Below, one piece after another: positions 1 to 64,000 of a stretch of DNA of 64,000 bases (position 1 is its first letter; the number at the start of each line of letters is the position of its first letter). The position numbers and the translations under genes were made by a program. The stretch comes from Eledone cirrhosa. Taxonomy: Eukaryota. The stretch covers positions 77,810,001 through 77,874,000 of the forward strand of contig OZ024743.1 of NCBI GenBank assembly GCA_964016885.1, read 5' to 3'. A model generated the notes under the pieces. That model was not told the origin of the DNA. It made no database searches and worked only from the letters and a program-made list of their open reading frames with translations.

Positions 1-195
1 ATGTAAAAAATAGATTAAAAAAAATGGATACAAAATAGATAAAAAATAGATAAAAAAATAGATAAAAAATAGATAAAAAATAAATAAAAGATAAAAAATA
101 AAATAAAAGAAAATAAAGTAAAGTATACACCAGAAGATAAAACAATACACCAAAAAAATGGAGTAAACTATACACCATAAACGAAGGTGTGGGTA

Positions 196-338
196 AGAAT
201 TAATTGGTTAACAAGGCGTATCCGTATCACAGGCAGGAGCATATGCTGGGAAGGTTGCAGGCAAATTCATATACAGCAACCTTCCCAGCATATGCTCCTG
301 CTTGTGATACGGATACACCTTGTTAACCAATTAATTCT
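196..338. repeat. Near-perfect hairpin, ~63-bp arms
   Basis: agaattaattggttaacaaggcgtatcc...gggaaggttgc (196-258) vs gcaaccttccc...ccaattaattct (276-338). Confidence 0.9.
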
Positions 339-1317
339 TGCCTGAGTGCTCAACTCTATGAATGCACATCTGTGTATTGAACTTTGGAGTGTGAACTTTT
401 TGGGATTGCCCAACCGCTCAACTCTATGAATGCACACCTGTGGATTGAACTTTGGAGTGTGAACTTTTGGGACTGTCCAACCTGGGATGTTTCCATTGCA
501 TTGTAATGGTCCACTCAATCTAGTGCGGACATAGCATCTGTTCATAAATAATAAAAACTAAAAAATCTCATTCGAACACTCTATTGTTGAACTGCGGCTA
601 ACTGCAAACACCTAAGGCGTTCGTGTGCTCCTGATATATTCCATATATCACCATGAGTCAACACTGGTGTCACCTTAGGATTTCTATAATAATATTATTA
701 TTACATGCCCCTAATAATTACCATCTTGATTACCCTTATTACATCTTTTTAACCCCAGTTACATTTTTATAAATATGCATTACTTGGACTGATATGGTGT
801 ATATATGTGTATATATATATCCTTATATATAGGTCTCTTTTATATATATTTTTTATATATATTTTTGTATATATTTTTGTATATTTTATATATTGTACGT
901 ATATCACTTGTTGAACATAGCTTGATAGCTTATGCATTTGCCAGTCTTATCTTTACCCACACCTTCATTTATGGTATATAGTTTACTCCATTTTTTTGGG
1001 TGTATTGTTTTATTATCTTCTGGTGTATATTTTACTTTACTTTATTTTATTTATTTTATTTTTATCTATTATCTATTTTTTATCTATTTTTATCTATTTT
1101 TTATCTACCTCTCATCTATTTTTTATCTATCTCTATCTCTTAACTTGTGCCCATCCGTCTATGATATGTTATTTGTATTGAGTGTATACTGTATGTGTTG
1201 CATACGGGTGCTTGTGTGTAGGTGCATGCGGGTGCTCATGCTTATGCGTATACTTGTATGTAGCTGTGTGTTAACGGAACCCTGCCCAACTGTGAGTGAT
1301 AACATTTCTTATTTTTC

Positions 1318-1450
1318 ATTTTTATTTTTATTTTATTTTATTATTTTTATTTTTATTTTTATTTTTATTTTTATTTTTATTTTTATTTTTATTTTTATTT
1401 TTATTTTTATTTTTATTTTTATTTTTATTTTTATTTTTATTTTTATTTTA
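1318..1450. repeat. (TTTTTA)n microsatellite
   Basis: Direct reading. Confidence 0.95.
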
Positions 1451-1563
1451 CTCTTTCTTATTTTACTCCTTTTACTTACTCTTTCAACTCCCCCCAACTT
1501 AAGGTATCCCCACATATATTCTTCTGTTTTGGCTTTGTCAATGCTTGTATACTATGTATTTAC

Positions 1564-1623
1564 TCTTTATGCTCTGAAGAGTCCCACTTCTAGTGTGGGC
1601 GAAACACTGTTAGCAATTAAAGA
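1564..1623 (+). ncRNA. Type I minimal hammerhead ribozyme
   Basis: tgct-CTGAAGA-g t cccac ttctagt gtggg c-GAAA-c act GTT-agca; stem I tgct/agca extended by tcttta/taaaga. Confidence 0.75.
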
Positions 1624-1658
1624 TATACCTATGTTCTAAGCGCTCTTTGTTGTTAATT

Positions 1659-1676
1659 GTATATATATATATATGG

Positions 1677-1770
<94 letters not shown>

Positions 1771-1796
1771 TATGTATATCTATATATCTATATGTA

Positions 1797-1869
<73 letters not shown>

Positions 1870-1917
1870 ATATTATATACATATATATATATATGTATAT
1901 ATATCTATATCTATATG

Positions 1918-1948
<31 letters not shown>

Positions 1949-2167
1949 GTATATATATGTATATATGTATATATATATATATCTATATGTATATATATAT
2001 GTAGTATATCTGTATATATGATATGTATATATATAGTATATTATTTATATATTATATGTATATGTATATATATATGTATATATATATGTATATATATATA
2101 TATATATGTTTATATATATTATATATATATATATATATATATGTATATGTATATATATATCTCTATG

Positions 2168-2230
<63 letters not shown>

Positions 2231-2268
2231 CTCTATGTATATATATATATGTATATATATGTATATGT

Positions 2269-2334
<66 letters not shown>

Positions 2335-2448
2335 TAATATATATAATATATATATATACTATATATATATATATGTATGTATATATTATATATGTATATA
2401 TATGTGTATATGTATAATATATATGTGTATATGTATATGTATATATAT

Positions 2449-2480
<32 letters not shown>

Positions 2481-2484
2481 TACG

Positions 2485-2521
<37 letters not shown>

Positions 2522-2623
2522 GTATATATATATATGTATATGTATATATATGTATATGTATATATATATATGTATATTATATATATGTATATGTATATAT
2601 ATATGTATATGTATATATATATG

Positions 2624-2659
<36 letters not shown>

Positions 2660-2669
2660 TATGTATATG

Positions 2670-2700
<31 letters not shown>

Positions 2701-3211
2701 GTATTTTATATATATATGTATATGTATATGTATATATATATGTATATATGTATATATATATGTATATATGTATATATATATATGTATATATGTATATGTA
2801 TATATGTATATATATATATATATGTATATAATATATATATATGTATATATATATATATGTATATATATATGTATATATATATATGTATATATATATATAT
2901 GTATATGTATATGTATATGTATATATGTATATATGATATATATATATGTATATATAATGTATATATTATAATGTATTTATATATGTATATATATATGTAT
3001 ATATATATGTATATATATATATATATATGTATTATATATATGTATATATATATATGTATATATATATACGTATATATATTATTATGTATATATAATATAT
3101 GTATATATATATATATGTATATATGTATATATATATGTATAGTATATTAGTATATATATATTATATGTATATATATATGTATATATGTATATATATATGT
3201 ATATATATATG

Positions 3212-3246
<35 letters not shown>

Positions 3247-3606
3247 GTGTATATATATATATATGTGTATATATATGTATTATATGTGTATATAGTATAT
3301 ATATGTATATATATATGTGTATATATATATGTATGTATTATAGTATGTATGTATATATATATGTATATATATATGTATATATATATGTATATATGTATAT
3401 ATATATGTATGTATATGTATATGTATATATATATGTATATATATATATATATGTATATATATATGTATATATATGTATATATGTTATATATATACTATAT
3501 ATCTATATGTATATATATATGTATATATAGTATATATGTATATGTATATATATATGTATATATATATATATATATGTATATGTATATATATATGTATATA
3601 TATATG

Positions 3607-3639
<33 letters not shown>

Positions 3640-3725
3640 TATATATATATATATAGTATATATATATATATGTATATGTATATATATATCTCTATGTAAT
3701 ATATATATGTAATATAATATATATA

Positions 3726-3785
<60 letters not shown>

Positions 3786-3805
3786 CTATGTATATATATA
3801 TATGT

Positions 3806-3838
<33 letters not shown>

Positions 3839-3853
3839 ATATTTATATATATG

Positions 3854-3944
<91 letters not shown>

Positions 3945-3984
3945 GTATATGTATATACTATGTGTATATGTATATATATATATG

Positions 3985-4021
<37 letters not shown>

Positions 4022-4049
4022 CTATGTATATATATTATATATATGTATT

Positions 4050-4082
<33 letters not shown>

Positions 4083-4133
4083 GTATATATATATATGTAT
4101 ATGTATATATATATGTATATGTATATATATATG

Positions 4134-4170
<37 letters not shown>

Positions 4171-4177
4171 GTATATG

Positions 4178-4224
<47 letters not shown>

Positions 4225-4331
4225 GTATATATAGATATATGTATATGTATATGTATATATATATGTATATATGTAATATATATATGTATATATGTATATA
4301 TATATATGTATATATGTATATGTATATATGT

Positions 4332-4366
<35 letters not shown>

Positions 4367-5054
4367 GTTATATATAATATATATTGTAATTATATATGTA
4401 GATATATATATATGTATATTATATATGTATATGTATATGTATATGTATAATATGTATATATGTATATATATATATGTATATATATGTATATATATATGTA
4501 TTTATATATGTATATATATATGTATATATATATGTATATATATATATATCTATGTATATATATATGTATATATAATATATGTATATATATATACGTATAT
4601 ATATATATATGTATATATAATATTTATAGTATATATATATATATGTATATATGTATATATATAATGTATATATATATGTATATATATATGTCTATATGTA
4701 TATATATATGTATATATGTATATATATATGTATATATATATGTATATATATATATATATATGTATATTATATATATGTGTATATATATATAGTGAGTATA
4801 TATATGTATATATATGTGTGTATATATATATATATGTATATATATATGTGTATATATATATGTTATGTATATATATATGTATGTATATATATATGTATAT
4901 ATATATGTATATATATATGTATATATGTATATATTATGTATGTATATGTATATGTATATATATATGTATAATATAAATATATGGTATATATATATGTATA
5001 TATATATGTATATATGTATATATAATATGTATATATATATATATATATGTATAT

Positions 5055-5085
<31 letters not shown>

Positions 5086-5087
5086 GG

Positions 5088-5120
<33 letters not shown>

Positions 5121-5229
5121 GTATATATATATATATGTATATATATATATGTATATATATATATGTATATATATATATGTATATGTATATATATATATGT
5201 ATATATATATGTGTATATACATATGTGTA

Positions 5230-5260
<31 letters not shown>

Positions 5261-5394
5261 ATATGTGTATATGTATATATGTATATGTATATATGTATAT
5301 ATATATATGTATATATATATATGTATATATATATATATGTATATATATATATGTGTATATGTATATATGTATATATGTATATATATATATGTAT
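1659..5394. repeat. Compound (TA)n/(TATG)n microsatellite
   Basis: Direct reading; source of the YIYI ORFs. Confidence 0.97.
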
Positions 5395-5399
5395 GGTCA

Positions 5400-6007
5400 T
5401 GGTCACCAGTTGGTGCTACTGGTAACATGTATCCCAGTACAACCTGTCTCATGGTCGGGTCGTTGGCGACTAAACTGGCAACCCCACCAAGGTTTCTTGG
5501 TGAAGGAGGGTGACTTTGGACATCCTGCAGGACTAAAAACAAAACCTGTCAAAGGGCAGAGGAGCTCTTAAGACTCAATAAGCCATCCAAAATCACCGGG
5601 AGAGATGACCCTTTAGCCTTTGTCAAGGCAGAATTCTAGGAGAAGGAAAACTCTGATATAACACCTGCAACCCTGATGGTATCCAATGATGTTGACTTGT
5701 TCTTCTTTTTGGTAAATATCATCTTGGTTAAGAGAGTGGGACTGGCTTTGTGCAGTGCCTTTGCTCACTATAAAAGCTTCACAGCACAGGCATTGCTTTA
5801 TATCTGGAGATCTCTCTGCACTTGTCATCACATGGTACCATGGGCCCTGCACTATGTGTCAATAATGGTCACAAGTGTAGTCTTTGTACCAGAGTTTTCA
5901 AGTCGCTGGCTGGACTAAAAAGTCACATTCGTTCAGCGCATCGGTAGGGGTTCTCCTACATGGATATAAAGTAGTGGCCGTACTCGAAAACGAGTTGACA
6001 GCCACCA
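5400..6007 (+). mobile_element. ~600-bp non-autonomous RTE/BovB-type derivative, copy 1
   Basis: Near-identical to 21424-22027. The 3' part encodes a C2H2 remnant ([19 protein letters not shown]) like RTE ORF C-termini. Terminal stem-loop ctcg-aaaa-cgag; flanked by (TA)n. Confidence 0.7.
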
Positions 6008-6126
6008 AATCTATGTATATATATATATGTGTATATGTATACATGTATATGTATATATGGTATATATATATGTATAGCTATATATATGCATATATATATA
6101 TATGTATATATATATGTACATATATG

Positions 6127-6179
<53 letters not shown>

Positions 6180-6255
6180 TTTATATATGTATATGGTATA
6201 TATATATGAATTAGTTTAGCGAGGTTTTTTATATGAAAATCGTGTGTCGAAACAG

Positions 6256-6392
6256 ATATTGTTATATTTGGGGAGGGTCATATTTGCGTAATATTGCCAG
6301 AATTAATAACAGAACACACTCACAGTGAGTGTGTTCTGTTATTAATTCTGGCAATATTACGCAAATATGACCCTCCCCAAATATAACAATAT
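6256..6392. repeat. Perfect palindrome, 68-bp arms, 1-nt loop
   Basis: atattgttatatttggggagggtc...acacactcac A gtgagtgtgt...gaccctccccaaatataacaatat. Confidence 0.95.
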
Positions 6393-6769
6393 ATATATAT
6401 GTATATGTATATATATGTATATGTATATATATATGTATATGTATATATATGTATATGTATATGTATATATATATGTATATGTATATGTATGTATATGTAT
6501 ATATATATATATGTATATATATATATGTATATGTATATATATATGTATATGTATGTATATGTATATATATATATATGTATATATATATATGTATGTATAT
6601 GTATATATATATATATGTATATATATATATGTATATATATATGTATATATATATATGTATATATATATATGTATGTATATATATATATATGTATATATAT
6701 ATATGTATATATATATATGTATTATAGTATATGTTATATATATATATATGTATATATATATATGTATAT

Positions 6770-6801
<32 letters not shown>

Positions 6802-6920
6802 GTATATATATATGTATATGTATATATATATATATGTATATATATATGTATATGTATATGTATATATATATATATGTATATATGTATATGTATATATGTA
6901 TATATATATGTATATATATG

Positions 6921-6955
<35 letters not shown>

Positions 6956-7016
6956 GTATATTATATATATATGTATATATATATATGTATGTATGTATAT
7001 ATATGTATGTATATGA

Positions 7017-7236
7017 AGGCGTGTGGCTGAGTGGTTAGAGAATTGGATTCGCAATCGTAAGGTTGTGAGTTCGATTCCTGGACCAGGCGATGCGTTATGT
7101 CCTTGAGCAAGACACTTTATTTCACGTTGCTCCTTCTACCTGAAGTTGCGACCGATAGATAGTATTAGCAATTGGAAAGACCAACGGAAACATTGTTCCC
7201 TCGGTCCGATTTGACGAAAGTCGATCGTTCCTTAAT
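7017..7236 (+). mobile_element. tRNA-derived SINE
   Basis: A box TGGCTGAGTGG, B box GTTCGATTCC, then tgtccttgagcaagacact body. Its 3' part is duplicated at 7568-7658. Confidence 0.8.
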
Positions 7237-7253
7237 ATGTATGTATATATATG

Positions 7254-7326
<73 letters not shown>

Positions 7327-7403
7327 GTATATATATATATATGTATATATATATGTGTATATGTATATATATATATGTATATATATATATATGTGTATAT
7401 ATA

Positions 7404-7434
<31 letters not shown>

Positions 7435-7692
7435 GTGTATATATATATATGTGTATATATATATGTATATATATATATGTGTATATATATATATAACTTT
7501 GAATAACTTTGAAATGTTTTGGCCAGTATTGGCCCAGGCATGTCTAACTTAATAGCACCACCTGGCGTTGCGACCGATAGATAGTATTAGCAATTGGAAA
7601 GATCAACGGAAACATTGTTCCCTCGGTCCGATTTGACGAAAGTCGATCGTTCCTTAATATGTATGTATATATATGTATATATATATATATGT

Positions 7693-7746
<54 letters not shown>

Positions 7747-8439
7747 GTATATATAACTCGCTGGTAAACATTCATAACCTTCCAGCTAGCTAATTCTATC
7801 GTATTCTCCAATTCCTTAAATTCCTTAATTCCATCGTATTCCCAAACAAAAAAAACAAAATCCTTCCCATTCTTAATTCTATCGTATCCTCCAATTCCCT
7901 AATTCTATCGTATTCTCAAACAAAAAAACAAAAAACAACAAAATTCCTTTCCATTCTACTTCTTATAATTTACTTTAAATATATATATCATGCTACCTCG
8001 AAAGTCAAAAAATCCCGCTCATACACCCTTCACCCACCATTTTCTTCACGAGGGGTTGCGGTCAGCCACTCTCTCTCTCTCTCTCTCTCTCCCCTTCCCA
8101 CTCTCTCTCTCTCTCTCTTAGCTACACACACACACACACATATATATATAAGATAAATTCCCGTTCATGTTTATTCACTTTCGCCAAACAATTGCTGCTT
8201 CAACTACCCCTACTACGGTGTAACCATGTAATCGTAACGTTCACGTTTTTCCTATCTCCTCCACACACCACAATTTCGTACAAACATCCAATCCCGCAAA
8301 ATCCGAAATCTGTATTTTTTGTTATTTATTAAGGTTTAAATACGGTGTTTTTGTCGTATTGAACAGAACAAATCTTGCAGTTTTGCTTTTTGTTACTCGC
8401 TGGTAAACATTCATAACCTTCCAGCTAGCTACCCCACAT

Positions 8440-8600
8440 CCCTCCCACCCGCCCCCACACACCACCATTCTTAATACGTGGACCAATCATAAGCCAGAGA
8501 CCCCCCCCACACGCATCACCATTATTACTATAAGCCAGAGACCCCCCCCACACGCATCACCATTATTATTATTACGCGGACCAATCATAAGCCAGAGGCC
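8440..8600 (+). promoter_or_regulatory. Putative internal promoter of the RTE 5' UTR
   Basis: GC box cccgccccc, two gaccaatc (CCAAT) boxes, tandem ataagccagagaccccc..cacgcatcacc monomers; mirrored in copy B at ~17990-18150. Confidence 0.4.
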
Positions 8601-8778
8601 TATACTATCGCTTGCACGGTTGCCTTCGATATATGATGGATGGATGGATGGACGGACTGCGGAATCCTGGAGAGTGGAGGGGAGAGAAAAATCTGGACGC
8701 TCAGAGCGAAAATGCAATGCTAAGTCAAATTCACCTCGTGGACGAGAATGCGAGCACTCTTCTTTGTTTCGCCCGCGG

Positions 8779-11700
8779 ATGGCTAACATAACCCCATCTC
8801 CCCCCGCCCCCACACCACCCCCACCCTCCAAACGCGATCCAAAACTTCAGAGTTGGTACCATAAATGTAGGCACCCTAAAGGGGCGCGCTAACGAGGTTG
8901 TAGAAATGCTTGAACGTAAGGAGGTCGATGTTTGTTGTATTCAAGAGACCAGGTGAGGGGTGAGTCTGCTAGATTCATTGAGGGTAAAAAACGATGTTAT
9001 AAGCTTTTCTGGGTGGGAAACGACGATGGGCTGGGTGGAGTAGGAATCATGGTAGCAGAAAAGTGGGCGGATAAGATAATAGACGTAAATAGAGTGAACG
9101 ACAGAATAATTAAAATACGACTTGTCCTCATAGAACTACGGTGACAGTAATATCTGCGTATGCACCCAATCCGGACTGCCGGCACTATAAAAGACAGATT
9201 CTATGAGACACTGATGCTCACTACCTCCCAAATATCTGACAGTGACTATATAATTATTGCAGGCGACCTAAATGGTCACGTTAGGGCAACATTGTGACGG
9301 CTACGACGAAATCCATGGAGGCTATGGGTTTGGTACTAGAAATGAGGAAGGCTCCAGAATCCTGGAATTCTGTGATGCAAATAACCTAACCATCTGTAAC
9401 ACTAACTTCAAAAAATGTGACAATCACCTGATCACCTATAGATCCGGGAACACACAAGCCAGGTAGATTATATCCTTACCAGAAGACGTGACAGAGTGTC
9501 TGTTGTAAACACTAAATCCCTCCCCCATGAAGAATGCACCTCCCACATAGACTGATAATTAGCGACCTCATAGTCAGGTCGAGGACGTACTCGACAGCAG
9601 AAGAGGACTATCCTCAGGAGAAAAATATGGAAGCTAAAGGACCCCACAGCCAAAAATAAATTTCAAAACATATTACTTGATGCTTTCGACAGTAAGGAAG
9701 AACACTTAGAGTCGGACAATATAGAGGGACAGTGGGAATTTCTGAAAGCAAACCTGCTGTTGGCCACAGACGAAGTCTGTGGCTGGAGCAGGCCTGTAGG
9801 CAGGAGGAGAGTAACATGGTGGTGGAACAGTAAGGTGGAGGAGTCAATTAAGGCCAAAAAGCAGGCTTGGAAAGTATGGCGGGATGGGGGAAGTAGAGTA
9901 GACTATCAAGTGGCCAGGAGGAAGCTAGGAGAGAAGTGTACTTAGCAAGAAGGGAAGCTGAGGAAAGAAAGTTCAAGCATGTCCTACAACGCGATGACCA
10001 AAAACGTGAGGTGTCAGGATTGCTAGGCAATGCGTCAAGGAAACCGTGATATTGTCGGGGAGAAGTGTGTACTAACGATGATGGCATACTTGCCATCACC
10101 GACACTTGATAAGAAGGCAGCTTGGAAGTGTCACTATGAAAGGCTACTAAATGAGGAGAATAAATGGGAGAAAGACAGTCTCCCCCATGTCGACCCAATA
10201 GAGGGACCAGCAGTGTTAGTCGAGGGGAGTATAATAAGTAAGGCAATCAAGGATATGAAGACAGGTAAGGCGGCTGGGCCTTCGGAAATAGTTGCTGAGA
10301 TGCTGAAGGCATCTGGCACGGTGGGACACACCATGGTCACCCGCATAGTTAACCAAGTCGTACAGAATGGGGTTGTTCCGAAGGACTGGCATAGCAGCAT
10401 CATCGTTAACTGTTATAAGGGTAAAGGAGACGCCCTAGATAGGAGTAACTATAGAGGCATTAAATTAATCGACCAGGTCATGAAGGTCACAGAAAAAGTA
10501 ATAGCGCAACTAATCAGAGAGAGAATTGACCTAGATGAAATGCAGTTCGGGTTTGTGTCAGGCAAAAGTACCACAGACGCTCTTTTCATAGTACGACAAC
10601 TACAGGAGAAGTACCTAGCTAAAGGTAAACCCCTCTACTTAGCTTTTGTCGACTTGGAGAAAGCCTTCGACAGAGTCCCCCGCTCCATTATCTGGTGGGC
10701 TCTTAGAAAACTAGGCGTTGACGAATGGCTTGTGAGGGCTATACAAGCCATGTATAAAGAAAACAGTCAGCAAGGTTAGAATTAACAACGAATATAGTGA
10801 AGAGTTTAGCGTAAAAGTTGGCGTCCATCAGGGCTCTGTTCTCAGCCCCCTACTATTTATTATTGCCCTTCAGGCTATAACAGAGGAGTTCAAGACAGGC
10901 TGCCCATGGGAACTCCTATACGCAGACGACCTGACACTCATAGCGGAATCAATGGCCGAGCTAGAGAAGAAATTCCAAACATGGAGCACGGCCTAGAGTC
11001 AAAAGGACTTAAAATTAACCTGGCTAAGACCAAAGTTCTAGTTTGTAGGAAAGAAAACAAGGCGGCGGTCCCTTCTGGGAAATGGTCGTGCTCGGTGTGT
11101 AGGAAAGGCGTAGGTAGAAACTCCATTTTGTGTCCTAAATGCAAAGTATGGGTGCATAAAAGATGTAGTGGGATCACAGGTAAGCTAACTAAGAACATAG
11201 ATTTTACATGTGGCCGGTGTTCTGGTGCAATAAGTAGCAGCAAGTGCCCACACAATACTAGCTCTTTCAATTGCGCAGAGGGTTCTATAGAAATAGTGGA
11301 CAGCTTCCGTTACCTGGGCGATAAAATCAGCAGTGGGGAGGGTGCTCTGAAAGTACTGTAGCTAGAGTCAGAACTGGTTGGAAAAAGTTCAGAGAGCTTA
11401 TACCACTATTAGCTGCTAAAGGGTTCTCCCTAAAAATGAAAGGCAGGTTGTACGATGCCTGCATTACGAACAGCAATGTTGCATGCAGTGAGACCTGGCA
11501 TTGTGTGCAGAGGATATACGCAGACTAGAGAGGAACGAAGCTTGCATGCTCCGCTGGATGTGTAACAGTAATATACGTGAACGGCAAAGCATAAACGAAC
11601 TAAGGAAAAAATTAGAGATAAGAGGGATCAGATGTTGTTTACTCGAGAGAAAGGCTACGTTGGTATGGACACGTGATGCGCATGAAAGTCGATAGCTGTA

Positions 11701-11885
11701 TAACAAAGTGCAGGGCAATAAAGATAGACGGTAGCCACGGAATAGGCAGACCTAGAAAAACCTGGGACGAGCTGATAAACTCCGACCTCACACACTTACA
11801 CCTCTCCAAGACAATGTCACTGGACCGAGACCTTTGGCGGTACTCAGTAACAGAGAAGACCCGCCTTGCCAGTAGGCATCTCTAA
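8779..11885 (+). pseudogene. RTE ORF (APE-RT-PHD-like insert), multiple 1-bp frameshifts
   Basis: NYRGIKL, QFGF, AFVDLEKAFDRV, YADD, CSVC...HKRC; broken relative to copy B. Confidence 0.9.
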
Positions 11886-12234
11886 CAAAATACACCCCGT
11901 CCCACACCACCACCCCCACCCCATCCACACCACCCCGTCCTATGTAAAGTTATGTTGGTGCCGCGCCATCCGGGCCGAAACAAATGAGATCGTGTAGGTG
12001 TCACGACAAAAAAACACACAGTCCACGCTGTAATGTGGCCGTGTAGGCAACACGGTAAAAACCTCCCAGACCCACACTGTAAATGTGGTTGGTGTTAGGA
12101 AGGGCATCCAACTGTAGAAAACCTGCCAGACAGTCCTATGCGAGCAAGACAATCACTCTTGCCTCAAGTGGGACTACCCCCGTCCAAACCCATGCAAGCG
12201 TGGAACACGGACGTTAAACGTTGATGATGATGAT

Positions 12235-12298
12235 ATATATGTGTATATATATTGTATGTATATATATTTGTATGTATATATATATGTATATATATATG

Positions 12299-12329
<31 letters not shown>

Positions 12330-12620
12330 ATATATATGTATATATATATATGTATATATATATGTATATATAAATGTATATATATATATATGTATATATA
12401 TATATGTATATATATATGTGTATATATATATGTGTATATATATATGTATATATATGTATATTTATATATGTATATGTGTATATGTATATGTATATATGTA
12501 TATGTATATATGTATATGTATATATGTATATGTATATATGTATATGTATATATGTATATGTGTATATGTATATGTATATATGTATATATATATATATATG
12601 TATGTATATATATATATATG

Positions 12621-12699
<79 letters not shown>

Positions 12700-12712
12700 G
12701 TATATATATATG

Positions 12713-12755
<43 letters not shown>

Positions 12756-13446
12756 ATATATATATATATCTATATATATATATATATGTATATATATATG
12801 TGTGTATATATATTTATATATATGTATATATATATGTATATATATATGTATATATATGTATATATATATATATGTATATATATATATGTATATATATATG
12901 TATGTATATATATATATATGTATATATATATATGTATATATATACGTATGTATATATATATGTATGTATATATATATGTATGTATATATATATGTATATA
13001 TATATATATGTATATATATATGTATGTATATATGTATGTATATATATATGTATATGTATATATATATGTATATATATATGTATATATATATATATATATA
13101 CATGTATATATATATGTATATATATATATGTATATATATATGTATATATATATGTATATATATATATATGTATATATATATCTGTATATATATATATGTA
13201 TATATATATGTGTATATATATATGTGTATATATATATGTATATATATGTATATTTATATATGTATATGTGTATATGTATATGTATATATGTATATGTATA
13301 TATGTATATGTATATATGTATATGTATATATGTATATGTATATATGTATATGTGTATATGTATATGTATATATGTATATATATATATATATATGTATGTA
13401 TATATATATATATGTATGTATATATATATATATATATATATTATAG

Positions 13447-13477
<31 letters not shown>

Positions 13478-13508
13478 GATATATATATGTATATATATAT
13501 GTATATAC

Positions 13509-13539
<31 letters not shown>

Positions 13540-13541
13540 CT
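12235..13541. repeat. (TA)n compound microsatellite spacer
   Basis: Direct reading. Confidence 0.95.
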
Positions 13542-14065
13542 ATCATCATCATCATCATCATCATCAACGTTTAACGTCCGTGTTCCACGCTTGCATGGGT
13601 TTGGACGGGGGTAGTCCCACTTGAGGCAAGAGTGATTGTCTTGCTCGCATAGGACTGTCTGGCAGGTTTTCTACAGTTGGATGCCCTTCCTAACACCAAC
13701 CACATTACAATGTGGGTCTGGGAGGTTTTTTACCGTGTTGCCTACACGGCCACATTACAGCGTGGACTGTGTGTTTTTTTTGTCGTGACACCTACACGAT
13801 CTCATTTGTTTCGGCCTCGATGGCGCGGCACCAACATAACTTTACATAGAACGGGGGTGGTGTGGATGGGGTGGGGGTGGCGGCGGGAGGGGTGTATTTT
13901 GTTAGAGATGCCTACTGGCAAGGCGGGTCTTCTCTGTTACTGAGTACCGCCAAAGGTCACGGTCCAGTGACATTGTCTTGGAGAGGTGTAAGTGTGTGAG
14001 GTCGGAGTTTATCAGCTCATCCCATGTTTTTCTAGGTCTGCCTATTCCGTGGCTACCGTCTATCT
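13542..14065 (-). mobile_element. 3' terminal fragment of the same RTE
   Basis: Matches 14337-14855; (CAT)n tail on + strand. Confidence 0.9.
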
Positions 14066-14303
14066 ATATATATATATATCTATATATATATATATATATT
14101 ATGTATATATATATGTGTGTATATATATGTATATATATGTATATATATATGTATATATATATGTATATTATATGTATATATATATATGTATATATATATA
14201 TGTATATATATATGTATGTATATATATATATATGTATATATATATATGTATATATATACGTATGTATATATATATGTATGTATATATATATGTAATATAT
14301 ATG

Positions 14304-14336
<33 letters not shown>

Positions 14337-14337
<1 letters not shown>

Positions 14338-17300
14338 TCATCATCATCATCATCATCAACGTTTAACGTCCGTGTTCCACGCTTGCATGGGTTTGGACGG
14401 GGGTTTTCCCACTTGAGGCAAGAGTGATTGTCTTGCTCGCATAGGACTGTCTGGCAGGTTTTCTACAGTTGGATGCCCTTCCTAACACCAACCACATTTA
14501 CAGTGTGGGTCTGGGAGGTTTTTACCGTGTTGCCTACACGGCCACATTACAGCGTGGACTGTGTGTTTTTTTGTCGTGACACCTACACGATCTCATTTGT
14601 TTCGGCCTGGATGGCGCGGCACCAACATAACTTTACATAGGACGGGGTGGTGTGGATGGGTGGGGGTGGTGGCGGGACGGGGTGTATTTTGTTAGAGATG
14701 CCTACTGGCAAGGCGGGTCTTCTTTGTTACTTAGTACCGCCAAAGGTCTCGGTCCAGTGACATTGTCTTGGAGAGGTGTAAGTGTGTGAGGTCGGAGTTT
14801 ATCAGCTCGTCCCAGGTTTTTCTAGGTCTGCCTATTCCGTGGCTACCGTCTATCTTTATTGCCCTGCACTTTGTTATACAGCTATCGTCTTTCATGCGCA
14901 TCACGTGTCCATACCAACGTAGCCTTCTCTCGAGTAAACAACATCTGATCCCTCTTATCTCTAATTTTTTCCTTAGTTCGTTTATGCTTTGCCGTTCACG
15001 TATATTACTGTTACACATCCAGCGGAGCATGCAAGCTTCGTTCCTCTCTAGTCTGCGTATATCCTCTGCACACAATGCCCAGGTCTCACTGCCATGTAAC
15101 ATTGCTGTTCGTATGCAGGCATCGTACAACCTGCCTTTCATTTTTAGGGAGAACCCTTTAGCAGCTAATAGTGGTATAAGTTCTCTGAACTTTTTCCAAC
15201 CAGTTCTGACTCTAGCTACAGTACTTTCAGAGCACCCTCCCCCACTGCTGATTTTATCGCCCAGGTAACGGAAGCTGTCCACTATTTCTATAGAACCCTC
15301 TGCGCAATTGAAAGAGCTAGTATTTTGTGGGCACTTACTGCTACTTATTGCACCAGAACACCAGCCACATGTAAAATCTATGTTCTTAGTTAGCTTACCT
15401 GTGATCCCACTACATCTTTTATGCACCCATACTTTGCATTTAGGACATAAAATGGAGTTTCTACCTATGCCTTTCCTACACACCGAGCACGACCATTTCC
15501 CAGAAGGGACCGCCGCCTTGTTTTCTTTCCTACAAACTAGAACTTTGGTCTTAGCCAGGTTAATTTTAAGTCCTTTTGACTCTAGGCCGTGCTTCCATGT
15601 TTGGAATTTCTTCTCTAGCTCGGCCATTGATTCCGCTATGAGTGTCAGGTCGTCTGCGTATAGGAGTTCCCATGGGCAGCCTGTCTTGAACTCCTCTGTT
15701 ATAGCCTGAAGGGCAATAATAAATAGTAGGGGGCTGAGAACAGAGCCCTGATGGACGCCAACTTTTACGCTAAACTCTTCACTATATTCGTTGTTAATTC
15801 TAACCTTGCTGACTGTTTCTTTATACATGGCTTGTATGGCCCTCACAAGCCATTCGTCAACGCCTAGTTTTCTAAGAGCCCACCAGATAATGGAGCGGGG
15901 GACTCTGTCGAAGGCTTTCTCCAGGTCGACAAAAGCTAAGTAGAGGGGTTTACCTTTAGCTAGGAACTTCTCCTGTAGTTGTCGTACTATGAAAAGAGCG
16001 TCTGTGGTACTTTTGCCTGACACAAACCCGAACTGCATTTCATCTAGGTCAATTCTCTCTCTGATTAGTTGCGCTATTACTTTTTCCGTGACCTTCATGA
16101 CCTGGTCGATTAATTTAATGCCTCTATAGTTACTCCTATCTAGGGCGTCTCCTTTACCCTTATAACAGTTAACGATGATGCTGCTATGCCAGTCCTTCGG
16201 AACAACCCCATTCTGTACGACTTGGTTAACTATGCGGGTGACCATGGTGTGTCCCACCGTGCCAGATGCCTTCAGCATCTCAGCAACTATTTCCGAAGGC
16301 CCAGCCGCCTTACCCGTCTTCATATCCTTGATTGCCTTACTTATTATACTCCCCTCGACTAACACTGCTGGTCCCTCTATTGGGTCGACATGGGGGAGAC
16401 TGTCTTTCTCCCATTTATTCTCCTCATTTAGTAGCCTTTCATAGTGACACTTCCAAGCTACCTTCTTATCAGTGTCGGTGATGGCAAGTATGCCATCATC
16501 GTTAAGTACACACTTCTCCCCGACAATATCACGGTTTTCCTTGACGCATTGCCTAGCAATCCTGAACACCTCACGTTTTTGGTCATCGCGTTGTAGGACA
16601 TGCTTGAACTTTCTTTCCTCAGCTTCCCTTCTTGCTAAGTACACTTCTCTCCTAGCTTCCCTCCTGGCCACTTGATAGTCTACTCTACTTCCCCCATCCC
16701 ACCATACTTTCCAAGCCTGCTTTTTGGCCTTAATTGACCCCTCCACCTTACTGTTCCACGACCATGTTACTCTCCTCCTGCCTACAGGCCTGCTCCAGCC
16801 ACAGACTTCGTCTGTCGCCAACAGCAGGTTTGCTTTCAGAAATTCCCACTGTCCCTCTATATTGTCCGACTCTTAATGTTCTTCCTTACTGTCGAAAGCA
16901 TCAAGTAATATGTTTTGAAATTTATTTTTGGCTGCGGGGTCCTTTAGCTTCCATATTTTTCTCCTGAGGATAGTCCTCTTCTGCTGTCGAGTACGTCTCG
17001 TCCTGACTATGAGGTCGCTAATTATCAGTCTATGTTGGGAGGTGCATTCTTCATGGGGGAGGGATTTAGTGTTTACAACAGACACTCTGTCACGTCTTCT
17101 GGTAAGGATATAATCTACCTGGCTTGTGTGTTCCCCGGATCTATAGGTGATCAGGTGATTGTCACGTTTTTTGAAGTTAGTGTTACAGATAGTTAGGTTA
17201 TTTGCATCACAGAATTCCAGGATTCTGGAGCCTTCCTCATTTCTAGTACCAAACCCATAGCCTCCATGGATTTCGTCGTAGCCGTCACAATGTTGCCCAA

Positions 17301-18505
17301 CGTGACCATTTAGGTCGCCTGCAATAATTATATAGTCACTGTCAGATATTTGGGAGGTAGTGAGCATCAGTGTCTCATAGAATCTGTCTTTTATAGTGCC
17401 GGGCAGTCCGGATTGGGGTGCGTACGCAGATATTACTGTCACCGTAGTTCTATTGAGGACAAGTCGTATTTTAATTATTCTGTCGTTCACTCTATTTACG
17501 TCTATTATCTTATCTGCCCACTTTTCTGCTACCATGATTCCTACTCCACCCAGCCCATCGTCGTTTCCCACCCAGAAAAGCTTATAACATCGTTTTTTAC
17601 CCTCAATGAATCTAGCAGACCCACCCCTCCACCTGGTCTCTTGAATACAACAAACATCGACCTCCTTACGTTCAAGCATTTCTACAACCTCGTTAGCGCG
17701 ACCCTTTAGGGTGCCTACATTTATGGTACCAACTCTGAAGTTTTGGATCGCGTTTGGAGGGTGGGGGTGGTGGGGGGCGGGGGGAGATGGGGTTATGTTA
17801 GCCATCCGCGGGCGAAACAAAGAAGAGTGCTCGCATTCTCGTCCACGAGGTGAATTTGACTTTAGCATTGGCATTTTCGCTCTGAGCGTCCAGATTTTTC
17901 TCTCCCTTCCACTCTCCAGGATTCCGTAGTCCGTCCATCCATCCATCCATCCATCATATATCGAAGGCAACCGTGCAAGCGATAGTATAGGCCTCTGGCT
18001 TATGATTGGTCCGCGTAATAATAATAATGGTGATGCGTGTGGGGGGGGGGGGGGTCTCTGGCTTATAATAATAATGGTGATGCGTGTGGGGGGGGTCTCT
18101 GGCTTATGATTGGTCCACGTATTAAGAATGGTGGTGTGTGGGGGCGGGTGGGAGGGATGTGGGGTAGCTAGCTGGAAGGTTATGAATGTTTAACAGCGAG
18201 TAACAAAAAGCAAAACTGCAAGATTTGTTCTGTTCAATACGACAAAAACACCGTATTTAAACCTTAATAAATAACAAAAAATACAGATTTCGGATTTTGC
18301 GAGATTGGATGTTTGAACTATGTACGAAATTGTGGTGTGTGGAGTAGATAGGAAAAACGTGAACGTTACGATTACATGGTTACACCGTAGTAGGGGTAGT
18401 TGAAGCAGCAATTGTTTGGCGAAAGTGAATAAACATGAACGGGAATTTATCTTATATATATATATGTGTGTGTGTGTAGCTAAGAGAGAGAGAGAGAGAG
18501 TGGGA

Positions 18506-18563
<58 letters not shown>

Positions 18564-19186
18564 TGACCGCAACCCCTCGTGAAGAAGATGGTGGGTGAAG
18601 GGTGTATGAGCGGGATTTTTGACTTTCGAGGTAGCATGATATATATATTTAAAGTAAATTATAAGAAGTAGAATGGGAAGGATTTTTTTTTTTTTTGTTT
18701 TTTTTTTGTTTGAGAATACGATAGAATTAGGGAATTGGAGGATACGATAGAATTAAGAATGGGAAGGATTTTGTTTTTTGTTTGGGAATACGATGGAATT
18801 AAGGAATTTAAGGAATTGGAGAATACGATAGAATTAAGGAATTGAGGAGCTGGAAGGTTATGAATGTTTAACAGCGAGTAACAAAAAGCAAAACTGCGAG
18901 ATTTGTTCTGTTCAATACGACAAAAACACCGTATTTAAACCTTAATAAATAACAAAAAATACAGATTTCGGATTTTGCGAGATTGGATGTTTGGACTATG
19001 TACGCAATTGTGGTGTGTGGAGTAGATAGGAAAAACGTGAACGTTATGATTACATGGTTACACCGTAGTAGGGGTAGTTGAAGCAGCAATTGTTTGGCGA
19101 AAGTGAATAAACATGAACGGGAATTTATCTTATATATATATATGTGTGTGTGTGTAGCTAAGAGAGAGAGAGAGAGAGTGGGAAGG

Positions 19187-19227
<41 letters not shown>

Positions 19228-19517
19228 TGACCGCAACCCCTCGTGAAGAAGATGGTGGGTGAAGGGTGTATGAGCGGGATTTTTGACTTTCGAGGTAGCA
19301 TGATATATATATTTAAAGTAAATTATAAGAAGTAGAATGGGAAGGATTTTTTTTTTTTTTTTTTTTTTTGTTTGAGAATACGATAGAATTAGGGAATTGG
19401 AGGATACGATAGAATTAAGAATGGGAAGGATTTTGTTTTTTGTTTGGGAATACGATGGAATTAAGGAATTTAAGGAATTGGAGAATACGATAGAATTAAG
19501 GAATTGAGGAGCTGGAA
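14337..19517 (-). mobile_element. RTE-clade LINE, copy B (near intact), with tandemly duplicated ~665-bp 5' unit
   Basis: ORF track 16873-17970 (APE) and 14731-16821 (RT) are in the same frame; 5' units at ~18170-18850 and ~18850-19517. Confidence 0.95.
14692..17805 (-). CDS. RTE ORF: APE endonuclease + reverse transcriptase + PHD-like insertion (~1037 aa if two TAA stops are read through)
   Basis: RVGTINVGTL, CIQETRW, GDLNGHVG, DYIL, VGVHQGSVLSPLLF, LLYADD, GRPRKTW. In-frame TAA at 16873 (TTA in copy A) and 14731 (TCA in copy A). Confidence 0.9.
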
Positions 19518-19579
19518 TGTATATATATATATATGTATGTATATATATATGTATATATATATATGTATATATATATATG

Positions 19580-19628
<49 letters not shown>

Positions 19629-19639
19629 GTATATATATT

Positions 19640-20900
19640 ATAACTTTGAATAACTTTGAAATGTTTTGGCCAGTATTGGCCCAGGCCATGTCTAACGTAA
19701 TAGCACCACCTGGCGAAGTCTTTCAATTCAGGATTTGGGCACCATGGCCCATTCGAGAAGAGAATTACTGTTTGCGGAGACATATCCGGGTGTGGGTGGT
19801 TTGTCCGGGATTACTTGGAGGAATTTGTCCAAAGACTTCTTGAATTTTGTGTGGTCAGTTTCTGTTTTTACGTGTCCTGGTGTGATGTTGAAGAGAGCAG
19901 GGCCGATTGAGGTGAAATAATTGTGCCGTATTGTTGTTATGAGTTGCGATTTAGATTTTTGAATGGGACGGATAGCACGGGGCCCAAGCCTTGGGTGTAT
20001 CTTGAAGGCGATGCCAACATCATTTGGGCAGTGATGATGGAACATTTTCCACATCATGCAGATAATATAACGCTCACGGCGACGTTGGAGTGAGTAAAGT
20101 TTCAGGTTTTCTTGTCGACCCCAGTAGTCAAGGTCTGACATGCCATCTATCTTTTTCGTGATTGCCCTTTGAGGAGCTTCAAGTTTCATGATACTTTGTT
20201 TCGTGTGGGGAGACCACAGTGGACAACAGTATTCAAGGTGTGGTCGGGCAAAAGTAGAGAAGAGAAGGATAATGGTGTGGGAATCTCTCGACTGGAAGGT
20301 TCTGAGGATCCAGGAACACATTCTGCGGGCCATGTCAACTTTGCTGCTTATATGCGTGGCCCAGCTTATGTTGCTGTCCACGGTTACTCCCAAGTCTCTG
20401 ATGTTGTTAGATGCCACGAGAGTTTCCCCGGAGGGAAGGGAGTACGGGAGTTTCAGAGCATCCTCTTTTCCAAAGTGGATCAGTTCGAATTTGTCTTCGT
20501 TCAGTAACATGTTGTTCTTTTCCGCCCATTGGGTAACAGCCAGTAGGTCTGACTGAAGGCTTATCCGGTCATCCACGCCATTGATGACCTTTTGGAGCTT
20601 GGAATCATCAGCGAAAATTTTAATGTTGCTGTGTTTGATGATGTCAGTGATGTCATTAATATAGATGATGAAGAGAAGTGGGCCCAACACAGTGCCTTGT
20701 GGGACCCCACTACTGACTTTGGCTGGGCTGGATTTGACTCCTTCAACTACAACATGTTGGGTTCTATTTGACAGGAAGCTCTTGATCCACTGCAGCAGCT
20801 TTCCAGTGACACCAATATTGGACAGCTTTCTCAGTAGAATGTTATGATCAACCCTGTCAAAGGCCTTGCTGAAATCAAGGTAGATAACATCAGATAACAT
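19640..20900 (-). mobile_element. 5'-truncated CR1/L2-type LINE (RT C-terminal half, frame 19728-20900 open)
   Basis: [46 protein letters not shown]; tail (ttcaaagttat)2. The 5' part of the track ORF is microsatellite read-through. Confidence 0.9.
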
Positions 20901-20901
20901 G

Positions 20902-20948
<47 letters not shown>

Positions 20949-20961
20949 GTATATATATATG

Positions 20962-21046
<85 letters not shown>

Positions 21047-21073
21047 GTATATATATGTATATATATGTATATG

Positions 21074-21104
<31 letters not shown>

Positions 21105-21151
21105 GTATATATATATATGTATATATATATGTATATATATGTATATATATG

Positions 21152-21182
<31 letters not shown>

Positions 21183-21225
21183 GTATATATATATATGTAT
21201 ATATATATGTATATATATGTATATG

Positions 21226-21268
<43 letters not shown>

Positions 21269-21269
21269 G

Positions 21270-21301
<32 letters not shown>

Positions 21302-21345
21302 TGTATATGTATGTATATGTATATGTATGTATATATATATGTATG

Positions 21346-21376
<31 letters not shown>

Positions 21377-21423
21377 GTATATATATATGTATGTATATAT
21401 ATATGTATGTATATATATATGTC

Positions 21424-22027
21424 AGGTCACCACTTGGTGCTACTGGTAACATGTATCCCAGTACAACCTGTCTCATGGTCGGGTCGTTGGCGACTAAACT
21501 GGCAACCCCACCAAGGTTTCTTGGTGAGGAGGGTGACTTTGGACATCCTGCAGGACTAAAAACAAAACCTGTCAAAGGGCAAAGGAGCTCTTAAGAGTCA
21601 ATGGCCATCCAAAATCACTGGGAGAGATGACCCCTTAGCCTTTGTCAAGGCAGAATTCTAGGAGAAGGAAAACTCTGATATAACACCTGCAACCCTGATG
21701 GTATCCAATGATGTTGACTTGTTCTTCTTTTTGGTAAATATCATCTTGGTTAAGAGAGTGGGACTGGCTTTGTGCAGTGCCTTTGCTCACTATAAAAGCT
21801 TCACGGCACAGGCATTGCTTTGTATCTGGAGATCTCTCTGCACTTGTCGTCACATGGTACCAAAGGCAAAGCACTATGTGTCAATAATTGTCACAAGTGT
21901 AGTGTTTGTACCAGAGTTTTCAAGTCGCTGGCTGGACTAAAAAGTCACTCGTTCAGCGCATCGGTAGGGGTTCTCCTACATGGATATAAAGTAGTGGCCG
22001 TACTCGAAAACGAGTTGGCAGCCACCA
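21424..22027 (+). mobile_element. ~600-bp non-autonomous RTE/BovB-type derivative, copy 2
   Basis: Direct repeat of 5400-6007; [17 protein letters not shown] remnant. Confidence 0.7.
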
Positions 22028-25295
<3,268 letters not shown>

Positions 25296-25315
25296 TACAT
25301 TTATAAAACCATATT

Positions 25316-25381
25316 TATTTCCTTATATATATTTCAGGGATATCATATTAAAAATATGGTATGCCCTCTTCAGACAAAATA
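25316..25381 (-). ncRNA. Hammerhead ribozyme (inverted pLTR copy)
   Basis: Reverse complement of 25764-25829 with one stem-I change. Confidence 0.7.
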
Positions 25382-25412
25382 CAATATATACAGTATATAC
25401 AATATATACAAC

Positions 25413-25965
25413 ATAATAGATATTACTCGATCTACCTCTCCTTATTTATTTTTGTTTTTATTTCTCCCCGTATCCTTAACACTAAATAAATAAATAAATA
25501 AATAAATAAATGAATAATTACAGTACCCCCTTCCCTCATAGATCTCTCATTTGGTGGTTTTCTCTTTACATACATTTCTTCATCTTCTTCACCTTCCGCT
25601 CTTTCTTTTTCTTTTCTCCTTCTTTTTCTTTTTTCTTTTTTCCTATTTTCTCCGTCTTTCTTTCTAACCATCCTTAACATTTTCACTACCGTAACAACTT
25701 TTTAAATGGAAGTTGTAAATTCTAAGGTATGTCAAATTTATTTATAAAACTGTCTATATATTGTATTTTGTCTGAAGAGGGCATACCATATTTTTAATAT
25801 GATATCCCTGAAATATATATAATGAAATAAATATGGTTTTATAAATGTAGTTTCCATTTGTTTAATATTGTAAAATACTCCAAAACCTGTTGAGTGCTTT
25901 TATATCAGTTATAAAATATTTACTCGTTGTAACCCAACAATTTTAAATAAAACTTTTGCATATAT
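25413..25965 (+). repeat. 5' pseudo-LTR
   Basis: Near-identical to 29203-29748. Confidence 0.95.
25764..25829 (+). ncRNA. Type I hammerhead ribozyme in 5' pLTR
   Basis: tattttgt-CTGAAGA-ggg..catatt/aatatg..ccct-GAAA-t atat ATA-atgaaata; stem I is 8 bp with 2 GU pairs. Confidence 0.8.
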
Positions 25966-26008
25966 TTTGCTCCAATACTGTTTAGCGCTTTATATTATAA
26001 CTGAAAAA

Positions 26009-28243
26009 ATGGAATTCTTTAAGATCTCTTCTTCTCTATGAGACATACCTCTACCTAGAAACAAAGACTTTATTAAACAATTAATAAATAAATCAGACTC
26101 TTTTATAAGGAGAATCGGGTGGCGTGCATTCCACTTTGATAAATCTAATACAAATGAAAATGACTCAGACTTAGATAAAGTTTTCAAATCTAAAAAAAAT
26201 CCACCCCCCCAACAAACTTTTAATTGATTTTGAAAACGATATAATCTCTATCATACAAGGAGTCAAATTCAAGAGAAACTTCAAAGGCCAGGAATATCTG
26301 AAAAGCATTAAGGATAATATTGTGAGCTTAGAGAGAACAGAGAAGATCTTGGTGAAATCGGACAAAACCAACAACCTCTATGGACTGGATAAAGACATGT
26401 ATAATGGCCTCATACTGAAAGAACTAAGGAAAAAGTACAAGGTAGCAGATAAGGCTGAACTTGAGAAAATGAACGTTGAGGCATCTTGTATAATGCATGA
26501 GTTGGAAATTGAGAACAAAACACAACCTTTCTTGCCCAGGAAACCCAAGATCAATATGAAAGATCACAAAAGAAATTTTGAAAACGACTTGCCAGTCAGA
26601 TTGATTGCACCATCAAAATCTGACCTGGGTAAACTTAGCAAAAACATTCTAGACAGGGTGATACAGCAAATTAAGAACTTGAATTGTTCACCTAACTTAA
26701 GCTTGTGGAAGGGAACTGGAGAGGTTATTGAGTGGTTTAAAGAAATTAAATATAACAATAATAATAAATTTATTCAACTAGATATTGCTAACTACTATTC
26801 ATCTATTACCCGTAACCTACTAAATAAGGCACTAAATTATGCATTCAAACATACAGACCTAACTAGCAATGAAATGCACATTATACTATCGGCAAGAAAA
26901 ACATTGATAGAATTTAATAACCAACTATGGACTAGGGCAGATAGGGATAGCAATTTTGACATTACTATGGGATCATCTGACTCAGCTCAGGTAACAGACC
27001 TTGTGGGCCTATTTATAATTAATTCGCTGCATAGAAAAATACCCGGTGCTACCGGAGGATTATATCGAGATGACATGCTTTTACTTATTGAAAATAATAA
27101 CTCTGAACTAAATAGAAAAAGAAAACAAATTATACAATTTTTTTAATTACCTTAATCTAAAAATAGAAATTGAGAATAACCATAGAATAGTCAATTTCCT
27201 AGATGTAACATTAAATCTCAACACATGTCTTCACTATCCATTTCACAAGTTAAATAAAAACTTGAATTATGTCAACTTTAACTCCAACCACCCCAGATCT
27301 GTTAAAAATACTATAGTGAACTCTGTTCAAAAACGTATCTCTAGAATCTCATCTAATAAAAATATTTTCGACCAAAAAGCCCACTATTACAATGAAGCGT
27401 TAGCTAGAGCAGGATATAGTGATAAAATTATGTACATCGATAATAATAGACAAACTAACCAAAATAACAACAATTTTAATTACGGTAACAACTTTAACAA
27501 CTATAATAGAAAGAATTACAATAATTCCAAAAACCAGAAAAGAAATAGAACTAGAAACATAATTTGGTTTGCCCCCCCCCCCCCCCCCTTTCTCACTAAA
27601 CATTAAAACCCACATCGCTAAACTATTTTTTAATGCTCTTGACAAACGATTCCCTAGAACACATAAGTATCACTCAATTTTCAATAGACATACTATAAAA
27701 TTAACCTACTCGTCCACCAAAAATTTAGCACAAAATATTAATAGAATAAATAATAGGAATCTAAAACCTAGCCAAAATACCGATAATAGCATAAACAATA
27801 TTCAAGTAAACAACTGTAACTGTAGAGATAGATCTAAATGCCCGTTAAATAACAATTGCTTAGTTAAAAATATAATATACAACTGTAATGTTAAAACTGA
27901 CTTAAATTCTTTTAATTATGTTGGTTCCACCTCGACAGAATTTAAACTTCGCTATAATAATCACAAGAATTCTTTCACAGATCCAAACAAAAAATATTCA
28001 ACATCACTATCAGGCTTACTCTGGCAACTTAAACATGATAACGTTGGATATTCGACGGTTTGGAATATAGTCTCAAGAGGGATTCCTTTTAACTCCTCCT
28101 CTGAGACATGTGACCTCTGCGCGGAGGAGATATTCTTTATACTAAAATCTAAAAATTCCCTTAATTTACGGACCAATTTATTCAGTTGCTGCAGACATAG
28201 ATTGAACTCAACTTTTAAATATAAATATAAGTTTAAAATGTAG
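26009..28243 (+). pseudogene. PLE ORF (RT + GIY-YIG endonuclease), frameshifted at homopolymers
   Basis: DIPLP..FIRRIGWRA, VKSDKTNN, FIQLDIANYYSSI, ITMGSSD, GLYRDD, CNC..CPL..C..NIIY..YVGST..FKLRYNNH, CDLC..E..CRH. Breaks at C-run ~26204, T-run ~27138, C-run ~27572, and an early TGA. Confidence 0.9.
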
Positions 28244-29202
28244 TATATTTACTTAAGACTTTTAATTATTTTAAGAAAACTTGGCGATAAATCTTTCGAT
28301 TCCTTCAATTCTTTAAACCTTCTTCATGAATATATAATTAATAATGTAATTAAACTACCTTAAAACGGTGATGATCCAAATCTATTGAATAAAATTTTTA
28401 AGCTAGATAAACTTCTATAATAAATATAAGAGCATCTGTAGAACAACCGAGTATCCTAAAGTTTTTTTTTTGAATGATTTCTGCTAAATAAGTTTGGTGA
28501 ATAATTTTGGTTTTGTTTGCTTTTGACTCTGATTGCTTCTAATAAACTTGGCAATATTGTCAAATAAATTGGAGGGATTGATTGATATGCTGGGCACACT
28601 GTGTTTTTATTACGGCCCTAGATATTCTTGGGAGGAAAATATTCTCGGCGTTTTTAATATTTTAATATATTGATATCTGATCTATTCTATGCTTGTACGA
28701 TAATCATGTAAGAAGAGGCAAGAATATTATTATTATTAATAATGTATATTTTATGTATATAATCTTTTTAACGCAATGAAGATTTCCATGTGAAATAAAA
28801 ATTTACAGAGCTGATCATGTAAACTCACATGTGTCTATAATGTCAATTTGAGATAACCTTCTCTTTTTCTTTCTCTTTTCTCTTTTTTCATGAAAATACA
28901 TATATACTTATGTATTCCAGTATTTTTTGAGGTTTTATCTCAGATTTTGATTATAAACCTATGAATTTTTAAACTAAACATATAGTCATTATTTTTTCAC
29001 ACATTATTGATATGTGTCTCATTCATGAATATTGATGTTTACATTATAATTCATAGGAATTGATAGACTGATGAAACATAATATTTTAAAACTATCATTT
29101 TTGTTTCTAAGTATATCTCCTCTCCTCCTCCCTCTACTCTTATATCGGCTGTTTTAACTCTATCTCCTGTATATCACCCCTCCCCTATCTCTCCCACCTC
29201 GT

Positions 29203-29748
29203 ATAATAGATATTACTCGATCTACCTCTCCTTATTTATTTTTGTTTTTATTTCTCCCCGTATCCTTAACACTAAATAAATAAATAAATAAATAAATGAA
29301 TAATTACAGTACCCCCTTCCCTCATAGATCTCTCATTTGGTGGTTTTCTCTTTACATACATTTCTTCATCTTCTTCACCTTCCGCTCTTTCTTTTTCTTT
29401 TCTCCTTTTTCTTTTTTCTTTTTTCCTATTTTCTCCGTCTTTCTTTCTAACCGTCCTTAACATTTTCACTACCGTAACAACTTTTTAAATGGAAGTTGTA
29501 AATTCTAAGGTATGTCAAATTTATTTATAAAACTGTCTATATATTGTATTTTGTCTGAAGAGGGCATACCATATTTTTAATATGATATCCCTGAAATATA
29601 TATAATGAAATAAATATGGTTTTATAAATGTAGTTTCCATTTGTTTAATATCGTAAAATACTCCAAAACCTGTTGAGTGTTTTTATATCAGTTATAAAAT
29701 ATTTACTCGTTGTAACCCAACAATTTTAAATAAAACTTTTGCATATAT
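29203..29748 (+). repeat. 3' pseudo-LTR
   Basis: Near-identical to 25413-25965. Confidence 0.95.
29547..29612 (+). ncRNA. Type I hammerhead ribozyme in 3' pLTR
   Basis: Same motif as 25764-25829. Confidence 0.8.
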
Positions 29749-29777
29749 GTATGTATATATGTATGTATGTATGTATG

Positions 29778-29810
<33 letters not shown>

Positions 29811-29811
29811 G

Positions 29812-29854
<43 letters not shown>

Positions 29855-29953
29855 GTATGTATATGTATATATATATATATGTATGTATATGTATATATAT
29901 ATGTATGTATGTATATATATATGTATGTATATGTATATATATATGTATGTATG

Positions 29954-29998
<45 letters not shown>

Positions 29999-30061
29999 GT
30001 ATGTATGTATATATATATATATATGTATGTATATGTATATTTATATGTATGTATGTGTATG

Positions 30062-30094
<33 letters not shown>

Positions 30095-30203
30095 GTATGT
30101 ATATGTATATATATATGTATGTATATGTATATATATATGTATGTATATGTATATATATATGTATGTATATGTATATATATATGTATATATGTATGTATGT
30201 ATG

Positions 30204-30267
<64 letters not shown>

Positions 30268-30335
30268 TATATATGTATGTATATATATATATGTATGTAT
30301 ATATATATATATGTATGTATATATATATATGTATG

Positions 30336-30398
<63 letters not shown>

Positions 30399-30600
30399 GT
30401 ATGTATATATATATATATATATATGTATGTATATATATATATATATATATGTATGTATATATATATATATATGTATGTATATATATATGTATGTATATAT
30501 ATATGTATGTATATGTATATATATATATATGTATGTATATGTATATATTATATGTATGTATGTATATGTATATATATATGTATGTATGTAATACATATTT

Positions 30601-32010
30601 AAATATAACATCTTTTGGAAGAAGGTTTCTTCTGCGTTTTTATACTTGAACAGTTCTCTATCCAAAATCTGCAATCTCTGTCTAAATGAAAAATTTACCA
30701 TTATCTCTAATCTAGATTCTATAATAAATAGACGCACTGACTTGTTTTCTATCTGCTTGCATAAATTCCATAAAACATTTCACAAAGTATACAGCTAATA
30801 TTCAATTTTTTATCAATTTAGAATCTTTTTCTCAAAGGCACATATATATATACACTTCTTTTAAAAATATACCAATCTTTCTACCTTATTTCAAAGGTCA
30901 TTATACATTCTATAATACTTGTCTACTCTTTCTACATCACCCCTATTTATCACTTCCCTTTCCTCTCTTCTTCTTCTAATGTCTAACCCCTAATCTGTAC
31001 CTTTTCTCACTCCTGCCTAACATAGAATCAATTATTACATAATACAACACATTCTTACTCTATATCACCTTGTAAAAATCCTTCGTAAACATATACATTT
31101 TTTTTGACGTTAGATTATTCATCCTCAATTCACTATTCTCTTCTCCCTTTCATCTAACTCATTTTTTCTTCGCACATATTATCAAACCCCTCAATATACA
31201 AACCTTAACTTTACATTATTTTTCTCTTCGTTAATTTTCAAATTCTATAATACTTGTCTACTCTTTCTACATCACCCCTATTTATCACTTCCCTTCCTTC
31301 TCTTCTTCTTCTAATATCTAACCCCTAATCTGTACCTTTTCTCACTCTTGCCTAACATAGAATCAATTATTACATAACACAACACATTCTTACTCTATAT
31401 CACCTTGTAAAAACCCTTCGTAAACATATACATTTTTTTTGACGTTAGATTATTCATCCTCAATTCATTATTCTTTTCTCCTCTTCATCTAACTCATTAT
31501 TCTCAATACATATTAACTCTTTCTTTTTCTTCGCACATATTATCAAACCCCTCAATATACAAACCTTAACTTTACATTATTTTTCTCTTCGTTAATTTTC
31601 AAATTCTTTTAATTTATACATTATCTTCCAACGGTTTTCAACCTCTCTATGTAAAACAATATATCTTTCTCAGTTATAAAAGCTATCTTTCTCTCTCTAT
31701 CACCCATCTCTCCTCCTATTATCCTTCCTCATTATACCCCCCCCTCTCCACCTTCACTCTCATCTCCTCCTTTCTTTCATCCTTGCCACCCCCCCCTCTA
31801 AATAAAATATTTTTCCCAATATCACACATCAATCTAAAACCACTTCTCATATGTTGATTTAAAACTGAACTATCCACAAGTGTTTTTTAACCTTCATATC
31901 ATGTCCTCCTGTTTTATCTGATGAAAACACAAATATTATTGCATGATGATATTTGTTTTTGAAATGCACATAATAAAATACATGGAACTCTTTTAACCAT
32001 CTTTTGTTCT
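30601..32010 (+). mobile_element. 5'-truncated PLE of a second family (GIY-YIG C-terminus + 3' UTR + hammerhead)
   Basis: 30604-30798 translates [10 protein letters not shown]...[14 protein letters not shown]...[13 protein letters not shown], homologous to the end of the 28243 ORF; internal ~335-bp tandem duplication at 30908/31243. Confidence 0.85.
31910..31980 (+). ncRNA. Type I hammerhead ribozyme
   Basis: tgttttat-CTGATGA-aaac acaaatattat..atgatatttgt tttt-GAAA-tg ca cATA-ataaaata. Confidence 0.8.
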
Positions 32011-32058
32011 TATATATTATATGTATATGTATATATGTATATATATACACACACACAC

Positions 32059-32107
<49 letters not shown>

Positions 32108-32116
32108 CCTATATAC

Positions 32117-32148
<32 letters not shown>

Positions 32149-32360
32149 GTACATATATACGTATATACATATATATATACATATATATATATATATGTAC
32201 ATATATACGTATATATATATATATACATATATACATATATATATATATATACATATATACATATATATATATACATATATACATATACATACATATATAT
32301 ACATATATATATATATATACATATATACATATATATATATATATACATATATACATATAC

Positions 32361-32386
<26 letters not shown>

Positions 32387-32391
<5 letters not shown>

Positions 32392-33084
32392 AAATTGAGG
32401 TTGGTAATGGCACATGGAATATATAAGAGACAGAATACTTTTTTGTGAAAAAACATATAATTTTATAAGGTAAGGAAATAATAAAGGGTATAAAAAATGA
32501 CCGGTTTCGATGGGTCTGCAAAAGCCATCTTTTCAAATGTTGATTAATATTAAGAAAAATTAATAATAAGAAGAGTTAAAATTTGAGATTTGAAAATTCA
32601 AGTATAAAATTCATTGTGGGATTTCACAGTAGTTTTCATCTTGGTAGCAGCTCATTGACTGCTTCTGGTAGTGAATGAGCTCATTGACTGCTTCTGGTAG
32701 TGAATGAGCAGTCAATGAGCTGCTACCAAGATGAAAACTACTGTGAAATGAGCTCATTGACTGCTTCTGGTAGTGAATGAGCTCATTGACTGCTTCTGGT
32801 AGTGAATGAGCAGTCAATGAGCTGCTACCAAGATGAAAACTACTGTGAAATCCCACAATGAATTTTATACTTGAATTTTCAAATCTCAAATTTTAACTCT
32901 TCTTATTATTAATTTTTCTTAATATTAATCAACATTTGAAAAGATGGCTTTTGCAGACCCATCGAAACCGGTCATTTTTTATACCCTTTATTATTTCCTT
33001 ACCTTATAAAATTATATGTTTTTTCACAAAAAAGTATTCTGTCTCTTATATATTCCATGTGCCATTACCAACCTCAATTTTCTC
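32387..33084. repeat. Large foldback (~277-bp arms) with internally repeated centre and degenerate hammerheads in both arms
   Basis: 32387-32663 is the reverse complement of 32809-33084; TTGAAAA-gatgg..ccatc-GAAACCGGTC at 32936-32973. Confidence 0.9.
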
Positions 33085-33133
33085 TATAACCTTCGTTTTG
33101 TGTAGTAAATTACACTTTATATATATATATATA

Positions 33134-34290
33134 CATCATCATCATTTTACGTCCGCTTTTCCCTGCTTGCAAGGCTGGGATGGGTCCTATTCAGCACAGC
33201 ATCTCACCACTCGTCACGGTCCCTCGTCATCTCCACCGTGAGCTTCAGCGATCTGAGGTCTGTTCTCACTACTTCCGCCTATGTTTTTCGTGGTCTATCT
33301 CTACCACGTCTTCCTTCAACTGGCATTTCCTGGCACTTCTTCACCCATCAGTCATCCTCCATGCGCATCACATGTCCATACCACCTCAGTCTCTTCTCTC
33401 GCACACTACATTCTATCCCTCTCAGACACAGTTTCTCTCTCAACACATCCATGCTGGGTCGTTCACGCACATTGACATTGCACATTCAACGGAGCATGCT
33501 TGCCTCATTTCTCTCCAGCTGTCGCATATCCTCTGCAGTTGCTGCCCATGTCTCACTACCATGCAGCATCGTGCTCCTCACACAGGCATCATATAACCAG
33601 ACTTTCGTATGCAGGGAGAAACCCTTCTTCGACAGCAGCTCCCTAAACTTCTTCCAACCCGTCCTTATTCTAGATACTATGGCCTCAGAACACCCCCTCC
33701 CATGCTAACCTGATCTCCTAGGTACCGGAAGCTATCCTCCACTTCTATAGCACCCGCCTGCATTTGAAAAATGTGTCTATCAATGCAACTTCTACTGTCT
33801 AATTTCCCTGTACATCTACTGCATACATATTTCTCCCTACCTGTTAGTTTGCCTGCTATCCCACTACATCTCTTGTGTACTCAGGATCTGCATTGTGTGC
33901 ATTTTTTAGAATTTATGCCAGTTCCTTTTCTGCATATCGAACATGGCCATTTCCCTTACGGAAGCAGAGTTTTGTCCTCTTTTCCACTCATCAACACATT
34001 TGTCTTAGCTAGATTCACTCTCAGTCCTCTTGCTTCCAACTGCTGTTTCCATAGCCAGAATTTATTCTCTAGCTCCTCTACTGATTCTGCTATAAGAACC
34101 AGATCGTCAGCATAGAGAAGTTCCCATGGACAGCCAGTCTTAAATTCCTCTGTTATGGCTTGGAGGATTATAATGAATAAGAGCGGGCTGAGGACCGAAC
34201 CCTGCTGTACACCTACTTGTATCTGGAATTCCTCACTAAACTCTATTCCTACCCTCACTTTACTGACAGCACGCTTGTACATAGCTTGCA
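33134..34290 (-). mobile_element. 5'-truncated RTE of a related family
   Basis: GVQQGSVLSPLLF, LLYADD, PHD-like insert, (CAT)n tail. Confidence 0.88.
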
Positions 34291-34693
34291 GGTCATCAAA
34301 TGGTTCACCAATATACGAGATAAGGATTCATTAAAATTTATTCAATTCGACATAGATAATTATTACACCTCTTTCTCCCCTATACTATTAAACAAGGACC
34401 TCATCTTAGCTAGGTCCAATACTAGTTTAACTAAAAAAGAAATAGACATAGTACTAGCAGCTAGACGAACAGTCATACACTTCAAAGGCTCATACTGGAC
34501 CTGAGCCAACCGTCCTGATAATTTCGATATCACGATGGGGTCTAGTGACCCTACATAGATAACCGACCTGGTTGGAATATACCTCCTACATAAGCTCAGG
34601 GAAGAGATCCCTGCACTACAAGGAGGTGTATATAGGGACGACGTCCTATTTACTGTAAGGAATTACAACCCCTGTAGAATAGAAAACCTCAAG
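34291..34693 (+). mobile_element. Internal PLE RT fragment (third family)
   Basis: VIKWF..FIQFDIDNYY..FDITMGSSD..GVYRDD with stops. Confidence 0.85.
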
Positions 34694-34775
34694 GTTTTCT
34701 ATTCTACGGGGGGTTTCTATCAGGAGTTCCGGGACCACACATACGACTCTATCAGGAGTTACGGGACCATAGTGA

Positions 34776-34975
34776 AGGTATGTGGCTTAGTGGTTAGAGA
34801 ATTTCATTGGCAATTGTGATGTTTTGCTAGTTTGATTCCCAGACCGAGTTATGTCCTTAAGACATTCTCTGTCTTGTTGCTCTTTCTGCCAGGAGTTACA
34901 ACTATTAGATAGTATTAACAATGGAAACATTGTTTCCTTCGTCCAGTTGGATGAGTTCCACTACACTTGATGACT
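34776..34975 (+). mobile_element. Degenerate tRNA-derived SINE related to 7017-7236
   Basis: tggcttagtgg A box; shared tagatagtatta..ggaaacattgtt..cctcgtcc 3' part. Confidence 0.6.
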
Positions 34976-35054
34976 GTGCATTTCGATTCTTTCTTCTTCC
35001 ATTTAATGATTATTGATTTATGATTGTCTTCATATTCATATTTTTGCATTCACA

Positions 35055-35340
35055 CTTAAACAAACACACACACACATACACACATTACACAGACAAACAC
35101 ACACACATACATTTAAACAGACACACACACACATACACTTACTTAAACAGACACACACACACACGCACACAGACACGCATTTAAACAGACACACACACAC
35201 ACACACATTTACACAGACAAACACACACATACACACATATAAACACACACACATTTAAACACACACACACACATTTAAACACACACACATTTAAACATGC
35301 ACACACTTAAACAGACAAACACACTTAAACACCCACACAC
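35055..35340. repeat. (CA)n-rich microsatellite
   Basis: Direct reading. Confidence 0.9.
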
Positions 35341-35472
35341 TTATATAACCATCTATTCCAGCTCTCCATATGAACAGTAGCTGTTTTCCTTTCTGCATCA
35401 ACTGAGCTAACCATATTAGAAAGATAAAGATAGACATCCACTGTAAATCTTAAACAAGTTTTTCCATTAATC

Positions 35473-35577
35473 ATGAAATCTGTATCATTACCTCTGTTAT
35501 TATTTGTACTCCTACAATTATACATTAATGAGAGATTAGTCCACTCTATAAATTGTACCACGGAATCTCAGAAAAAG
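35473..35577 (+). CDS. Host gene, candidate first coding exon (signal peptide)
   Basis: MKSVSLPLLLFVLLQLYINERLVHSINCTTESQKK, then AAG|GTAAAA donor; phase 0 matches the next exon. Confidence 0.6.
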
Positions 35578-35649
35578 GTAAAAACATGGTTTTTTTTTTA
35601 CAAATCTAATGAGTTTTGATGTCAAAGAATGCATAAAGTTACACTTTTT

Positions 35650-35800
35650 CAGATATACCTGTAATTGTTTTACTTCCAGATATACCTGTAATTGTTTTAC
35701 TTCCAGATATACCTGTATTTGTTTTACTTCCAGGTATACCTGTAATTGTTTTACTTCCAGATCTACCTGTAACTGTTTTACTTCCAGATATACCTGTAAT
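35650..35800. repeat. 27-bp minisatellite (cagatatacctgtaattgttttacttc)
   Basis: ~5.5 copies. Confidence 0.9.
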
Positions 35801-35834
35801 TATTTTAGTTTCAGTTCAGTGGCTGATATATGCC

Positions 35835-36125
35835 AACTTAGTTCCACGTGACCTAGTAGTAAGGTTGTTGGACTTAAGATCATAATGTCATGGGTTTGAT
35901 TCCTCAGGTGGGTTGTGTGTTGTGTTCTTGAGCAAAACACTTCATTTCACGTTGCTCCAGTGTACTCAGCTGAAAATGAGTAACAGTAATATTTGGGGGT
36001 TTAACCCAGTGATAAATTGGTGTCCTGTCCAGGTGGGAGCCTTGTACTCTCAGTTGCTTCACACCATGATACCAGGTTAAGCACCAGCCTGATGAGCCTC
36101 CTGGCTTGAGACGCACTTTAGTTCC
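35835..36125 (+). mobile_element. Degenerate tRNA-derived SINE
   Basis: ggtttgattcc B box; tgttcttgagcaaaacacttcatttcacgttgctcc body. Confidence 0.65.
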
Positions 36126-36297
36126 AAACATGGTGGCACCATTTATTTCCAAATAAGTATTTAACGCTATCAACACATGAAATATGGTGAGAGGGAGAGA
36201 AAAAATTTACTCTACTATGTATTGAGTATCTTACTGTGGTTAGCCCCGATTGAACCCGGGATACACACACACACACACACACATATATATACATATA

Positions 36298-36480
36298 TCA
36301 TCATCATCATCACCGTTTTACCACCGTTTTGTCCACGCTAGCATGGGTTAGATGGGTTGTCTTGTTGTGGGCAGTGTCCGGTCGGCTGACCTTGTCTTGC
36401 TCACACGGGAACTGATTCTGGCTTGATTTCTACAGCTGGATGCCCTTCCTAACACCAACCTCATTTACAGTGAGTGCTGG
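36298..36480 (-). mobile_element. RTE-3'UTR-type short repeat
   Basis: (CAT)n + ttctacagctggatgcccttcctaacaccaacc. Confidence 0.75.
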
Positions 36481-36859
36481 GTATATATAAGATATATATA
36501 ATGTTCTAAAGAGGAGCTGTGGTCTGTGGGGGACTAGTAGAAGAAGCAGTTCGATTCAACCAAATATTTGGAGAGAGAAAAAAAATACTTTTTAAAATTT
36601 TTTCTTAGGGTCATATTTCCTTTCTTTTAATTTCCATGTTAACCCCCCCCCCCAAAAAAAAATCAAACAAACAAAACAACCGTGAACAGTTTGGTAAGGT
36701 TAACCATTTTCATACAAACCCACCAAAAACTACCCCTGGTTCTGTGATACAAAACTATTTATTTCAAAGTGTTTATATTTATCTAATAACCTTTCATCAT
36801 AATTTGTTAAGTTATGCTCAAAACACCAACTGCAAGATATAAAAATTAGTTATGGTTAA

Positions 36860-37258
36860 TAAATCTCTTCTTCTCTCCTTCTCTGGTCACTTATTCCTGA
36901 GTGGGTCGTGGGTGCAGAGTCCTTAAACACTCCCTCCAGTGGGTCCTGTCAGAAACAACCATCTCCAACTGATCTGGCTGGATCCCCAAGCGAGACCAGC
37001 CAACCTCATGGATGTTATCCAACCATCTTACTCAGGGTCTACCACTGGGTCTCCTGTCTGTTGGTTTGTCTGTAAAATATGTCCAGCAATTCTTTCCTGA
37101 GACATTCTAACCACATGTCCATAGTATCAGAGCTGTGATCTCTTAATTCGAGAAGTAGCGGCTCTACCTGGAGTGATTCTCTGATCTCCGAGCTATGCAC
37201 TCTATCGAGTAATGTTACTCCAAAGACCTTTCAGAGGAACCCTATTTCGGCCGCTTGT
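36860..37258 (-). mobile_element. Old RTE C-terminal fragment
   Basis: Minus strand YYGHVVRM...GRP..RWLDNI. Confidence 0.6.
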
Positions 37259-37324
37259 TTTCTTGATTATTTTAAAATAATTTGTGCTTGTATTGTTTAT
37301 GTTGATATTGGTATTATTTCTGGA

Positions 37325-37662
37325 TTGAGAAGGGTCTCCTGTGAGAAGGGTCCCCTGTGAGAAGGCTGTCCTGTGAGAAGGGTCTCCTGTGGGAAGGGTC
37401 TCCTGTGGGGAGGCTGTCCTGTCGGAAGGCTGTCCTGAGAGAAAGGTCTCCTGTGGGAAATGTCTCCTGTGGGAAGGGTCTCCTGTGAGAAGGCTGTCCT
37501 GTGCGAAAGCTGTCCTGTGAGAAGGGTCTCCTGTGGGAAGGGTCTCCTGTGAGAAGGCTGTCCTGTGGGAAGGATCTCCTGTGAGAAGGGTCTCCTGTGG
37601 GAAGGGTCCCCTGTGAGAAGGGTCCCCTGTGAGAAGGGTCTCCCATGAGAAGGCTCTCCTGT
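37325..37662. repeat. 16-bp minisatellite (gagaagggtctcctgt)
   Basis: ~21 copies. Confidence 0.92.
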
Positions 37663-38276
37663 GAGTTGTTCTCTTGCAGAGATGGCAGTAGAACTTTCAT
37701 GATCTGTTTTGGTTGTGATGTTGGGTTTTGCTGTTGTTGCTATTGACAGATTTGTGGTGTTGGCAGCAAGTCAACCCCTTTCCAGCTGAGACCAGAAAGC
37801 TCTCTGATGTTTGGGGCTAAATTATCATTTTGTCCTCATTTGTTAATTGGATGTGGCTGGGGACTGTTAAGAGGTCCATTGGGTGAAGCATCATCTGAAA
37901 CAGTTGTAGATTGTTTTTCTCTCTACTACAAAAGAATGACGTCACTTGTCTAGAAGACTGGCAACTAGTGTATAGTTGTCCAAGGAGGTTCATGGAAAAA
38001 TGGTGAAAATAGAAACAACACTCCGGGATTAGTTCAAGATCCAGTCAGTATTGCCTGGATACCTGCACCAATTCTGGTGAGGGAGGAAGGGTGAGATACA
38101 TTGTTGATGTCAAAAGAATATGACTATATTAAGATTTATTTTGAATTTATTTAAAATATTTTAGCAATCATCCCTTCATTTTGCTGGATGGATTTCAATT
38201 TGATCTCAAGCAAAGCTTCTCATTTGTCTTCTCTTTTAATGAATTGACTGTTATGAGCATTTCAGTAAAGTTTCGG

Positions 38277-38778
38277 TATTTGGATTGGATGTTGTGGTAC
38301 CAACTTTATAGAGAGAAGGTGGTGTTGGTGGGAGTGGGAGGATAGGGTAGGAGTAGTGGATTGGGGTGTATATTTGGTTAAGGCACCTCTTAACCAAATA
38401 TACACCCCAATCCACTACCCCTACTCTTTCCTCCCACTCCCACCAACACCACCCTCTCTCTATAAAGTTGGTACCACAACATCCAGTCCAAATAAATGAG
38501 CTAAATGAGATCGAGATCGTGTAGGTGTCACGAAAAAAAAACACAGAGTCCACGCTGTAATGTGGCCGTGTAGGTAACACGGTAAAAAGTTCCCAGTTCC
38601 ACACTTTAAATGTGGTTGGTGTTAGGAAAGGCATCCAGCCATAGAAAACCTGCCAGACAGTCCTATATGAGCGAGACACGGTCACCCGACCAACCTTGCC
38701 TCAAGTGGGACAACTCCCGTCTAACTCATGCTAGCGTGGAAAATGGATGTTAAACGATGATGATGATGATGATGATGT
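38277..38778 (+). mobile_element. RTE 3' UTR insertion with snap-back inverted duplication of its 5' end
   Basis: 38388-38778 matches the RTE 3' UTR + (TGA)n; 38277-38381 is the reverse complement of 38388-38493. Confidence 0.85.
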
Positions 38779-38870
38779 TGTAGACATTTCCTGGGATGTG
38801 GTTGTCTTCATATTCATCATTTCTCTTGGAACATTTCAGCAATGTTTCAGTAAAATAATGTTGTAGACAT

Positions 38871-39177
38871 GAGTGAATAATAATATTATAATAATATTAT
38901 TAATAATCAGTTTGTTTGCAAGTAAACAGCCTCATAACACCATGTATTCTAGATGACTGGTATCGTCCTTTTGTTCCAGCGGTAATAGAGAGAAAAACAA
39001 TCTTCAATTGTTTCAGGGTTATTGATAAGGGGCAATAACCCTGAAACAATTGCAGATTGATTTCTCTTTGCTACTACTGGAACAAAAGGATGATGTCAGT
39101 CATCTAGAACACTTGATGTTATGAGGCTGTTAGCTTGCAAATGAATCAAATATTAATAATATTATTGTTATTCACTT
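38871..39177. repeat. Imperfect foldback (~150-bp arms), MITE-like
   Basis: caattgtttcagggttattg ataagggg caataaccctgaaacaattg centre; arms align outward. Confidence 0.85.
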
Positions 39178-39301
39178 ACGAATACATTTAGGTATCCACC
39201 ATGTTGGAGCAAAAACAAATTTTGTTTTTGATGTTGTAGATGTTTTCTGTGAAAAGTGTTAGTCTTCATATTGAGACATTTGTTCTTGTCTCCATAATCA
39301 G

Positions 39302-39389
39302 AATATTACTGGAAGCTGCTCCAATCATTCATGTGCTTTCGATGAAATGTGTTTGCCAGAGAATGATTCCTTCTTCTGTATTAAATTGC
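39302..39389 (+). CDS. Host gene exon: Cys-rich EGF-like module
   Basis: ttgtctccataatcAG|NITGSCSNHSCAFDEMCLPENDSFFCIKL|GTAAGT; phase 0-1. Confidence 0.8.
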
Positions 39390-39787
39390 GTAAGTTATAT
39401 TTTATATGTTTGTTTACAAAAGCAGTTTCTTGGCCTCTAAGTCTGACATATCTCAACCAATTTCTTAATGTTAATATACAAATTTTACTGGCTATAGATG
39501 TGCAAAAAGATGTGTACAGTGTTCTTGAGAATGTTTTTCTGAATGAAGTCAGAGATTCACCGACTGTTTTGGAGGTGAAGACATACACAAAAACACGGTG
39601 AGCTTTCAGAATACTTGTCTCCCAAATTCACTCAGAAAACATTGCTAAGCCTAAGGCTACAGCAGAAGACACCCAAGGTACCACACAGGGAGGTTGAACT
39701 CTGAACTGTATACTTTAAGAGTGAACTTCTAAACCACACAGCCATAACTGTGGCAACAATGAATAAAGAGAATTGCACAAATTATCC

Positions 39788-40130
39788 ACCACCGCCATCA
39801 ACCCCACCACAACCACCATCACCATCATCACCCCCACCACAACCACCACCACACCACCACCATCACCTCCACCACAGCCCCCCCCCAACCCCACCATCAT
39901 CATTACTATCACCCCACCCCCACCCCCACCACCCCACCACAACCATCAGGACCCACCACCACCATCACTCCCATGCCCACCATCATCATTACTACCCCCC
40001 CCCCCCATCATCATAATCATCATCACCACCATGATGATGGTGGTGGTGGTGGTGGTAGTGGTAGTGGTAGTGGTAGTGGTGATGGTGATGGTGGTAGTGA
40101 TGACAATGATGGTGGTGGTGGTGATGATGA
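39788..40130. repeat. (CAC/CAT)n followed by (GTG/GAT)n microsatellites
   Basis: Direct reading. Confidence 0.9.
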
Positions 40131-40445
40131 GTCACCACACTGCAGCTAATTATTAGATAATAGTTAAATAAATCAGATAAACCATATCTGGAGATGGAGA
40201 ACAGTCTGTTCATTTTGTTTAACATCACTAGGGGTACTTTACTGATTTGTGGTAAATTTTAAGCAACTTATATTATAGTTATTTGCTTTGTGGTGACTAT
40301 TGTTTCAAATTTATTTTTCTGATATTTAACTAATACATTGTTCAGATTTTACCCTATTACATGCTGCAGCCAACAGGCTAAGGCCATACTGGGGCACCAC
40401 CATTGATGCTACTATTTATCTATTTTTATCAAACAAATGTCATAG

Positions 40446-40607
40446 ATATAGACTGTGGTATGCCATACCAGATAGACTCAACAGTGATTATTCAGAGAAG
40501 CAAAAGAGTTGTAAGATATTCTTGTTTGGTAAATGGTCATCAAAAAAGGATAATTTATTCACATTGTCAACTGTCTTCAGTTTGGTCGAAACCATCATTA
40601 AAATGTC
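40446..40607 (+). CDS. Host gene exon: Sushi/CCP domain
   Basis: catAG|IDCGMP..VRYSC..SHCQLSSVWSKPSLKC|GTAAGT; C-C-C-W-C pattern, phase 1-1, 162 nt. Confidence 0.85.
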
Positions 40608-41609
40608 GTAAGTTTTAAGAAAATTATTTTTTCTCACTGCAAGTTGAATGGAAGACATAAGTTGAAAGAGTTGAAACACCAGTTATTACTGTTCATGCTA
40701 AACACCATATACACAGGATTTTGACCTTGGGGACCCCAGTGCACTTCAGGTTTTAGAGGGCTTCTCATACACAAGAAATTGAAATACACAGCCCCCCCCC
40801 CATTTTACATATCAAAGTTATACATACAGGTATTAAATTCAAAAATTCTAACCATGCTAAAACTAAAAAGCCTAGCTGAGGGCACAAATAAATTGCTACG
40901 CCCATCAGTGGTGGAGCCCTCCACTTCAGGGGGCCTAGGGCAATTGCCCCCCATTAAATTCGGCCCTGCACACACACATCTCAGTGGCAACTCCATCATT
41001 CAGGCTAAGTCCGAGCATCTCAGCTGTCAGATCTCTATCTAGTTTAAACCAACAAGAAATTTCTACCTGAACAATTAAGAATAAACTAAATCTTCACTGG
41101 TTTCAATTTACAGTAATAATGTATATTTTGCAGAAATATATTTTCAAACATACAGATTTTATGTTGATAAAAATATCAATCGGGATGTCAGAGATTTTAT
41201 ATCCACTGCCTCTGTCTCTCTCACTCTCCCCATCTCTCACTATTATGTGCAAATGGCAGCTCACGGGCTGGCCACCCTGCAGCCCCGGCGGGCAGGATAG
41301 AGATGTTTTCCTGGAGGATGGTGATGGAGACAGGTTGAAAGAGCCATTCCAACTCGCAAGGCTCACGGCTGTGGGTAGCCAACTTCATGTCAATGGTGGG
41401 GAGTAGCGAGATGGTCCTAGGACCAAGGATACAAGAAGTCTCCATCCACTGCTATGGGCCCGACTCTATAACTTAAAATGTTCACCAATATATATAAATT
41501 CATATATATTTTCAGTATGGAAAGTATTTATTTTAATCACAGTTCTAGAAATAACATTACAAATCATTCAGAATTCTCTAAGTATGAAAATATAAATATA
41601 TATAATTGT

Positions 41610-41730
41610 TTCTACTTTTGGCACAAGGCCAGCAATTACCCAGTGTATTACTGGTACTTTATTTTATCGACCCTGTAAGGATGAAAGGCAAAGTTAACCT
41701 CGGCGGGATTTGAACTCAGAATGGAAAGGG
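41610..41730 (-). mobile_element. SINE fragment (MetaSINE-like body)
   Basis: ctggtactttattttatcgaccc..aaggatgaaaggcaaagttaacctcggcgggatttgaac; related copies at 46624-46826, 47938-48125, 52100-52270, 52900-53085. Confidence 0.7.
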
Positions 41731-41736
41731 CCATAA

Positions 41737-43256
41737 ATATATATAATAAATACAACTAACTATTGCTAGTAACCTCACAATTATACCATATATAATAAAT
41801 ACAGTCAACTATTGCTAGGAACCTCACAACTATAACATATATAATAAATACAACTAACTATTGCTAGTAACCTCACAATTATACCATATATAATAAATGC
41901 AACTAACTATTGCTAGGAACCTCACAACTATAACATATATAATAAATACAACTAACTATTGCTAGTAACCTCACAACTATAACATATATAATAAATACAA
42001 CTAACTATTGCTAGGAACCTCACAACTATACCATATATAATAAATACAACTAATTATTGCTAGGAACCTCACAACTATACCATATATAATAAATACAATC
42101 AACTATTGCTAGGAACCTCACAACTATACCATATATAATAAATACAACTAACTATTGCTAGGAACCTCACAACTGTAATATATATAATAAATACAACTAA
42201 CTATTGCTAGGAACCTCACAACTATACCATATATAATAAATACAGTTAACTATTGCTAGGAACCTCACAACTATACCATATATAATAAATACAACTAACT
42301 ATTGCTAGGAACCTCACAACTATAACATATATAATAAATACAACTAACTATTGCTAGGAACCTCACAACTATACCATATATAATAAATACAACTAACTAT
42401 TGCTAGGAACCTCACAACTATACCATATATAATAAATACAACTAACTATTGCTAGGAACCTCACAACTATACCATATATAATAAATACAACTAACTATTG
42501 CTAGGAACCTCACAACTATACCATATATAATAAGTACAACTAACTATTGCTAGGAACCTCACAACTATACCATATATAATAAATACAACTAACTATTGCT
42601 AGGAACCTCACAACTATAACATATATAATAAATACAGTCAACTATTGCTAGGAACCTCACAACTATAACATATATAATAAATACAGTCAACTATTGCTAG
42701 GAACCTCACAACTATAACATATATAATAAATACAGTCAACTATTGCTAGGAACTTCACAACTATAACATATATAATAAATACAGTCAACTATTGCTAGGA
42801 ACCTCACAACTATAACATATATAATAAATACAGTCAACTATTGCTAGGAACCTCACAACTATAACATATATAATAAATACAACTAACTATTGCTAGGAAC
42901 CTCACAACTATACCATATATAATAAATACAACTAACTATTGCTAGGAACCTCACAACTATACCATATATAATAAATACAGTCAACTATTGCTAGGAACCT
43001 CACAACTATACCATATATAATAAATACAGTCAACTATTGCTAGGAACCTCACAACTATAACATATATAATAAATACAACTAACTATTGCTAGGAACCTCA
43101 CAACTATACCATATATAATAAATACAACTAACTATTGCTAGGAACCTCACAACTATACCATATATAATAAATACAGTCAACTATTGCTAGGAACCTCACA
43201 ACTATACCATATATAATAAATACAGTCAACTATTGCTAGGAACCTCACAACTATAT
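41737..43256. repeat. 49-bp minisatellite (atatataataaatacaactaactattgctaggaacctcacaactatacc)
   Basis: ~31 copies. Confidence 0.97.
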
Positions 43257-43989
43257 CACACCAATATATATGATCACCGTGAGAGAAAAGAAAAAAGGAG
43301 AAAATAAAAACAGAAACCACCATCAACTCACCACCAAGTTTTGACACACTGCATCGCACCACACTACATTGCAGCACACTGCATCGCACCGCATCACATG
43401 GTCACACTGCATCGCACCGCATCGCACCGCACCACACTGCATCACATGGTCAACGTAAATTTTTAAGGCAAGCTTATAATTAAGGTATTAAGGTTGAATT
43501 CAACTGAATGGGCCAAATAAAATGAACAAACAAACTTTTGTTCATCATTGAACTTATTTAATAAATCTAAACATCTGTATAGAACCATGAGAGATTACAG
43601 GAGGTATCTTGCACTCCTTACTGTTAAGAAACAAAACAAGATTAAGAGAAGGGCTCTGGGAGGTAAAATAACTTACTATTTACTTGTACTTGTGGCAACA
43701 TTCACCTGGGGTGGGGTGAGCTGGCTCCATCAAAAGGAATTCACAGTGTAAATTCATTTCAATGGAGTTTCTTCGGGCAATTGGTTTCACAAGCGGTGAC
43801 CAGTCGTAAGTATAGGCACTTTAGGATAATGCAATCCAAGCATTGCATTGGTTATAGCACCAAAGTATCGCTTTCACATTCAACCCAATTTGGTGGAGCC
43901 AGTGCCTTGATGGGGACACATGGGAGGGTGTTTGGCTGGCAGAGGTGATAAACACAACTTATTTGAGCCATTTAGTAGGCCAGCAGGAG

Positions 43990-45632
43990 CTCACCCTACT
44001 GTCCAGCTCAGGTATACTGACCCTCAACACCACCCCACTGACCCTCAACACCACCCCACTGCCCAGCTCAGGTATACCAACCCTTGACACCACCCCACAG
44101 CCCAGCTCAGGTATACTGACCCTCAACACCACCCCACTGACCCTCAACACCACCCAAATTCCCAGCTCAGGTATACCAACTCTTGACACCACCCCACAGC
44201 CCAGCTCTGGTATACTGACCCTCAACACCACAAACAGCCTAGCTCAGGTATACTGACCCTCAACACCACCCTACTACCCAGCTCAGTTATACTGACCCTC
44301 AACACCACCACACTGACCAGCTCAGGTATACTCACCCTCAACACCACCCCACTCACCCTCAACACCACCCCAATACCCTCAACACCACCCTACTACCCAG
44401 CTCAGGTATACCGACCCTCAACACCACCCCACTGCCCAGCTCAGGTATACTCACCCCCAACACCACCACATTGCCCAGCTCAGGTATACTCACCCTCAAC
44501 ACCACCACACTGCCCAGCTCAGGTATACCAACCCTCAGCACCACCCACTGCCCAGCTCAGGTATACTGATCCTCAACACCACCCCACTGCCCAGCTCAGG
44601 TATACTGACCCTCAACACCACCCCACTGCCCAGCTCAGGTATACTGACCCTCAACACCACCCCACTGCCCAGCTCAGGTATACTGATCCTCAACCCCACC
44701 CCACTGCCCAGCTCAGGTATACTGATCCTCAACACCAGCCCACTACCCAGCTCAGATATACTGGTCCTCAACCCCACCCCACTGCCCAGCTCAGGCATAC
44801 TCACCCTCAAACCACCCCACTACCCAGCTCAGGCATACTGATCCTCAACACCACCCCACTCACCCTCAACACCACCCCACTACCCAGCTCAGGTATACTG
44901 ATCCTCAACACCACCCCACTACCCAGCTCAGGCATACTGATCCTCAACACCACCCCACTACCCAGCTCAGGTAGACTGACCCTCAACACCACCCCACCGA
45001 TCCTCAACACCACCCCACTACCCAGCTCAGGCATACTGATCCTCAACACCACCCCACTGACCCTCAACACCACCCCACTGCCCAGCTCAGATATACTGAC
45101 CCTCAACACCACCCCACTGCCCAGCTCAGGTATACTGACCCTCAACACCACCCCACTGCCCAGCTCAGGTATACTGATCCTCAACATCACCCCACTGCCC
45201 AGCTCAGATATACTGATCCTCAACACCATCCCACTGCCCAGCTCAGGTATACTGATCCTCAACACCACCCCACTGCCCAGCTCTGGTATACTGATCCTCA
45301 ACACCACCCCACAGCCCAGCTCAGGTATACTGATCCTCAAAACCACCCCACAGCCCAGCTCAGGTATACTGACCCTCAACACCACCCCACTGCCCAGCTC
45401 AGGCATACTGATCCTCAACACCACCCCACTGCCCAGCTCAGGTAGACTGACCCTCAACACCACCCCACCGACCCTCAACACCACCCCACTGCCCAGCTCA
45501 GATATACTGATCCTCAACACCACCCCACAGCCCAGCTCAGGTATACTGATCCTCAACACCACCCCACAGCCCAGCTCAGGTATACTGACCCTCAACACCA
45601 CCCCACTACCCAGCTCAGGTATACTGACCCTT
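43990..45632. repeat. 39-bp minisatellite (accctcaacaccaccccactgcccagctcaggtatactg) with 21-bp sub-unit insertions
   Basis: Direct reading. Confidence 0.96.
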
Positions 45633-45679
45633 GACAAGGCAAAAGAAGCATAAATATGACAAAAAAATGGCTAAAAGTT

Positions 45680-46250
45680 TGTTGACTTATATATACACAT
45701 CACATCTTCTGATTAACTTATATATACATCTTTTGGTTGGCTTGTATATACATCTCTTGGTTGTATATATATATACACATCATATCTTTTGGTTGGCTTA
45801 TATATATATATATATATATACACCACATCTTTTGATTCACTTATATACACCACATCTTTTGATTCACTTATATACACCACATCTTTTGATTCACTTATAT
45901 ACACCACATCTTTTGGTTAACTTATATACACCACATCTTTTGGTTCACTTATATACACCACATCTTTTGGTTGACTTATATACACACCATCTTTTGGTTG
46001 ACTTATATACACTACATCTTTTGGTTGACTTATATACACCACATCTTTTGGTTGGCTTATATACACTACATCTTTTGGTTGACTTTTATACACTACATCT
46101 TTTGGTTGACTTATTTACACCACATCTTTTGGTTGACTTATATACACATCTTTTGGTTCACTTATATACACTACATCTTTTGGTTGACTTATATACACCA
46201 CATCTTTTTGTTGACTTATATACTCTACATCTTTTGGTTGACTTATATAC
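45680..46250. repeat. 27-bp minisatellite (atatacaccacatcttttggttgactt)
   Basis: ~20 copies. Confidence 0.93.
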
Positions 46251-46623
46251 ACAGCAATATATGGTGATTCTATTTTTTTCTTTTTTAAATCAGAGTATTC
46301 CTGCCACTCACCTTATCTTAAAGATTTCACCATGAAAAGTGCCACATCTTTTGCAAGTAGTTGGAGATATAATTGTTCAGGAGAGATGTCATATTGTTCT
46401 ATGACAACAATTTGGAACCCGGATGACAAATATCTTGGTAAGCCCTTTATATGTTGTTATTGTTCTTTTAAATCAAAGAAGTGACTGAGTTGTTAGTAAT
46501 GTGTTCTATTATGGCCCTTTATTTTCTAGTATCCCATTGAGGTCAATAAAATATAGTACCAGTAAAGAACTGCAGTCTAATATTTCTAATGATTTCAGAA
46601 ATCATTATTATTGTGGTTGTTAG

Positions 46624-46826
46624 ATGGCAGAATCGGTAGAGCAATGGGTAAAGTTCTTTGTGGCATTTTTCCTGCTCTTTACATTCTGATTTCAAACCCT
46701 GCTGAGGTCGAGATGTCTTTCATCCTTCCAGAGTCAATAAAATAAAGTACCAGTAATATACTAGGTCAATATAATCAACTTGCCCCCACCCTCACCCAAC
46801 AAATTGAAGGTCTTGTACCTAGATTA
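46624..46826 (+). mobile_element. tRNA-derived SINE (MetaSINE-like)
   Basis: tggcagaatcggtagagc A box; ttcatcctt..gtcaataaaataaagtaccagt. Confidence 0.65.
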
Positions 46827-46904
46827 CATATTGAGCTCTGTGACAAAGTGATTTTTAATCAAACACACACTGCTAAGTTATGAGTAGAGACAAACAGTAA
46901 ATGT

Positions 46905-47222
46905 AAGCATATACACACACATACACACACATACAGACACAGACATACACACAGACACTGACACACACACACAGACAGACAGACACATACACACACAGAC
47001 ACAGACACATACACACACTGGCACACACATACACAGACAGACACATACACATACAGGCACTGGCACACACACACACACACACACAGACACAACACACACT
47101 GACACATATATAGACACACACATACATACAGACACATGCACACACACACACACTGACACTCACATACATAGACACACACACACACACACTGACACATACA
47201 TAGATACACATACATACACACA
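46905..47222. repeat. (CA)n-rich microsatellite
   Basis: Direct reading. Confidence 0.9.
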
Positions 47223-47289
47223 AGTTATATTAACATGTTACTAAATATTCCAATGACTCAATATGTAACATTATTAACTTTCGTTGCAG

Positions 47290-47415
47290 ATATTTACTGT
47301 CAAAAGTTAAATGGAGATTTAAAACATCAGCTCCATTGCGTTACTAGACACAGTGGAAGTATTCAGAATAGAAGAAACATAGCATTATGTCAATATTCAA
47401 ATAACAAGAAATGTC
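47290..47415 (+). CDS. Host gene exon: short degenerate Sushi-like 4-Cys module
   Basis: ttcgttgcAG|IYCQKLNGDLKHQLHCVTRHSGSIQNRRNIALCQYSNNKKC|GTAAG; phase 1-1, 126 nt. Confidence 0.7.
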
Positions 47416-47540
47416 GTAAGATAAAATATACTTCATTTTTCTACTCTTTTCTTGGTTTCGATCTGTGGAAGAATGTGTCTCAATGGTTTGGACGTCAGTT
47501 TGATTGCTAGTGGATGTTAGATTATATTTCATTTTTCTAT

Positions 47541-47933
47541 CACTGTAAAGTGGTTGTGTAGGTGTCACGACAAAAAACACCCAGTACTCATTGTAAAGTG
47601 ATCTTATAGGTATCACGACAAAAAGCACTCAGTCCACACTGTAAAGTGGTTGTGTAGGTGTCATGACAAAAAACACCCAGTACTCACTGTAAAGTGGTCG
47701 TCTAGGTGTCACATCAAAAAGCACCCAGTCCACATTATAAAGTGGTTGTGTAGGTGTCACGACAAAAAGTACCTAGTCCACACTGTAAAGTGGTTGTGTA
47801 GGTATCACAACAAAAAGCACCCAGTCCACACTGTAAAGTGGTTGTGTAGGTATCACAACAAAAAGCACCCAGCCCACTCTGTAAAGTGGTTGTGTAGGTG
47901 TCATGACAAAAAGCACCCAGTATTCACTGTAAA
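47541..47933. repeat. Short array (~8 units) of the 48-bp RTE-3'UTR-derived monomer
   Basis: cactgtaaagtggttgtgtaggtgtcacgacaaaaaacacccagt units. Confidence 0.9.
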
Positions 47934-48494
47934 AGAGGTTGGCAACATGCTCTGCAGCATAGAGTTAGGGCCCTTTACATTCTAAGTTCAAATCGTGCCG
48001 AGGTTAGCCTTGCCTTTCATCCTTACGGGGTTGATCAAATAAAGCACCAGTAATGTACTGAGGGCGATTAATCGGCTTTCCTCTCGTCCAAAATTGCTGG
48101 CCTTGTGCCTAAATCAGAACTCTTTATTGTTGTGGTTGTTAGATTGGCAGAATTGGTAGAGCAATGGGTAAAATGCTTTGTGGCATTCTGATTTCAAACC
48201 CTGCTGAGATTGACTTTGTCTTTCACCACACTATAAAGTGGTTGTGTCAGTATCATGACAAAAAGTACCCAGTACTCATTGTAAATGCGGTTGGTGTTAG
48301 GAAGGGTATCCAGCTGTAGAAACCAAGCCAAAATCAGTTCTGTATGAGCAAGACATGGTCACCTGACCTGGCATTGCCTACAACAAGACAACTCAACTAA
48401 CCCATGCCAGCGTGGAAAAATGGATGTAAAACGGTGATGATGATGATGTTTCAAGCTGTGTCTCAATGGTTTGGATGTCAGTTTGTCAGTGGAA

Positions 48495-49225
48495 TTTAAA
48501 ATATTTACATTCCATGTGTCTAACACCCGTGGGCATGCCTACAAAGTCAGAAAACAGCAGCTCCCATGATTTCCTAAAATATTTTTTCACGCTCAGAGTT
48601 GCTGAAGCATGGAACAAACTCCCTGCATCAGTTGTTAGCTGTCGGGACACTGCATCCTTTAAAACCTCCATGGAACATACTACCTGCATCAGTTGTTAGC
48701 TGTCGGGACACTGCATCCTTTAAAACCTCCATGGAACATACTACCTGCATCAGTTGTTAGCTGTCAAGACACTGCATCCTTTAAAACCTCCATGGAACAA
48801 ACTACCTGCATCAGTTGTTAGCTGTCAGGACACTGCATCCTTTAAAACCTCCATGGAACAAACTACCTGCATCAGTTGTTAGCTGTCGGGACACTGCATC
48901 CTTTAAAACCTCCATGGAACATACTACCTGCATCAGTTGTTAGCTGTCGGGACACTGCATCCTTTAAAACCTCCATGGAACAAACTACCTGCATCAGTTG
49001 TTAGCTGTCGAGACCTGCATCCTTTATAACCTCCATGCTTCCTGAAATTCGCCAACACCACATCTGATATTTCCCCTCCATACACACGTGTGAGTGTCTG
49101 TGTGTATATCATGACTCATACACTGTTCACTTTCCTAACATTTGTACATTATTCTATGTACTATACATGCACCTTTGATGAATTGTAGTGCACCTGAGCA
49201 CTGTACACAATAATTTCATTGTTAT
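48495..49225 (+). mobile_element. CR1-type LINE 3' end containing a 61-bp x7 tandem expansion (48608-49037)
   Basis: KYFFTLRVAEAWNKLPASVVSCRDTASFKTSM; (att)n tail at ~49215. Confidence 0.8.
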
Positions 49226-49863
49226 TATTCTTCATTCTTTTATTCTTTTCTTGGTTTCAATCTGTGAAAGTTTTTTGTTTTTTTTTCAAATGTTTAAATC
49301 ATTTATTCATATACTGTTACTTTACTGCCTTATCAAGTGTGTTGAAGTTCTCTTTCACTGCCCCTTTCTCTCACTACCTCTCTCACTCTCCCCACCACTC
49401 ACTCTCCCTCTCACTCTCCCCACCACTCACTGCCTGCCCCCCTCTCTCTCTCTCTCCCTCTTCCCTTCACTGCCTACTTGCCTGCCTCTCTCTCTCTCCA
49501 CTCACTGCCCATCTCACTCTCCCTCATCACTCACTGCCTCTCTCACTCCCCATCACTCATTGCCTGCCTCTCTCTCTCTCCCATCACTCACTGCTTCTCT
49601 CACTCTCCCCATCACCCACTGCCTCTCTCTCCCTATTGCCCACTATTATATGCGAATGGTGACCTCATGACTCTGGTGGACAGAATAGAAAAGGCATTTC
49701 CCTAGAGGCTGGTGAGGCAGACATGTTGGAAGAGCCATGCCAGGTCATGAGGCTCACACCTGCGGGTAGCCAACTTTGTGCCAATGGTAGTGAGTATGGA
49801 GGTTGTCCTAGGGCCAAGGACACCAGAATTCTCCGTGCCTCAGTGGTTTGGATGGGAGTTTAA

Positions 49864-50084
49864 CTCTTTAGCATTTAAACCGGCCGTATCTGGCCAGAGT
49901 TCTCTCACCTCTTTCTGTCCAAAGCGGCTGTAGCTGGCCACTCATACTTATGTTAAGGTATTGTTCTCAAAATCAATAATATTAAAATCTCATAGATTTG
50001 ATATCATGTGAGATAATTATTTGATATAAAGCCTTTACTGTGAAAACACAACAGTATATATAGAATAATGTAAATGCTAAAGGG
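49864..50084. mobile_element. piggyBac-type MITE
   Basis: TTAA|ctctttagcattta ... taaatgctaaaggg|TTAA: 14-bp TIR (1 mismatch) and TTAA TSD. Confidence 0.8.
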
Positions 50085-50977
50085 TTAATTGCCAGTTTTG
50101 TTATGTTCATGAGCAACGCACTTTATTTCATGTTACTCCAGTCGACTCAGCTTATGAAAATGAGTTGTACCAGTAATTCCAAAGGCCAGCCTTAGAGAAT
50201 TGCATTATGGGTACATGTGTCTGAGGAATGCTCAGTCAGTTACACATTACTTTCATAAGCAATCTGTAACCTTGATCAAACAAGTGGAACAGTTGTCGTC
50301 AGAATTAAGAAAGGTCCAATCACAATAATAATCATAGTTTCTCTTAACTATATTGATACTATGATGGCTGAAACTGGACAATTATATTATTTTGGTGTAT
50401 GATGCATGTATACGAACAACAATGTTGCATGGTAGTGACACCTGGGGGCTGTGAGCAGAGGACTTGCTGTACCAAAATTGATACTTAGTAATCAATATTA
50501 AGTAATTGATAATCAGTTATGTAGATCAATTTTTAATCCGGTTCTAGGAGCTATGAAACAGGGCTGTCAGGGATTCTAGTGTTTCCATCTTAAAACATTT
50601 GATGGCTCTAAAATATTACAATAAGTTTCTCTAATGATATGTGACTATATGCATATAGTTTTTTAAATTTGAATTATATCATCATACGTCCATTCTTCCA
50701 CGTTAGCATGGGTTAGACAAGTTGTCCTATTGTGAGCAATGCTAGGTCAGGTGACCATGTCTTGCTTATACAGCTTGGTTTCTACAGCTTGATGCCCTTC
50801 CATACTGTATATATATGCTTCAGCTTCATATGCATATATGGTCTTTGCAGGAGGTATGGTAACAGTCCAATTTGAGAGTTCAATCTACAGTATCCCAGAG
50901 TTGTCTTTAAGTCCAAGTAGATAGCAGGAAGAAAATCGTTACTGCAAGATACAGCAACGTCACCTTACACTATGAAC

Positions 50978-51081
50978 TCTTTCTGATGAAGTGCTGTATT
51001 TTATATAATGCTTGTGATTGAGCATAATTATATGTAATCAGCACTCATAGACTGATGTTGTACTGAAACATATGTTAAAGA
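50978..51081 (+). ncRNA. Type I hammerhead ribozyme with long stem II insert
   Basis: tcttt-CTGATGA-agtgc...gtact-GAAA-c atat GTT-aaaga, followed by aataaa. Confidence 0.65.
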
Positions 51082-51398
51082 ACAGACTCTAAATAAACCT
51101 TTCTCCTCTAACCTTTATTTCATGTTTAGTTGTTTGTTGATAGAATACTTCCCAATTCCTTTCCCCCCAGTCTCATAGATCTTTAGTTTGATAGAATACT
51201 TCCTAATCCCTTTCTCCCAGTCTCATAGGCCCTGACAAAGGTCGTTGGAACTGTCCTTTTCTGACTAACAGAAGAAAAAATAAAACGCCAAAAAGACCCC
51301 AAAGAAATGCTTCAACAAAAATGTGAAATCTTATGTGTATATAAGAACATTTTTTATTGTTATTTGGCCTGTCTTTCTCTCACTTTATATCACAACAG

Positions 51399-51557
51399 AT
51401 ATAACATGTGACATCCCAAACAGAAGGAACTCATCTGACACTTCAATAAAAAACTGCAAGAAACGCTATGTCTGTGACTGGTTTAGATTTCCTAATACTC
51501 AAAAACTAACATTTTGCCAACCTAATATACCAATGGAAGCTGGTACAATAAGTTTTG
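51399..51557 (+). CDS. Host gene exon: divergent Sushi-like module
   Basis: cacaacAG|ITCDIPNRRNSSDTSIKNCKKRYVCDWFRFPNTQKLTFCQPNIPMEAGTISF|GTGAGT; phase 1-1, 159 nt. Confidence 0.72.
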
Positions 51558-52360
51558 GTGAGTTTAAGGACCAGATTTCTTTAACTTATTAATTTCCATC
51601 AGATTAATCATTACTTTAGTAATGACTATGTTAATGAACCATCCAATTAATCAATAGATCAATCATTATTTATCTTAGTTCAGGACAAAGACCAGAGTGG
51701 TTCAGGTATTAGACTCACAAACATAAGGACATAGGTTCTATTACTGGTTTAACTTTTTAACTTTTCATTTTATGTTGATTTTCTTGATAGGACTGACACA
51801 CCCTATCATTAAAACATCTAAGAAAGGTCCTTATAGATAAAACCTCACAGAAGATCATCTAAAACTGTATAAATGGGAGATGTGGTTCTTGATAGGACTG
51901 GCACACCCTATCATTAAAACATCTAAGAAAGGTATTTATGTATATATGGTCCCGTAACTCCTGATATAATCATAGGGGCGCTGTATTAACTTACAACGTT
52001 TCTAGAGCATTTTAAAGCCTGGTGGAGCCCATCTCTCTCCAGGCCTAAGTACAGCAGATTTCTTCCAGAGAAAGATAGAAAGTGAGAAAGACAGGAAATG
52101 AGAAAGAGGTATAGAGGAAGAATCAACCCCAGTACTAGACTGGTATTTTTTTTATCGACCTCGAAAGGACGAAATCCAAAGTTGACCATGGTAGAATTTG
52201 GAGTCAGAGAGCTGGAAGGAATACCATAAAGTATTCTTTCTGACATTCTAATGACTCTGCCAATTCACCTAAGAAAGGTCTTAATAGATAAAACCTCACA
52301 GAAGGTCAACTATAACTGTATAAATAGCAGACAGGAATTGTATTTCATGTTTTATTTCAG

Positions 52361-52395
52361 CCCAACATAAATATAAATCATGTAGCAAGATATGA
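52361..52395 (+). CDS. Candidate last coding exon of host gene
   Basis: tttatttcAG| phase 1 gives AQHKYKSCSKI*; GTGAGT donor at 52417. Confidence 0.35.
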
Positions 52396-52424
52396 CCCCA
52401 CATAAACAAACAATAAGTGAGTGA

Positions 52425-52898
52425 TATATATACATTAGTGTTATATATATTAGTGTTATATACATTAGTGTTATATACATTAGTGTTATATATACATTAG
52501 TGTTATATACATTAGTGTTATATACATTAGTGTTATATATACATTAGTGTTATATACATTAGTGTTATATATATTAGTGTTATATATATTAGTGTTATAT
52601 ACATTAGTGTTATATACATTAGTGTTATATATATTAGTGTTATATACATTAGTGTTATATATACATTAGTGTTATATATATATTAGTGTTATATATACAT
52701 TAGTGTTATATATATTAGTGTTATATATATATTAGTGTTATATATATTAGTGTTATATATATATTAGTGTTATATATATATTAGTGTTATATATATTAGT
52801 GTTATATATACATTAGTGTTATATACATTAATGTTATATACATTAATGTTATATATATATTAGTGTTATATATAATAGTGTTATATATGCATTAGTGT
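52425..52898. repeat. 15-19-bp minisatellite (ata(ta)cattagtgtt)
   Basis: Direct reading. Confidence 0.92.
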
Positions 52899-53607
52899 TG
52901 GTGAATTGGCAGTATCGGTAGAGGGTTGGACGCCATGCTTCGATGCATAGAGGTACGGCCCTTGCCATTCTGACTTCAAATCTCGCCTAGGTTAACTTTG
53001 CCTTTCATCCTTACGGGGTCGATAAAATAAAGTACCAGTAATGCACTGGGATAATTGCTGGCCTTGTGCCAAAAGTAGAAACAGTTATATACGAGAAAGA
53101 ACCATCAAATCTGACCAAATCTGACTACAATTTCTCTGACTATTTTCTGAAATGAACGGATTAAAACAATGTTTTCATCATACAGACTGGACAGTTTTCC
53201 TAAAGTTGAAATTCTATATTATATTTTCAGAAGGTATTATGGCAATGGTGTGTGAAATGTTGGATAAATTTACAGTTTCAGCTATAGAAAGAAATATAAG
53301 AGGATAGTTGTAAGTATTGAAGTATCGTAATAGAACACTGAATGGTAAATTGGTAGAGTCATTAAAATATGGGATAGAATTTCACCAAGTGTAACTTTGA
53401 CTGTTATAGTTTTGGTGTTGATAAACTAGCAGTTCATTACTTGTGCCCTGTCCACCCTCAAAGATGATTGGTCTTTATCAGGGTTAAAAGATGTCCACGG
53501 CACACCAGAACCGGGATCTCTGGCATTATGCAGTGAAGCTGAAGCATTCATATATATGGTATGCTCTCCCATACATCTCTCATGAGGACAGGCTGTAGTG
53601 AAGCCTC

Positions 53608-54275
53608 CAGTCCACACTGTAGAGTGGTTGTGTAGGTGACATGACAAAAAGGGCCCAGTCCACACTGTAAAGTGGTAGTGATGGTGACATGACAAAAAGG
53701 GCCCAGTTCACACTGTAGAGTGGTCGTGTAGGTGTCATTACAAAAAGAACTGAGCCACTTTATGTGGTTGGTGTTAGGAAGGGCATCCAGCTATTGAAAC
53801 CAAGCCAGAAACAGTTCTGTGTGAGCAAGACATGGACACCTGACCCAACATGCCCCAAATGGGGCAACTCGTCTAACCCATGCTAGCATGGAAAAATGGA
53901 CGTTAAATGGTGATGATGATGATGATAAACACCTCCCATGTCATAACATCCCACCCTTCCCCTATGTTCCTAGATCTAGCCCACTAATCCCCACACACCT
54001 CCCTCACCCAAGTCCCCAAGTCACACTGTAGAGTGGTTGTGTAGGATTCACATCAAAAGTGCACAGTCCACATTGTAGAGTGGTCATGTAGGAATCACAA
54101 CAAAAAGTGCACAGCCCAGACTGTAAATGTGGTTGGAAGGGCATCCAACCATAGATACCTGGCCAAAATCAGTTCTGTGTGAGCAAAACACTGTCCTCGA
54201 CCTGGAAGTCTCACAATGGGACAACTTGTCTAACCCATGGTAGCATGGAAAATGGATGTTAAATGATGAAGATGA
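53608..54275 (+). mobile_element. Two RTE-3'UTR-type short repeats with 48-bp monomers and (TGA)n tails
   Basis: ggttggtgttaggaagggcatccag..aacccatgctagcatggaaaa..(tga)n; similar at 48225-48448, 50677-50790(-), 59520-59730. Confidence 0.75.
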
Positions 54276-54349
54276 TATATATATATATATATAGTGAAAA
54301 ATGGAATGGGAACAAAACAGAGAGGCAGTACGAACAAAGGTTTATTAGT

Positions 54350-54415
54350 TTCACGCTCTTGAGAGTGGGGGGGGGGGGGGGGCGTTTCGGGCATAAGCCC
54401 TTCTTCAAGCGAAAA
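54350..54415 (-). ncRNA. Disrupted PLE hammerhead
   Basis: TTGAAGA-a gggc ttat gccc-GAAACG, then a C-run replaces the cleavage triplet. Confidence 0.55.
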
Positions 54416-55857
54416 GTGTGTGTTCCGAGGGTGTGTAGGGCAGTGGAGGAGAGACATTTAGAAAAAGGGGGGGGGGCGGTGGAAGGGGTATAAATAAAAA
54501 TAAATATAAAAAAATAAAAATAAACATGAAGATAAACAAGTGGTGGAAGGGTGTGGGGCGTGTAGGGGTGGTGACGGGTGGAGTGGGGAGAGGGAGGCGG
54601 GTGTCCGTGCGGGGAGGGATGAAGGTGGTGTATGTGTAGGTGTACGTGTGTGTGTGTGTGTATGTGAATGTGAGAGTTGGGGGAAGAACGAGGTTCCATG
54701 TTCAGGAAAAGGTGTGTGTGTGGGGTGGGGTGTAGGTCGGTGTGTGTGCGCGTGTGGATGGGGAGGGGTCAGAGGGGTGGGGGAGGGGTGAGAGGATTCT
54801 GGAGGCTGAGTGTGTATATATGTGGGGGTACGCACGTGTGTGTGGTGTTTATACGTATTGTGGATGTAGGTGGCGTGGTGCGAAAATTAATTTTTGTGAG
54901 TGTATGTCCGTGGGTAAGTTCCTAAGGTAGTTCCGTAGAGCATGTGGTGAGTTGCCGGGTATTTTCCTTGTGATGGAGTTGATGGTGGGAACGATGGCCA
55001 ATGGTGTGTGATCCGTGGTTGTGTTGGTCGGAAGAGGGGAGATGTGGGGTGCGGGCGCAACAGGAAGTGGTCAGAGGGTCAAGGCAGGAGGAGGGTAGAG
55101 GAGAATGACAGGTGGAAAGGGCTGAGTGTCTGTGTGTGCAGAGAAGTGGTCAGAGGGTCAAGGCATACAGCAGTAGAGGAGAAAGTCAGTGTGTCAGTGT
55201 GTGCGGAGGTGCGGTGGACAGAGAAGAGGATGGGTAGGTGTGAAAGGTGGAGTGGGGAGAGGGTCAAGCGGGGGGATAGGGTGTGTATTAGTAGAGGTGT
55301 TAGTGGGGTGTGTGTGTGTGTGAAGAGGTGTAGGTGGAGCGGGGGGGGAGAAAGGTGTGGGGGACGATTGAGGGAGTGTGGTGTACTGGTGTGTGTGTGT
55401 GGTGAAGGGGGTGTTAGTGGGTGTTAGTATACTGGTGGTGGGGAAAGGGTTGAATGCGGGTGTGTCAGTGGGGATCAGTGGTGGTAGGGTGTGTAGAGTG
55501 GGTGGTGTAAGTCGGTGTGGGTGGGTGTGTGCGTGGGGTCGGGGGGATGTTAATGGTATTAGTTGTGGGGTAGTGGGAGTGGATGTGTGGGTGAGGGTTA
55601 GTAGTGGTAGTAGGGTGTGTGGATAGTGTGAGTGCGTGTATATATGTACCGGTGGGTGTGTGCGTGATAGGGGAAGGGGGAAGGGGGATGTTAGTATTGT
55701 TAGTTGGGGAGGGTGGTCGGGGGTGGGGTGGTTATGTTAGTATTGTTAGTTGTGGGGTGGGCTGTGAAAAGGAGGAGTGTGTTAGTGGTGTTAGTGGGGG
55801 ATGTGTGTGTGTGGGGGGGAACAGGGCGGTCGAAGGTTAAAGGAATAGGGGTGGGGA

Positions 55858-58337
55858 GTTCAAGCCGGGGGGGGGGGTCTGTAGGGTGAAGATGGTGCGT
55901 TATTCGACCCTGTTGTGGGTGGCGGGTGTTCCGTGGCATTGGAGAAGGCCACAGACTGTGAGGTGGCGCGCGGAATGTCCAGGGGAGCCAAAGTGGCGGG
56001 CGATGGGGGAACTCTCGCCGAGACGAATATCCCGGAGGTGTTCGGTAAAACGGTCCGCCAGGCGACGTCCAGTCTGTCCGACGTAGGTTGCGCTACACTC
56101 CGTGCAGCGAAGTCCATAGACTAGGTTGGAGGAGGTGCAGCGGACGGCGTGCCGGACAGAGAGAGAGTAGCCGTTGGGACCCTGGAAGGTGGTGGTGTTG
56201 GTGAGGTGGGGGCAGGTGTTGCAACGAGGCCTAGAACAGGGAAGGGAACCGGGGGGGGGGGCTGCAGACGAGGAGGGTGCGGAAATTGCGTGCGCGTTTG
56301 AAGGAGGGGAGTGGTGGCGATGGGAAGATGTGGGAGGTGGAGGGGTCGGACTGGAGGCGCCGGAAGAGGCGGAGGATGGTGCGGTGGAGGGGTAGGGTGG
56401 AGGGATGGTAGGTGATGTGGAAGGGGAGACGGTGAGTGGGTGTGCGGTGGCGTGGAGTGAGGGTTGTGAGCGGTGGACAGCACGGGCGCGAGTGAGGGCG
56501 GTGTGGACGAGGGAGGGGGAGAACCTCTGAGGATGAAATGGCTGACTAGGGAAAGGGCCTGGGATTTAAAGTCAGCATCTCGGCTGCAGAGGCGGCGGAT
56601 CCTGAGGAGTTGGGAGTAGGAAATAGAGTGTTTAGTGTGTGTAGGGTGGGATGAGGTGAAGTCGAGGTAGGAGTGGGAGTCGGTGGGTTTGAAGAAGGCG
56701 GAGGTGACGAGGGAGTGGTGGGAGGGGTCGATGGCGACGGAGATGTCCAAGAAGTGGACGTGGGTGGTGGAGATAGATGTGGTGAAGTGGAGGGAGGGGT
56801 GGAAGGAGCAGAAGAAGGAGAGAAAAGTGTCGAGCTGTTCTCGGGTGAGGGTCGTGGCTCCGATACAGTCGTCGATGTAACGACCGTACAGTTCTGGCGT
56901 GGGGTCGGTGTACTGGGCAAAGATTTGGGCCTCAACATGGCCAACGAAAAGGTTGGCATAGTTTGGGCCCATTCTTGTGCCCATGGCTACCCCCGTGACC
57001 TGTTGGTAAAACTAACCCGAGAAGGAGAAACAGTTGAGGGCGAGGACCAGCTCGGCGAGGCGAATGTGGGTGGAGGGGATGGGGAGGAGCGAAGGTCGAG
57101 GTAGTGCTTGAGGGCACGTAGGCCGTCGGCGTGGGGGATGACAATATAAAGAGACTTGATATCTAAGGTGAAGAGGAAGGGCTGTGGGCCGGGTGGGAAG
57201 GTGAAGGAGTCGAATAGGCGAAGGTGAAGGAGTCGAATAGGCGAAGGGCGTGGTTGGTGTCAGAGATGTGGGAGGGGAGGGTGGTGACGAGGGGGGCGAG
57301 GATGGAGTCAAGAAAGGCGGAGATGAGTTCGGTGGAGCAGTTGCAAGTGGAAACGATGGGGCGGCTGGGGTTGTCGGGTTTGTGGAGTTTGAGGAGGAAG
57401 TAGATAGTGCGGGGGGGGGGGAGGGCGATGAGGTGGAAAGAGGGGGGGGGGAGACATGGTGTTGGATGGTCTAGGAAACTTGTTGTTGGTAGAGGGGTGT
57501 GGGGTCGGAGGGTAGAGGGCGGTAGAAGAGGGGGTTACGGAGCTGTCCGAGGGCTTCAGCCGTGTAGAGGTCAGCGCTCCACACCACCACGGCGCCTCCC
57601 TTGTCCGCCGGTTTGATGACGATGTCATCTTGACTACGGAGGGAGCGGAGAGCGAGGAGTTCTCCCCGTGAGATGTTATGCCGTGAGATGTTAAATCGAA
57701 GCGATTTACTGTGCTACGACAGGCGTTGACGAACGCGTCCAGGGTGCTAAATTGCCCTGGGGCCGGCGTCCAAGACGATGGTCGTCGGCCCAGGGCGAGA
57801 AACGGGTCTGGGGCGTTCAGAGCCGGTGGCGTTTGATCGAAATGTGCCTGTAGCTTAGTGCGTCGCACGAATCGCTCGACTTCCGTTCGGGTGTGGAACT
57901 CGTCGCTGTGCGGAGTGTGGGGTATAAAGCGAAGGCCTCTACTGAGGAGTGAGCGCTCAGGTGCGGAGAGGGGGGAGGTCAGGGGGTATGGTGACCACAA
58001 GTGGTGGGGTTTGGGTGTGTGAAGGAGGAGGGGAGGGTGTCGTGAGGGGTTAGGTGGAGTGTGGAGATTGGGTAGGGGTGTGGGGGGGATAGTGGTGGGA
58101 GGGGGGTCATATGAATGGGCGGTGGTGGTGGATGGGGGTGGTAGGGAGGAGTGAGTGTAGCTTAAGGGCTTTGGTGGAGGTGAGGAAGGAGAAGAGGTCG
58201 TGGTTGAGGTTTTGGATGAAGAGGAGGATGGAGTGGGCGAGGAGAGGGTGGCAGGCGGAGTTAAGGCGGAGGAGGGTGGGGGTCAGTTGGTAGTCAAGTT
58301 TGTGGATGGTGGAGCGGGAGGAGCGGAGAGAGTTGCG
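55858..58337 (-). pseudogene. PLE ORF (RT + GIY-YIG), frameshifted at C-runs
   Basis: LLSRGLRFIP, LFTLDIKSLY, MGTRMGPNYANLF, YGRYIDDC, FLDI, CSRPRCNTCP linker, NLVYGLRCTECSATYVGQTGRRLADRFTEH. Confidence 0.9.
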
Positions 58338-58417
58338 CATATATATATATATATATATATAGGTTGAAATAAAATGAAAACGAAATTTCATTTCTCACTC
58401 TTAGTATGGCACTTACT

Positions 58418-58475
58418 TAAATGTAAGTATGTATGTATACGTACATACATATATGTATACAGACGTACAGTAGCA

Positions 58476-58521
<46 letters not shown>

Positions 58522-58785
58522 CAGGTACACATACATATATGCACGCATCAGTTTAGCGAACGTTCAACTATCTGGCAGATGGGTATACGGTGCTGATGAT
58601 AGCTAACAAGCTTGAAACTAGTACATCATTCCTGTGTCAGTGTTGAACAAAAAGGTGACGTGGTTGCCTTAACACCGTATGGCATAAATTCAGGCTGTTC
58701 AGTTTGTTTACAAACGAACAAAGCGGCGTTATAATAAGCGTCCACTAAACTGATGCGTGCATATATGTATGTGTACCTGTATGTA

Positions 58786-58829
<44 letters not shown>

Positions 58830-58882
58830 TGCTACTGTACGTCTGTATTCATATATGTATGTACGTATACATACATACTTAC

Positions 58883-58887
<5 letters not shown>
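58418..58887. mobile_element. Non-coding foldback unit: ~140-bp inverted arms around a 188-bp loop
   Basis: 58418-58556 is the reverse complement of 58745-58887. Confidence 0.85.
58589..58627 (+). ncRNA. Type I minimal hammerhead in the foldback loop
   Basis: ggtg-CTGATGA-t agct aaca agct t-GAAA-c ta GTA-catc; distal pairing gttcaac/gttgaac and ctggca/tgtcag. Confidence 0.75.
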
Positions 58888-58918
<31 letters not shown>

Positions 58919-59466
58919 ACTGTTTAATGTACATTTTTCCATGGTATATATACATATGTTTATTTCAGTATAAATTACCAAACTGGCTGAAAGACACACT
59001 TTTAACATTCGAGAAAAAAGAAATAAAATTAATGACAAGAACTATCATTTAAATTTAAATTTGACATTTTATGTGTGGATTGTTTATTATTCATTTATTA
59101 TTATTATTTTTATTATTTATTTTGTTCTTATTAAAAGTCATTATAATTTTGAAAAATAAAAGAAATAAATTGAGGTTATCTTTGTGTATGCCCAGGTCTG
59201 CTGTGATTGAGCAAATCTATCACCAAAGGTGCTCCAGCCATGACCATCCCATCTTTTTGTTACCCATGTTTATATTATTTAAGCCAGAACCAGACCTAAG
59301 ATTGCCCACAACAGGACAACCCATCTGACCCATGCTAGTGTGGAAAATGGGCGTAAGACAGAGGTGATGATGATATGTGTATATACACACAAATATGTAT
59401 ATATAGACCATGTGTGTATATATGTATATTTATATACACCATATGTGTATGTCTGTATATATGTAC

Positions 59467-59500
<34 letters not shown>

Positions 59501-59792
59501 TTTGTTGGTTCCACAAAACTTCCACTGTAAAATGGTCGTGTAGGCATCACGACAAAAAGCACCCAACACACAATGTAAAGTGGTTGGCACTAGGAAGGGC
59601 ATCCTGCCACAGAAAACCAGCCAGAAACAGTTCTATATGAGTGAGACATACATGGTCACCCAATCCAACTTGTCTCTGAATGGGACAAACCTGTCTAACC
59701 CATGTTAGCGTGGAAGATAGACATTAAACTAATAGAATGTTGGTCGCGAAGAATAAAAGCTTCAGGATCCATCAAGAGTGACTTTAATTAAA

Positions 59793-62700
59793 CTCAGTCC
59801 ACATTATAAAGTGGTCGTGTTGGTATCATGACAAAAAAGCACTCAGTACACACTGTAAAGTAGTCATCTAGGTGTCACAACAAAAAGCACCCAGTACACA
59901 CTGTAAAGTAGTCATCTAGGTGTCACAACAAAAAGCACCCAGTACACACTGTAAAGTAGTCATCTAGGTGATACAACAAAAAGCACCCAGTCCACACTGT
60001 AAAGTGGTCATCTAGGTGTCACAACAAAAAGCACCCAGTACACACTGTAAAATAGTCATCTAGGTGCCACAACAAAAAGCACCCAGTACACACTGTAAAA
60101 TAGTCATCTAGGTGTCACAACAAAAAGCACCCAGTACACACTGTAAAATAGTCATCTAGGTGCCACAACAAAAAGCACCCAGTACACACTGTAAAATAGT
60201 CATCTAGGTGCCACAACAAAAAGCACCCAGTACACACTGTAAAATAGTCATCTAGGTGCCACAACAAAAAGCACCCAGTCCACACTGTAAAATAGTCTTA
60301 TAGGTGTCACAATAAAAAGCACCCAGTACACACTGTAAAATAGTCATCTAGGTGTCACAACAAAAAGCACCCAGTACACACTGTAAAATAGTCATCTAGG
60401 TGTCACAACAAAAAGCACCCAGTACACACTGTAAAATAGTCATCTAGGTGTCACAACAAAAAGCACCCAGTCCACACTGTAAAATAGTCATCTAGGTGTC
60501 ACAACAAAAAGCAACCAGTACACACTGTAAAATAGTCATCTAGGTGCCACAACAAAAAGCACCCAGTACACACTGTAAAATAGTCATCTAGGTGCCACAA
60601 CAAAAAGCACCCAGTCCACACTGTAAAATAGTCTTATAGGTGTCACAATAAAAAGCACCCAGTACACACTGTAAAATAGTCATCTAGGTGTCACAACAAA
60701 AAGCACCCAGTACACACTGTAAAATAGTCATCTAGGTGTCACAACAAAAAGCACCCAGTACACACTGTAAAATAGTCATCTAGGTGTCACAACAAAAAGC
60801 ACCCAGTCCACACTGTAAAATAGTCATCTAGGTGTCACAACAAAAAGCAACCAGTACACACTGTAAAATAGTCATCTAGGTGTCACAACAAAAAGCATCC
60901 AGTACACACTGTAAAATAGTCATCTAGGTGCCACAACAAAAAGCACCCAGTACACACTGAAAAATAGTCATCTAGGTGCCACAACAAAAAGCACCCAGTA
61001 CACACTGTAAAATAGTCATCTAGGTGCCACAACAAAAAGCACCCAGTACACACTCTAAAATGGTCTTATAGGTGTCACAACAAAAAGCACCCAGTACACA
61101 CTGTAAAATAGTCATCTAGGTGCAACAACAAAAAGCACCCAGTCCACACTGTAAAATAGTCATCTAGGTGTCAACAAAAAGCACCCAGTACACACTGTAA
61201 AATAGTCATCTAGGTGCCACAACAAAAAGCACCCAGTACACACTGTAAAATAGTCATCTAGGTGTCACAACAAAAAGCACCCAGTCCACACTGTAAAATA
61301 GTCTTATAGGTGTCACAACAAAAAGCACCCAGTCCACACTGTAAAATAGTCTTATAGGTGCCACAACAAAAAGCACCCAGTACACACTGTAAAATAGTCA
61401 TCTAGGTGTCACAACAAAAAGCACCCAGTACACACTGTAAAATAGTCTTATAGGTGTCACAACAAAAAGCACCCAGTACACACTGTAAAATAGTCATCTA
61501 GGTGCCACAACAAAAAGCACCTAGTACACACTGTAAAATAGTCATCTAGGTGCCACAACAAAAAGCACCCAGTTCACACTGTAAAATAGTCATCTAGGTG
61601 CCACAACAAAAAGCACCCAGTACACACTGTAAAATAATCATCTAGGTGTCACAACAAAAAGCACCCAGTCCACACCGTAAAATAGTCATCTAGGTGTCAC
61701 AACAAAAAGCACCCAGTACACACTGTAAAATAGTCATCTAGGTGCCACAACAAAAAGCACCCAGTACAAACTGTAAAATAATCTTATAGGTGTCACAACA
61801 AAAAGCACCCAGTACACACTGTAAAATAGTCATCTAGGTGTCACAACAAAAGCACCCAGTACACACTGTAAAGTAGTCATCTAGGTGCCACAACAAAAAG
61901 CACCCAGTACACACTGTAAAATAGTCATCTAGGTGTCACAACAAAAAGCACCCAGTCCACACTGTAAAATAGTCATCTAGGTGCCACAACAAAAAGCACC
62001 CAGTCCACACTGTAAAATAGTCATCTAGGTGTCACAACAAAAAGCACCCAGTCCACACTGTAAAATAGTCATCTAGGTTCCACAACAAAAAGCACCCAGT
62101 ACACACTGTAAAATAGTCTTATAGGTGTCACAACAAAAAGCACCCAGTACACACTGTAAAATAGTCTTATAGGTGTCACAACAAAAAGCACCCAGTACAC
62201 ACTGTAAAATAGTCATCTAGGTGCCACAACAAAAGGCACCCAGTCCACACTGTAAAATAGTCTTATAGATGTCACAACAAAAAGCACCCAGTACACACTG
62301 TAAAATAGTCATCTAGGTGCCACAACAAAAAGCACCCAGTACACACTGTAAAATAGTCATCTAGGTGCCACAACAAAAAGCACCCAGTACACACTGTAAA
62401 ATAGTCATCTACGTGCCACAACAAAAAGCACCCAGTACACACTGTAAAATAGTCATCTAGGTGCCACAACAAAAAGCACCCAGTACACACTGTAAAATAG
62501 TCATCTAGGTGCCACAACAAAAAGCACCCAGTACACACTGTAAAATAGTCATCTAGGTGTCACAACAAAAAGCACCCAGTCCACACTGTAAAATAGTCAT
62601 CTAGGTGCCACAACAAAAAGCACCCAGTACACACTGTAAAATAGTCTTATAGGTGTCACAACAAAAAGCACCCAGTACACACTGTAAAATAGTCATCTAG

Positions 62701-64000
62701 GTGCCACAACAAAAAGCACCCAGTACACACTGTAAAATAGTCATCTAGGTGCTACAACAAAAAGCACCCAGTCCACACTGTAAAATAGTCATCTAGGTGC
62801 CACAACAAAAAGCACCCAGTACACACTGTAAAATAGTCATCTAGGTGCCACAACAAAAAGCACCCAGTACACACTGTAAAATAGTCATCTAGGTGCCACA
62901 ACAAAAAGCACCCAGTACACACTGTAAAATAGTCATCTAGGTGTCACAACAAAAAGCACCCAGTACACACTGTAAAATAGTCATCTAGGTGTCACAACAA
63001 AAAGGACCCAGTACACACTGTAAAATAGTCATCTAGGTGCCACAACAAAAAGCACCCAGTACACACTGTAAAATAGTCATCTAGGTGCCACAACAAAAAG
63101 CACCCAGTACACACTGTAAAATAGTCTTATAGGTGTCACAACAAAAAGCACCCAGTACACACTGTAAAATAGTCATCTAGGTGTCACAACAAAAAGCACC
63201 CAGTACACACTGTAAAATAGTCATCTAGGTGCCACAACAGAAAGCACCCAGTACACACTGTAAAATAGTCATCTAGGTGCCACAACAAAAAGCACCCAGT
63301 ACACACTGTAAAATAGTCATCTAGGTCCCACAACAAAAAGCACCCAGTACACACTGTAAAATAGTCATCTAAGTGCCACAACAGAAAGCACCCAGTACAC
63401 ACTGTAAAATAGTCATCTAGGTCCCACAACAAAAAGCACCCAGTACACACTGTAAAATAGTCATCTAGGTGCCACAACAAAAAGCACCCAGTCCACACTG
63501 TAAAATAGTCTTATAGATGTCACAACAAAAAGCACCCAGTACACACTGTAAAATAGTCATGTAGGTGTCACAACAAAAAGCACCCAGTACACACTGTAAA
63601 ATAGTCATCTAGGTGCCACAACAAAAAGCACCCAGTCCACACTGTAAAATAGTCTTATAGATGTCACAACAAAAAGCACCCAGTACACACTGTAAAATAG
63701 TCATGTAGGTGTCACAACAAAAAGCACCCAGTACACACTGTAAAATAGTCATCTAGGTGCCACAACAAAAAGCACCCAGTACACACTGTAAAATAGTCAT
63801 CTAGGTGCCACAACAAAAAGCACCCAGTACACACTGTAAAATAGTCTTATAGGTGTCACAACAAAAAGCACCCAGTCCACACTGTAAAATAGTCATCTAG
63901 GTGTCACAACAAAAAGCACCCAGTACACACTGTAAAATAGTCATCTAGGTGCCACAACAAAAAGCACCCAGTACACACTGTAAAATAGTCATCTAGGTGC
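59793..64000. repeat. 48-bp satellite (acactgtaaaatagtcatctaggtgYcacaacaaaaagcacccagtMc), runs off window
   Basis: ~87 head-to-tail units, no spacers. Confidence 0.98.

What the first reader, a model, noticed from the sequence alone, without database searches (positions are those of the whole stretch)
58418..58887. Small non-coding foldback unit with a hammerhead ribozyme in its loop
Seen: ~140-bp inverted arms, partly built of TA-like sequence but sharing unique motifs (cagacgtacagtagcatgc; gcacgcatcagtttag). They enclose a 188-bp loop holding a minimal type I hammerhead (CUGAUGA..GAAAC-UA-GUA) with a long distal stem-I extension. There is no ORF. Known: minimal hammerheads occur in PLE pLTRs and in non-autonomous retrozymes. 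Inference: this is a non-autonomous ribozyme retro-element with a rod-like RNA, possibly mobilised by PLE RT. It sits ~80 bp from the 5' end of the Neptune PLE, but its hammerhead differs from that element's.
Basis: partly seen in the sequence, partly recalled or inferred. Interest (0 to 1): 0.75.

Follow-up and report, generated by a model that had tools for sequence, protein, structure and literature searches.

The report
Two-armed insertion of hammerhead retrozyme
This foldback is one truncated, back-to-back copy of a very abundant non-coding repeat that carries a predicted self-cutting RNA, and the fixed, complementary end points of such copies suggest that a Penelope-type reverse transcriptase writes them into the genome from both cut DNA strands.

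Summary
The hammerhead and inverted arms are real, but the arms are not terminal repeats. The loop belongs to a 420-490 bp unit found in head-to-tail arrays; its 30-nt ribozyme core has 24,602 exact genomic matches. The window holds one insertion, 58362-58887: a 5'-truncated forward arm plus an inverted piece of the same unit, both ending in (TA)n. The true left end lies 56 bp further out and only (TA)11 from the Neptune-type element. About half of sampled insertions are two-armed. 3' ends fall mostly at two sites about 60 nt apart. Of 77 two-armed pairs, 55 have one end at each site and none has both at the outer site (about 13 expected). Penelope-type terminal repeats in the same loci obey the same rule (9 of 9). 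This is the Penelope 'tail' signature on a non-LTR retrozyme. Stem I covaries, and a sister 310-bp family keeps the fold with changed letters. Cleavage, expression, circles and the partner element are untested or unfound. This single-ribozyme copy is likely a dead end. The scan noted similar two-armed retrozymes before on other DNA of this genome.

The parts
58362..58887 (.). Whole two-armed (head-to-head) retrozyme insertion, flanked by (TA)n on both sides
58362..58558 (-). Inverted arm: 3' part of the unit, ending at outer site II (carries the tail); no ribozyme
   Evidence: L001 classed II + I
58362..58417 (-).
   Evidence: tail 62-63 nt, 57 from the position where this copy's right arm ends
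58557..58887 (+). Forward arm: 5'-truncated monomer starting 67 nt before the cleavage site and ending at inner site I; lacks about 150 nt of the unit
58557..58558 (.). Inversion junction with 2-bp CG microhomology
   Evidence: sequence compared with intact units
58587..58629 (+). Type I hammerhead: stem I (with a C.A mismatch at pair 5 in this copy), CUGAUGA, U.U plus 3-bp stem II, GAAA, palindromic minimal stem III, GUA; predicted cut after 58623
58562..58648 (+). Extended stem I enclosing the ribozyme (predicted)
   Evidence: z = -2.8, 1 of 200 shuffles as stable
58340..58361 (.). (TA)11 target remnant between the insertion and the Neptune-type element
58888..58916 (.). (TA)n target remnant at the right end
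54294..58339 (-). Neighbouring decayed, 5'-truncated Penelope-like element (RT motifs, CxxC linker, GIY-YIG; the Neptune label rests on the linker motif). Context, not part of the insertion
   Evidence: GIY-YIG E 0.006, below the Pfam cut-off

Best explanation
The foldback is one 5'-truncated, two-armed insertion of an abundant tandem hammerhead repeat (a non-LTR retrozyme), likely written into a (TA)n tract by a Penelope-type RT-endonuclease that primed on both cut DNA strands. Shown: unit, copy number, arrays, (TA)n targets, two fixed 3' end sites, one arm ending at each site. Inferred: tandem source copies are transcribed; the hammerheads cut, probably as dimers through the palindromic stem III; monomers are probably circularised; a Penelope protein, probably a dimer, cuts both strands of (TA)n and starts one cDNA at site I and one at site II of the same RNA; copying round the circle or along a multimer gives arrays; the two cDNAs are joined head to head by microhomology. 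If only one cDNA survives, a one-armed copy ending at I or II results. The window copy has a single ribozyme, so it would not release a monomer and is likely a dead end.
For: 24,602 exact core matches, control 0. Arrays of 2-9 units of 422-613 bp, 400-459 bp without the (TA)n run. Two-armed inserts: 63 of 125 ribozyme-bearing inserts in the discovery and validation sets. End rule over 77 pairs: 55 I+II, 0 II+II, 2 called I+I, 20 with another end; about 13 II+II expected, p about 5e-7. In the 60-locus validation set alone 27 of 29 are I+II, p 8e-7, and both exceptions end in the unit's internal (TA)n run. One-armed inserts: 31 at I, 33 at II, 9 other. Four Penelope-type terminal-repeat families in the same loci have two (TA)-followed ends 55-68 nt apart and pair I+II in 9 of 9 inverted cases. 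The tail and the inverted 5'-truncated copy are described as PLE features (PMC8557442). A purified PLE cuts and extends both strands and starts RT at two internal sites that bound the tail (PMC11167929). Stem I pair 3 is G.U 126, U.G 57, A-U 13, C-G 2 of 203 copies. A sister 310-bp family (9,235 cores) keeps the geometry with changed stems. Opposite arms are identical yet differ from all other sampled loci in L036 and L074.
Against: No autonomous partner found: no homology beyond short T-rich matches to 11 sampled PLE 3' regions. No cleavage, expression or circle data. Only 42 of 145 units have their strictly nearest neighbour in their own locus, and some arrays differ by 5-9 changes per 170 nt, so a single monomer template is not proven. 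No sense-strand A-to-G excess as a trace of an RNA stage (75 vs 68, p 0.32). Three of the 27 validation 'site I' calls are loose and may be ends in the internal (TA)n; one discovery pair (L091) is counted twice. The tail (57-63 nt) is longer than the 30-40 bp in PMC8557442. Eight of nine Xenopus retrozymes predicted active did not cleave in vitro (preprint), so the fold does not guarantee activity.
Confidence: 0.82

Rival explanations
1. Orphan pseudo-LTR without a circle stage: the unit is a detached PLE terminal repeat, mobilised by the same PLE machinery but from linear read-through multimers; the hammerhead is kept for another reason or only inherited.
For: All end and tail evidence fits equally. 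Hammerhead cleavage was dispensable for PLE insertion in vitro (PMC11167929). Many arrays are not uniform. Retrozymes are reported to be related to pLTRs in Xenopus (preprint).
Against: One ribozyme per unit, conserved with compensatory changes across subfamilies about 20% apart and in a sister family. Arrays of up to 9 near-identical units over both arms (L061, L099, L006). No parent PLE found in the sample.
Confidence: 0.12
2. LINE-type twin priming on poly(TA) followed by DNA-level tandem expansion produced the inversions and arrays.
For: Junctions carry short microhomology. In 18 of 38 pairs one arm starts within 40 nt of the other arm's end (null 13.1, p 0.02). RT-encoding elements of non-LTR type occur in the window.
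Against: Twin priming (recalled, from L1) predicts one fixed 3' end and a variable internal priming point, not two fixed sites always used one per arm. The same rule holds for PLE terminal repeats here. 20 of 38 pairs are not adjacent.
Confidence: 0.04
3. One reading: a discrete foldback element with terminal inverted arms whose rod-like RNA is the mobile unit.
For: The window copy folds into a 145-bp rod. One other locus, L006, has the same junction.
Against: Junction positions are scattered over the unit. The arm sequence is internal in intact tandem units. Half of the inserts have no second arm.
Confidence: 0.02

Closest known systems
Metazoan non-LTR retrozymes (Cervera and de la Pena 2020, PMC7229834; parts 2-4 of 6 and passages read)
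   Same: Non-coding tandem units of a few hundred bp, one type I hammerhead each. The U.U mismatch at the base of stem II recalls axolotl HHR_Amex2; the weak palindromic stem III recalls HHR_Amex1, which works as a dimer.
   Different: Longer unit (420-490 bp) with an internal (TA)n hairpin; dispersed short arrays in (TA)n; half are head-to-head with a strict two-site end rule. 'Inverted', 'microsatellite' and 'octopus' do not occur in that paper's main text. It only proposes PLEs as partner.
Non-LTR retrozymes as PLE derivatives (Li, Clavereau, Pollet 2026, bioRxiv 10.64898/2026.07.22.740005; parts 1-3 of 5 read, supplements closed)
   Same: PLE dependence; monomers, dimers and multimers.
   Different: Their evidence is co-occurrence and pLTR homology in vertebrates, and they favour local tandem expansion. 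Here the evidence is the insertion scar, and no pLTR homology was found.
EN+ Penelope-like elements: inverted pLTR, tail, microsatellite targets (Craig et al. 2021, PMC8557442, passages read; Frangieh et al. 2024, PMC11167929, parts 1-2 of 4 read)
   Same: 5' truncation, partial tandems, inverted 5'-truncated copy, tail at one end only, AT-rich or (TA)n targets, two RT start sites.
   Different: No ORF; tail about 60 nt rather than 30-40; here one site per arm is counted as a rule.
Non-autonomous Chlamys elements such as MRC1 (PMC8557442, passage read)
   Same: Non-coding PLE dependants with multicopy head-to-tail insertions.
   Different: Those share 3' ends with autonomous families, and that clade is described as lacking canonical hammerheads.

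Membership tests
Non-LTR retrozyme | Type I hammerhead in each unit | tested here: met
   Core, three stems and NUH site by inspection; covariation in stem I; weak Rfam HH9 hit
Non-LTR retrozyme | Head-to-tail tandem units of a few hundred bp (family level) | tested here: met
   86 cleavage-to-cleavage monomers of 422-613 bp in L001-L060, some loci overlapping; arrays up to 9 units
Non-LTR retrozyme | At least two ribozymes in tandem in this copy ('active' copy in the preprint's sense) | tested here: not met
   The window copy has one ribozyme; it is a truncated member, not a source copy
Non-LTR retrozyme | No protein coding | tested here: met
   No ORF of 120 aa or more over 58362-58887
Non-LTR retrozyme | Self-cleavage | not testable with these tools
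   Needs in vitro transcription
Non-LTR retrozyme | Expression as linear and circular monomers | not testable with these tools
   No RNA holder listed; contigs only
PLE-mobilised element | Tail: two fixed 3' end sites, extension at one end only | tested here: met
PLE-mobilised element | Inverted 5'-truncated copy at the 5' side; partial tandems | tested here: met
   63 of 125 inserts; scattered 5' ends
PLE-mobilised element | Microsatellite or AT-rich target | tested here: met
   (TA)8 or longer in 100 of 100 loci (the unit itself holds a TA run) vs 4 of 20 controls; most 3' ends are followed by TA
PLE-mobilised element | Sequence homology to the pLTR of an autonomous PLE | tested here: inconclusive
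   None among 11 sampled 3' regions; the genome's PLE families were not surveyed
MITE / foldback element | Terminal inverted repeats with shared boundaries across copies | tested here: not met
snRNA-promoter satellite (newt satellite 2 type) | Internal octamer/PSE/TATA promoter with snRNA-gene spacing | tested here: inconclusive
   The octamer 12-mer matches U6 upstream DNA, but spacing to the TATA-like box is about 5 nt shorter, no alignment beats shuffles (best p 0.065), U1/U2 promoters differ, and one young subfamily changes the octamer to restore a hairpin

The most novel reading that the evidence does not exclude
Animal retrozyme circles are copied by a dimeric Penelope RT-endonuclease whose two subunits each prime one cut DNA strand at a different, fixed site of the same circular RNA and roll round it. 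The strict I+II rule would be a genome-scale record of that two-headed reaction, and this 60-nt tail region would be a ready minimal substrate for reconstituting it.
Probability: 0.4. Interest if true: 0.75.

Novelty: new variant of a known kind. Interest (0 to 1): 0.5.

Why it matters
Which enzyme moves animal retrozymes has been proposed from co-occurrence and terminal-repeat similarity but not shown in the papers read. Here a non-coding retrozyme carries the PLE-specific insertion scar at thousands of sites. The one-site-per-arm rule also says something testable about PLE chemistry: the two RT start sites seen in vitro would be used in one reaction, one per DNA strand. By exact cores alone the family covers roughly 0.4% of the genome (24,602 x about 450 bp; my estimate). 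The window copy itself is an ordinary truncated member.

Tried and rejected
Rfam scan of the whole window gave only microsatellite-driven miRNA hits among the 150 of 311 rows shown. Internal snRNA-type promoter: not supported, left inconclusive. RNA evidence: no RNA holder listed; laying contigs of 4 of 6 runs showed the family in two runs of organism A, and 0 and 1 contigs in organisms B and C, so presence in other species is not shown. ADAR-type A-to-G strand bias: none in 338 units. Link to the Neptune neighbour: no homology. PLE coding sequence lies in 16 of 40 and 15 of 60 retrozyme loci against 1 of 20 control windows, but the controls mostly lack (TA)n and the queries came partly from these flanks, so a shared target explains it and co-mobilisation is not shown. 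The first PLE count (50 of 55) was spoiled by a low-complexity query and redone (18 of 55). Classical twin priming: only a weak signal. Twelve I+II 'pairs' of a small hairpin element were left out of the control because they are self-matches of one fixed foldback. Paper searches; none listed a cephalopod or (TA)-targeted two-armed retrozyme, but most subscription papers, Repbase/Dfam and the preprint's supplements were not visible, and the supplements of the other papers were not opened.

Full report
Observation. The motif reads as a type I hammerhead: stem I, CUGAUGA at 58593, a U.U mismatch and 3-bp stem II, GAAA, a single C-G pair with a two-base loop, and GUA with the predicted cut after 58623. 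Stem III lies in a 6-nt palindrome, which would allow an intermolecular helix in a dimer (direct from the sequence; dimer activity of such motifs is described in PMC7229834). Rfam gives only a sub-threshold HH9 match. No ORF of 120 aa or more overlaps it.

What the unit is. A search of the own genome with the loop returned 40 scored copies at 97-100% identity out of 554 candidates; nearly all match from 58557 rightwards and not the left arm. These loci hold head-to-tail arrays of a unit of 422-613 bp, 400-459 bp without its internal (TA)n run. The 30-nt core has 24,602 exact matches, the reversed control none. The window copy is a forward arm that starts 67 nt before the cleavage site and an inverted arm made of the unit's downstream part, joined at a CG microhomology. 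About 150 nt of the unit are missing from the forward arm. The true left end is about 58362, only (TA)11 from the truncated Penelope-like element. The 'arms' are therefore an insertion by-product. An intact monomer is predicted to fold as a branched, well-paired RNA (z = -5.7), not as a rod.

Is the ribozyme under selection? Among 203 copies, found allowing 3 mismatches to the core and so partly selected for it, the core varies commonly only at the free position of CUGANGA and at one loop-2 base. Stem I pair 3 is G.U, U.G, A-U or C-G in 198 of 203; these are a few subfamily events, not 198 independent ones. An independently found 310-bp tandem family (9,235 exact cores) keeps the same geometry and loop 2 but changes stem I, stem II and the stem III palindrome. 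The window copy has a C.A mismatch at stem I pair 5, shared by 22 of 203 copies.

Insertion anatomy. I analysed 55 loci taken in order from the first 22 Mb of contig 1, 29 best-match loci, and a later validation set of 60 loci from two subfamily patterns. 5' ends are scattered over the unit. 3' ends fall mostly at two sites 62-63 nt apart, each followed by (TA)n. One-armed inserts use them equally (31 site I, 33 site II, 9 other). Two-armed head-to-head inserts make up 63 of 125 ribozyme-bearing inserts in the discovery and validation sets. Of 77 classifiable pairs in all three sets, 55 are I+II, none is II+II although 64 of 154 ends are II (about 13 expected, p about 5e-7), 2 were called I+I and 20 have another end. 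In the validation set alone the count is 27 of 29 (p 8e-7). Both I+I cases end in the unit's internal (TA)n on inspection. Three validation site I calls are loose, and L091 holds what is probably one insertion twice. The window copy is II (left) + I (right).

Internal control. Four Penelope-type terminal-repeat families in the same loci, three of them directly downstream of GIY-YIG frames, each have two (TA)-followed ends 55-68 nt apart, and their inverted pairs are I+II in 9 of 9 cases. PMC8557442 (passages) describes the inverted 5'-truncated copy and a tail often at one end only as PLE features not seen in LINE insertion. PMC11167929 (parts 1-2 of 4) shows a purified PLE cutting and extending both strands of AT-rich DNA, starting at two internal RNA sites that bound the tail, and predicts a dimer; it also found hammerhead cleavage dispensable in vitro.

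Mechanism. Shown: unit, abundance, targets, end rule. Inferred, with decreasing confidence: mobilisation by a PLE protein (about 0.9 counting the orphan-pLTR rival); ribozyme cleavage of multimers (likely); a circular template (plausible: opposite arms are identical and distinct from other sampled loci in L036 and L074, near-identical in L061, L099 and L006, but only 42 of 145 units are strictly closest to their own locus; 68 of 757 private substitutions are shared by two or more units of one locus); one start site per strand by a dimer (best reading of the I+II rule). The partner is not identified: 11 sampled PLE 3' regions show no real homology. The Neptune neighbour is most simply a separate insertion into the same (TA)n.

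Negative results. An octamer and a TATA-like box in the part missing from the window resemble this genome's U6 upstream DNA, and a snRNA-type promoter is cited for newt satellite 2 (passage in PMC2220036; original not read). Spacing, shuffle tests and a hairpin-restoring change in one subfamily do not support it here. No A-to-G strand bias. No RNA data.

Comparison and novelty. The family works like, and by every feature testable here is, a metazoan non-LTR retrozyme (PMC7229834, parts 2-4 of 6). The window copy is a truncated member with one ribozyme. PLE dependence is proposed there and argued from co-occurrence and pLTR homology in a 2026 preprint (parts 1-3 of 5). I found no paper reporting the tail or two-armed rule for retrozymes (searches; library limits apply). 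Earlier notes of this scan, read only after my analysis, report the same two-armed reading for this and sister families on other DNA of this genome; they are not independent support. Verdict: new variant of a known kind; interest 0.5. The label 'cephalopod' comes from those notes and my recall, not from a call of mine.

Noticed in passing
L099:5600-7601, L092; G000 contig 1 list: Sister retrozyme family with a 310-bp unit, 9,235 exact cores, same hammerhead geometry, also two-armed; arrays of 25 or more units.
   Followed up: partly
window 25296-29748: Penelope-like element (RT and GIY-YIG frames 26175-28243) with direct pLTRs (25413-25965 / 29203-29748), a short inverted 5' piece (25296-25390), three hammerhead-like motifs and (TA)-rich flanks: the same architecture on a coding element.
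   Followed up: partly
L087, L083, L090, L070, L068: Five of 19 multi-ribozyme arms in the discovery set start 30-36 nt before the cleavage site, within a 7-nt span at the 5' strand of stem I. It may mark a transcription start or an RT stop; unexplained.
   Followed up: partly
L006:1500-1520 and window 58557: L006 has the same inversion junction as the window copy although it carries other subfamily variants; possibly recurrent use of the CG microhomology.
   Followed up: no
L023, L033, L056, L062, L072, L075, L079, L083, L084, L092: A fixed foldback of about 190 bp in (TA)n with ends at two sites 77 nt apart and no hammerhead noticed: looks like a MITE-sized PLE dependant.
   Followed up: partly
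window 38290-38481 and 192-342: Long near-perfect hairpins (source of the top Rfam miRNA hits); not examined.
   Followed up: no
window 59800-64000, related pieces at 47541-47940 and 53601-53750: 48-bp minisatellite of about 85 copies; shorter related arrays elsewhere in the window.
   Followed up: no
L101-L124 (U6, U2, U1 loci): U6 genes here have an octamer-like 12-mer at about -78 and a TATA box at -31; U1 and U2 genes share short motifs at about -89 and -57 and also a TATA-like box at about -31.
   Followed up: partly
window 1574-1604 and 31918-31964: Two more hammerhead-like motifs of other families near (TA)n tracts.
   Followed up: no
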